Part shown: positions 1 through 64,000 of the stretch, piece after piece
How positions within the stretch are numbered: the stretch's first letter is position 1
How the letters are laid out: every line of letters begins with the position of its first letter
DNA from: Vicugna vicugna
Taxonomy: Eukaryota
Direction: 5' to 3'
Assembly: GCA_013265495.1 (NCBI GenBank)
Contig: MU060486.1
Coordinates: forward strand, 434,001 to 498,000
Length of the DNA stretch: 64,000 nucleotides
Notes under the pieces: model-generated
Told to the model about the DNA's origin: nothing
Database searches by the model: none
What the model saw: only the letters and a program-made list of their open reading frames with translations
Position numbers and translations under genes: made by a program

Positions 1-142
1 GGTCACCCTCTCGCTTGGTCCTGTTTATGGCTCCAGACGGTGGACACTGTTTCCCCACGACTGCTTTCCTCCCGCACGTGGCCGCAGACGGTCACGAGCA
101 CTCTGCGCAACACTTGAGTGAATGTGACCTCACCACGGGCAA

Positions 143-565
143 TGTGATAGTCAGCGTCGTGTGTCGACCTGGCTGGGGCACAGGGTGCAGACAGGAGCCG
201 GACATGGTTCTGCAGAACATCTGATGATTCCGTGAGGTGTCTGGGATGAGAGTAACATTAAAATCGGTGGACTTAGAGCAAAGCACATTGTCCTCCACAA
301 TGTGGGTGGGCCACGTCCGATCACTTGAAGGCCTGGCTAGAACAAAAGCCTGACTGCCCCTGGGCAAAGGAATTCTGCAGCAGACAGACTTGGACCTGAG
401 CTGCAACATTGCCCCCTGGGCCTCCAGCCTGCCACCCCACCCTGAAGCTGTTGGACTTTCCAGCCTCCTCCATCACATGAGCCAATTCCTTAAAACAAAC
501 GTCTCCCCCTCTGTGTATACACACCTGGTTGGTCCTGTTTCTCAGGAGAGCTCTGACTAACACCA
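143..565 (+). mobile_element. MLT2-type (ERVL) solo LTR, MLT2C/D-like
   Basis: Starts TGTGATAGTCAG..., has diagnostic words (aatgtgggtgggcc, ttgaaggcct, gagccaattccttaaaa) and ends ...ctgactaacacca. Family from recalled consensus. Confidence 0.75.
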
Positions 566-680
566 GTGAGAATTACTCCCGTTTTACAGACAAAGAAGTT
601 GAGGCTCAGGTTGAATTGCATATTCCTTGTCGGTTAAAAGACTCAAATTCAGGTCTTCCCGGCTTCAAATCTCCCAGGCT
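566..680 (-). mobile_element. MIR SINE fragment
   Basis: tactcccgttttacagacaaagaagttgaggctcag resembles the MIR core attatccccattttacagatgaggaaactgaggctcag. Confidence 0.55.
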
Positions 681-3600
681 CCTGTAAATGCCTGCTACCT
701 CTGTCCCTTTTGGCTCTGAAGTTTTCAACGGTTTTTCACCTCTTTTGACATCACATCAAAATATAACTTCTCCTTAACGTTGAGGTTCTTCACGACATAA
801 CTTTGTTTTCGCCTTTCTGGTCAGGTAGTTTGCCTCGGCCTCTCGGGCACCTGGGCAGTTCCTGGGGAGGCAGCAGAGTTTACACCCTCAACTGAAGAGA
901 AACAGGTCATCCAGCAGGTTAAAGGGATAATGAGAAGTTAAGGATATAAATCTGCTTTGCAAATAGATGAAAGGAAGATGCCTCTTGGACTAAACAGGAG
1001 TTTGACTATCAGATCCCACGCCAGTGGTCTTGTAACCGACGGAGAGTAAAGGGCTGGCTGTTGACTGGAGCCAGACGACGCCCGGGGGCCGGTCGTGTCC
1101 AGGAGGCTGTGCGGTCCTCAGCTGACCCACTGAGCTGGTGCCCGCTAGCTCGCCTGGCTCTTTACAGTTAAATGAACTGATGAAATAGAACTATCGCCTC
1201 AGCCCCCGTGGCTGCTCGGAGGCCACACCTGGCTGGCGAGTGGTCGCCACACCGACCACGTCTTGTTGACTGTCTCCGCCACCGCAGAAGGCCCTCTCGG
1301 GCAGCACTGAAGTGGAGGGGCCAGTTCCAGGTACAAACCTCACTGCGCCTGCCACACAGCTGGTTAGTGACCGAGAGAAGGCCAAGTTCACACGAGGCCT
1401 CCAGGACAGAGAGCGTAGGCCCTCCCATCAGGAGGATGAGGGAGGAATCCCTGTGACTGAATCTGGGGACTGCGATGCCTGTGGGCCAGAGGGAGCGGTC
1501 CCTCCGTCAGCTTGGGGGTGAAGAGCCGGGCATGTGGATGGTGCCGGGGCTGCGTGCAGAGATGGTCCCACCTGCATCCGTACCCGGGGGCCTGCCCTGG
1601 GGGGGCCTCAGCCAGAAGCTACTTCAGGCTGGAGCCCTGGGGAAGCCTTTGCTCCCAGCTGCCAGGTGGTTTCAACAAATGCGTTAAATACACTTGATAA
1701 AACTTTATAGATCAAATGAAAAGATGGAATATTAGAAAGACTGCGATCTGTACGGCAATTTACACTCTTCATTAGCGTGAGCTGCTGTCGTACAAACGAG
1801 CTACACCCCGACACAGAAAACTCACTCAGCGGGGCGTTCATAGGCCTGATGTGATTGTAAAGTACAGGAATCTCAAACCACGAGGGCACGTGGAAGTGCC
1901 GTCCCTGAGCAGGGTCGCCCCACCTGCAGACGCTGGAGGAGAGCCCTGGCTGCTGCTCCCGTTTCTCCCCAGCTGCTTTCCTCCCACAGCTCAGGAATTC
2001 CCCTTGAACAGTTCCAGCCTCGTGTCAACAGACCTAAGGCAAAAAGGTAAGTGTTCACCCTCCAGGGACAGCGCAGAGGCCAGATCCGCACCGGGAGGCG
2101 GGAGGCGGGGGGCGGGGGCACAGCGGAGCAGACTGAGCCCCGAGGTGACACCTGGGGATCCCCGCCTGCCTGGGGCTCCTGCCAGGAGAACAGCTCCAGG
2201 GCTGACCCCCGAGGCAGGCGAAATCCTGAGACAAAAGCCTTTGTCTTGGCACCTCCTTCCCCTGCCTGTTTTTCCTTTGTCCCCTGTTCTGATCAAATGG
2301 GTGAGTGGTAATCCTGCTGTTACCCTCCTCCCAGTTTGCATATTAATAACAACATTCACAGGTTTAACAAGAAGCTTCCAGAGACAGTGCTGAGCCAGAG
2401 GCAGGGAGCAGACACCTGAGTCCAGCCGGGGTGACCAGCTGGGGAGCGGTGGCCCCTCACCCACACGGCTGAGGCCTCTTATTGGGAACTTTGTCCTGTG
2501 TGACCCCCCGTCCTCTGCACACAGCCTGGAACTGGGCTCCCAAGGGTGCCATCGGATGAGAGATTTGCCAATGCGCCCAAGACTCAGCCGATCTGAAGTG
2601 CAGGTGGCCGGCAAGGAGACACTGGGATCAGGTTAGAGGTCACCAGTGGGGTGGTCTGCTGCTGGGCCTAAGCGGGTTTGTGCAAGAGGCAGGCTGGGGT
2701 TCCGGGAATCCGAGTTGGAGGAGGACAGTGAGGAATCAGGTCCAGACAGAGCAGGGGCTGCGGGAAGCGGGTCCTGTGGTGCTTCCATAGGGACAGCTGG
2801 CCCTCGAGGGCAGAGTCAGGGGGCAGGGCAGACTCAGTCAGCCCTGGGCTGGCGGGTGAGGGGCCCTGGGGCAGGTGGGGCCCGAAGGAGCCCCGGTGGG
2901 CCATCGGCTCCAGGAGTCAGCCACGGGGAGACTGCCAGGGTCTGGGTGGCTGGGGCTGGGCTGGCAGAGCAAGAGTAAGTGAGGGTCAGTCTGGGGCAGG
3001 GGCAGCAGCACTCTCGTGGGCTGAGGCCGAAACCCGTTCACACCCCCCCGCCGGGGGACACGCAGGGGCCAGGCTTTCCCCCAGGGACGCAGGGGCCGAG
3101 GCTGCTTTGCCCCACGAGTTCCAGAGCCCACGCTCCCTGGCATGGGGCCGGCAGGGAGCTTCGCGTCTTTCGGCTCCCAGCACAGAGTCCAGTCGCGGTC
3201 TGATCCATGTCTCTTGAGCTCCCGCTATGCTCTGGGAACTCAGGGGAAGGTGACACGATGATCCTGTCCTCACGAGAGTAGAGAGAAAATAATGAAGCTG
3301 GACGCGGTGGACACGGCCACTTCTTGGGATTCCTGGGAGCACAGCGGACGCGTCAGGGAGGAGGGACCACCTTGGACAGGGAGGCGACACCTGAAGGAAC
3401 CGGCCATGCGGCCACCTGGGCCATTTTTGTCACAGTCTGAAAAAGGGCTATTTACCTGACATTTCATTTGTTTACAAACACAGCGGTAACAAAGTCCAAA
3501 AATACACATGTGTATCTTGCATTCACGCTCAATCATGACGCAGTTGGACAGTGGGCGTTTTTTTAACCCCCACCATCACCACCATCAGGTCTAGCTGAAG

Positions 3601-3972
3601 TGACCGAGCACGGGGGCAGGCGGGGGAGGGAGACGGCTCAGCAGAGAGATGGTGAGGACAAAGTTCCTAGGCAGCAGCGAGCTGGCCGTGTCTGAGGAGG
3701 GGAAGGAGGCCAGCGTGACTGTGGCTCTGGCGAGGGAGCTGCATGGTGGGGGCGGTTATGGGCAAAGAGGCTGGTGCATATCAGTCCAGAGTTTCCTAAA
3801 GGAGCACTGTTGGCACTGGGGGAGCAGCATGGGTTACAGGCGGCAGTTAGCATCTCTGGCCCTGGCCCACTGACTGTCCGTAGTGCGTCACCTCCCGGGT
3901 CTTTCTGACAACCCAGAACCTCCAGTGCCCTTCCATTCCCACACCCTGCCTCAGGAGCCACTGGAAGGTAAG

Positions 3973-4445
3973 TGTACCAGTCAGGCTTCCCCAGAGAAAC
4001 AGCACTGGCAGGCGTGTATAAAGGAAGAGGTTTGCTGTAAGGAATTGGCTCGTGCAAGTACGGAGGCGGACAAGTCCCCGGATCAGCAGTCAGCAAGCTG
4101 GAGTCCCAGGGGAGCCGACATGTGAGTCCCAGTGAAGGATGGCAGGTTCAGGGCCTGGAAAGTGCAGATGTTTAGTTCAAGTTCAAAGGGAAAGACCACT
4201 GTCCCAGCTCAAGGCTGCCGTTAGGAGGCGTCCCCTCTTACCAAAAGGCACAGCCCTTTTGTTCTATTGAGACCTTCAGCTGATTGCATGAGCCCACCCA
4301 CCTGGTGGAGGGCCACCTGCTTACTCAGTCTGCAGATTCAGATGTTAGTCTCATCCCCAAACCTCATGGACACGCCCAGAAAAGTGGTGTCCAAATACTG
4401 GGCACCCTGTGGCCAAGCCAGTCGACACAAAATGTGAGCATTAGA
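3973..4445 (-). mobile_element. MLT2-type (ERVL) solo LTR
   Basis: tgtaccagtcaggcttccccagagaaacag...taaggaattggctc...ccttcagctgattg.atgagcccacccac...cagatgttagtctcatc...tgggcaccctgtggcc: the reverse complement of the same LTR type as 143-565. Confidence 0.8.
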
Positions 4446-6844
4446 ATCGTGGAGGGCCCTGCTGCTCCCCCTGCGCCGGGGCCCGAGTGGAGCTGCGCTT
4501 GCTGGGGTGAATCACGAGTGACTCCAGCAGAGGCCGCCTGGGGAAAGCAGGAGGTGACCGTCCCGAGGCATTAAAGGTGCTCCAGCACACCTCGTGGTGA
4601 TCAGATGGGAAGAAGAGCTGTAACAACCGCTTTTACCAGCAAACCCACGGACGTGATCTCATTTCCCTCCCAGGCCCTGGAAGCTGCATTACTGTTGCTG
4701 TTTCACAGGCGAGAGGACAGCCTCAGGCGGGGGTTTGGCAAGCGCGCACACACAGCCGTGCTGCAGCCAGGGCTGGGCTGGCGCAGGTCTCCCGCGGCCG
4801 GTGGGCGCTCAGGGTGAGGGTGCGGCTGCGGGGGGCCACACGTGGGGAAGGCTGCAGAGGGCGAGGGACAGGCGTGCGGACACTGCGGGCAGGAGGACGT
4901 CTTCAAGGACGCGGAGGCTGCCGAGCTTCGGAGAAGTAGCAGAGCTGTCAGTGCCAGGGAGAGCCTGCTGGCGGTGGCAGCTGGGGTCAGGGTGACTCGG
5001 GGAGCAGAGACCAGACAGTGTGTGAGGAGCAGCCAAACCTGTCACCTGGAGCCTCGGAGGAGGCGGTCAGGGAGACAGAAGACGGAGTGGGGGGACACGG
5101 GCAGCGCTGTCTCGGCAGCCCTTCCCTGGGGATCCGCCACGGGGCCGTGCATGGAGAAATAGGGCAAGCTCAGGCCGCGCGGGCTCCCCAGCTTCTTTCA
5201 TGAGTCACTTCATGTTGGATCCTGGGTGTCGACCCTGCCTGGCACCCACGGCATCTGATGCCTGCTTGCTGGGGGTGGGGGAGGGTTCACCGGGCAGTGG
5301 AGCAAAGAGGAGGGAGGGGTCGTCCCCGGGGCTCACTGCGTGGGGAAGGGGGCGGCTCACCACAGGCCTGCCCCGCCCGGGGACCTCAGCCAGCCATCCC
5401 AAGGGCAGGACTGTCTGTGTCTGGGAGCAGGTTCCTGGTCACAGCTGAAAGGAGCCACCCACAGCATAGGTGGGGAGGCAGGGGCCAGGGTGCAGACAGG
5501 CTGGTCACGTGCAGAACAGAAGGAAGAAAACCTGGAAATCTGGAGAATGGTGGACTTTTCTCCCTGCAGAGGCCTCAGGGCGGCCTGGGTGGTGGGGACA
5601 CCGGCTGGGTCAGGCAGCCTGGAGTGAGGCTGGGTGGGACTCGGACCTGTGTGCCCTGCAGCATGGACCGCGGGGCTCGCTGGCGGCTGGCTCCTCCCTC
5701 TGCGCGTGGCCCTGGCTGCCGCACCCCCCACCTTTCTGAGCCCTGCTCGCAAGCGCGTACGTGAGCCCCCTTGTCTCCCCCACAGTGTCCATCTCCCCAG
5801 GCCCAGTTTTCCCGTTACAAAGCGTTAACAGAGCCGCAGTTGGATTGCGACCTGCTGCAGCCCCTCTGGGGAGTTTCTGACCAAGAAGCTGCACAGAGAC
5901 GTCCAGGATTTTCTCCTCCATGGACCCCAGTCACCACTTCCTCTTCCCACCTCTAGAGGGGAAAGCGCGGCTCAGACAGGGACAGCCCAGACGTCTGCCT
6001 GGGCCAGGCTTCGGTCAGTCAGCGGACTGGGTTTTCTGAATCTCAGGGGTTGGGAGGCCCAGGGGCTCCCGGGGCCCACGGTCTATCCCACTGGGGAACG
6101 GTCCCCGGGTGCCGAGGCAGGAACGGCCCCTGCTCTGCGGTGAGGAGAGCGGTTCCTGTCCCGGTTTTCCCTCCTAGACTGGTGACTGGCAGACCTGACG
6201 CATCCCTTCCTTCCTCAGTCTGCCCCCAAAGTGCGGCAGGTGGGGCGGTAGCGGGGCCCCCAAACGGGGGCCCTGGGCAGGCTGAGCAGGTGGGTGTGGG
6301 GGACACAGGCCACCCTCACCTGTGACAAACCTGGGGGCCGGGGGGCCACTTTGAGGCCCCCCTGAAGTGCTGAGGTGTATCCACGTGAGGCCCCCCAGCT
6401 GGCGCGGGGTCCTCTGAGCCTTGAGGAGGACACAAAGGAACCTGGAAACCCAGCTGAACATCCCATTTGAGGCTCCTCTTGGCTTTAGATGCAGATCTGC
6501 AGAGGGGGGTCCAGGTGCGACTGCCGTCCTGATGGAATCTGTCGAGGTTCCTTTTCTGACCCCAGCCCTCACACGGGGCTCGAGGCCGCTGTGACTGATG
6601 GAAGGCTCCCTCGGAGAGGGGAGAGAGGACCCCAGACCCCTTGCACAAATCACGTCCCCATCAGTGGAAAAGAGCACTTGCCCGCCGCCTTCACAGGCTC
6701 CAGCGAGAGAAGCGAACGCGCCTCCGAGCGTCTCAGAAGCGCTGCCAGGGGTGCCGGCCTCTGCCCTGCTGCACGCACCTGCGCCTGCAGCCTCCTCTCC
6801 CGCTGACTGCATCAGCCCGCTCACCCATCAACTGCTTCTCCTCT

Positions 6845-7633
6845 TAAAAATTAATCGGTTATTCTGTGGAGGCATCACTGGCACGTAACGTTGTACTGGT
6901 TTCAGGGCACAGCCTAGTGGATTGATACTTGGCTACTTTGCAAAGTGATCAGTGCTGGAAGGGTGCTTCGCGTTTCACCGCACGTCTCTACAAAGAAGCT
7001 TTCTTCTTGTGACGGGAACTTCGAAGATTTACTCTCAGCCCCTTTCGGATGTGCAGCGCAGGGCCGTGCTGAACCTCACATCCCCAGGACTTGCTTGTTT
7101 TGTAGCTGGAACCTTGCGCCCTGGAGCCTCTCTGCCCTGCGCCGCCCCTGGCAACCACCAGCCCTCTTCCGCGTGTGTGAGCTGCTTGTTTCTGGAGTCT
7201 ACAGTAAGTGCCCTCATGCGGCACTGTCTTCGTCTGCCTTACTTCATCTAGCACAGCGACCCGGAGGACCGTCCACGTTGCTGCGAACGGCAACATTTCT
7301 GTCTTCTCATGGCTGCATGGTATTATCCCGTCGTGCATGCCCCTCACCTTCTGTATCCACCCACAGGTGGACCCTCGGGGTGCTTCCATGTCTTGGCTCT
7401 TGCAAATAAAGCTGCAATAAACATGGGAATGCAGATGCGTTTTTGAAGGAGTGTTTCTGTTTCCTTTGGGTAAATTCTCAGAAGTGGAGCTGCTGAATCG
7501 TACAGCAACTTTATTTTCAAATTTCTGAGAAACCTCCATACTGTTTTCCACAGTGGCTGCACCAAGTTCCGAGCACACAAACAGTGCACGAGGGTCCGTT
7601 CTCCACGTCCTCGCCCACACGTTTTTCTTGATA
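6845..7633 (-). mobile_element. LINE-1 3' fragment (ORF2 C-terminus plus 3'UTR), laurasiatherian L1MA9-like
   Basis: Minus-strand ORF reads LVQPLWKTVWRFLRNLKIKLLYDSAAPLLRIYPKETETLLQKRICIPMFIAALFARAKTWKHP, the L1 ORF2 C-terminal motif, followed by a recognisable L1 3'UTR. Confidence 0.9.
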
Positions 7634-7729
7634 AGCCCCTTTCGGTGATAAGGGTGAAGGAACCGTGGGCAGAAATAGCAGGGCCTCTTAACCTAGATTC
7701 CACAGGATGGACATGAGGCACTTCCCCAA

Positions 7730-7815
7730 AATGGGGAAGGAAGAGCTTCTTAATAGCAAACCGACGGGGAAAAAACTTAAGAGTATATTGTTTGATTTAA
7801 CCTGCATAAAAAATG
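7730..7815 (+). mobile_element. Possible old L1M ORF2 fragment
   Basis: A-rich ggggaaggaagagcttcttaatagc...tgatttaacctgcataaaaaa resembles the L1 ORF2 region (gggaaagatttcttaaac...ttgactacataaaaatt). Confidence 0.3.
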
Positions 7816-9511
7816 GGCCTCTCCAACTTGCTTTTTTTGATTAAATATAACAAACATTTTTTCCTTGTCAATAAAAAAAAACCCTTTGTTATCAGTTAAA
7901 AAAAACCAAACAAACCAATGGGGTATTATCAGAGCGTAGGCCCCGGTTCCTTTTCCCATGAAAAAGTCCCAGACAGGACCCCCCGAGATGCTCCCCGTCC
8001 TGCCTGACATCTGTCTGCTGGTCAGGAACACCCTTGTTGCTGAGGGGAGCCAGTGCCCACCTCCGCCACACCTGGCCTCCCACCGAGAGGACTTACCTGC
8101 CGGCCGAGTCTGAGGGGCCCGGGGGCTGGACTGGGAACAGTGGGAGGTGGGTGGAGGTCCCGATGGGACGCAGGGTGTCACCCTCGTTTGGACGGGCGCA
8201 GCTCTGTGCCGCTCTGCACTCGTGGGATGCTCACGGGGTCTGAGGTGCTGGGAAGCGGCCGCCGGTGGCTGGGGACCAAAGCTGTTCTACAAAGGATTAA
8301 TCCAGGTCACCACCCAGCAGGGTGTTCATGGCCACTTCCCCAGATTCTAATGTTCTGTGTTTATTTTCTAACTGGATGTTTATTACTCTCTGCTCCGTCC
8401 TTTCTATGGTAAAGAGGGGCTGGGAGCTCGGAGCTCTGATGCCCTCGGAAACACCCAGTAAGAAGCCTCCGGGACAGCCCTCCGGTCCACTTCATTCCCT
8501 GCCCTGTCCCAGCAAGTCCCAAGTAGAGGAGGTGTGACTGCCTCTCGTCCTCCGACGTGACGTCCCAGGACCCAGACACTCTTCCCTTTTGTATGGTTTC
8601 CTTCTGAGCGGCACCTCCTTCAGTCTGCACAGCAGGGAAATTAAACCGGTAGACAGGAGATTGCCCCAAAACCCCAGCTGTTTTCTGTGCCTCCGGTTGA
8701 CACAGACTGTGAGAAGCAGCCTTCCAGGAGCGGGAAGTGGCTGGTTCCCAGCTCCTGGCGGGTGACCAGGGAGGCTGCAGGCCCTCCAGTGCCTCCACCC
8801 TAAGGCCACTTTGTTCTGCCCTTGCCACCAGCCTTTACTGACTGTCTGCTGAGTGCACTGCGCTGGGTCTGGAACCTTTTGTTGGGGTGGGGCAGAAAGG
8901 GTTGGCTGTCTCTGCCCCCTCCTTTGGGCAGCTCCACCGTGATGACATGGGAAGTCCCCACAAGTCTAGGCCAGCATTCTGCTACTAGGGCCATGAGCCG
9001 AGCCGTAAAGCCGGCTCCGAAACTCTGGAAAGAACCCAAAATGCCCGTTAGAGGACTGTTATTACGTTGGTGCCTGTTGTAACGATGTAAGTCTGAGGTC
9101 TTAATAAAATCCAACATTTTCCAATTAGCTGTTGCTTAATTAGCATCATGAATATTCAGAACCTCACGCCCTGTCGCAGCCTCTCCCCTCCCCCCCAAGT
9201 CTCCCCCAGCCCAGCCTGCTCCATCAGACTGGACTCGTGACCTCTGGGGATGGGAGGTGGCAGCCGCAGAGCTCAGAGCCCCTGGCCCCCGGCAAAACCG
9301 GGAGCAGGCAGGACTTTTGGGGTCCCGGCGCTCCCAGGGCCGAGGGTTCAGGCTACCAGATCTCCTCACTTGGGAAAATGCAAAACAATTGTTTCCTTAC
9401 TTGCCATGAAGCCTATGAAGACGGTCACTTCTGGAAAAGATCATCCTGTGCACTAGAATGCGTGGGCCCTGAAGCACAGGCTGTTGGAGCAATTGGAGGC
9501 CTGGCTGCTCC

Positions 9512-9715
9512 NNNNNNNNNNNNNNNNNNNNNNNNNNNNNNNNNNNNNNNNNNNNNNNNNNNNNNNNNNNNNNNNNNNNNNNNNNNNNNNNNNNNNNNNN
9601 NNNNNNNNNNNNNNNNNNNNNNNNNNNNNNNNNNNNNNNNNNNNNNNNNNNNNNNNNNNNNNNNNNNNNNNNNNNNNNNNNNNNNNNNNNNNNNNNNNNN
9701 NNNNNNNNNNNNNNN
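9512..9715. other. Assembly gap (204 N)
   Basis: Run of n from 9512 to 9715. Confidence 1.
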
Positions 9716-12700
9716 CCCTCCCATCCTCCCTTTCTCCCTTCTTCTCCCCCTTTTTAAAAATTAGCCCCCGAGCCCCCTGGAACCTCAGTGTGAATACCAG
9801 ACACAAACGGCCCAGCCCTGGTGACCGTGTGGTCCCGGGTGGGTGCGTTCTGACTTCTCCCCCGCCCTCCGGTCAGATCACCTCTGGGGTACCTTCTGGA
9901 ATCTAAGGAGCACAGTGGGCAAACATTGATTTTTAGTCTTTCAAATTTGTTTCTGCAAAGAAAATGGAGGGCCGTGGAGGAGAGTTCTGTTGCCCAAGAT
10001 CAAACAGGCCGTCGGAACCGAAGGAGGGACGGGGACTTGGCCTGGCAGCCACCTCGTCCACCATGCCTCCTAGGCCACTCAGCTTGGGTACCAGACAAGA
10101 GCGAGGGCATGGCCTCCCACTCCGATGGCCCCCTGTTAGAAAGAGGACCACAGGCCACGTCACCAGATCGGGGCTTAACACCTCAGTCAGCTTCAACCTT
10201 TCCAAGGAGTGGAATCTTGAACTAGTGGGTCTGGAAGGAGCTGGTGGGCACTAGGGAGGTGGTCTTGCCGGAGAGACCCCTGCCGCCCCGGCCGCTGCAG
10301 GAAGGTGACCTTGCCACAGACAATCTGCTTTTTGCAGGAACAACTTCCTTGTCCCACCCCCTCAGCCTAGAAAAACGCTTCATTTTGGGCGGCTCCTCGG
10401 AGCTCCGGTCTCTCTGCAGAAGGAGCGCAGCTGGCTCACGAGTTGCTGAATGGACAGCGACCCAGCGGGGTTCTGTCTTGACCACCCCTAACTGCACTAG
10501 CACTGTCTCCTTCCCCAGACCGCTGTGTGTGGGGGGAGGGGAGGAAAACCCTGCCGGGTCCTGGGTCCTCGGCCCCCAAGCCCCGCCCAGCAGCCTCTCG
10601 TGAGGAGGCCCGTGCGTGCGTGCGTGCTGCAGTGGCTGTAACTTGGGCTGAGCCTAGAGCTAATTTCCCAGGGGTGCATGCAGCTTCTTAATGTTGGCTG
10701 TCACCGGGATGTAAAATTGTGCTCCACCAGCCGCCCAGCTGACTTTATTCAGATACATCTAATGTGACAATTTTGTCAAAGCTCGTTTCAGAGAGCTGTT
10801 TTGACTGGGTGTTAACGCAGCCTTCCTAATCAGCCAGCCGCCACATCTGACCCCCACTCTAGGAGTGAGAGGGGAGGATTTCTCCGCAGGTAAAGATCTC
10901 CGTCCCCGGGGGTGACCCCTCGGTGGCAGAGGCAGATAGGACAGTGGGCTGAGCCCCAGATCACCTGGGTCCTGCCCTCCCTGGAGATCGGCAGCCTGTG
11001 GGCTCAGGAAGAGCCGGCTGACAGCTGAGCGGCGCAGGTGGAACAGCCCAGGGCTGGAGTCTGCTAATGAGGGTGCTGGGGGCCTTGGATGTGCTGTGAG
11101 AAGCCGCAGCCCAGAGCTGGGTCAGGAGTGAATCAGCTGGAGCCAGCATCTTCCCCGGCCGGGGCCTCCCAACTGCGCCAGGGCTGACAGACACACTTAG
11201 AGCCCCAGACGGCTCCCGGTGTGGCCATGTCCCCACCTCCCCATGCACCTGAGCTCTGGTTTCCTCACCCGCAAACCTGCGAGGCTGGAACACGATACTG
11301 CAGTGTATGGGCAGGAGACCCAGGAAGGCCGTGGCTCCTGGGCGGGCCTGGATCCGAGCCGGACGCCTCCGTCTGTGTGGACGTGGCTACGTCTCCTCTG
11401 CCTCCCCCGCTCGGTGGACGTCGTCTCTAACACCCGCCTGGCTCTCAAGCTCTCTGCGTAAGAGTGGGGGACTTGTCCTTTGCACTGGGTCCCACTGCAG
11501 AGTCCTGGGCAGCCGACTTAGCAGGAGGCGCTCAGCCGGGACTTTAATCTTCTGTAATTTGAACCAAGTTCTCTGACCAGTGGATCTCGTCTTCTGAGGG
11601 AAGCTGACCGTGAAGGGACCAGTGAGGACTCCGGAGCACCTGCCGCCTGCAGGCCCTCCCTGCAGCTCGTGCCTGCGTCACATCCGAGCTGAGGCCCCTG
11701 GGCCTGCGCCTCGTCCACTCACACTGCGAGGATGTGACGGAGCTCAGGCTGGGGCCACCGTCCAGCACCAGGTCCGGGCTTGTCCACTGCACCATCGCCA
11801 AAGTGAAGGCACCGGTTCAACAGCCCCCACGGCTCTGGCTCCGAAAACCGGCAGCTGCTGTGTGTGCAGGGTCCCGGGAAGCATGTGTATGTGTGTGGGG
11901 GTCTCCCTGCTGCCCTGGGCCGGCTTGCTGCGGGGTCAGAGGCTGGCACTCTCCTTGCCCGGATGTGGGACGTCCCACGTCGTCTGCGTCTCAAAGGGTC
12001 TCCTCTTCTCTCCAGGCTGCTGGTTATTGATGTTTATTTTTAACTTGCGTGTGATTAAGATGAATCAGAGCCCTTTCAGCTGCAGATGGTCCTAACGGGG
12101 GCGTGGGGGTTTTGGCCTGGTCCGCTTGGGGCTCCTCTCTGTCCCCGTCCGGGTGAACCGACTCTGGCCACTTCTGATGCCCTGTCCTGTTCCTGGGCCC
12201 CCCGGCAGGGCCACACGAGATTCTTTGATCCCGTCTGAACGCCCGGGTACCCTCTCTCCCCTTCCTCTGCGCCCCTGGGTACATCCATGCTGCTGCGGGC
12301 GCTGTGTCTTCACAAAGCAACAGTTAAAAATAAAACTCAGTAACCGCCAGATTATCAAGGGAGGATTAATTCAACTTTTGTAAATGCTAATGAGATCTGG
12401 AACCCTAGCCAGCGGTGCCCCTTCTGCCCGGCTCTGGGAGGGCTTAACGAGGCTCGCTGAGGTGGGGGGGCTGCCAGATTCTCACCCCTGTGGCCTGAGC
12501 CTGAAAGGCCGGTGCCCCCAGGATTTGGACTGCGTCTGACCCCTGGCATCTCCCTGCTGACGCGCTGGCTCAGGGCCCTGCTGGCAGTGTGACCAGAATG
12601 CCGCTTCCCTGGGAGCAGAATGGTCTCTTGGGTTAGGACCCGAGAGTCCGGACTGGGGGCTGTGTGGAAGGCTGAGTGCAGCCGCAGTGGGGCCGGGGAG

Positions 12701-14706
12701 GCTGCCCAAGGCTCCCTCTGTGAGCACGTGCTCACTCTCCCCTAAGAGTCTTGGCCTGAGTGTCTTGCCCACTTCCCAGCCCGGCCCCTGCCCCACCCTG
12801 CTGGCCCTTGCTGCCCTTCTGTTCTGCTCCACAGCACCCAGCATCTCCTAGGACCCCACACCGACCATCCCCAGGGGTTACTGTTTGGTCGAAGTCGCCT
12901 AGTCATGTGACGTGCTGGCCCCTGAGGGACCCCGGGCCACGCTCACTCGGGGAAAGTCGTGGAGAGTCAGGGTGTGTGTTTCCCTCTCTCTTCCTCGGCC
13001 CACAGTGTGAGGCGGGAACGAAGGACTTGTGAGGTGGGCCCGAGGGCAGGGAGCGCGCTCCGGCCACCCCTGGGAACGTTGCTCAGCAGACAGAGGAGGG
13101 GCCACCGGTGCAGAGAACAGGTCGGCAACTCACCAGACGTGCTCGGTGGAAGCCAGTCCTGGAGGCTGCGAACCCAGTGATTCCCTTTGTTGGACGTGTG
13201 GGAGGAGGCAGCACGTGGTCGCCAGGGGTGAGGGGCTGGTGAGGGCTTGAGTCGGAAGGGAGGAGGGAGTTCTGGGTGGCGGAGCTGCTCGGTGACCTGC
13301 TGGTGGTCCGATGGGTAAAAATTCAGAGAACTACTCACCAAAGGGAAAAAGAGCACGTTTCTGCTGCACAATCATTAGAGGGTAAGTAAGAGTATCTTTG
13401 AAAGGGGACGGGTGGCTTTATCCTGGGGCACGTGTCCTGGGATCGCCCACCATGGCCACCGCCCCGGCTGCTGGCGCTTGTGGCTGAGCGATGGGCGTGC
13501 CCCTCTGCGCACACCCAGACACGCCGTGGGGTCCGTGGGCCGGCCCGAGAGGACGGCGGGGCTTTGATACCAGCAGTGCCTCCTGGACAGACCATGTTGT
13601 CATAAGAAGGAAACACGCACACCGTGAAAGGTCTTTCTTTGCGAATCTCTCTCCTGGCCTCAGACCCAGCTGCGCGTTTCCCGCTGTTAACAGATCTCAG
13701 CTCCTTCCTCTCCTCTTCTCCCCGATGCTGCTGCGGCTGCGCTGCCTCAGCCTCCTGGCGGCCCTCGCTGCCCGACGGAGCGGTGGTCTCGGTCACCGCT
13801 GGGCCAGCCCGAGACACAGCCAGTAGGAGCAAGTGGGGTCCCATCCTAGAGGAAGGCGGGTCCTCCGTCTTTCTGCTCGGCAGGTCCCAACCGTCCCAGT
13901 CGCCGTGCTGGGCGAGGGCCCCTCCCAGGCTCACATCTGGCTCTTTTTCCTCCAAACCTGCTTCTTCCGCCAACCAAGTCAGGGCCACGGGAACCATCCC
14001 CAGGCCTCGCCTCTGCAGCCACTCCGCCTGGCTGTCCCCACCCTTGTGTCCCACCTGCGACCTCACTCAGATCTGCCCTTTCCTCTCTGTCCCCTGCCGT
14101 CACCTCACAGGTGGCACAGCCTGTCCCCGGGACCCCGGCCCTGGACTCCTGTGTCCCCATGTTCCGTCTCCGGGGTCTGCTTCCTCCGACCCCTCCCCGT
14201 CCCCTGACACCGCCGATGCCCCACTTGCCTTGCCACAGAGTTCCGAGGGAAGCCTCCCCGCGTCCACCTGCCTGTGGGACGGAAGTCAGCTCTTTCACAG
14301 AGCCCAGCGCACCCGCAGCGCTGGCCCCCCTCCTGCCTGGCTCCGGACCAGAGCCCTGAACGCAGCTTGCCCCTGAGGCCACCCTGGGAACGCACGGCGG
14401 CCGCCCGCCCTTGAGAAAGCCCGGCTTTGCCCCACCCCTGCTCCCTGCCAAGGGCCACGGAATTGACCCTGTCCCCCTCTGGGTCCTTGTTCCACGTTGT
14501 TCATCACAATGGGTCCCTGGTGCTGCTGCGGGGACCTGGGCTGAGTTTACAGAGGGCAGGACACAGGGCGGGACGGGCTTTTGTTTCTCCTAGAACCCCC
14601 GGCACCTGGCGGGGGCCTCCCTCGGCGGGGAGACTTTGATGCCTCCAGGTTTGTAGAATCCAGTTGAGTTCTGTTGCTCAGACACCATCATTTTCTGAGG
14701 TCTCAG

Positions 14707-14811
14707 CATGTGTGTGCACGTGTGTGCACGTGCCGTGCAAGCGTGTGTGTGTGCGCACACGTGTGCGTGTCTGCATGCGTGCGTGTGCATGCACGTGCAT
14801 GTGCGTGTGTG
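14707..14811. repeat. TG/CA-rich alternating purine-pyrimidine simple repeat
   Basis: catgtgtgtgcacgtgtgtgcacgtgccgtgcaagcgtgtgtgtgtgcgcacac... Confidence 0.9.
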
Positions 14812-15304
14812 GGCTGGAGCCGGAGCTGGGGAGTGAGAGGGCGAGCGTGTGAGCGTGCGAGGAGAGACAGCCCTTCCTCACTATCTGGCCCCAGCTCTCC
14901 CACGTCTGCCCTGTAAGCCCCCTGCTGTCCCCCAAGGTGTCGGGTGTCTGCTCACCTCCCTCCAGCTTTCCTGCTCCGACTCACAACAGCGCAGACAAAG
15001 GGAGGGCCGCGCCCAGACGACTGCCCCCTGGTGCTGCCTGCCAAGGCCCTGCGACCCTCAAACCCGCAGCCCGTAGGCGCCTGCCTGCTCCTCTTCAGGA
15101 GACAAGGTACATCCCTTCCTGACGTGTGTTTGCCTTCCCCCCAAAACACTCTGATGCTCACGTCTATGCCAGCTCTTGGGCGAGGGGGAGCCCCGGGAAC
15201 TCTGATTCAGACGCATTCGGAATTTCCTGACAGAAACTATAAGGAAGTTCTCCCCACCTGACACAGGTCTGTGAGCCGGACGCCCCAGCCTCTCTGCAGA
15301 GCCA

Positions 15305-15626
15305 GCCTCTGCACATGTGTTCAGCCTGGAATGTTCTCCCCCTCCCCCCACAGGACTCTCTGCTTTTCTTTGCTCAGGGCTCTGCTCACGATCCGTCTCC
15401 CCGCCAGCCTTCCCTGACCCCTTGCCCGACCGGCACCTTCACGGCTTCTCCGCGGCACCTGGTGGGGGTTTCTGCTTCACGCTGGGACCACCGAGCCTCT
15501 CACACACGTGTCGGATGATTTGTTTATTGCTTTCCCACCCTGGGACGTCAAATCTCCCGGAGACCAAAGATTTTGTCTGCCTCTGTTTACTCTGACAGCC
15601 CAGAGCCCAGATCAGCTAGTGGCGCC
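15305..15626 (+). mobile_element. L2 LINE 3' fragment, interrupted by MLT2 LTR
   Basis: gcacatgtgttcagcctggaatgttctcc...ccttccctgaccc...gattttgtctgcctctgtttact: L2 3'-end words. The tail resumes at 16030. Confidence 0.7.
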
Positions 15627-16029
15627 CATGACGGTCAGTTTTGTGTGTCCACCTGCCCAGGGCATGAGGCCAAACACCAACCTGGATGTTGCTGTGAAGC
15701 TGTTCTTAGATGAGATCAACATTTAAATCAGTGGATTTTGAGTAAAGCAGATTATTCTTTATCATGTAGGTGGCCTCATCCAGTTGGCTGAAGGAAGAGG
15801 AAAAGACTGAGGTCTTCGAGGAAGAGGGGGCCTGCCCACAGACGGCCCCGGACTCGAGCCGCACCGCCAGCCCCTGCCTGGGTCTCTGGCCCGCTGCCTG
15901 CCCGGCAGACTTTGGATTTGCGAGCTCCAGCCTCCTTGCAAAACCCCCTCTCCATATCTCCACGTCTCTATTTCCATGTCCATCCGTCCATCCCTCCCAT
16001 TCACCTGTCTGTATTTCTGTACACTTCAC
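15627..16029 (+). mobile_element. MLT2-type (ERVL) solo LTR
   Basis: catgacggtcagttttgtgtgtc...gatgagatcaacatttaaatcagtggattttgagtaaagcagatta...ggcctcatccagttg...aaagactgaggtc...gactttggatttgc. Confidence 0.85.
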
Positions 16030-16072
16030 ACACGCCCTGTTGAATGAATGAATGAATCAATGAATGAGTGAA
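16030..16072 (+). mobile_element. L2 3' terminal (TGAA)n tail
   Basis: tgttgaatgaatgaatgaatcaatgaatgagtgaa, the canonical L2 terminus. Confidence 0.7.
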
Positions 16073-16444
16073 CGAGGTGTGAGCCCCGAAGGGAGAGGCT
16101 TTATTGCATTTCTAAGGGAATATTGGAGACCCTGGGTCCCCCGAGGAAGTAGAACAAAGCAGCTGGAAGGAACTCTGCTGTGTGGACTTGGAAGGATGGG
16201 GTGACCTGACAGACTTGGGGGCAGAGGCTCCCCCCACGCAGGACTCTCTCAGATTCTTGTGTGAGGTCCACGTGGAGGTGGAGAGGGCCTTGGGTAACAG
16301 CGATGACCTAGAACCTATGTATTTTGACTCAAAGAAAATGAGGCATTTTGACATTTCTTGAACATCTATGTTGATGGGATGAGGTTTCCTGTTTTTCCAG
16401 GTTTTGAGTATCAGCTCACAGCGTGTCTGCGAGAAGCTGCGTCC

Positions 16445-16505
16445 ATCCCTTCATTGGTCACGTGTTTCCTGAACACCTGCTGTGTCCCTGGGACCGTCAC
16501 TGCTG
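16445..16505 (-). mobile_element. L2 3' end fragment
   Basis: ttcattggtcacgtgtttcctgaacacctgctgtgtccctgggac resembles ttcattcaacaaatatttattgagcacctactatgtgccaggcac. Confidence 0.5.
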
Positions 16506-16509
16506 GGGG

Positions 16510-16949
16510 TGTGTTGGTTGTCTCTGCTGCAGAACACGCCTCACCGAAACACAGTGGTTTAAAGTAACCACCCCGTTTATTATGCTGTTGGCCTCTGAGG
16601 ATCAGGAGCTCCTGGGCGGCCGGCTGGGTGGTCCTGGCCTGCGGTCAGCCTGGGCTGCCACCACATGAAGGCTGGACTGGGGCCGGAGGCTCTGCCTCCC
16701 AGGGGCTCAGTCACACGGTTGCCAAGGACCCTCCACAGGGCTGCCCAGGTGTCCTCGCAGCACGGCAGGGCCTCGCCTGAAGGAGAGCCCATGGCAGGGG
16801 CCACACGCCCCAATGGCCCAGCACTGGACTCCCACGGCACCCCTTCCAGTGTTCTGTTGCTGGCGTGGGTCAGCCCTAAGGAGGTGACTATATAAGAGCC
16901 TGCAACCGGGGCCAGGTGCACCGAGGGCCACGGTGACGACTGCCCACCC
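16510..16949 (-). mobile_element. MLT1-type (MaLR) LTR, MLT1F-like
   Basis: tgtgttggttgtctctgctgc...cagtggtttaaa...tttattatgc...ggatcaggagc...ggctgggtggtcctggc...catgaaggctggactggggccggagg. Confidence 0.75.
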
Positions 16950-19900
16950 TTACGCGAGCTCACAGGGCTGACTAAGCCGAGCCGGGCCCTGCAGTGCTCG
17001 CGTCCTGACTAACCTGGTGTGGGCCGGGCCCAGCGTGTGCCCGCGGCATCTCCAGATGACCCACCCACCCGCCGAGCCCTCCTTCCTGTTCCTGGGTCAT
17101 CCTGCCACCGGTCCCGCCGTCTCCGCGGGACGCCAGCTTCCATGACAGTTCAGCACAGGACACGGTGCTGACGCCTGGGCATGTCCTGTGCCCTGGTCCC
17201 TCAGTAGGTGAGCACGGGGTGGAGGGACTCCTGAGAACGCGTGCAGGCCCCAGGCGAGGGGGCCGACCTGGAACAGGGCAGATGCAGGGAGTGACGTCCT
17301 CTCCAACAGCGCCACCAGGCCCGCCCACCCCTGGGCACGCGCCCCTGGGTCCTGGGGCCCCGTGGCTGCACTGTGTTCGTTTGCACCTCCTTCCTCTCGG
17401 TCAGCGAGTGAGTGCCCCCCGGGGGGCACTTGCCCTCTCTAAGTCCAGGCACCAGGGAGACCCAGCTCAGACCCTTGAAGGACTGGTCTGACTCCTCACA
17501 AGGGGTCGCGGACCCAGACCCCTCACCGCTGCGTCCCAGGCCTGACGAGCACCAGGTGGGGACTTGGCCTGAGCTGGGCCGGCCACGCAGAGGCTGAGCA
17601 GACACTGGTTAAAGGAGCCCGGAGAGCCTGACGGCGGGGCTGCGTCTGATCCCAGAGAGGCCCAGCCGAGCACCCCTGCCCCCTGGACCCCAGCAAACCG
17701 TCAGAACACTCATCTCTTCTGGGCCTTACTTCGTCTCCTTGACCTTTTTCCACCTGAGGGGGCGAAAGGGGCCAGTGGGTGGCAGGGACTGGTGGGTCCG
17801 AACTCTGGCGTTGGACGTTGTTTGCTTGGAACACAGACCCGAAAACTGCCCTCTTGTTACCAAACGAAGTCCATGTGCCCGCTGCACAGTGAGGCCAAAC
17901 AAACCGAGACGTCGGAGCTCGGGGCAGAGAAAGGTTTGCCGCAGGAGGATGAGCAAGGAGGGTGCGCGGCTGTGCCCAGAAAGCCGGCAACTCCCTGACG
18001 GCGTTTGGCTGAGCCTTTGGAAAGGGGGGGGCGGCCTGCGCTCAGCTGCGCACGGTTCTCAGATGGCTTGGTGCTGCGGTAACAGGGGCCAACGGTGTCA
18101 GTCCTTGGGCACCAGTAGGTCGGGGGCCACGTGCTCACCGCCATCGGCAAGTGCTTCATTTCTTCCATTTGGCGGTGGTTTCAGCGTCTGAAAAACTCAG
18201 GGAATCTGCACGAGGTTCTGTGATCTGGATCCTCCAGGGAGGAGCTGCAGCAGAGGGTAGGGGCCCTGTCCCGGGAGGCCCCCCAGGCTCCTGCTCGGTG
18301 CGCACTGGCTTCACCTGCAGGGAGGGGTGCTGAGCCCACGCTGGCCCGAGGCGGGCAGGGTGCGGGCTCAGGGAGAGCAGGTGTGGAGCCCAGGACCCAG
18401 GTGGCACCTCGTCGCAGAGGAGAGAAGCCGGGCGGCGTGCACCGTTACCTTATGATTAACGTGTAATAACACAGTAGTCACCAGGCGCAGCTGTGTCCCT
18501 GCAACGCTAGGCTGGAAACCCCCCCCCCCCGGAAACGGCACCAGAGCCTCCGCGGCACGGGCAGTCAGCTTCTCACTGCTCGCTCAGGTGAGGGCGGGGA
18601 CCCTGAAGACACAGGAGCCGCCCGTCAGGAAGGCTGACTGGCCCTGGGACCCTGGCTGGCAGCCCACGGAGGCGCCGGGGTTTCTCCGCTCCATTCACGT
18701 GTACGCAGGGAAGGCGATGGGTCTCCCTGCGCCGAGGACAAGGGCGGTTTGGGGCCAAGGGGCTGCAGGTGTGATCTCTCCCTGCCCAGCCCCATGGGAG
18801 TCCAGGGCCTAGGACCTTCTTTCTCTCCCACTGGTGACCCGTCCTGGCCCGGGGGCTCCTGGCAGCGGCCTTGGGAAGAAACGCTCTGATCTCACGGGGT
18901 CCTTGCTTGGCTTCCCTGTGCTCGCTGGTGAGGTGGGTGTAGACCGAAGACACCAGACTCTAGTCTGGGCTGCAGAGGCCGCTGTGGGTGTAGCCCCCTC
19001 CCTGGGCTCTGTCCTCCACGCGTGTCTCCGCAGGCACGCCCCAGGTTCGGGACGGGGGTGAGGACCACAGGATGAGGAGTGTAGGCTCCCTGGACAAGCA
19101 CCGCCTTCTGTCATTGTGACTTGTGCGGAGGGCGGGACATTTCGCTTTCCAGGAGGCAGGGGGCCAGCGGCTTGACCTCTGCGTGGCCTCGGGGGCCACC
19201 AGGTCGTCTGCATTTCCAGTTTTCATCAATGCGTGCGACAATGGCTCAAGCGAGAAGTTTTCCGAGCGGAGCCAGCACGGGTCCTCCACCAGCCGCAGCA
19301 CCTGGGGGTTGAAGAGGGAAGTGGGCGACGCTTCGCCAGAGGACGCGAGGGACACAAAGGGCAGAGGGCACAGTCCAGCCTGGGAGCCGGGCGGACCGCA
19401 CGTGTGCACCTGCCCTGCCCCGGAGCTGCCCCCACTTCCAGCAGTTTCTCCCTCACCGTACGGGGAACGCGCTCGGTGCTGCAGGCTGGGACCCCTTCTC
19501 CACGGCCGGCCCGGCGCTTGCCCTGTAAACCAGAGCTCGTCTGTTTTCTGCCTCGCGATGCAGCCGAGGGAGCTGGGGCCACGGTCTGCTTGTCTCCTTA
19601 GGAATGGGCGTGGGACGCCCGCCGGGGACCCGGGGCTCCACCACGTGGCATCCAGGCTCCAGACCGAGTCCTGGGGACCTGCTGCTGCCACGTGCTCTTC
19701 TCGCCAGAGGAGTTGGTCCTTTGGGCCAGTTCCACTCTGAGAAGACTTACCACCTGCTTGCGCAGCTCTTCCTGCTGCGGTGACTCTGGTCTCCTAGAAG
19801 TCAGCTGTAGGGGGCGCGGGATTCCTAGCTTTGGAGGTGACAACATCAAGCAAACCAAGACTGGAGATTCCTCAAGGCAGGCAGCACCCAGTCCCTGGGA

Positions 19901-22900
19901 CACAGAAGCCCGGACATCAGGTCGCCCTGGCGCCGGCGCTCCTTCCGGAGCGCGAGGATCCAGGCTGCCCTGCAGGGTCCCGGCTGTGTCCTCTCTCTGG
20001 CAAGGGCCAGCTCGGCTTGTTCCTTCTGGACTCAGCAGTGCTGGGGCCTGACCCAGGCGCTACCATCCCTGCTGGCTGTGTCTTTACAGGGCCGCCACCA
20101 CGTTGCCGACTCTGTGCCTTCCTGTCCATCCCCGGCTTACGTAGGGGACAGACCCCCCGACAGGCTGGTCCAAAAGAGGGGGTGCCAGGCACTCCCTCGC
20201 CTCCTGGGAAGACGCTAAGATGGGGTGCCTGGGAAAACGTGCCCTCTTCCCCCCGCCGTGCCCTTCGGTGGCCCACGGCCCCCCCTCACTGTTCAGAATT
20301 CACCACAACCCAAACGACAGGCCTCTTGCGGCAGGTGATGAAAGTCACACCCTGCAGCCCGACAGCTGCGAGCTCAACCGCGTCTTTGTTACGACCACAG
20401 AGTCTTGCCCGCGTGGCTCAGGAGGAGGGCCACCGCGCTAGGAAGCTGCTGCCTTTCCCGTGAGCGCATCCTCCAGGAACCCGCAGTGCACTGTCGCCTG
20501 GTGCCTCTCACAGCCCCTATCTCGGGCTGCTGCGCCCACCCTGGCTGCTCTGCTGGAGCAGGGCTGCGGCCTCCCCTGCCTGGGGTGACCGGCTGCAACG
20601 CTGACCACACAGATGGCAAAAGGCCAGCCCTTTCCTCTAGGCGGGATTCATGCTTGGGGACGATGGGGAGGGGGCAAGCTCTCCTGGCTCCCTCCCCACC
20701 AACCCTACCTCCTGCACGTCTCTCAGGCTCCTCCTGGGGGCCCGCCCTCAGTAAATCCCCTGCACGAGAACCCCACCTCAGGCCCTGCGTCCAGGAAGCC
20801 CAGCCTGAGGTGGTTCCCCCGTGTGTGTGTGTGTGTGGAAGGGCTGGAACGGGACTCAGATGAATTCAGTCTGCTGGACACTCTCTGTGGAACACGTGGA
20901 GGGGCTGCGGGAGAGACTGGCACAGAGCAGAGGCCTGGACGGGACAGATCGGGCGACCTTGGGAAGGGCACACACACCGAGAGTCTGGAAGGACGAGTGA
21001 TGCAGAGGAGTGCGGGCAAAGCAAAGGGGCGCGGGGGACTCGCCCACGCTTGTTGGGTGAGTGCTGGAGCCGGGGCCTGAGTCTGTCTGCCCACCTCCCA
21101 GGGCCCCCCTCCACATGCCCCGATCCCACGGTGGGGCAGAGCCCACGCGAGGCTGCATGGACACCGTGCCAGGGAAACGGTTTGCGCGCATTAAATACCT
21201 GTTGCCATGAGCCGAGTCCAAAACTGCCCTTAACCCAGCATCTCCTTGTTTGCCATGGTGCAGAGAAGGGCACTGTCTCCCCTTAGAGGCTCCAAGCACA
21301 GAGGGGGCAGTGCACAGACACGGGGGCTCTCACTCTTGTTGGCAGGGCAGCAGATGCAGGTTCAGTGTTGAGGCCACTAGAACACCCCAGGACCATGCGG
21401 AATGTGGGCGCTGCAGCTCGGAGGCTGCTGGGGGGCTGAGCCCACTGAGGTCAGAGCTGCTGCTGGCCCCGGAGAAGCCTCTGGACACCCGGAGACGGAC
21501 CGTAGACGCCGGGGATCAGACGGTGAGATGGAGGGGCTGCGGTTCTTCCAGACGTAGAAGATGAAGAGTGAACACTGGGAACTCCTGCGAGACTGTGTGA
21601 TCCCGAGGCCCAGCGGCGGCCAAGGCCGCAGCGCCACCACTGGCACGCCGCTCATCTTCCAGACCCTGCGCAGCTGTGCGTGGTGGACGGGCTCTCGCCC
21701 ATGCCCGGAACCACCGCATCAGGTGGTGCGGAGTGTTTCCAGCCGCTCCTATGGGGGTCGAGGAGGCGGGACGGCGAGGGGGGTCTCCTACAGGCTTCCT
21801 GCTCCCTCAGACGGACCCTCTACTGTCTTGTCTGCAGGTGACCATGAATGGCAGTGACAGCCAGTGGGGCGGGGGCCGCGGCCTCAGGGAGGGGCTGGGA
21901 GGCTCTGTGTAGGTGAGGGTGGCAGTGACCACGCAGAGGAGGTTTGGGCCACGTGGAGGTCATGAGCTCGGAGACTCGCACCTCACGTGCTAAGGGCCGG
22001 CTCTAGGCGGGGCCACGGTGTGGGGCCACGGTGCTCAGGCAAGCCCGGCCCTGAAACTCAAACCCCTCATCCGCCGCAACCCTGCCGTCTCATTCTGTTT
22101 GGGGGGAAGCTGAGCCCTCTGTCCCCTAGGAAATTAGTCAACAAAATGAGAGACAGAACCCAGGTCAGGCTTCCTCCAGAGGCTGAAAGCATCTTGGACT
22201 TTGTCAACATCGGCTCTTGCACAAGAGGGGGTCAAAATCACCTGCCCGTTCTTGCGAGGTCAGACTGCCCCGGGTCCTGGTCATCAGCCTCTGCGTGGCG
22301 TCTGCTCTCGGGAACTATGACCAGAAATGTGAACAGTGGTCCTTCCCGGAAGCAGCTGCAGTAGAAGGGCCAGCTGTTTATAATTGAAACGGCATTCTTC
22401 CTGCTTTGTGCGAATTGGTGGACATCCTGGCGAGGACGGTTTTGACTCTGTTTTGAGAGAATCTGAGAGCTGTTCACCCCGGGGGCTGGATGAGGGCTTG
22501 TCATTTCCCGAGTGTCCAGTGAACGGGCTTACCCGACAGTCAGTTTTTGAGAAAGTCGTTAAGGAAAGGCAGGCATTGAGAGGACGGGGTGGGGTGCCTC
22601 ATAACACCTGGGAGCTTTTCTACTTCTCTGTTCTGTGCTCTGTGACTTGACCCAGAGGTGGACCTGGCCTAGGGGCCCAGGGGTAGGGGGTGCATGGGTG
22701 AGCGTGACCACGGTGGTGGGGCCATGCGGTCTGAGGCTTTGTGCATCTGCCTGGGCCGCCCCGAGTGGGGTCCCGCTCCGCCCCCCTCTGCTCCGCACCG
22801 GCCTTTCTCTTTCCATCCCGCATCTGAGCCTGGCCGGAGTGGGCTGGTGGCGTCGCTCTGCTTTGGCTTCTGGGAGGCTTGGCTCCTTGCTTCCTGGTGT

Positions 22901-23375
22901 CTGGGCCGCAGGTGCAGGTGTGTGCCAGGCTCCACTTAGGATGTGTTCAGCTAAGTCATGTCGGGCTTGGTCTGGTGAAGAAGGAGCAGGCTTTCTCCAA
23001 CCCCGGCGGGATTAGCAGGCAGGCACATCCCGGAGCAGAGGGGGCCCCGTCCCACAACGCCCAAGAGCGGCTTCTGCCCGAGGTGTGCCGTACTGTGGAG
23101 CTCAGCGCACTGGGACTCCGGCCCCTGAGTGTGCAGCCGGAGGGGCCGGTAAGGAGCCAGAGTCCCGCTCACCCTCGGCCAGAGCGTGCTTTCCATGGTT
23201 CCAAAGTGCCCCTTCTTCCAGCCAATGGCGAGTGCATGTGCCCCCTGGGAGTGTGTGTGTGTACACGGGTGCAGAGTACCCAGCAATGGGCCTCGGACTA
23301 TGTGTGTCCACATGCAGACAGCTACGTGTGGCCCCTGCCTTTTGTGCACATTCTCATCCATGTGCCTTCCCGGGC

Positions 23376-23505
23376 ACGCGTGTGTGCATGTGTGAGCACA
23401 TATGTACAGTGTGTGCATGCGAGTGGTGTGTATGTGTGAGCACGTGTGTGCAGTGCGTGCATGTGAGAGCATGTCTGTGTGAGCGTGCGTGTGAGCACGT
23501 GCAAA
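23376..23505. repeat. TG-rich simple repeat
   Basis: gtgtgtgcatgtgtgagcac... with GTGAGCAC recurring three times. Confidence 0.85.
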
Positions 23506-25137
23506 GTCTGGGTGGGCGGGCCTGCTGGGCTTTGCCTCAGGCCGCTGGCTTCCTAGAGTCTGGATTGTTCTCCCAGTTCCGGGTCGATGGCGCTGATCCA
23601 GGAGGAGTGAAGGATCGATTGTAGTTTGGTTGGAGGGCTGGCGCCAGAGTGTGTCAGAGTCATTAGCAGCAGGAGCTAATGGGGGGCTGGGGGCCTGGGG
23701 GCAGACTGGGGCGAGCCGGAAAGGAGACCCACTCCAGGGGACCCGAGCGATTCTCCCTGGAACCCTGGAAGCCTGCGAGCCTTCCTTCCGCGCTGGGCTC
23801 AGGACGGGCTCTGGGGTGAGGACGCCGCTGGCAGCTTCCACGCAGTCCCCTCCGCACGCAGGCATCACTTGCATAACAGCAAAAACACATGTAACTCATT
23901 CGAAGCTTTCCAGCAGGTGGGCAGAGGGGCGGAGGTGCTGGGGGGCGTCTCCGGCCGCGAGTAAAGAGCGGGTGGGGTCACTTGAAGCCCAGGCTGGCCG
24001 GCTCACTCACTGTGCGGCCCCCTCACAGTGCCTCCAGCCGCCCCACTTGGGGGGCGTGCCCTAAAAGCCTTGTTCTTTGGAATTTAGAGGAGAACCTGCT
24101 GCATCCTTCTCATGCAGGAGGGGGTCCAGCTGAGTTGAGGGGGACATGACAGGAGACGGAAAAGGAGCCTTTGCCACATGGCCAATGGTGCCAGGCTCTC
24201 AGCCATTCCTATCAGACGCCTGGCTTCACGCTGCCAGCTTCAGGGGCACAAGGAAAGAACCCTGGCCCAGTGATTATCAGCCAGGGATGGGGGCCTCTGG
24301 GGAAGAGTCTGGGAAGAAGAGGAGGGTCGGGAGAAAACAGGTGGCGGTGGCGTGAGGGCTGTGAAGGACCTCCGCCCCTGCCAGCGACTAGTGTGTCTCA
24401 GGTGGAGCCACCTGAGGACGGGGACCTCCAAACAGACGGGGCTCTTCCTCAAGTCTGTGGAGCGATTCTTCTCTGAGAGGCCGAGAATCTCCTCCAGGAT
24501 GAGTGAGGCTGAGGATCAAGGCATGTCTGGGGGCCTCCTTTTCCTGAAGTGCTTGGCAGACAGAGGTCCTGGTCTCTGTGTCCTACCCTCTGAGACAGGA
24601 AGCAGTGAACGGGGGCCCGGGACTCGGTGGGGTAAGTGAGCGGCCCACCTGGCTTCCGAGAGGAAGTTTGGCAAGGCTGGGGCTTGCACCACCGGCTCAC
24701 AGCCTGCATTTCCAAGCAAGTCAGTGCTCCCTGCAGACCAGTTGGCTCCTGGCTGGAGGTTCACGGGCTGGAACCCAGAGCTTTGCCCCCCCGGGGGCTT
24801 CCTCTGAGGCATGGCAGGTGCAGTGCGGGGGCCTCCCGGGCTTTGGCTCCTGTGGTCCCCACAACAGCCCCCAGTGGCAGGTGACTTATCCGCTGTTGAT
24901 AAGACCCAAAGGCAAGGAGTTGGGACTGGAATGTGTCTGACTGCATGCTGCTCTGGCTGCAGCTCAGGGAGGTCCAGGAGCACCCCTCACACCACTGACC
25001 ACAGCAAAATGCCTCAGATCTGTCGCTGGCTTGTCAGACAGTAGAGAGGAGGAGGGGGAGGAGGAGAGCCGACAAAGGAGGCAGAAGTCCCAGGCCCCTG
25101 GTCCGAGACCCGCCTGGGGCCTCTGTTGGCAGGTGGA

Positions 25138-25158
25138 GGCGCTGTCCGCAGTGCTGAC
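25138..25158 (-). promoter_or_regulatory. REST/NRSF RE1 element
   Basis: Minus strand GTCAGCACTGCGGACAGCGCC vs consensus TTCAGCACCACGGACAGCGCC: 18/21, canonical 2-nt spacer, perfect right half. Confidence 0.7.
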
Positions 25159-25294
25159 GCTGCAGCGGCCAGTCCTCAGACAAGGGACGCCCACGTTGCT
25201 CAGAAATTGGGATACTGTGCTGGCTGGGAGCACCTAGTCTCCTGGGCCAGGGCGGTGGGGGTGGGTACTGAGAATTCCCAGAGAAGCACAGAAT

Positions 25295-25420
25295 GTGCAC
25301 GTGTGTGCACACGTGATGTGCGGCTGGGCCACGTGTGCCTGGGCGCCGGCGTGTGTCTTGGCTGCATCCATATGTATCCCCGGGGTTCTGTGTGGGGCCG
25401 TGTGTGTGTGTGAAAGCGTG
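25295..25420. repeat. TG-rich low-complexity tract
   Basis: gtgcacgtgtgtgcacacgtgatgtg...gtgtgtgtgtgtg. Confidence 0.6.
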
Positions 25421-25925
25421 TGGGTGGGCAGGTCTGTACGCGGTGGCGCAGCACCTGTCTGCGCGGGCGGTGAGAGCGCGCGTGTCCCTGGGGTGTGCGG
25501 TGTGGGTGGGGTGAACTGCAGTGGCCGGGTGAGGAGTCTCATGGGCTGGGCTTCCTCTCTGCCCTGCCCTTAGCAGGTGCACAAGCACACCTGTCCCCAG
25601 GCACACAGGTAGCCCAGAGCATTGCGGGGCGCACTCAGATGTGTGTGCAAGCCTGCACACGCGCTGGAACAGGAGCACACACGTCCACACCTCTGAAGGC
25701 CCCGCTGGCTGGAGGGCCTGCCTCCGCCCTCTGTCTTCCCATCCTGACCTCAGCATCCGTCTTCTCTGAGCCCCCAGTCTTTGTCTCTCGGGAGTGGCTG
25801 CTCTTGGCCTGGGACTTGTGGAGACCCAGTCACTGGCTCCGCAGGACACAGAGGGGAGGGCCACACTTTTCCTCCAGAACCAAGACCTTTCTCATTAGTA
25901 CCAGACCTGTTACAGGAGGCTCCTG

Positions 25926-25944
25926 CTGGCGCCACCTGCTGGTG
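25926..25944 (-). promoter_or_regulatory. CTCF motif
   Basis: Minus strand CACCAGCAGGTGGCGCCAG fits the CCASYAGRKGGCRS core. Confidence 0.55.
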
Positions 25945-27589
25945 GCCGTGACCCAGCATCTGTAACAGGTCGGGTTGGGGAGCTGGGCCCCTGGACACAT
26001 GAACTGGGGGAAGCCTGGGCCTGCCTGGACGCCGGGCTCAGGGTGAGCCTGGGCAAGGCGGGTTTCACTGGCCAAAGCTCCCTGGGGCCTGACTTGGGGA
26101 AGAAGAGAGGGCGGTTCTAGGGCCACCACGCTGGGCGTCCTGTGATGGGAAGGCAGGAGCTCCTCGCGCCTGGGGACCACGGGTCTGGTGTGAGCCTCGA
26201 GGGGCAGGGACTGTGGCACCCACCTGCCCACGGGGCAGCTCAGGAGGACGTGGCCCCTGCGGATGTGGGTCCGACACGTGTGTGGTCGTCAGAAGCCATC
26301 CTGCCTCGTGAACATGCCCCGGCGTCCCCCGCGTCACGTGTGTGATTTTGCATGTGAGTGGTGTGTGCACTGTGTGTGTGTTTGTGGAGAGATGCGGGTT
26401 CCAGCCGTACGCACACGCCCTGTGATAAAGCGGTCTTCCCCTGCCGAAGCCCTCACCCGAGGCAGGGCCTGAGCCTGGGGCCACCCCAACGTTCCCCCCG
26501 GGAACTCCTGACCCACCCTCTGTACATGCTACCTAATTTTCAGTTCTCCTAACTTTCCCCTTCTCTCCCTTGGTGCCCTCTCCAACACCCACTCCACAGG
26601 GGGCGCTCGGGCTCCAATTCCGCGTGCAGAGGCCTCCCAGCCCATCAGCTCAGGGATCTGACGGCAGCAGAACCAGCCATGGACCCCCTTCCTGCCTGCC
26701 GAGGGCAGACAGCCTGCTGCTGCTGAGAGCAAACCACTGCTCCCTGCCCCCTCCACCCTCCAACCCCGCAGTGCTCTGCAGGGCGCACGCCTCAAAGAGC
26801 CTCCACAAAGGACAGCAGCCCAGGGCAGAGAAACAGAGAAGGGCCCTTTCTCCCCACAGCAAATGCTCCTTTCAAACAGCCCCCAGCCCTGGAGTGGCGC
26901 ACAGACTTCGTGCCCCTCGTTAACCTTGGGAAGCGGCCAGGGGGGCAGCCGTCAAGGCAGCCTGTCCCTCCGGCCCCCCACCGCACATTCCTTCTATGGG
27001 CGCATTGTCCTGTGTCCCCCACGAGACCCTCTCAGTGCCCCACTGGCCTCCTCCCACTTCTGCCCTGGGCTTCCTTGGCACGTGACCCACCCCCCACCGC
27101 CCCGCCAAGGCCATGGGCTTTTCCTAGTGGGTTTCCTAGAAAGGGAGTGGGGAGGGAGCTTAGCTTCTAGGCCCTCAGCAGTCGACGCTCTGGGCGAACT
27201 CTCCTTCCCCACACAGCACCTATCACTGCTTCTCTCTCCCACCCAGCTCCCGGGGACACACGCCTCTCACGCACACAGCAGAACCTCCCGTGTAGCGGGG
27301 CCTTCCCGGGTTGGGCAGTCCTGTCTCCTGTGCAGACAAATCTTCACCAGCTCACATTTTTTCCTAGTTTCTAACCAGCTCCAAACAGACATCGGGCTGC
27401 AGGCAAGGTTAGAGGTCCAGCACCACCTTCTAATTTTAACCAGAGCAGCTGCAGCTCAGCTCTCCGCACTGGGCTCCGGGTACACCTTCTGTGCGCGGTG
27501 CCTCGCCAGCACCCGCCACGGACTGGCCACTGTGCCGGCCCCTCGGCTCTCTCTGCTCTTCTGGACAACCCTGTCGGCTGTTAACTGTC

Positions 27590-27690
27590 CTGCGATGGCA
27601 AGGACGTGCCTGCATTGTTCGTCCTGCCCCCAGTGCAGTGCCTGGTTCACAACAGGTGCTCAGCACACATTCGAGGATGCCAACTGCTGA
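27590..27690 (+). mobile_element. L2 3' end fragment
   Basis: ggcaaggacgtgcctgcattgttc...cagtgcctggttcacaacaggtgctcag resembles gggcagggactttgtc...cagtgcctggcacatagtaggtgctcaa. Confidence 0.55.
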
Positions 27691-30139
27691 TTAAACAGGT
27701 GGATGTTTACAGAACACCCAGTGAAGCTTAGGGACACCGCACAACTTTCTTAAGGGTGCCCTGTCGGTGAGACGGGGCAGGCAGGGGTGGGACTCAGGCC
27801 TCCCTACTGCGAGTCCAGCAAGTGCTTCTTTACATCATATTTACCTTGTGTCCAAGCACCATGGAAACTTGTTGCTGTGGTACCCTCTGGCATGGATGCT
27901 TTTTCCAAGAATAAATCGGGTTCTGTCTCCAGGCTCCCCATACCACTCATAGCCAACAAGAGGAGAATCAGGAAGGGGAGGAGGGAGCAGTGGGGGTGAG
28001 GTCACGGCTCCTGTCTGGTCCCCAGCCCTCGACCGGCTTCCTGCACCTGGTGGAGCGATGCTCGTGCCAAGGCTGTGGGGAAGGGCGGGGGCGTGGGATA
28101 AGGATGCTCCGGGCATCTCCTCGAGCTCCCACACAAGGCCCTTTTGTGTAGGGGCCGAGAGGGAGGCCTGGGCGTCGGCCGTGTGCCAGAAACAGACCCG
28201 CTCAGGCCCTCCAGCTGTGGCTCCTCGCCCGCCCCGCCGGCCCCTGCCCGTCCAGCTGTGGGTCCAAAGCAGAAGCACAGCCTCCCCGCTCCCCCTCCCC
28301 TTAGCCCCTGGGTTTTCTCCAAGCCCAGAGGGGCCTTCCTCTCTGTCCTGTTCTCACCTCTGCCCTCCTCCCCTCCCTGACGAGCCCCAGGTGCACACTG
28401 TCACTCCTACCTGCCTGCTCCTCCTCCTTGCCTTCCCGGGGAGACCCCATCCCCCAGTGCGGCCCCCGCTGTCCCTGGGTCACGGACATGCCCGCTGTCA
28501 CCTCGTCACCCCCACTGAACACCCACCGCCCGGCAGGCGCGGGGTCCGGATGGCAGGGAGCGAGGCAGCCCAGCACCGCCTGTCCCACAGGGCCTGTCTG
28601 TCGCTGGTCAAGCCCACTCCTCACTCCCACCACTCGGCTTCTGCAGGCTCGAGCCTGGGCCACGGCCTCTCCCAGGCCCCCCGTCGACAGGGTTTGCCAA
28701 GTGTCCCTCAAGTGCTCGGCCTGATCCTCCCACTGGACGCTAAGCTCTGGGGACAGCTGGTGGCCCGTCCCTCTTCTGCCCTCCTCCTCAAAGGTGCTCA
28801 GCGGCTGCTTGTTACTGGAGAAGCCTTCTTCCGGGGCCTCCTGAGCTCAGGTCCTTGACTCTCTGTTTTCTCCTCTCCAGACGGACTTGTTCTCAGGCTG
28901 GTTCCCCATAACTGCCTCGTCCTCTGCCCACATCAGCCTTTCGCCGATGTCAGTGGAAGCCATGACTCCGCGTGGCTCTGCGGAAGCATCTACGCGGTAC
29001 TGGAATGCCTGGTTATCAGCAGTCTCTGGGGCGAGCCAGGTCCAGTTCCCTCCTGCACGACCCAGGAGGGGCACAGAACCCGGCTGCTGCGTGAGGCCGC
29101 CGGAGAGTCTGAGGCAGAGGCCTGGCTGTGAAAACCTTCAGATTCCTCCCCTGCAGACCTTCATTCCACTGCTGCCCACTGTCCTGTCTATAGGTGGACA
29201 GAGTATGACCCAGACCCCCACCTTGCTAGGTGGGCTCAGCAGGGCCTGGCTCCTGGCTGTCCTGAAAGCCGAGTGTGCGAGTGGGACTGCAGCTGTCCCT
29301 CTGCTCTGGTGCCTCGTTACTGGACCTCAGGCCCTGGGCAGGCAGGGCCGACGCAGGGGGGGGTCAGTCCTAGGGGTCCCGTGAGTCACATTTCCTTGTG
29401 AGGGATGAGGGGTTTCTGAGGAGGGGAGGCTGTGTGTTCCTGCAGGCACTTCACAGGGACGGCTGTCATCCGGGCTCCTGAGCGCTGCAGGGTGGATCTG
29501 ATGCAAAGCAGGGACCTCTTTTCTGTGTTCTTGGACTAAGCCACAAAACCACGGAACGTGTCTTGTTTGAGATTGTTCAGAGCTGGCTGGGAAAGCCAAG
29601 AAGAAGGAGGGGGGTTGGTAAGGCTGGGGGCTGGCATCTGGTTTTCAGACAAAATCATCCTACATCGTGGGCCCACGGTCTCTTGGGCAAGATTGTGTTC
29701 CCTTTCCAGCCAGACAAGAAATGAATACAGTTTGGTTAAAATTCCAAGAACTGGCTTATCAATTGATTTCTATGAAAGATGCCTCAACATGTCTTTAAGA
29801 ACTCTGATGTAAGGCTCAGCACGAGAGGATTCTGCTCTGCAGACACATGGCCCGGCTGTGGGCGACGGTCACCATCCACCCTGCACGCGTGGGCTGGCCG
29901 TGCGCTGTGCAGCAGTGTCGTGCTTGGAGATGGTAGGGTCCTGGCGGACCCTCTCCCAGGCTTGCGGAGTCATCTGGAGGCGCTGTCGTAAAATCACCCT
30001 CCATCTCCAGGCCAGGTACCACCACCGTGTAACCAAGACAGCCTGTGGGGGAAACCGTGACCGAGTAGGGGAACACTGGATGTGCTGGGAAATTTGAATC
30101 ATAACAAGGTTTGAGTTTTCATAAGAGAAGTCTTCAGCA

Positions 30140-30207
30140 TGTATGACTGAAGCACCGAAGGCCGACACAACATTGTAAACTGCCTGCACGTCAATAAAAA
30201 AATTACA
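30140..30207 (+). mobile_element. L1 extreme 3' end fragment
   Basis: tgtatgactgaagc...acacaacattgtaaactgcctgcacgtcaataaaaaaa: L1 3' terminus with AATAAA and a short A tail. Confidence 0.5.
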
Positions 30208-30703
30208 TATACAAAAACAAGTCTCCAGGGATTTATTTTTGGGCAAAGTGCACTGTTACAATGGCTCTTCAGGCCCAGAAGACATCTGACCGGGACGGCA
30301 AGGTGCCTGCGAAGCTCTGTGAGCATTTTGAGCTGAGATGGAACATTCTCCCGATAAGAAGATTTAGAATCCTGCACGGCTTTCCTTCACTTCTCCTGCA
30401 TGAGATTTTAAGATGAGATATTTATACTTTGGAAATCCAATTTCCTTTGTTTATTTTCTTCTCTCTTCCCAAGTTCCTTTAAAACATGCTGACTGGTCTC
30501 TGGCACAACGAGAGAAAAGAGGGTGAAAGGATTTGCTTCACAAACGGGCTAGGCGTGTAACGTGTGCGCCCACATCCCTGGGTGCCTGGGACCAGGGGCG
30601 GCAGCCGCGTGCCTAGGACCCAGATGCCATCGGGCTACAAGCCCTGTCTTTCCGGGGCTCTCCTCTAGAGTTCACTTTCTGCCTAGAGTTTGGAGACTGT
30701 TTT

Positions 30704-31182
30704 CGTGGTACATCGTGTCATCCCACAATGGCTGCAACATCGCCTCCCGTCCTCCAAGCGGACACGGCTCCCGCTGAGAGGTGGGGGTCTCTGTTCTCTG
30801 CCTTGGAATCTGGGCAGCGCTCTGGCTCTGGTGGAAGTGCTGCTACGTGCCTACCGGGGCTCGGACACAAAGGGGGACATGCCTTCCTCCACGTTCTGTG
30901 GCGATGCTCTTGGAACCCCGCCACCATGCTGGGAGGAAGCCCGAGCCTCCTGCGGAGAAGCCACATGGAGAGGAGCTCCGGTTCTCACGGCCAGCGGCGC
31001 TTGCTGGCCGTGTGAGTGAGCCATCCCGAAGGCACAGTGCCCACCCCCAGCTGGCCAGATGTCACATGAATTAGACACGCTCTGTCCCCACCAGCCCCGG
31101 CCCAGGTCACAGATCTGTGAGCAGGTAAATGACTGTTTAAGTCACCCTGTTCTGGGTTGTTTATACGGCAGGATAACGAACA
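30704..31182 (+). mobile_element. MLT1-type (MaLR) LTR, MLT1F-like
   Basis: gaggtggggg...ccttggaatctgggc...ctcttggaaccccgccaccatgctgggaggaagccc...gtgagtgagccatc...tgtttaagtcac...gggttgtttatacggcaggataacgaaca. Confidence 0.75.
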
Positions 31183-33440
31183 AGGCTCCCTAATTACAGA
31201 AACACTGAACCCCCTCTTTGGTGCCCATGCGGGTAGGCTGCTTCGACCTGGAGCTGCTCTCTTCCTCATAAGCAGCTGTTCCGACGACTGTCCCAGCCTG
31301 GATTCTACAAAGAGGTCTGGACCTCCGGGGAAGGTGGAAGTGGCAGAGCGTGAACTACTGGCTCTGAGTCCCGCCTCTCAGTGGGTATGAGGCAGGCGTA
31401 AGTCTCTGTCTCCTCTCCTCCTCGACTCGAAGGCTCTGCCAGCCCTGGTCCTCCAGGGGTCCAGGGTGGGTGGCTAGATGTGCTTTTACATGGAGTGACC
31501 GGCAAGACTAGGATTCTGGATTTTCAAAAAGCAAGAGGGATGACACATACACCCTTGCTGACGCATACACCTGCACTTACTAGAGCCGGTGACGACCAGT
31601 CAGGTACCCTGGGAGCGGCTCCCGGGATGGGCTCCCCTTCTTCCCCCTCTGGGACAGGTGAGGTCCATGCCTGTTTTGGAGATGTCACTGGATGTGTCCA
31701 TGACCGGAAGGGGCTGCCATCCTTCCTGGGTCCAGAGGTGGCCATATGCCAAGAGGGGAAGACTTAACGGGTCTCGTTCCTCACGATGACCCAATACCGT
31801 ATGTCTCCTTTCAGCTGCTGTGAAACCAAACTGAGACGTGTCTGATGGTGTTACTGCTTTTCCCTTCGTATCTCCAGTTTTTTTCCTTTCCACTGCATTT
31901 CCCATAGACTTTTCTGGAAGAAATGAGTCTCCTTTTTAGATCACTCTTTTGAACCCCTTCCGAACCCAACTCATGCTCTTAAGCTCTTTGTGTGTTTTTT
32001 TTCCTTCTAACCTGGCAGTGTTAACTCTCCCCGGCAGAAACCACCACACCAACCACTGCCCCAAGTGGGACAGCACAGGGGCCAGCATTACGGCCCTGGC
32101 AGTGGGAGCGGCCCCCTTCCTGGTCCTGAAGGCCTCCAGAGGAGCATTCCTCCTGCACAGGTGCTCCCCTCCTCTGCCGTGTTTACACCTAACAAGGGCT
32201 CCAGACGGGGGCATCAAGCATTTTCCTTCAGGCCGGTTAGCTGCTAGGAGGTTTTGGAAGGAGAACCTCGTGATGGCCAGTTCTGCAAGGGTCCCAGAAA
32301 GGCTGAGCACCCCAGGACCCCCGGAAAGTATGCAAATGTGTGCGCGTCTATGTTGAGGGTGGAGCTGTTGTTCTGGGACATACTAGTGGGGACCAGCCCA
32401 CCAATGGGGGCCTGGAGCTTCCAACTCACTTCACATCCCCAAGAGAGGCATCCTGGCAGAGTGAGAGACCTTGAAGTGATGGCTCAGGGCGAGATGCTCC
32501 TGCACCCTGAGTTATGCCTGGTCACCGGAGTGGATGGGAGGGGCACGAGGTCATTTAAGCGTTCCTGTCCTCCAGATTACACCCAGAGGCTAAAACTCTA
32601 CCAGTGCATTTGCTGCTCTGTCTGTGGGGCGCAGGGGATCCCAGCTTTCCATCCCCTAGTTGGCGTGTTCGTGGGTTCGTGTTTCAGGGAAGGCTGTTCC
32701 TCCCTGGTTCAGGCCACTCTTGATGCATGGGGTGTGTGTGTGTGTTTTCTCAGAAGCAAGTCTCCTTCTTTTCTTTCTTTTTTGGGGGTGGGGGTGGGGA
32801 GATTCCTGTCCCAGAGCCAGTGCTTTGTGCCCAGTGTATGTTTCTGGAGGGTGAAATTCCTGAGTCCCCTCTGCTGCCCTCTGTCCTCCCGCCTTGGCCA
32901 ACAGCCCATGGGAGGGAGCTGTGCCATGGTCACTACCGCTCTCACTCCTTGAAAGAACAAACATCTTCACTGCAGCCTCAGAACGCTGGTGTGAGGTGAC
33001 TGTAGTAGATGTTTCCATGACATTCGTTTATTTCTTCTGCAGCTACAACTGCACTGGGGGAAGGGATGAGGAGAGGCTAGACTGGAGGGGCTGGGAATTC
33101 CAAGACCTTCCCAGTTCCTCCTCGTCTTCTTCCGCAGCAATAAGAAGCCCACCTTCCTCTTCCCCTGGGTAGCTCCACCCCAGACCCCTACACTGCTTGC
33201 TCCCCAAATCCATCCTGCTTTTGAGCTGCAGAGGTGGGGCCCGGCTCCGAGGCAGGCAGGGAGGGGTGAAGGTGGGGGGAGGAAACTTGTGCTTGAGGAG
33301 GCGGCCTTTTTAGGAGAAGAAAAAACACTTTCACTGCTCAAAGTTGAGATTTAGTGCCGATGAGCGATCGTGACCCGCACTGGGGGTGGCAGTGCGCACA
33401 CGTGTGCTCCCGAGGGGGTCTGTGACACTCCCTGCAGCTG

Positions 33441-33453
33441 AGCCAATGACTCA
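33441..33453 (+). promoter_or_regulatory. Overlapping CCAAT and AP-1 motif
   Basis: AGCCAATGACTCA: CCAAT at 33443-33447 and TGACTCA at 33447-33453, ~850 bp upstream of the ATG. Confidence 0.35.
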
Positions 33454-34168
33454 CCCCAAATCTTAGCGACTTTTAGAGGTCATTTTAGTCATCCCCCTGC
33501 CTTCGGGCTGGATGGAGCTTAACTTAAGCTCACGTTTGGGTGGAAGGGGGTGCGTTGGGGGGGGCAGTGGCCGCGTGTGGAAGAGGGGCGGGGTGGAGGC
33601 AGCGCTTGACCTCTTTGAAAAGATCTCCAGCGAAGGACGTTCCCAGCTTCCCCAGGCTGCCGTTCCCGGGTTTCCCCATCCCTGAATCAGCACTGGTCTC
33701 CCGGGACGGCTTTTTGCCGGATGAAACCGGATGCCGGGTTCTAGAGGTGGGCGGGGCCGTCGTCCCCTCAGGCCCGCAGGGTAGCCGAGACCCTGGGGTC
33801 CCGCTAGCCAGCCCGGCGGCCACACTCCCTCCCCCAGAACTTGCCATGCAGCGGGAGCAGGGAGCCGCGCGCAGCGGAGACGCGGCAGCGCCTTCTCCCC
33901 GGCAATGCGCATGACTCTGCGGCTCTGGGCTCGCCACACGTCAACGCACCTTGAATGGGCTCGCCCCCCTCGCCGCGACGGGCAGGCGTCCCGGCCAATC
34001 GGCCCCCGGGCTCTCGGGCCGCGCCCAATGGGCGGGCGGCGGGGGCGGGCCCGGGGCGGTGCGGCCGGGCTTCTCCGCGGCGCTGGCTGCGCTCCGCCCG
34101 GGCTCCAGTGCAGGTGCCGCTGCGCCGGGCGGGAGGCTGTGCGCCGAGCCGAGCGGAGCCGCGGAGGG

Positions 34169-34243
34169 ATGGGGAGCGGGCCGCCCGGACTGCAGGAGCC
34201 GCAGGAGCCGCAGGAGCCGCGGAAGCACCGGCGCGGGGCGTAG
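34169..34243 (+). other. Upstream ORF 1 (24 aa, MGSGPPGLQEPQEPQEPRKHRRGA)
   Basis: ATG in strong Kozak context (gggATGg); TAG at 34241-34243; contains (GCAGGAGCC)x3. Depends on the TSS lying upstream of 34169. Confidence 0.55.
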
Positions 34244-34268
34244 GCGGCGCGGGGCACTTTGCGATAGG

Positions 34269-34295
34269 ATGAGGCTCCTGGCTGGCGCGCGGTAG
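34269..34295 (+). other. Upstream ORF 2 (MRLLAGAR)
   Basis: aggATGa at 34269; TAG at 34293-34295, ending 4 nt before the main ATG. Confidence 0.6.
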
Positions 34296-34299
34296 TACT

Positions 34300-34363
34300 A
34301 TGATTTGGTATGTGGCCACTTTGATAGCAAGTGTGATCAGCGCCCGAGGTCTTGCGGCTCAAG
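34300..34363 (+). CDS. IGSF9B: IGSF9B coding exon 1 (signal peptide)
   Basis: ATG at 34300 reads MIWYVATLIASVISARGLAAQ(G), matching the IGSF9B N-terminus as recalled (human MIWYVATFIASVIGTRGLAAEG). Donor AAG|GTGAGT at 34363/34364; 64 nt, phase 1. Confidence 0.97.
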
Positions 34364-36099
34364 GTGAGTTGAAGTGCAGCGTCCCTCCCCTGCGCCTCCC
34401 GGCGCTCCCGGCTCCGTCCTCCCGCCGAGCCCGCGCCTTCCCGGCTGCGCGCTGCGGACGTCGCGGGGAGGGCGGGGGCCGCGGTCGCAGCCGGCTGGGA
34501 GGGCCTGAGCCCGGGTTGCCGGCGCTCTGGAAAGGACGCCTCGGGATCCGGGCCACTTCGCCCACCTTCGGCCCCGGGGCTTGGCGCAGGGTGCCGCGCC
34601 CGGAGCCCTTCGCGGGCGCAGCTGCCGCCTCCTGCGCTGGGGAGGCGGCGGCTTTCGTAACTCTGCCGCCGGGGAGTTTGCGGGTCTTCGGGCGGCTGTA
34701 GCACGCTGGAGCCCCGCGGAGCGCCACCGCTCCGCAGGCGAGTCCGTGCGAGGCTCGGCAACCGCGGCTCGCGGTCGGGGCTTCCGGCTCCAGCTCGCGT
34801 CCCCCTGGACCACACATCTTGGCAGCTGGAGGTCGGATCCCCCTCGCAGGGCGGCGGCGCGCGCGAGAAGAGCTGGTTCAGCGCGGGGTCCCTCGGCCCG
34901 CCCTGCCCGCGCCAGTCTCCGCCGCACCTGAGCCCGGCCGGCAAAACTTCCTCGGGAGCGTGCCGCAGCCGCGCCGGCCCCACTTGCCCTCGGGCCACGC
35001 GGCATAGCTGGCCCGGGGCGAGGGCGGAGGAGAGGCTCCCCCTTGCCGCGTCTCGGGCCCGAAGGAGGTGTTGCTCTTTCCATTCTCTCGGTCTGAGCTG
35101 GGAAAGAGGCAAGAGGGAAACCAGCGAGTTGGGTGATGCGCGCGTGAGCGCGCGGGCTTTTGCTTTGGAGACGGCACGGCGACCTGCACGCCTCTGTGTG
35201 GCACCCTGGCTCGGCCCTTGTATGGAAGTAGGAGCGGAGCCTGGAGGTGCCAGGACCCTGAGCTCACGGTTCTCAGCGCGCAGACACGGCTCAGCTGCGG
35301 CAGGTTCACGAGGCCGCGAGGGATGGCTTCCGGGGAGAACCGCTCGTGGTGGACGTCAGCAGGGAGGACCCGCAGGGAGAGAACCCGCTCCCAGCGGCGC
35401 TGGCTCAGAAGGGTCCTCGCCTCACCTTGTCTGGGGCTGTGTAGGGGGAGAGGAAGTGATTTTGGAAAGTTTCTGGAATGGAATAGTCTCCCTGCCATCT
35501 GAGGGTCGTGAAAACAGAACCAGAGGAAGGTGAAGGGAAGGGTGATTTTGTTAAATGGTACGTGACCTGGGTGGTTTAAAAACTCTCCATCAGATGGAGA
35601 AACTGAGATCAGAGTGGCCACAGAAGCTGGGGGAGTGGGGGTGGGTGTGCACTGGGCTGAGTTGTGCTGGAGAATCTGCCTCCAGCCGCAGCCTCCCCCT
35701 TCCTCTGTTCCCTTGTAGTCTTCCAATGCCTTCATCTTCCTCCCCTCCAGTTTTTGGTATGTTCCTGCTATGGGACTGTCTCTGGAAGCACAAAGGGATG
35801 TGCTGGGATCTTTGAATAAAGAAGAGACACTGAAGGGAGGCTCTGAAGTGGCCCCCAGACCTGAGAAGTCAGGGTGAGGCGAATTGTCTTTCTGCAAGTT
35901 TTAAGAGCAGAATAAAGGAAATGGGTGTATGTTACAGCAGCTCACGAAAGGTCCAGGCAGAGGAAGGACTTCCCAGCATCGAAGGGAATGCCTTCTTTCT
36001 GGGTATGAGGAGCCCTTCTGCCTGGGTGGCTTGCCGTGAACCTCTGCCTGCCACCCCTGTGGGTCTTAGGGGTCTTTGTAGCCCGAAGGGGCTCTGTGT

Positions 36100-36262
36100 G
36101 TGGTGGTGAAGGACCTGAGTCCAGTCACATGACTGGACTCAGGTCCTGGCTCTGCCACTTGCTGGCCTGTGACCTTGGACATGCTGTTTAGCCTCTCGGA
36201 TTGTCACTTGCCTCATTGGGGGTTAATAGCTTGTAGGGTTTTTTGTGAGTATTAGTGCTGTA
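36100..36262 (+). mobile_element. MIR SINE (intron 1)
   Basis: tcctggctctgccacttgctggcctgtgaccttggaca...tagcctctcgga matches the MIR core tcctggctctgccacttactagctgtgtgaccttgggca. Confidence 0.75.
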
Positions 36263-37759
36263 AAGAAAGGGGTTCTGTAGTGAGAGCTCGACAACTGCTA
36301 ACATGATGGTGGTGGTTTCACTGTTTGGGGAGTTCCAGGCCCCTTCCCAGTTTCTTTCCCTTGGGCCGGTCAGGGCACTGGGGGCTGGGAATGCCTTGGG
36401 GGAACGTTCAGATGGTTACCTGTGTGGGGAACCAAGTTTGCTTTCATGAGCTGACCTTGCCCAGGGTGCTGGCTGCTTGGAAATCCTTGGAAAGGTCTGT
36501 GACACCCGAGCGTTGTCAGTGGCTTCCCTTGTGGGAAGGATGCAGGGAACCCAGGAGACTAGCAGCCAAACTGCAGCCTCCGAAGGCGGGGTACAGGCTG
36601 CCTGCTCACAGGAGAAGCGCCAGCCGCGTTCGGACACTGCTGCTTGGAGTGAGAGCTCAGCTGTTTTCCGCCTGGCAGAGGTGACTTCCGGGAGATTCCT
36701 GAGGGGAGGGACTTTGCGATGCCGGAATTGGGGTTTGGCTGAGCAGGGGCTGCTCCAGCAGAGGGATGAAGCGTTGGGACAGAGGGAGAGGTGGGCTTTA
36801 AACACTTGTGTCCGGGGGTGGTAGAGCGGTTGGGAGGGTGTGCGTGCAGGAGAGCCTAGGAGGCAGTGATCCCAGACGTTTGCTGAACAGTCTGGGGAGG
36901 ACCCTGGGCCTCCTGTAGACCACAGATTTTGTACCTGGATTGTCGCAGGCCCCAGTGTCCTCTAATGAAGTAGGGTTCTGACTCCAGTCCTGCTGGTAGC
37001 TGGACCAGTGCCCTCTACTCTCTGCCTGGCCGCGAGCCTCCCTCCTTCCCTTTGGCAGTGATGACGGGAGGGAGGAGGTTTAGGCCTGGAGGTTGCTGGG
37101 GAGACCGCAGGCAGCCTCTCAGCTGAGAAGAACTTGGCCCAGCGGTGGCCAAGGGGCACCTGTGTGTCCCCAACACACCCGCCGGAGGCAGCACACACCC
37201 ACCCGGGAGAGGTGAGGGGGGTGTGTGGGAGAAAGCAGCTTCCAGCGGCTGGCCCCAGGCACAGCGGGTGCTGGGCTGGGAGCTGCCAGGTCCCGAGGCC
37301 CGTGGTTTCACATCTGCGGCTCTGAGACAGGAAGCTGGGGTCTGGTTCCCGAGGAGCCAAGGCTGCCTGGGAGGGAGATACTGCAAGCCTGCAGGGCTCT
37401 GATGCCCTCTGTCCTGGCTCTGAGCCCTGCTGGTCTTCCCTCTGCGCGCCCCTGCCCCCAGTCAGGGCAAGGCTCTGCTCCTCTCCTCCCTCAGATCTAC
37501 CCTCCTCAGGCCTGGGAGGCGCTGCCCTCACAGGCTCGTGGGCTGAGCACTGAGGGGGGACACGGGCTCCAGAGGGAGTCAGGCCTGAGGCCGGTTGCTG
37601 TCTCTTATCCCTGAAGGTCTCCGTCTGCCCTGCACATCCCAGGCTGCACCCAGGGTCTCAGGGAGACCAGCTTGGGTAGAGCAGCTTGTGTGGAGAATGG
37701 GTCTGACTTGTGGAAAGAGCTGTCTCTGGTGCGAGGTGCTGGAGGGGCCAGCACACGCC

Positions 37760-37810
37760 TGTACATGTGTGTGCGTGTGTGCATGCATGTGTTTGCATGT
37801 GCACGTGAAT
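37760..37810. repeat. TG-rich simple repeat
   Basis: gtacatgtgtgtgcgtgtgtgcatgcatgtgtttgcatgtgcacgtg. Confidence 0.7.
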
Positions 37811-40759
37811 GCAGCAGACGGGGGACCCTGAGTCTCCAGCTCGAGGTGGGGCATCACCCCGGTCCGAGTGCTGAGGGCCGTGGGTGGCAGTGAGACTAGA
37901 CTTGGAGCAGACGCCTGGCTTTCCCTGTGCCCTGCTCTGTATCTGAGCCTGGGCAGCACCTAAGCTCCCAAAGTTGCAGACTGAGGCCAGGGCACGAGTG
38001 GAAGGGCATCTGGGCTCCCTGAGAGAAGGCCTCCATGAGGGGCATGCACACACAGGCAGAGGCCCAAGGATGCAGAAGACAGGTCTGCGTCGCCGAGGTG
38101 GGCTCCGGCCATGGCTGTCCGTCAGCCCAGACTCCTGAGTGGGGAAGGGCCGGGTCCCTGGGGAGGTGGGAGAGGGTGCCGGGGTGCCGAGGCGGCTGTC
38201 GCCTGGCCCGCCGGGCGCTGCCCGAGGCTGCTGACCTACTTTCCTTAGGAGTCTTCCTGCTCTTCTGTCCTCTTGCGCGTGAACGAGCAGGAGACAGCGA
38301 GCAGAGGTGGGGCCCCGGAAGGGTTGTGGAGAACAGTTCTCCGTGGGCCAGGGCTTTGCGCAAGGTGCCAGCCAGCCTGCCTGTCCTCCTGAGGAGAGCG
38401 GGGACTCGGAGGTCCCCTCAGCACGTGCCTTTACCTGGGTGCCCCCCAGCTCCCTCCTGGCTGCCCCCCCGCCCCGTGAGGTGAGCCACTGCCCTCATTC
38501 CCGAGGCCCCACTCTGAGTAAACACATGCTTCGATCCCCTACTGGCTTCTGTCTCTCTGGTACCTTATTTGCGCCCCCCCCGCCCCACTGCACTCGCACC
38601 TGCTGGGACACAGGGTCCAGGCCTGCGCCCAGGTGGTGGGCAGGGTGGGTGAGGCTCTGCCTTTCTGCCGAGCAGAGCGGAGGTTGAATTACTGGCTGCT
38701 TCCTGCCAGCGGCTCCTGGGGAAAGGGCTGTTGGAAACACAATCTAGCCGAGAGCAAATTAAGGTTGCTAATGGCATTGCTGCCTCTGCCTCGTGGGCTG
38801 CTGGGCCTGGAGGGTCAGGAAGCAGAGGGGCCCACAGAGGAGGGCCTCGTGGTTCCACACCCTCCCCCAGGGCCGGGCTGTTGTTTCCCTGCTCACCGGA
38901 CCTCTGACTTCTGGCCCAGAAGGGTTTGATGGGGAGACGGAGGAAGGTGGGGACTTTCCTGAGGACCAGCCTAGGCTGGGTGTGGGCTGGCTGGAGGCAG
39001 AATGCCGGGTGACCTCTGACCCACCTGTCTTCTGAAAGGAGAGCCAGGGTGTGGCCCGCTGTGGACAGGCTGGGCTGTGTCTCCTTCTCACACTCCGCTG
39101 TGGACGAGGGCTCGGGGCCTGCCGTCCACTCCCTCCGCACCCCTCTGGGTCTGCGCCTCCCGGGTGGGGGTGGGGGTGTCCGTGGGCGTGGGCTCCCTGG
39201 AGTCTCCTGGAACCCCCTGGCTTGCCAGGGAGAGGATGGGGAACTCGGGGGCTGTGCCTTTTTTGGACTCAGCGGGGATTATTTTTAGGCTGGCAGATGG
39301 AGGTGGCGGTGGCTGTCGCTGGTATTATTAGACAACAGGCCTGTGGTTTGGGAGTCTGGTGCCCAGAGGCTGGGGGGTGGGGAGGGAAGGAGGAGGCTCC
39401 GTAAGGGCTTGTACTCACAGCAGGGAGGCTGCTCCCCCGTGGGCCTGCCTGCCCACCGCTGCCGCCGGACCCAGCCAGAGCCGGCCAGCCGGCTGCCTTC
39501 TGAAACAGGCCGTCCCTGTGTCCCTCTTGGGTTCCAGGCTGCGGGGCTCTGGCTGTGCAGAGTGTGCCGTGTGGGGGACTGGCCCCCGACTCAGCCAGGA
39601 AAGGGAAGGGGCTGCTTCTTGGGTCAGTGTGGGGGCCCCCCCACCCCGTGCTGGGCCTGTGGCCGCCGGCGGGCGCAGTGAGCGTGCAGAGGGGGCCACG
39701 GCAGCCGGAACCTGCCCCGTCCGCTGCTGAGGGTGCGGCCTAGCCGGTTTGCTCACCTGGGCGGTGGAGATGGTGGTGCCTCTGCCAGGCGGGCATTAAA
39801 TGGACTTGTGCCACATGCCTGGCTCGGACCTGGTGCCTCGTAGGGGTGGAGAGGAAGTCACCACATGCCTGGCGGCTGGTGCACTCCCTGCCTGGCTCCC
39901 AGGGCTCTGAGGCCTCATCCATCCCGTCTCCTGCCCCTGGTGGGGCCGGGGAAGAGCTCCAGCCTGGCCTGCCAGCCTTAGATGCCTCGTGATCCTGTGC
40001 TCACAGGGAACTTGGGCTCGGCCACCCACTGAGCACCACCTGGCCCAGAGAGCAGGAGGCGTGTACCCTGTGGGCCTCCCGAAAGGTCAGCCAGACCGCG
40101 GGGCACCTCTCGCTCCTCACCCTCCCGCTCCCTCCCTCCTGGACCCACTGGGAGCAGCCCCAAGGTGCAGATTTGCTCTGCCCAGCACTGCTGGTTCCTG
40201 CCTTCCCTAATCCCTCCTGGGCTCTGGCTCAGCTTGCAGATTCGGTGGGCTTCTGTGGTGGGGGAGGGTCGGCAGCCCCCCCTCAGGTCACCATCGTCCC
40301 TGCCTTCCCCCCTCCCTCAGCCCCTCTTCCCTTCAGAGCCAGCCTGGCTGGGGAGGAGCCTGCTGCTCCCTGGTTCTGTCCCCTCCTGGTTCTGGGTCCT
40401 TCGAAGCCCTGAAGCCCTGTGTCTCTGTGTCCCAGGCGAAGTCCTCTGCCCTGAGCCTTCGCGTTTGCTCTGTCTGTCTCTCGCCCTGGCTGGGCTCTGC
40501 CTCGGTCCTGACACACCCGGCTCCTCCCTGTCTCCTCTCTTGCCCCCAGTACCTTGCCACTCTGGCCTTGGGTGGTGTCCTTCCTCCTGGGTCTCTCTCC
40601 TCCAGTAGCCCCCATCCCCTCTTCGCTGCCAGCCTGTTTACTTTTTTTTTTTTTTGCAGTGAGCTTTTCTGGAGAAAGTGTTTTATTAGACATATTTTGG
40701 CTCAGAAAGACTCTGGCTGGAGGGGAAGTGCTCGTGGGTGATGGAGTGAGAAGACTCAT

Positions 40760-40784
40760 TGTGTGTGTGTGTGTGTGTGTGTGT
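40760..40784. repeat. (TG)n microsatellite
   Basis: About 12 uninterrupted TG units. Confidence 0.95.
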
Positions 40785-41174
40785 GCTTGCGTGCACGAGG
40801 AGCCAGGGAAGCTGATAAATATTTGAGGACTTGGAGAACCAGGGGGCTGACCTGAGTGAGGGGCTGGCCACCCCTCTGCCTCCTTCCTGGGGATGCTCCT
40901 CTTTCTGTCTTGCCTGCTGTCTCCCCAGCTGCTCGTCCTTGGTGAGAGGGGTCCTTGGGAAGAGATGAGGGTGGGGTGCAGACGGGAGCGAGGCTGTGGG
41001 AACCCAGGTCAGACCGATGGCCATGGGGCCCCAGAGCCAGCCCCGCTGTGAGAGGTGGGCCAGCACCCCTCTGTCCCGCCTGAGGGCCGCAGCCCTGGTT
41101 GGAGGTCCTTCTGTGGACGGTCTCTCCCCCAAGGTGACCGGCCCTGTGTGTCCTCCTCTTCTACAAAATCTGTG

Positions 41175-41965
41175 CTGCACATGCTCACACATGCATGCAC
41201 GCAAGCACTCATGTACACATCCCTGTGCACATGGACACACACGTGCACACACAAGCACACATTTACACATCCCTGTGCACATGCACACACATGCACACAA
41301 GCACGCGTGTACACATCCCGTACACGTGCACACACAAGCACACGTGCACACATCCCTGTGCATGTGCATGCAAGCACATGTGTACAGGTCCCTGTACACA
41401 CACACGCAAGCACACGTGTATACATCCCTGTGCACACGCACACACATGCACACGAGCACACATGTACACATCCCTGTGCCATTGCATACACGTATGCGCA
41501 CACAAGTACACATCCCTGTGCATGTGCGTGCAAGCACATGTGTACAAATCCCCGTACACATGGACACACATACACATCCCTGTGCACACACACATGCACA
41601 CATGCACGCAAGCACGCGTACACATCCCTGTGCACATGCGCACACACATGCAAGCACACACGTACATGTCCATGTGCACATGTACACATGTACGGGCACA
41701 CAAGCACACGTGCACACATCCCTGTGCATGCACATGCAAGCACACGTGCACACATCCCTGTGCATGCTCATGCAAGCACACGTGTAGAAATCCCCGTACA
41801 CATGCATACATACACATCCCTGTGCACACACACATGCACACATGTACACACCCCTGTGCACATGCACACACGCACGCAAGCACACGCGTACACATCCCTG
41901 TGCACATGCACACATATATGCACACACAAGCACACGTGCACACATCCTTGGACGCATGCACACAC
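41175..41965. repeat. CA-rich minisatellite (~19 units of ~27-50 bp) in intron 1
   Basis: Recurring anchor ACACATCCCTGTGCA followed by variable CACA/CATG/CAAGCACACGTGT. Confidence 0.9.
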
Positions 41966-43604
41966 GTTACTTTCCCTACTCTTTGCCCTGGGCGCAGGAT
42001 CAATGTGTGGGTGCGGGAGGTGGGCTCTGTCCCTGTCTTCTGCCCCTGGGGCTGTGGGGGTGGCGGCTGCAGCTCTGCAGACTTTCCCTAAGGGGCTGGG
42101 ATTCGAACTTCGCCTAAAGCAGGGCTGGGAGGGTTGGGAACCTGCTGGGGCCTCAGGCAGGTGAGGCCAACACTCTGCTCTGCTCCAAAAATACTCTGTG
42201 ATCTTAGCTCTTTCTCTAGAAAACAGTGATGTCACCGGTAGCCAATCAGCTTCAGTAAGGGTTGCCTCCTCCTCCTCCTCCTCCTCCTTCCGCAATTTGC
42301 AGGGTGGAGAGGGAGCCAGAGCGGGAGGGAGAGAGGGAGAGACGCACAGAGACACACGGACAGACAGACACGCAGAGACGGAGGGCCGCGGAAGAGCAGG
42401 CACAGCCCCTCCCCACACAGGAGGAGCGAGCCCCTGTGTCCCCCAACACACACACAGACACAGAGCAGGGAGAGACAGGCAGGTAGATGGGATCAGCCAT
42501 GTGGAGGGGGAGCTAGAGAGACAGACAGACAGACAGACATGCAGAAGGAGCCAGAAACAGAGAGAGAGACGGTGGGGCCAGGCAGGAGCTCACAGGGTCA
42601 GGGGTGTGGTCAGAGGCAGGCCCAGGGGCACGGGACAGTCAAGATGCGTGCTTCTGTCTTGGGTGTCCCCCTTGTCCCCGGCTTTCAGCCCCTGGAGCAG
42701 CAGCTGTCCCGGGTGCTGCCTGCAGGGGCCCAGCGAGGACTTAGGGGTGGGGGTTTGGGGACCCCGAGGGAAGGCAGGATGGAGGGGCCTCCCAGCCATC
42801 CCCTTCGGTGGGAAGTAAGCCAGACAAGGTGACTTCGTGGGCGTGGATGCCTGGTGTGGGAGTGAAAGTCAGGCTGGGGTGGGCCTGCAGGCCCCGTTTA
42901 GGGGTCCAGGAGCTGCTGCCGAGGCGCAGGAGGTGGTGCCTGGGTTAACCTCTCCTCGGTGGGGGTGGCTGGGGTGGGGGTGGGTCTCTCCCCGCCTGGT
43001 CCTGTCCCTTCCAGGAGGACAGCTGTGCCCTAGCCAGCCTGTGCTCTGTCCTCTGCCAGAGGTGGGGTGTCCCCGCCACCGTCCTGTCCTGATGGTGATG
43101 CCTGGGGCTTCTCAGCCTGGCAGGCTTGTGGCTTGGAAGCTGCAGGGCTGGTGGCCCCTCCTCTCTCCCCTCTGCGGCAGGCGCAGCAGACGGACGGACA
43201 GACAGTCGGATGAGGAGGGCAGAGGCCGGCTCAGGCGGGTGGTTTTCCCCCGTGCTGCCCTGAGCAGCCTCTGCTCAGCTTGTGAGGGATTCCCCGCTTC
43301 TGCATGGAGTGGTCTTGTTTTGTGCTGCAAGCGCCAGGCTGAGCTGGGGGTGGGGTGTGGGAGGCTGGCGGGCTCTGCGGCTTCTGCAGCTCTAGCGGGG
43401 AGCATCCGGCACAGGCGGATGTCCCATGTCTACCCGCGGCGACAGCACCCGGCCACAGTGTCCATGGAGGGTCTGTGACCCCCCACTTTTCCGGTGGCCA
43501 CACCTGTCAGACTTGGCAGGGGTGTCAGGGGAGGGGTGGCCCCCGGGGCTGCGGGCAGGGTCTCCTGTCACTCCTTTCCCGAGTCCCACCCCTCTGTCCC
43601 GCAG

Positions 43605-43802
43605 GTGCCCACGGCCTGCGAGAGGAGCCCGAGTTCGTGACAGCCAGGGCCGGCGAGAGTGTGGTCCTGCGATGCGACGTGGTCCACCCGGTGACGGGGC
43701 AGCCCCCGCCCTATGTCGTGGAGTGGTTCAAGTTCGGGGTGCCCATCCCCATCTTCATCAAGTTTGGCTACTACCCACCCCACGTGGACCCTGAGTATGC
43801 AG
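43605..43802 (+). CDS. IGSF9B: IGSF9B exon 2 (Ig1 N-half)
   Basis: ctctgtcccgcag|GT GCC CAC...; reads GAHGLREEPEFVTARAGESVVLRCDVVHPVTGQPPPYVVEWFKFGVPIPIFIKFGYYPPHVDPEYA; donor CAG|gtaagg; 198 nt. Confidence 0.97.
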
Positions 43803-45096
43803 GTAAGGTCTGCACCATCCGCCCTGCCGTCCCACCTGGCCCTGGGGGCCCCGCACCGTCCCTCCTGCTTGTGTCTTGTGGCCTCCCGTCTTTCCTGCCG
43901 GGTCTGTTCCTGTGTTTTCCGGTCTCTGCACTGTCCTCCATCCTTTGCGCCTTGGTAGGTTTTAATTAAGTGGTGGGAGGAGCCAGAAGAGGAGAGGGGC
44001 AGATGGAAAGCCTTCTGAACAGCCGTGCTGGCTGCCTGGCTGAGGCCGGAGGAAGAGCAGGAGGAGGAGGAGGGAGGCCCAAGGAGCCCCCAGCCAGGGG
44101 GAGAGGAAGCCTGCCGGGAGGGTGGCTCCGCAGAAGCGGCTGCCGCAGGTTCACCCTGTCCGGCTGCGCCCACTCCCTCCCTCTGCCCTGGAGCTGGGGC
44201 CTCGCCTGCCGGCCCGCCCGTCCGTCCGTGAGCCCCTGGGCACGAGGAAGTGTCCGTGCCGCTCTGGCCTCCCTCCTCCTGGCTGCTGTCTTGCTCTGCA
44301 GTTACTCCTGCCAGCGGGGCCTCAGTGTGAGTCAGCGCCGGGGCCTGGCCACCAGGGAGGAGGGCGCGGGCCGGTGTGCGCGTGTGAGTGTGCACGAGCA
44401 TTTGCAGGTGTGAGTGTGTGTGTGTTAGGCTTTAAAGGAAGAGAGGAGGCTGGCCGGATGCTGCTTTTAGCCCTACCTCTGCCTCCCGGGGTCTGCGTTG
44501 GTCTTTGCTGGAGAGCTCGTCTCCCTGCCCTCTCCCGGTCCCTCTCCCTCCTAAGCCCGTCTCTGCTGCGGCTGGTTCTGGCTGTCTGCTTTCAGGCAGA
44601 CTGCTGGTGTCAAGGGCACAAGGAGGGAAGCAGTGACACTGGGCGAGGGCTGGGCTGAGGTGGAGGCCGAGGGGAGGGGGACCTCTGGGGCTGCTCTGGG
44701 GAAGGGAGGCTGTGCCCATCTGTCTGCTCTGCTCCTGCCTCCTGATGGGAAGGGGCGGCGTCGTGGGTGGCTGGGCCTGGCTCTGGCTACGTGAGCTCTC
44801 TGCTCTCCCTGGCCTGGCGGCAGGACTTGGGGGGACCCCAGCACCCTGGTCCCCAGGCTGCCTTTCCTCTGCCCCCTGCCAGGAGGCCAGGCAGAGAGGG
44901 TGCTGGCGTGGCAGTCTTGGGGACCAGCTGGGATGGGGGTGCCCAGAGTCCCTCCATCCTCTGTCTCCCTCCCCACCAGCCCTGCACTCCTCCTGCCTCT
45001 CCTTTGCCGCCAGAGCTGGAGCTGCCCAAGGTGGGCTGGGGTTGCGAGGGGCACTCTGCCCCTGGCCCTGAGTTCCCTTCGTCCCCTCTGCTGCAG

Positions 45097-45243
45097 GCCG
45101 GGCGAGTCTCCACGACAAAGCGTCCCTGCGGCTGGAGCAGGTGCGCGCGGAGGACCAGGGCTGGTACGAGTGCAAGGTGCTCCTGCTGGACCAGCAGTAC
45201 GACACCTTCCACAACGGCAGCTGGGTGCACCTCACCATCAACG
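45097..45243 (+). CDS. IGSF9B: IGSF9B exon 3 (Ig1 C-half)
   Basis: ctctgctgcag|GC CGG GCG...; GRASLHDKASLRLEQVRAEDQGWYECKVLLLDQQYDTFHNGSWVHLTIN (DxGxYxC Ig motif); donor ACG|gtgcgt; 147 nt. Confidence 0.96.
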
Positions 45244-47264
45244 GTGCGTGAGTGCATTCTTCCTCCCGGCGCCCGAAACCCCCTGGGCCTGTTCCGAGCC
45301 CCTGCTGCAGAGGGGGGCCTCAGCTGGGCAGCCCATCACGTATCAGCTCCACTCCCCCAGCCCTCGCTGGTACCCCCGGGATCTCTGGGGTCCGTGGGTG
45401 CGGGAGGTGAGCAGCTCCCTGGGCACAAGGGCGGTTTGCTGTGGGTGGTGGCGCCAGAGCTCCTTGGAGGGAGAGTAGGTGGGTCTTTGCAGGCAAAATC
45501 GTAACAGCTGGTACGTCTCCCAGCCTCGGAAGACCCTCCCGGGGGAGGGGGTCCCTGGACGTCCCACTTGGCAGTCTCCTCATTAAAGGACGGAGCATTC
45601 AGGTCCCTTGTTAGGGGCATCCCTTGAGTGACCTGTTGGGTAAAATGGGAAACCACTGAGACCAGCCCAGAACCCAGACTGGTTCCTGCTGGTACCAGCT
45701 TTGCTGTCTGCTAAAACCTGGGCGTCCTGGGAGGACTAACCCTTCCCACGCGGCTGGCTTCGTACAGCGCAGGGGGGTGCACTGTGCGGTATGTCCCTGC
45801 CTGTCACGTGTCTGGTGGGGCCCTGGGAGTCCTCACTTGGAAGGGGATGTTCTGGAGGAGCCAGGACATGCTGGGACCCGGAGAGAATCGCAGGGAAGTG
45901 GTTCCCACGGTGGGAGGGGAGCAGGGTTTCTCGTGTTGTTTTTTTCCTGACCACACAGTTACTCTCTGTCTGATTCGTGACACAGCGTGCTCAGACACCA
46001 CGTGCTGCAGACGCATGCTGGCTGTCGAGGCTTCTTGGATGTGCCCCGCACAGCCTGGTCCTTCTGGGTTTGGTGTCTGTGGCCGTAGATGTGCTGGTTG
46101 GGAGAGGAATCGCTGTTGTTCCTGGCAGGGAAGCTTTTCTCCACATTGACGGGCCCAGACGGACAGCTGTCGGCCCTGCCTTGTGGGCTCGGGTCAGGCC
46201 GGGCTCCCCCTGCCTTGAGAGCACCTCCAGGGACCCGGAGGAACAGACAGGCTTGGCCACAGCACGGTCTCCGGGAAGAGCAAACGTTGAGCTGGTGGCC
46301 CTGGGTCTGTGGTCCAGGCTGCCTGCCCCTGCGGACGTTCCTGCCAGTCGGTCCCCAGAGACCGACTGCAGGCTTATTTTAAATCTGGGTGGCTGCCCCG
46401 CCACCCGCAAGCTTTTGAGTCACCTCCTCCTGGTGCCAGCTGTTGTGTGTGCCAGGAACGAAAACTTGCCTTAATACGAACCCAAGCACAACGTAATTAG
46501 GAAGGGGCGTCTGCTGCCGAGAGCTTGACTGACTGGGCGCCGAGCCAAGAGCCCATGCCGCCTTCTCCAGCGCCTGTTTCTGAGCCGGCTGGCGGCCCCC
46601 TGCCCGTCCGTCCCCGTCTCATCACCCCGCGGGGGCCGGTCCAGCGGGCTGGGATGGAGCATGCAGCCCATGCTCCGCTGGGAACCGCGTGTTCCGTCAC
46701 ATCTTGGCTGCTGCTTGCACATCGTGGGTGCTTGCTGTAGGAGCCCCGATCGCTCGGGGAGGAGCACGTGGAGACCTGATGAGACTTGGTTTATTTTGTG
46801 ACCCCACCGTGTCAGCTGCCCAACCTGGGCAACCTCGTCACCTCTCTGGGCACCACTTTCCTCTTTCCAAAAATGGTGGCTGTTTGCAGGGCTCTCGTGA
46901 AGGTGGAGGGAGACACTTTGGGGGAAACTGTCTTATGCCGTGGTCTGGAGCACTGGCTACACATGGGCCACTGTGTGGCGCCCCCTCCCCTTGAGAGAAA
47001 AAGAAGTCAGGGGGCAGTGCAGCCGCAGGGGTGTGGTCGCACAGGAGGGGCCTCGGGCTCGGAGAGGTGGACGGCGGTGGTTGGGGACCCTTGGAAAGCC
47101 ACCCATCATCACCCCTTCCAAACTCACTCCTAGACGTCCACTCAGTGGCAGACCCTGCGGACACAGCAGCAGGAGTGACCAAGGCCCAGCTCCTAAGGAC
47201 ACTTCTAGAGGCAGTGACATCCAGAGACCATCTCAGTACAGACGGGGCACGTGAGGGAGCGGGT

Positions 47265-47410
47265 GCTTCTCTGAGGAAGTTCGCCCTGGGCAGAGAGCCG
47301 ACAGGGAGAAGTCAGCCAGGGCCAGGGGCGGAGGCAGGAAGGGTGTTCCAGGGCAGAGGGAACAGCATGCCCGGAAGACCAGAGGAAGGAGCGCATTCAG
47401 GCACCGTGGC
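47265..47410 (-). mobile_element. L2 fragment (intron 3)
   Basis: gcttctctgaggaag...gtgttccagggcagagggaacagcatg resembles L2 gttccaggcagagggaacagcatgtgcaaagg. Confidence 0.65.
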
Positions 47411-48454
47411 GGGTGGTTCGTGTGGAAGGGCCAGGCTTAGCACTGGGGCTTATCTGCCGGTACCCTCCCTCCCCAGGAGCCTCCCTCCCAAAGGGTGGAC
47501 ACCGCAGGCACCTCCCAAGGTGAGAGCGTGCGCGCTTTCCCCCCCACCCCTCCCCCCGAGTCCTGAGGCTCCTTCCAGCGTCAGTGTTTCCATTATCGGA
47601 GGGCAGAGCCTGGAGCTCCAACATCTCCTTGCTTCCAAACTAGAATGTTTAACATCAAGTTTCTGACGGGAATTATCCTGGGAAAATGAACGGCCGGAGA
47701 AAAATTAGAATCACAGAGTGTCTCAGTCTCCTTCTGTGTTTTCTTGAAGACCCGTTGGAAACAAACCCAGTTACCTCTTTATTGCATGTAAAGTACCCGA
47801 GAGGCCCGAGTCAAACCTCGCTTCAAGTCGGTGGGTTACTTGGAGGAGAGGCCAGCCTGTTTCCGACCTGCACGATTAATTACAGGGCACTTGTGAAAAA
47901 GAATTAAGCCTGGAAATGCAGCTGGCAAGCTCACGCTTAATCCAGTAAATAATCGGGAGTCAAACCATTATTTTCCTGAAAACTCGAAATTGTTCAAAGT
48001 GCTTTCCTGATTAGCACCTAAACAACAAAGTAATTATGTAATCAGTAATTAATTTGTCACTTCAGGACGTAATTTAATTTACTGTCTTTTCTTTGAGCTT
48101 GACACCAGAGGTGCCAGCGGCTGGGGGTGCCAGAGCTGCATCTCGAGGGCAGGCTTGGCGGGCGCTGCGGGGACGGGCGCCCCGGCCGGACGGGAGGGGC
48201 CTGGCGCTCGGAAGCCGGGTTCCCTGTGCATGGATTGGGAATGAGATTTACCGTTACTTTTGGAGTGTTAGACGCTGGAGGAGGATTGGCTTTCTCCAGG
48301 CTGTTGTGTGTGGTGACGCGTGCTTCTCAAGCCACCTGGTCCTCAGGCTCTGGCGCCCTCTTTGCGGCACCCTGACTGAGGGCGTGGAAGGTTGTCAGAG
48401 AAAGACATCTTGCCCTGGTCTCATCTTCAGTTTTTGTTCACGTTCGTGTTGTGT

Positions 48455-48525
48455 TTGCACGTGTGTGTGCATGTACATGCACGTGGGGATGTGTGTACAT
48501 GTGTGAAGGTGCGTGTGTGTGCACA
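48455..48525. repeat. TG-rich simple repeat
   Basis: gcacgtgtgtgtgcatgtacatgcacgtggggatgtgtgtacatgtgtg...gtgtgtgtgcacat. Confidence 0.7.
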
Positions 48526-48539
48526 TCTCATTCGCTGTG

Positions 48540-48930
48540 TTCATCTGTCCCCTGGACAAACATTTGCTGAGACTCCACCACATGCTAGGCACTGGGCTGA
48601 AGCCTGGGCACAGTGGGGTTTACGGGAACCATTGCTGCTCTCAGGAGACTTGGTGATGACCTTTGAACAGTCTAAGGGGACAGAGACGCAGCAAGAGCTG
48701 CCTTGGACTGGCTGACCAGGTGAGGCAGAGGCCACAATTCAGCAAAGACACACAGTGGAGCCGACAGGGTGAGATCTGGGTCCAGCCCCAGGAAGGGAGG
48801 ACAGCGGATGCAGAGGTCCCAGGAGTAGATGTTCTTGGCATGTCTGAGGAAGACGAGAGCTGGTGTGGCTGGAACAGAGCTGAGGGATGTGTGACGGAAG
48901 GTGAGGGTGGAGCCCAGCGGGGGGCTGTGC
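48540..48930 (-). mobile_element. L2 3' fragment (intron 3)
   Basis: caaacatttgctgag...catgctaggcactgggct...ggcatgtctgaggaa...gctggtgtggctggaacagag. Confidence 0.65.
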
Positions 48931-49074
48931 CGAGGTGAGGTGGTGGAGGGGACAGAGGGCTCAAACCTGCAGCATCTCCGGGGGCGGGACGGGGCTGTCT
49001 CGGAGGGAGGCCCTCTCAGGGCTTCTCCCTGGGGCCTCGGAAGCCCGGGCAGCTGGCAGTAATGGCACAGTGAC

Positions 49075-49235
49075 TAGCGTGCTGTGTGCTTACACTTTGT
49101 AGGATCTTTTCGCAGACTTTATCCCACTAACTCCTTATGTCAGTGTGGATCTAGGGGTTTAGATAAAGCTCAGGGAGGCTGAGCAACTTGCCCCGGTCAC
49201 ACAGCTGGTGGCAGGCTGGCCTTGAGCTTGAGACG
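49075..49235 (-). mobile_element. MIR SINE (intron 3)
   Basis: gctcagggaggctgagcaacttgccccggtcacacagctggtggcagg resembles gctcagagaggttaagtaacttgcccaaggtcacacagctagtaagtggcagag. Confidence 0.7.
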
Positions 49236-49963
49236 GGTCGGAATGGACACCCACCTCGGAAGACTCCAGCATGACCGTCCGCGGGGTTAGGACTGACCAG
49301 ATGGCTTCGCCAAGCAGTGCAGACAAATGAGTCTGTGTTAAAAGCTGATTATCCAGACAGAGTGGAATTTCAGTGAAAACTCCAATGCAGGTGGGGGCAG
49401 CCTGGCCCGGTCATCAGACAGTTCAGAAAGGAGCAGCCTGAGGAGGGGGCTGTGTGCCTTGTCTGTGTGGGGCAGTCGGGGGGAGGGTGGGTGACTTTCT
49501 CTGCAGAGTTGTCTCTGCGTGTCCCCTGGCCTGGGGTCTGCGTTAGGCCTGATGGGGCTGGGAACCGTGGGCCTGGCTGGCCGGTCACGGAAGGAGGGGC
49601 GTCTGGAAGATGGTGGAGGGGGAGGACTGCAGGGTGAGGGGCCATCTGCGGAGCTGGCGGCAGGTGAACTCCAAGGAGGCTTGAGAGAGCCGGCCGGGGT
49701 CCCACTACGTCCCCGGTAGGGAGCACGCTGGCCTTGTTCTGGTGCCGGACAAAGTACTTTACTGGGCATCAGGCAGATACAGTGGGGAAAGTTGAGAGTC
49801 TGGACCTGGCCAGACTGGCTCTGAGCTCCAGGTCTCCCTCCCGAAAGGTGGGCGGGCAGAGTCCCCTTTCTCCTTCTAGAAGTGCTGGACGCCCAGGTGG
49901 GGCCTGGTGTGGGGGCCCGTGCACAGGGTGGCCGCTGACCCCTCTGTACCCTGTGTCTTGCAG

Positions 49964-50115
49964 CTCCTCCCACCTTTACAGAAACACCCCCTCAGTACAT
50001 TGAGGCCAAGGAGGGCAGCAGTGTGACCATGACCTGCACAGCTTTTGGGAACCCCAAGCCCATTGTCACCTGGCTCAAGGAGGGGACACTCCTCGGTGCT
50101 AGCGGCAAGTACCAG
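49964..50115 (+). CDS. IGSF9B: IGSF9B exon 4 (Ig2 N-half)
   Basis: gtgtcttgcag|CT CCT CCC...; APPTFTETPPQYIEAKEGSSVTMTCTAFGNPKPIVTWLKEGTLLGASGKYQ; donor CAG|gtgagt; 152 nt. Confidence 0.96.
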
Positions 50116-50272
50116 GTGAGTGCGGGTTGGCCGTGAGGCCGCGGCACCCGTCCCTCCTGACCAGCCAGCGCCTGTGTTGCTGGAGTGGCGTGTGGGCCGC
50201 GGGGCCATCTCCGCCTGGGGTGGTGCTGGCTGCCCCGGGCTGAGTACTGAGCCCGGCTCTCCTCGGCCCCAG

Positions 50273-50390
50273 GTGAGTGACGGCAGCCTGACAGTGACAT
50301 CGGTCAGTCGGGAGGACAGAGGTGCCTACACCTGTCGTGCGTACAGTATCCAAGGGGAGGCCATGCACACCACCCACCTGCTCGTCCAAG
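50273..50390 (+). CDS. IGSF9B: IGSF9B exon 5 (Ig2 C-half)
   Basis: ctcggccccag|GTG AGT GAC...; VSDGSLTVTSVSREDRGAYTCRAYSIQGEAMHTTHLLVQ; donor AAG|gtgagg; 118 nt. Confidence 0.96.
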
Positions 50391-51348
50391 GTGAGGCGTT
50401 GCCCGGGGCATGTGGCTTCGCCGGGTATGCGTGGGGAGGTGGGCAGCCCGTAAGCAGCTGGGTGGGGGCTCCTCCCTGAATTGTGTGCCTCACGGCCACA
50501 GCTCCCGTGGTGGCCCACGGCCGGGCTGGCAAGAGGCCCCGTGCTGAGCAGGTTTCAGTGTCTCTAAATGTGCAGGTGGCGTCCTGGCATGACCCTCTCC
50601 CCTGGGGGAGGAGTCCCCGCCAGGTCTCCATCCTCTGGCCTCGGTAAATAAACACAGGAATTCATTTTGAACCCCAGAGGTTTAAGTAACACTATGGGGC
50701 TCGGCCAAGCTGGATCTGCAGGGTAGCACCCGAGATGCCCGTCTGCCCTGCCCGGCCGAGGCCCCCATCCACCCCCGCCTGCGGGAGGAGAGGGAGGTGG
50801 TGGTGAGGTGCCTCCCTCCCTGCGACTCCAGGAGAGCACCCCCTCTCTGGAGAGGGGGGCCGGCAGCGCCGCGCTGCTGGGATGGCTCCCTGCCCCGCCT
50901 GCTGTCCCCCGCCTGCCCTCTTCACCTCTGTCCGTCAGCACACAAGCCTCTCCTGCAGAGGCCAGACTGTCCCTTGCTCTGGGTGTAGAGGGCGCTTCTC
51001 CCCCGTGGCTGTGTGCTGCGCAGGGCCTGCTGCAGAGAAGGGAGGACTGTGTGTGCATGCGTGTGTGTGTGTGGAGGGTGAGGTGGCTGCTTGGGGACCT
51101 GGGATTTACAGGGGTGGGCGTCCACCGCGGGCTGAGGGTCATGTGGCCACACCTCCGGCCACTTGCATCCCTGGGACCCGTGGAAGAGGGAGAACCTGAA
51201 CGCAGGCAGGGGTGGGTGTGTCTCCATGACGACCGCCTGGGACCGGTGCCCCTGCCTGCCCGCCCGCCCGCCCAGGGCTCAGGACTTCCTGGGAGCCCAG
51301 AGTGGTCATCCCCTCCCGGTGACGCCATGCTTGTTCCTGTTCCCCCAG

Positions 51349-51490
51349 GGCCACCCTTCATAGTGTCCCCTCCTGAGAACATCACTGTCAACATATCCCA
51401 GGATGCTCTGCTCACCTGCCGGGCGGAGGCCTACCCCGGCAACCTCACCTACACCTGGTACTGGCAGGACGAGAACGTCTACTTCCAGAA
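51349..51490 (+). CDS. IGSF9B: IGSF9B exon 6 (Ig3 N-half)
   Basis: cctgttcccccag|GG CCA CCC...; GPPFIVSPPENITVNISQDALLTCRAEAYPGNLTYTWYWQDENVYFQ; donor GAA|gtgagt; 142 nt. Confidence 0.96.
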
Positions 51491-51728
51491 GTGAGTGCCC
51501 TGCACTGCCCCTCGGGGCCCCCAGCCGGGTGCTGGGGGGTGGGGCTCTGAGTAGGGGCTGCCCTTGGGCCCTGGGAGCTGGGGGGTGCAGCCCATGGGGC
51601 CTGCGTGTTAGCGCTGGTGTCTGCCCAGAGGGCCTGGGGATCGAGGAGGCTCTCGTCTCTCCTCACCCGCGGGGCGGACTCGCTGCTCGCTCATCTCATG
51701 GACGACTCCGCGTCCTGTGTCCCCGCAG

Positions 51729-51874
51729 TGACCTGAAGCTCAGAGTGCGCATCCTGATCGACGGGACGTTGATCATCTTCCGGGTGAAGCCGGAGGACGC
51801 AGGGAAGTACACCTGCGTCCCAAGCAACAGCCTGGGGCGCTCCCCCTCGGCTTCTGCGTACCTGACCGTGCAGT
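51729..51874 (+). CDS. IGSF9B: IGSF9B exon 7 (Ig3 C-half)
   Basis: gtgtccccgcag|T GAC CTG...; NDLKLRVRILIDGTLIIFRVKPEDAGKYTCVPSNSLGRSPSASAYLTVQ; donor AGT|gtgagt; 146 nt. Confidence 0.96.
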
Positions 51875-53973
51875 GTGAGTCAGGGCGAGGCCGGGGGGCT
51901 GGCCGGGCTGATCAGCTGGGGTCTTTGAAGGGCCGCGCGGCTGCCCGTGACCACTGACCCTTTCCAGCAGCCTCACTCAGCCGGGCTTGAGGGCGGGCGG
52001 CCTCCTGGACGCTGGGTCCTTGTGCCGGGTGCTGCCGGCCCCTCCGTCTGCCCTTCAGCGTGTGTGCGAGGGCACGCAGGCTCCACCCTGGGGGTTAGCT
52101 CCTCTGTCTCCCCACCTGGACGGGCGTGCGGGCGAGGGGGACAGACCCTCTCCTGCGGTGATGGATCGGTTCCTGGGCCCCTCGCGGCTTCCCCGCCCCA
52201 CCGCTCCAGGCCTCCAGGGACCCCAGAGCAGGAGCCACTCTGGGGCCAGAGCTTTTGTGCCCTCTCACCCAGCTTGCCAGTCCTGAGGGCCGCTGCGCGG
52301 TCACTGCTGCCCCTCCCCTGCGGGCTGGTGGCTGTGGGAGAGCAGATGAGTGATGAGGGTTAATCTCTTCCCCTTGTCTGCCAGGCTCCGTCACTCAGGC
52401 AACAAAGGCCCCTCCCGAGGTGGTAGGTGACAGGCTCTGTGTCACGTGAGGGCTTGTGTGGCAGAAACTCGTGCCCCCGCAGCGTGGAGAGTGGTCTAGA
52501 GAGGGGTGGCCGGGGCAGCATCTGAGCTGAGGACATTAGATCAGCCAGTGACCCCCGGAGGTGGCTGGTCTCCGCCGCCGCCAGGCGGGGCTGGGTGTCC
52601 GTGCTGCTCTGCTGATGCCCTGGTGGCAGTGGGGCGGGCCGGGCCGGGCCCTGATGTTGCCGGTGGGGCCAAGGCATCCTCTGTCCACTTCTGCTGTCAG
52701 CGGCTGAGGAGGGCTTGCAGCTTGCCCTCTTCTAGGTCCCAGGTTCTTAAAAGCTGTCTGTGAGGCACCAGAAACGCCCAGGACATCGGGTCTGTCACTC
52801 TCAGCCCTGCAGGAGGAGAAGGCATGTCAGGAAGCTCTTATAAGCGACTTACCCTGGGCCCCGGCTGTGCGGGATGTGCCGGAGCTGAGGGAAGGGAAGG
52901 CTCCTTTCGGAGCAGGTGCTGTCTGCTTGTCACCTGCATGAAGGGGGCAGTGGGGGTGGGGCCAGTAGGGGGTGGAGCTCCAGGAACAGTGATTCGCAGG
53001 TTGAAGGCCCCTCCTCCAGGCTGCCTGCCTTGCTTCTGCAGGGGGGAGGGGAGTGTGGTTCCTGCCTCCCTCCGCCGGTGCCCTCACCCACAGCCACTTG
53101 TCCTTCCCTCCTTCCTGCCTTCCGAGAGAATGGGGGGGGGGCGGTGAGATTTTTCAGGTGGGTGGGACAAGGATCTTTGTTTCTGCTTAGAAGCAGTATT
53201 CAGAATATTTCCCATTCATAAACCCTTTGAAAACCTTGGAGGAAAAAAACCCCTCTGCCACACAGAAGTGAAGTAGGAAGCTCTGTCTAAATATATAACT
53301 CGGCCTGGTGTTTACGTAACGCTGTTCCCCGAAGGGCTCCAGGCGCAAGGCAGAGAGCAGCCCGTTCACCCCACCACCTCCCTGGCTGTCTGGATCCTTC
53401 TCCCCGGAGGCCCTGGGGGAGCCCGGGGATCATGGAGGTGACACTCGCCCACGTCCCTGAGGTCCGGGTGGGCCGGGCACCGGGAAGCGCAGAGAGGGGA
53501 GAAGCCTGGCGGTTCTGGCCCTGGCCTTCATGCAGAGAACCGTGTTCCCCGTGGGCTGAGGCTGTGGTGAGGGGGAGTCCCGCAGAGACTTGGGAAGGTG
53601 TCGTCCGATGTTGGTTTTGAGGTTTGGACTCGAGGGGCTGAGGGGGTGGATGCTGATGGTGAGGTCCACGGGAAAGGGCACTTGAGGAGTGCTGAGGGTG
53701 GGCCCAGCGGGCGCGGGCTCGGTGGCCTCCCGCATTCAGGCAGGAGCTCTTCAGAGTGTGGCAGGCTGGGTGGGCAGACGGAGGACGTCTGCAGTCGGCC
53801 CCAGGAGGGGCCGGGCTTCACCAGGCAGGCACCTGGCCCTGCATCGAGTGTGAGGACACAGGCAGCGAGCGAGTGGGCTGGGCGGGTGTCCCCGGGGGCC
53901 CCTGGGCTGGGTGGCGGCCGGCCCCCACCCAGATTTCTCACCTCTGCTCCCCCCAACCACGCTGCCTGCGCAG

Positions 53974-54116
53974 ACCCAGCCCGTGTCCTCAACATGCCCC
54001 CCGTGATCTACGTGCCCGTGGGCATCCACGGCTACATCCGCTGCCCTGTGGACGCAGAGCCGCCGGCCACCGTGGTCAAGTGGAACAAGGACGGCCGCCC
54101 CCTGCAGGTCGAGAAG
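53974..54116 (+). CDS. IGSF9B: IGSF9B exon 8 (Ig4 N-half)
   Basis: ctgcctgcgcag|AC CCA GCC...; YPARVLNMPPVIYVPVGIHGYIRCPVDAEPPATVVKWNKDGRPLQVEK; donor AAG|gtgctg; 143 nt. Confidence 0.95.
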
Positions 54117-54360
54117 GTGCTGGAGGGACGCCCCGCCCCCCAGACTCTGGGAAAGCAAAGAGCTGCTCTGCGGGGGTCTGAGTCCGGCAGGGTCAAGGCC
54201 CTTCTCCAGGGCCCTGAGATGCCCCCGCCCTGGCCCGCCCGTGCCCTGCCCGGCCCGCCCACAGCGGGCACGCAGCCGCTCAGCGCAGGCCTGGCTGGCG
54301 GGCTGGGCCTGAGCGTCAGCCCCTGACTGCGGCTCTGCTCTGCCTTCTGTGCTCCGGCAG

Positions 54361-54501
54361 AACCTGGGCTGGACCTTGCTGGAGGACGGCTCCATTCGGA
54401 TTGAGGAGGCCACAGAGGAGGCTCTTGGCACGTACACCTGTGTGCCTTACAACACCTTGGGGACCATGGGCCAGTCTGCTCCTGCGAGGCTTGTCCTGAA
54501 G
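54361..54501 (+). CDS. IGSF9B: IGSF9B exon 9 (Ig4 C-half)
   Basis: gtgctccggcag|AAC CTG...; NLGWTLLEDGSIRIEEATEEALGTYTCVPYNTLGTMGQSAPARLVLK; donor AAG|gtgagg; 141 nt. Confidence 0.96.
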
Positions 54502-54581
54502 GTGAGGCCGGGGCTGCGAGGGGCAGCTGTGGGGGCCGGTGCCTGAGATGCCCAGCGTCACGGCGGGTCCCGCTCTCCTAG

Positions 54582-54698
54582 GACCCCCCGTACTTTACGG
54601 TGCTACCTGGCTGGGAGTACAGGCAGGAAGCCGGCCGGGAGCTGCTCATCCCCTGCGCAGCTGCAGGGGACCCCTTCCCTGTCATCACGTGGAGAAAG
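54582..54698 (+). CDS. IGSF9B: IGSF9B exon 10 (Ig5 N-half)
   Basis: cgctctcctag|GAC CCC...; DPPYFTVLPGWEYRQEAGRELLIPCAAAGDPFPVITWRK; donor AAG|gtacct; 117 nt. Confidence 0.96.
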
Positions 54699-54966
54699 GT
54701 ACCTCTGAGCTCTGGGCACCCCGGGAGCAGGGGACAGGGCCTGGCCCAGCAACGGCTCTGTTCTGACGGGGCGGGGGCCAAGCAGTGAGGTGACTTCCGG
54801 AGGCCTGGGTGCCCTGAGCAGGGCAGCGGAGGGGTGCAGGCTGAGGCCTGGCACTGCCCCGTCCCTTCCCGGGCCCTGAGTGTCGGTGGCTTCCCTCCTT
54901 CCCTGCCCGACCTGGCTCCTCCCTGCCGCCCTCTCCCGCCCTCCTTCCTGCCCCCGTTTGGCCAAG

Positions 54967-55117
54967 GTAGGGAAGCCCAGCAGAAGCAAGCACAACGTCC
55001 TGCCCAGCGGGAGCCTCCAGTTCCGTGCGCTGAGTAAGGAGGACCACGGGGAGTGGGAGTGTGTCGCCACCAACGTGGTCACCAGCATCACTGCCAGCAC
55101 CCACCTGACCGTCATCG
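54967..55117 (+). CDS. IGSF9B: IGSF9B exon 11 (Ig5 C-half)
   Basis: cccgtttggccaag|GTA GGG AAG...; VGKPSRSKHNVLPSGSLQFRALSKEDHGEWECVATNVVTSITASTHLTVI; donor TCG|gtacgg; 151 nt. Confidence 0.94.
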
Positions 55118-55832
55118 GTACGGGGCGCAGGCGGGCGGGCTGCGGTCTGGGTGCCGGGCTGTCTGCTCCATGGGGGCCTCTCCCAGGTCTGTGCTGGGCC
55201 CCGCTACCTGGGGCTCAGGGCGTGTGTGTCCGTTTTCTCTGCCTGAGGCGTGTGCCCAGGACGTCAGCCTCTGGGGACGGACAGCCCAGCTGTCACAGCA
55301 GCCTTAGACTCAGTACCAAGTGGTGCATCGCCGCATACAGCTTCCGAGCTGGGGCTGGAGCTCCCTCGGCGCAGGCGCGTGGAGACCGAGGCTGGCCTGG
55401 GTGGGACGCCGTGCCCAGCGTCACGGCGCTGCAAATCGACAGGCGGGCCCAGGACTCAGACCCTCGCCGCAGTCGCTGGCGGTGTGCTGGGCTGCCTCGC
55501 ACGCTGGGTGTGGGTCTCATGAGGCCGGGGAGCTGCTTGGGGCGGGGCCTGTGGCTTTGTCCGTGGCCACAGGAGTGTTCTGTGCTCCCCAGATGAGCGC
55601 AGGCCTCGGCCTGGGTTGACTGCCAGCTCCTGGCTTCCCTTTGGCCCTTAATGCTCCTGCCGCCTCCGGCTGGAGGGACGGGTGTCCTGCTCCAACTCTG
55701 CTACCCCGCGGGGCCAGGGCGCCGCTGCTCGGAGCACCCTGGTCCCCATCACCCCACGCGGGGCCCCGTGCTTGCCTCGCGCAGCTCCGTGGGCGCAGTT
55801 CTCCATCTGAGCGGTGTCCCCTTGGTCTCCAG

Positions 55833-55944
55833 GCACCAGCCCCCACGCCCCAGGCAGTGTCCGGGTCCAGGTCTCCATGACAGCTGCCAACGTGTCCTGG
55901 GAGCCGGGCTACGACGGAGGTTTTGAGCAGACATTCTCTGTTTG
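55833..55944 (+). CDS. IGSF9B: IGSF9B exon 12 (FN3-1 N-half); alternative end at 55956
   Basis: ccttggtctccag|GC ACC AGC...; GTSPHAPGSVRVQVSMTAANVSWEPGYDGGFEQTFSVW; donor TTG|gtacgg (112 nt) or in-frame TCT|gtgagt 12 nt further on. Confidence 0.94.
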
Positions 55945-57988
55945 GTACGGACCTCTGTGAGTCGCCCCTGCACGCCTCGCTCTCTGCTCCCCTCCCCAAC
56001 CCGACCCAGTCAGTCCCCGGGGAGGGGGCGGGGTGCAGGTTAGGAGAGGCGAGAGGCGGAGGCTCTTTGCCTGCCCAGCCTGGACGGTGAGGTGTGTTGA
56101 CACAGTGAGACCCAGTGGAGGCTTCTGGGCGGGGGTGGGGTGGGGGTAGGCCCCTGAGGGATGGCGGGAGTGGATGGGGCAGTGCCTGAAGGGCCCCTCG
56201 CCCTGTGCCCCACCCGCCTCCGCTGACCTGCCCCCGCCAGTGTCCTTGGCTCGCTCCTCTTCTGCTTTCCTGCCCTCTCCTGATCTTCCCGGGCGCCGTG
56301 ACACAGCCCAGCGGGAAGCGCAGACTCTAATTTTCATTCTGTCCCTTCCTCAGTGGCTCTAGGAGCCAGTGTGAGGTGGCACTCACTCACCTTCCCAGCT
56401 TTGTCTTCACGTGTGCACCCTCTCTCTCTGGCTGTGTGTCTGTTACTTTTGTATCTAGGTATTAATCAGTTGAGCCAGATGCAGTGATTTGAGATCTTTG
56501 TCCAGACCTTGGGGTAGGCAGGCATCTCAGCAATGCCTGAGTCAGACTGAGGACAGGAGGCGAGGGAAGGCTGGAGAGAGCCTCAGCTGAGGTTCACCCG
56601 TCCCCTTAGGGTTTCCCTGTCCCACATCCCCATCCCAAGCCAGGAACTGGCCACCTGCATCGTGGGTGACATCCTTGGGGGGGCGGGGGGTGGACCCTCA
56701 CCTCAGCTCCTTTCCAGACCTGTCCTATCTGGGTGTGTATTCCGGCCAGGCCTGGGGAGGAGGAAACAGTCCAGGGGCTCCTGGGGTTCAGGGGGAGCCT
56801 GCACACACTTCTCAGTGGTGGGGGTGTCGAGAGGGACCCGGCCCATTTCCCAGACTGATCATCGAGGCATTGAGTTCTGGACACTCTCTGGACTGGGTGG
56901 TGAGCTTGGGGGGCTCGGGGTTGAAGCAGAGGACCATCCACCCCCGTCTGTTCCCCGAGGCAGGTGGCTGTGTGGCCAGGCAGGGCGCGTGGCGTGGCCG
57001 GGCTGCCCTGGGAGGTCTGGGTGCAGACTGGGTCCCTCCCGGCTGCGCGCTGCCCCGTCTGCAGCTGCTCTGCTTGCTGGCACCCTCTGCTCGCCTACTG
57101 TGGTGCCGGGGCAGAAGGGCAGTCGCAAGGCGGGAGGTCTCCTTTCCTCCTCCCTTTCTGCCCTGACGTCTGGCGCTGGCTTCTCTGTGCTGTGCTTCCC
57201 TGTCTCAGCTCCAGTTCCTGGGTGTGGGCAGCCGTGAGCCTGAAAACCCGGAGGGTCGGCGGCCACCGAGGGCTGCCTGGCCAGTCCAGTGGGACAATGT
57301 CCCCTCCCTGTGGTGGTACCACGACACTGCACTGGTGTGGGGCTTCATGGCTGGTGCGGGGTTAGGTGGGCCGCAGAGTGAGGGATGACCCTCACCCCTG
57401 GTTCCAGTGCCGCCTTCCTTAATTGCCACTTCTAGCTCGGAAGGCCTTGGGGGTCCTGGCCCCCTCCGTGGGGAAGCCTGGTCGTCCTCATCACATACCC
57501 TGGACCTCCTGAACGACTCAGGCCTGGCTGGACGGGGCGAGCCCCCAGACCACCCCAGGCCCCAGTCCTGGCCATCCCCCAGAGGCCAGGAGCGGAGGGC
57601 CCCCGGGCTCCCTGGTCCTGCCCGTGCTCATCCTCACTTCCCACGCTGGCACCTGCCTTGTCCCCAGTGTCCTCACTGCCAAGGCAGTGCCACTCTGGGC
57701 TGTGACCAAGGTGAGATTCTCCCAGAATGCAGTTGGTAACTTGACCACTGTCTCGAGCATCACTGATAACCAAGGGTCCCTTTTAGTAGAGGAGGTACCA
57801 GCTATGGCAGGTGACCCACAAGGTTGGGCACAGCCAAAGCTGGGTAGCTCAGCTGCCCTGGTCATGACCTGCTGCGGTCCTCGAACCTGGGAAGGCTGCG
57901 TTGCCCCAGCACCTCCAGGACCTGTGTGCTCTCTCGTGTCTCCAGTGTGACCCCCCCGCCCCCTTGTCCCTGGTCCTCTCTTGGGCAG

Positions 57989-58164
57989 GATGAAGCGGGC
58001 GCAGTTTGGGCCCCATGACTGGCTGTCGCTGCCTGTGCCTCTGGGACCCAGCTGGCTACTTGTGGATGCCCTGGAGCCCGAGACCGCGTACCAGTTCAGC
58101 GTCCTGGCCCAGAACAAGCTGGGAGCGAGCGCCTTCAGTGAGGTGGTCACTGTGAACACTCTAG
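57989..58164 (+). CDS. IGSF9B: IGSF9B exon 13 (FN3-1 C-half)
   Basis: ctctcttgggcag|G ATG AAG...; MKRAQFGPHDWLSLPVPLGPSWLLVDALEPETAYQFSVLAQNKLGASAFSEVVTVNTL; donor TAG|gtgagg; 176 nt. Confidence 0.96.
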
Positions 58165-58663
58165 GTGAGGCCGGGTGGCGACGTTCCTGCGGGAGCCGGG
58201 AAAGGTGGTCACGGGGCTGCCGGCGTTTCCTGCCCACTGTATGCAGGCGCCTTGCTAAGTTCCTCACACGGCTGTCCCTGGCCTCCCAGTGAGGATCCGT
58301 CCTTCTGTTCCACGGGGTTTGCGGACCAGAGTGCCCAGGCCCACCTTAGAGCGCTTTGGGCCCGATCCCTGCGGTGTCCCCACATGGACAGAAGAGCTCG
58401 AGGTTCCTCCCTCCCGGTTGGCCATGTGCTAGCATTTTCCTTGGCTTCACAGGGGCCTGGGGACCCTTCCTCCTCCTCCTGTGCACCTGCTGATCCCTAC
58501 CTCTGGCCTTGGCCTCACTTGGTGGCAGGCGTGGGGCCGAGTCTTCCTTCCGGACACCGGCCACTCACTCCCTCCGCCTGTCCGTGGTGGTTTGTCCCCT
58601 TCCAGTGGCCAGAGGGGGCAGCTGTGAAAGGCGGCCCCAGGCCAGCCTCGACCCGACCCTTTA

Positions 58664-58682
58664 GTGCCACCAGGGGGCAGCG
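58664..58682 (+). promoter_or_regulatory. CTCF motif (intron 13)
   Basis: GTGCCACCAGGGGGCAGCG, a near-ideal CTCF core. Confidence 0.65.
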
Positions 58683-59124
58683 GTAACCGTGCCACTCACC
58701 CCAGCACAGAGCTCCCTGCACGGGGCCCAAGAGGAACTGAGGAGACAGCAGTGTGCTGTGGGAAGGTGTTCCTACCTCCTTGGAAGAGAACTAAAAATAT
58801 GTTTTGTAGTATCTTTTTAAAGACACTGTGTTACTAAAAAGATAATTACATTTTCTTCCTCCTCCTTTCCAGTGATTCCCATTCGTTTTCCATTTGAGGG
58901 ACTCAATTCATAGGATCAGAAAGCTCTGGGCCCACTTGCTCTGCCTCCGGCCCTTGGGTCAGGAGGGCTCTTTATGCGACACTTGTCCCTGAAATGACTG
59001 TGCACTGGAGCAAGGGGACATGGCCATCGCCCTGGGGACACCTGCTGGGTTGGAGGGCAGCGTGAGGGGAGGTGTGCAGCGGCCTCAGTCTCCCTCGCTG
59101 TTGTCCCCCCTCCCCCTGCTGCAG

Positions 59125-59351
59125 CATTCCCTGTCACAACTCCAGAACCCCTGGTGCTGGTTACCCCACCGAGGTGCCTCACAGCCAACCGGACCCAGCA
59201 GGGCGTGCTCCTGTCTTGGCTCCCCCCTGCCAATCACAGCTTTCCCATCGACCGCTACATCATGGAGTTCCGTGTGGGAGAGCGCTGGGAGACGCTGGAG
59301 GACGCCATCCCCGGCACCGACGGCGACTTCTTCGCCAGGGACCTGTCACAG
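59125..59351 (+). CDS. IGSF9B: IGSF9B exon 14 (FN3-2 N-part)
   Basis: cccctgctgcag|CA TTC CCT...; AFPVTTPEPLVLVTPPRCLTANRTQQGVLLSWLPPANHSFPIDRYIMEFRVGERWETLEDAIPGTDGDFFARDLSQ; donor CAG|gtgagg; 227 nt. Confidence 0.96.
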
Positions 59352-59864
59352 GTGAGGTGCCTGGCTTTCCCTTGCTGCTCTTCTTGGTTCTGGAGGGGAT
59401 GTGAGTCTAGAGTCACTGGAAGCTCTGAGTGACCCGGCTCAGGTGTGTGAGGTCAGGCCGTGCACTGTGCCACACATCCACTCCTGTTCTCCCAGATCCA
59501 CTGCCAAGGTCAGGACCCTCAGATCCCGGCAGCCTCGGCCCCACCGATGCAGGGCCAGCTCTGGCCTTGGGGGGATTCCGGCTGCCGACACAAGCCAGGG
59601 ACGCCGGGTGCGCGATTAGCCTAGCTGGGTCACCAGACGCTGGCCTCAGCCACCTGCTGGAGTCTGACGGGGGCGGGGCAGAGAGCGTCCCAGAAGGATT
59701 GACCTGTGCCTTTGCCCAGGGAGGGGCTCCTCCTTTACCAGTTCTGAGCGCCTGGAGGAGAGCACGTTGTCTTTTCCCCAGCTGACCACCCTTCAGCCTT
59801 GCCATCCCTCCAGCAGCTCATGTCACGGATGCCGACAGTCTCGCCCGGCTTCCTTCCCTGGATG

Positions 59865-60046
59865 CCCTAGAGCTGGGACTGGCTCACGTCGGCTCCTGAG
59901 AGCCGGTGTGTGCGTTTCTTCTCAGCTCTGCTTTCTGTGACCCCATGTGCGTAGCCTGAAATCAGCCATGGTAATTGGCAAACGCTCCAAGCCAGGACTC
60001 TGTAAAACCAGAGCCCTGGTTGTTAAACACTCGGGGCACAGCACGG
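59865..60046 (+). mobile_element. MER63A-like hAT DNA transposon remnant (intron 14)
   Basis: ggctc...ggctcctgagagccg...gtagcctgaaatcagccatggt..aattggcaaacgct...ccagagccctggttgttaaacac matches recalled MER63 words gtagcttgaaatcggccatggt / aattggcaaacgctac / gagccggttgttaaaca. Confidence 0.7.
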
Positions 60047-60161
60047 CTGCGGGTGTCCAATTCCGTGTGGGATGCCTGCGGAGGTGGGAGGGGGGTGTTG
60101 TGGTGGGCTGGTGTCTGTCTCGGGCCCCCTGGCTGACGGGGTGCTGTCCTTGGGGCCGCAG

Positions 60162-60246
60162 GACACGTGGTACGAGTTCCGCGTCCTGGCTGTCATGCAG
60201 GATCTGGTCAGCGAGCCCAGCAACATCGCCGGCGTCTCTAGCACAG
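60162..60246 (+). CDS. IGSF9B: IGSF9B exon 15 (FN3-2 C-part)
   Basis: ccttggggccgcag|GAC ACG TGG...; DTWYEFRVLAVMQDLVSEPSNIAGVSST; donor CAG|gtaccc; 85 nt, ends in phase 1. Confidence 0.96.
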
Positions 60247-62015
60247 GTACCCTGGGGTGGGCTCCTCCTGCGGCTAGAGCCGTGCATGGGAAGAGGCTGA
60301 GCTGGAAGGAGAGAGCACGTCCTAGCCTTCTTAAGCCCGTCAGATCCGTGCTCTGCTCCACGGTGGGCAGGCTTTCTCCACCTGTTCCTGTCGGGACCTC
60401 AGAGAGAGACCCGGCTGAGCTTCCCCTTGGAGTAGTCAGAGAACTGAAGTCTTTTTGCTGCAAAGTCTGTTCCTCCACCGCCATCCTCTGTTGTCGGGCG
60501 GGCTGGGGGAGGGGTGGATTGGAGCAAAGGGCCGGTAAGCAGGTCAGCGAGTCCTTACTGACGCCTCCTGTAAGACAGTGTCGTAACTATGGAGGTTTCC
60601 TTTGGAAAATTGCTGTTTGGTGTTTTCCTCCACTCCCTCCTCTCACTAGATCTTTTTAGGCTAAATAAAGCCGGCTCCCTAGCATTTTCTCCCCTTCTCT
60701 CTCTTCTCTTGGCGCTGGTCCCATTTCTACACGTCTTTCTCCAGCTCCAGCCCCTGATGGGTCCCTCCCTCAGACGTGGTTCCCTCGGTTTGGGAAGAGG
60801 CTCTTAGTGAGTCAGCAGCGTCATGTTTCCTTAGGCGCTGCTCGCACAGAGACCCCCCGGGGCCGATTGGCAAGAGCTTGGCCAAGCAGCTGTGTGTGGG
60901 GCTCGCGGAGATACTAGGCAGCGGAGCCGGGTGGGCAGATGGGGAGGGCAGGCGAGAGAGCACGGGGGGGAGCGCAGTGTGACTTCTGTCTCGGGTATTA
61001 GGCACCGTGGGGCTGGTTTATTTTTTCTACACAAAGTACTTGCTGTAGGCAGCAGAACCGAGCATGCTTCCATCCTGGCTTCCCTCCAGGGAGGAGAGCT
61101 GCAGCCAAGGCCAGAACGGAGGACCAGAGCATTCTGTGGGCACCTCTTGTGAACTGCTCTGCCTTCAGCAGCTTTATGTCTGGTCTTTGAAAGGAAACAT
61201 CCGTAGTCGGAAGACTCCTCGTGGTGAACGGGGATGCAGCTACCTTAGCATTCCCTGTCTTTGAGTCTCCCGTTTCCAAAGGCTGAGCATGTGTTTTCTG
61301 CTCAACCAGTCAGCACGACGTGGATCATTTTAACCCACTGTTACCATTGACGTGGTGATGGATTCTGGCCAAATCTATCAGAACTTGTAGGCTTCCCCTC
61401 TGATGAACCTGAAGAGAGGCGCTTGCTAACACACTGTCTTAGTTGGGCCAGTTCAGCCTGGCTCTGTCACTCATGAGCCCCGCAGACTTGGCACACGGCA
61501 AGGCTCGCTCCTGCCTGGAGAACACAGACACTGTTTGACGCACCTGCCAGCTCCAGCACTGTTCCCGGGTGGCCGGGACATGCCAGTCTCCCCTGCAGAA
61601 GCCCCTGCCATAGTGTGATGACTTAGGATGGGCCTGGATTCTGAAGCAGGAACCCCTCCCCTGCAGAGTTTCCCTTCGGGGTCCTTGCTCTGTAGAGAGT
61701 GCAGGTGGGGGTCGGAATGGCCATGTGGACACTTAGGCTCTGACGGGCAGTGTCCACTCAGCAAGTTATGATGTTTTCATGGGGAGAGTGTGCTGGCTGG
61801 TTATGGGCAGACGGCACCAGATGAGCACAGATCGTCCCCGGAGCCATCGGCCCACAGGGATGAGGCACAGGTGGCGTTTCTTCCTCATGAGCCAGGCAGC
61901 GATGCCTTGGCTCCCGGGAGCCCCTCTTCTTCCTCTCCCTGCCATTCACACTTCTTCAGTGACAGGGCCTGAGCCTTCCAGATGCTGCTGCCTGGGGAGG
62001 GGTCAGCACAGGTAG

Positions 62016-62147
62016 ACGGGCTGGCTCGGCCAGTGTTGGCCGGAATCGTGGCCACCATCTGCTTCCTGGCCGCGGCCATCCTGTTCAGCACCCTGGCCGC
62101 GTGCTTTGTCAACAAGCAGCGCAAGCGGAAGCTCAAGCGCAAGAAAG
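62016..62147 (+). CDS. IGSF9B: IGSF9B exon 16 (transmembrane); 5' boundary uncertain and apparently truncated
   Basis: Reads DGLARPVLAGIVATICFLAAAILFSTLAACFVNKQRKRKLKRKK (TM helix plus polybasic stop-transfer); donor AAG|gtgggt. The expected upstream DIFPQPDLTE codons and acceptor are not present. The start given is the nearest in-frame AG (tag at 62013-62015). Confidence 0.85.
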
Positions 62148-62500
62148 GTGGGTGTCCGGCCGGCCCCCACCCCATGCAGCCCATCCCTTCCAGTGCCCCC
62201 ACACAATCTCCATCTGGAGAAATGCCCATTTTCCTCAGGGTCCCCTTGAAAATAGGGACACGGGGACCCTGTGAGCAGAGCTGCCAGTGGGACTTGCTTT
62301 GAAAGTGGAAGGAAGGGTGGTGGGGAGCCTGGAGGGACGGGACGGAGGGTGCAGGCGGCCCGCTGGAGGCACAGGGCCCTGCCCCCAGACGTGCTCACAC
62401 CGAGGGGGCTGCTTCCCTCGCGGCTGTGCCCCCGGCCCTGCTGACCCCGGGTGGCTGTGTCTTCGCGGCCTCAGCAGGCTCCCTCTGCTCCCTTCTCCAG

Positions 62501-62546
62501 ACCCTCCGCTCTCCATCACGCACTGCAGGAAGAGCCTGGAGTCTCC
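62501..62546 (+). CDS. IGSF9B: IGSF9B exon 17
   Basis: ctcccttctccag|AC CCT CCG...; DPPLSITHCRKSLESP; donor TCC|gtaagt; 46 nt. Confidence 0.95.
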
Positions 62547-63102
62547 GTAAGTGGCCCCGACCGGGAGGACAGGGCTGCTGTCCGGGGTGCATGGGTGGTG
62601 GTGGGAGGCCTCGCTCGGCCTCGTGCCGTGTTTCTGAGCTGTTTCCTCTTAACTCGTGTGCATGGTGGTCTTACGTTGTCCACACAGTGGAGGCAGCCGC
62701 AGGGCGGACGATCCAAAAGAGTGGATGAACGTCTCTTTAGCGTTGGGATGTATTTCGGTGACGCTTCCATCCTAACAGATTTGACGGAATGTATTTTGCT
62801 TAAGTTAATATTAAAACAAGCTTGCATTTATTGGGCAACCTGGGACTGAGGCTGCAGGTGTGACTAGAGGGAGGTGGCAAATGGTACAGCCGGCAGAACC
62901 AGTGGAGAGAAATGGGCGTCCATTCAGAAAAAGGGCAGCGTCCAGACAGTGGAAAGTGGGCCAGAGCATTTCTCCAGAGCCCTGTGGCCCCTGTGCCCCT
63001 CCTCTGCTGCCCTCCTCGTGCTTGTGGGGCTGTCCGAAGGGGTACAGAAAGAAGCAGTGCCCCGTGTCCCCCTCATGCCCCTGCTCTCTTCCTGTCCCCC
63101 AG

Positions 63103-64000
63103 CTTGTCCTCCGGCAAGGTCAGCCCCGAGAGCACCCGCACACTCCGGGCCCCGTCCGAGTCCTCCGATGACCAGGGCCAGCCGGCGGCCAAGAGGATGC
63201 TCAGCCCCGCGCGCGAAAAGGAGCTGTCCTTGTACAAGAAAACAAAGAGGGCCATTGGCAGCAGGAAGTACAGTGTGGCCAAGGCTGAGGCCGAGGCCGA
63301 GGCCACCACGCCCATCGAGCTCATCAGCAGGGGCCCTGACGGCCGCTTTGTGATGGACCCCTCGGAGATGGAGCCCTCCGCCAAGACCCGGCGCATCGAG
63401 GGCTTCCCCTTTGCGGAGGAGACCGACATGTACCCCGAGTTCCGCCAGTCGGATGAGGAGAACGATGACCCGCTGGTGCCTGCCTCTGTGGCCGCCCTCA
63501 AGTCCCAGCTGACCCCCCTGTCGTCCAGCCAGGAATCCTACCTGCCACCACCAGCATACAGCCCTCGGTTCCAGCCTCGTGGCCTGGAGGGCCCTGGTGG
63601 CCTGGAGGGCCGGCTGCAGGCCACCGGCCAAGCCAGGCCGCCCGCCCCGCGGCCCTTCCACCACGGCCAGTATTATGGGTACCTCAGCAGCAGCAGCCCT
63701 GGGGAGGTGGAGCCGCCCCCCTTCTACATGCCAGAGGTGGGCAGCCCCCTGAGCTCCGTCATGTCCTCCCCGCCCCTGCACGCCGAGGGGCCTTTTGGCC
63801 ACCCCACCATCCCTGAGGAGAACGGGGAGAACGCTTCCAACAGCACGCTGCCCTTGACTCAGACGCCCACGGGCGGGCGCTCCCCGGAGCCCTGGGGCCG
63901 GCCGGAGTTCCCCTTCGGGGGCCTGGAGACCCCGGCCATGATGTTTCCCCACCAGCTGCACCCCTGCGACGTGCCTGAGGGTCTGCAGCCCGCGGCCGGC
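63103..64000 (+). CDS. IGSF9B: IGSF9B exon 18 (cytoplasmic tail; continues beyond window)
   Basis: cttcctgtcccccag|C TTG TCC...; open to the window end: LSSGKVSPESTRTLRAPSESSDDQGQPAAKRMLSPAREKELSLYKKTKRAIGSRKYSVAKAEAEAEATTPIELISRGPDGRFVMD...FPHQLHPCDVPEGLQPAAG. It is absent from the ORF track, presumably because no stop is reached. Confidence 0.96.

Follow-up and report, generated by a model that had tools for sequence, protein, structure and literature searches.

An 85-bp deletion takes the splice acceptor and conserved linker codons from the transmembrane exon of IGSF9B in a Vicugna genome assembly

The window, a 64,000-nt stretch of a Vicugna vicugna assembly (GCA_013265495.1, contig MU060486.1, positions 434,001 to 498,000), carries the gene for IGSF9B (protein turtle homolog B) on its + strand; the signal-peptide exon lies at 34300, and the window ends at 64000, midway through the large last exon. 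A tblastn search with the full-length orthologues P0011, P0186 and P0182 recovered every exon of the gene, in order, over 34300-64000, and the spliced model runs through 1069 codons without a stop. The colinear exons encode, at high identity, the Ig domains, the two FN3 domains, the single transmembrane (TM) segment and the long cytoplasmic tail by which an IGSF9B orthologue is recognized, and the Pfam Ig, I-set and fn3 families are recorded for the near-identical protein P0186. One diagnostic element is missing: the juxtamembrane linker, D-x-F-P-x-P-[DE]..., with which the TM exon opens in orthologues, is absent from the window. At some distance from the gene, a run of 204 Ns (9512-9715) corresponds to an assembly gap or to masked sequence; its odd length hints at scaffolding with estimated gap sizes, and so at an older hybrid assembly. 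The features surrounding the lesion are collected in Table 1.

Table 1. Features at the 3′ end of IGSF9B in the window (a slash marks an exon boundary; Y, pyrimidine fraction)
Feature	Position	Strand	Remarks
IGSF9B exon 15 (DTWYEFRVLAVMQDLVSEPSNIAGVSST)	60162..60246	+	End of second FN3 domain, ...NIAGVSST; phase 1; donor AGCACAG/gtaccc
Intronic pyrimidine tract and cag	61921..61959	+	Best-looking acceptor left, out of frame; Y 0.80; conserved in L001, non-native acceptor
In-frame cryptic acceptor candidate cag	62004..62006	+	Would give SST-AQV-DGLARP, net -7 aa; Y 0.40
Second copy of 10-mer AGCACAGGTA	62005..62014	+	First copy at 60240-60249
Deletion junction	62013..62014	+	Exactly 85 bp of dromedary (L001 29716-29800) absent; blastn chain and alignment
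Junction-made tag	62013..62015	+	Candidate in-frame acceptor (SST-DGLARP, -10 aa) or stop for 61959/61960-spliced transcripts; Y 0.25
TM exon remnant	62014..62147	+	134 of 162 native nt; encodes (E)DGLARPVLAGIVATICFLAAAILFSTLAACFVNKQRKRKLKRKK; donor G/gtgggt, phase 1
Second deletion relative to dromedary	62203..62204	+	47 bp, C-rich, intron 16, about 56 nt past the TM-exon donor; L001 29992-30038
Exon 17 (DPPLSITHCRKSLESP)	62501..62546	+	Intact; starts in phase 1
Large last exon, start (cytoplasmic tail, LSSGKVSPES...)	63103..64000	+	Intact up to the window end

A first-pass annotation of the window had reported that homology of the TM exon starts abruptly at GAC GGG CTG (62015), and translation of the region bears this out: the coding sequence restarts there as DGLARPVLAGIV...KRKK, over the segment 62015-62146, with the donor at 62148. 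Exon 15 ends in phase 1, as had been stated, with AGC ACA G/gtaccc at 60246. The same annotation had seen no DIFPQPDLTE codons in intron 15, and indeed DIFPQPDLTE-like coding was found neither in any frame of this intron nor, by tblastn with the full-length orthologues, elsewhere in the window.

What has been lost was defined by comparison with the dromedary locus L001 (GCA_000803125.3 CM016659.2:500736-545353), which belongs to the North African dromedary assembly (PMC6618069) and was reached via a cluster mate of P0186, which shares the private residues of the window and yet has the linker. The window is colinear with this locus at 95-97% identity; exon 15 is identical (100%) to L001 27862-27946, and the TM exon remnant is 99.2% identical to L001 29803-29934, with protein matches at 100% identity. 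In the blastn chain, window 59000-62013 pairs with L001 26701-29715 and window 62014 picks up at L001 29801, and alignment of intron 15 and the TM exon with an orthologue, a check recommended in the first-pass annotation, gives the same exact 85-bp gap. Of the missing segment, 57 nt come from the 3′ end of intron 15 (GGGGCAGGGGTGGGGAGGGAGGGAGGAGCTCACTAGTGCTCCCCCAACCCCGCCCAG) and contain a G4 motif together with pyrimidine tract and CAG acceptor; the other 28 nt open the exon (ACATCTTCCCACAGCCGGACCTCACCGA, read as AC ATC TTC CCA CAG CCG GAC CTC ACC GA) and encode DIFPQPDLT and part of the next E. In the dromedary, the native acceptor lies at L001 29773 and the exon begins CCCAG/AC ATC TTC..., continuing without a break into GAC GGG CTG. 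The junction in the window is clean, with neither microhomology nor Ns, and the bases just before the breakpoint (tgctgcctggggaggggtcagcacaggt) are ordinary intron, located 58-85 nt upstream of the acceptor in the dromedary. The deleted intron part resembles the translated intron that precedes the linker in other mammals (G-rich run, ...THAC..., P-L-P-A), so that the state of the window is the derived one.

The extent to which the linker is conserved was assessed by searching the 44-residue exon against 1.84 billion representative proteins. Dozens of short ORFs from genomic contigs of many vertebrates were found in this way, and a word-index search yielded about a hundred more; in all of them, D[IVFP]FP[QP]P[DE]...[DE] directly joins (D/E/G)GLARPV on a single piece of DNA, with translated intron on both sides. 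Annotated full-length proteins of snakes, birds, monotremes, rodents, primates, whales and carnivores read SSTDIFPQPDLT[DE][DE]GLARP. Altogether, the motif is present in 271 of the 274 vertebrate sequences fetched, with a variant in two more, and it is absent from one fish model only; two further camelid proteins, from another Camelus-type assembly, also have it. In the fish model, P0042 (784 aa), alone among the fetched sequences, FN3 domain and TM segment are joined with neither SST nor linker between them (…ISDSSN-VGLARPVV); it may be an isoform or a mis-annotation. The dromedary gene models P0186 and P0253 have a normal linker region and are over-predicted, carrying translated intron pieces (e.g. 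GWPTEPGSPRPQ, NAGVCPEGLGIEEALVSPHPRG..., YGPLVSLSHIPIPSQELATCIMGDILEWW) and an extra G in KRKKGDPPL. The annotated IGSF9B protein of the window's own species was not among the cluster representatives in the protein searches. Linker and TM segment thus share one exon in 271 of 274 vertebrate sequences, as they do in two Camelus assemblies, and the loss is accordingly derived and specific to the lineage of the window or to its assembly.

These data also bear on an outcome that the first-pass annotation had named as a possible refutation, namely that the linker is not normally part of the TM exon. If it were encoded by a small alternative exon of its own, nothing would be missing from the window, and such an arrangement agrees with the phases, which allow a 30-nt phase 1-1 cassette, and with the tag at 62013-15, which joins cleanly as SST-DGLARP. 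However, about 100 genomic ORF fragments from a wide range of vertebrates read through linker and TM segment without interruption, the dromedary exon runs straight from CCCAG/AC ATC TTC... to GAC GGG CTG, and none of the phase 1-1 AG...GT cassettes of the window's intron 15, listed exhaustively, resembles the linker. The one-piece genomic ORFs and the dromedary DNA refute a separate exon, to which we give practically no credence; that the linker normally belongs to the TM exon held in the 271 of 274 sequences as well as in the dromedary DNA.

If the deletion is real, the native branch-point region, the pyrimidine tract and the AG would all be lost, and the consequences depend on the acceptors that are left. 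According to the first-pass annotation, only two AGs next to the TM segment are compatible with the phase of exon 15, and this proves correct: a TGA at 61970-72 closes the TM-segment frame upstream, so that phase-1-compatible AGs are limited to 62005-06 and 62014-15. Acceptor strength was expressed as the pyrimidine fraction at -23..-4, a position-weight matrix built from 14 acceptors being too noisy for ranking. The 14 real acceptors of IGSF9B range from 0.50 to 0.85, all above the values of the two in-frame candidates, in keeping with the earlier remark that both lack a polypyrimidine tract. The annotation had further singled out the cag at 61957-59 as the best-looking acceptor, out of frame and leading to a stop; its pyrimidine fraction falls in the range of the real sites, and an exon started at 61960 does translate as VTGPEPSRCCCLGRGQHR, followed by TAG 62013-15.

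Under a real deletion, 61957-59 would thus be the nearest strong 3′ splice site, and its use would add 52+4 nt to the transcript and bring the TAG into frame 132 nt before the next junction, a configuration predicted to elicit nonsense-mediated decay (NMD). Alternatively, the TM exon could be skipped in frame, because both of its neighbours are in phase 1, and the predicted protein (SST-DPPLSITHC...) would have no membrane anchor; with the weak tag or cag as acceptor, the protein would instead stay anchored and lose 10 or 7 residues of its stalk. Deletions of splice acceptors or exon boundaries that activate cryptic 3′ splice sites or exon skipping are a well-known class of disease alleles. 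A real deletion here would resemble them, with branch-point region, tract, AG and exon start gone and with cryptic AGs or an in-frame skip left. A side observation concerns the segment 61921-62013 (L001 29623-29715), where a strong pyrimidine tract and CAG are followed, 52 nt on, by CAG/GT (GTGGGG in the dromedary); this arrangement is conserved between both camelids and has the look of a pseudo-exon or poison exon, 52 nt long and frame-shifting, just ahead of the native acceptor.

The identity of ten bases just before the breakpoint with the end of exon 15 and its donor had also been pointed out, with the caution that it might be due to chance. The 10-mer occurs in the window only at 60240 and 62005, where 0.13 occurrences would be expected by chance. 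However, nine of its ten bases (AGCACAGGT) are native intron at the homologous position in the dromedary, the final A being supplied by the deletion junction, so the repeat is a chance resemblance. A templated copy of the end of exon 15, considered for the 10-mer and for a more extended GTC..AGCACAGGTA similarity, is ruled out, the motif being ancestral intron: a templated duplication calls for a repeat that is new to the lineage, and GGGGTCAGCACAGGT stands at the same position of the dromedary intron.

Outside the deletion the gene is intact and under strong constraint. All 18 exons of the window are equal in length to those of the dromedary, with no stop and no further lesion, and the comparison of 1069 codons reveals 29 synonymous and 3 nonsynonymous differences (dS 0.038, dN 0.0012, dN/dS 0.033; protein identity 99.7%). 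The synonymous divergence is in line with a South American camelid. A gene unconstrained over the whole lineage branch should have gathered some 40 or more nonsynonymous changes, and on these codon counts decay of any appreciable age can be excluded; among the 18 exons compared with the dromedary, neither a raised dN/dS nor additional frameshifts or stops were found. The first-pass annotation had left the choice between a lineage-specific deletion, including incipient gene decay, and a local assembly error. A derived 85-bp deletion is demonstrated by comparison with the dromedary and with about 270 vertebrate sequences, whereas the part of the proposal that spoke of incipient decay is contradicted by the dN/dS ratio.

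Over about 29 kb of alignment with the dromedary, the indels of at least 8 bp comprise 17 segments absent from the window and 6 absent from the dromedary; the 85-bp gap is the largest of them and the 47-bp gap in intron 16 the second largest. The two are found within 280 bp of each other, the 47-bp gap lying 190 bp downstream, and they flank a single 134-nt exon island in a region of 63-70% GC. The left edge of the 85-bp gap coincides with the first G of a canonical G4 motif (L001 29716-29734), and the 47-bp gap overlaps a C-rich G4-type motif. A systematic dropout of G4 motifs from the assembly is unsupported, since the window retains 45 of the locus's 48 motifs intact. Hairpin-mediated slippage was likewise discarded: in the minimum-energy fold the deleted intron part does pair its G-rich arm with its C-rich one, but the fold does not surpass that of shuffled sequence (z = -1.2) and takes in only 55 of the 85 nt. 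Two other differences from the dromedary were noticed, one being a 1-nt difference at +7/+8 of the TM-exon donor. The other is a stretch of about 2.6 kb of intron 1 (window 41691-44376, L001 9400-11955) that is not colinear and is flanked by TG/CA microsatellite-type indels; it probably represents repeat turnover.

Sequencing runs were compared with the window by their share of sampled words. Six DNA runs from two studies hold 0.85-0.95 of the words of 60100-62200 and 0.94-1.00 of those of 63160-64000, the best run reaching 0.95 and 1.00, respectively. Such shares are compatible with two false junctions, which would cost about 0.03, and equally with ordinary SNPs. For RNA-seq runs X1-X8 and X25-X28 (‘reproductive system metagenome’) the shares are 41-46% across the mostly intronic stretch and 74-79% in the last exon; eight RNA-seq runs share an identical last-exon value, 0.74, which suggests full coverage together with fixed differences, as from a close relative or another breed. 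Exact look-ups of two ORFs crossing the junction and of one control ORF beside it gave no record for any of the three, the control included, and the 24-mer left of the junction had no hit in a JGI metagenome scan. In the literature, we found no paper linking IGSF9B with alpaca.

Isolated lesions in GC-rich exons are common in draft assemblies, and local mis-assembly or mis-polishing of GC-rich sequence gives rise to false gene lesions in draft mammalian genomes. From the combined evidence we infer, with moderate confidence, that the deletion is best explained by a local assembly error in a G-rich/C-rich stretch and is not a property of the species. Such an error would have removed the 85 bp at 62013/62014 and would be accompanied by the 47-bp gap on the other side of the same exon; the animal would then make the normal protein, SST-DIFPQPDLTE-DGLARP..., from a transcript reading ...AGCACAG/ACATCTTCCC.... 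As in known false lesions, we are dealing with a single isolated defect in a constrained gene, at about 70% GC, on G4-type motifs and with a second gap close by, and this pairing of gaps around one exon suggests a local assembly or polishing problem. In addition, the linker is contiguous with the TM segment almost universally in vertebrates and in both Camelus assemblies, so that a real loss would have no precedent in about 450 My of vertebrate history; the gene is otherwise under strong constraint, with three amino-acid differences and no other lesion; nothing compensates for the loss, the in-frame acceptors scoring 0.25 and 0.40 against 0.50-0.85 for real ones; and none of the DNA runs contradicts an error, the best of them holding a smaller share of words across the lesion than in the last exon. 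On the other hand, and unlike many false lesions, the junction shows no Ns, repeat or microhomology, a picture equally typical of errors and of real end-joining deletions, and the intact state of nearly all the other G4 motifs speaks against systematic dropout. The word shares of the six DNA runs (85-95%) indicate that the surrounding sequence is sound, and the viability of Igsf9b knockout mice (PMC6302093) makes a real crippling allele conceivable.

That the deletion is real in alpaca/llama, and constitutes a natural loss-of-function or short-stalk IGSF9B allele in a domesticated camelid, seems to us a tentative possibility, which can take two forms. One, which we hold unlikely, is a young allele, private, polymorphic or very recently fixed in alpaca/llama, whose transcripts would be spliced mainly to 61957-59, with predicted NMD, or would skip the exon in frame and lose the anchor, making it a loss-of-function or hypomorphic allele of IGSF9B. 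The clean junction, set exactly on the G that opens a canonical G4 motif, would suit such an event, G4 motifs being plausible sites of replication-associated deletion, and so would the acceptor strengths, the frame and stop, the exon phases and the survival of the knockout mice; as there is no other decay, only a very recent event fits. But the prior for a crippling lesion is low in a gene so constrained and in a segment kept in 271 of 274 sequences, loss of function by a large deletion is rare in any one given gene of one animal, and the nearby 47-bp gap requires a second or a complex event. The other form, quite improbable in our estimate, is a tolerated deletion fixed in South American camelids, with the tag at 62013-15 or the cag at 62004-06 as acceptor and the stalk shortened by 10 or 7 residues. 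Both sites are in phase, the tag regenerates the Asp codon (G/AC), and strong purifying selection on the rest of the gene is what a working protein leads one to expect. However, these acceptors have no pyrimidine tract and lie downstream of a strong tract and at least four earlier AGs that are expected to be preferred; an old event should have strengthened the new site, of which the sequence bears no trace; and the linker is otherwise universal. All other explanations together have a very slight chance of being right.

Returning to the local assembly error that we favour, its main lesson would be practical: this exon of IGSF9B would be unfit for claims of gene loss or selection, and probably so would other GC-rich exons of this assembly, and gene models at this place would need repair from reads. 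Either way, the window encodes an IGSF9B orthologue with 99.7% protein identity to the dromedary gene, unlike which it lacks the first 28 nt of the TM exon and its acceptor and cannot encode DIFPQPDLTE; it shares with the dromedary locus colinearity, exon lengths, the intronic pyrimidine tract and the AGCACAGGT motif, and differs from it by the 85 bp (29716-29800) and the 47 bp (from 29992) that it lacks. IgSF9b is an adhesion protein of inhibitory synapses (PMC3678166, PMC6302093); mice in which Igsf9b is knocked out are viable with altered amygdala inhibition, and deleting the gene from the amygdala of Neuroligin-2 knockout mice is anxiolytic (PMC6302093). If the deletion is real, this IGSF9B would stand alone among the known vertebrate ones in lacking the conserved DIFPQPDLTE stalk and the native acceptor. 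Either a domestic animal would carry a psychiatric-risk synapse gene that is naturally knocked out or hypomorphic, or the stalk would be proved dispensable; the allele would be a candidate for effects on behaviour or tameness and would test, in nature, the role of the universally conserved juxtamembrane linker.
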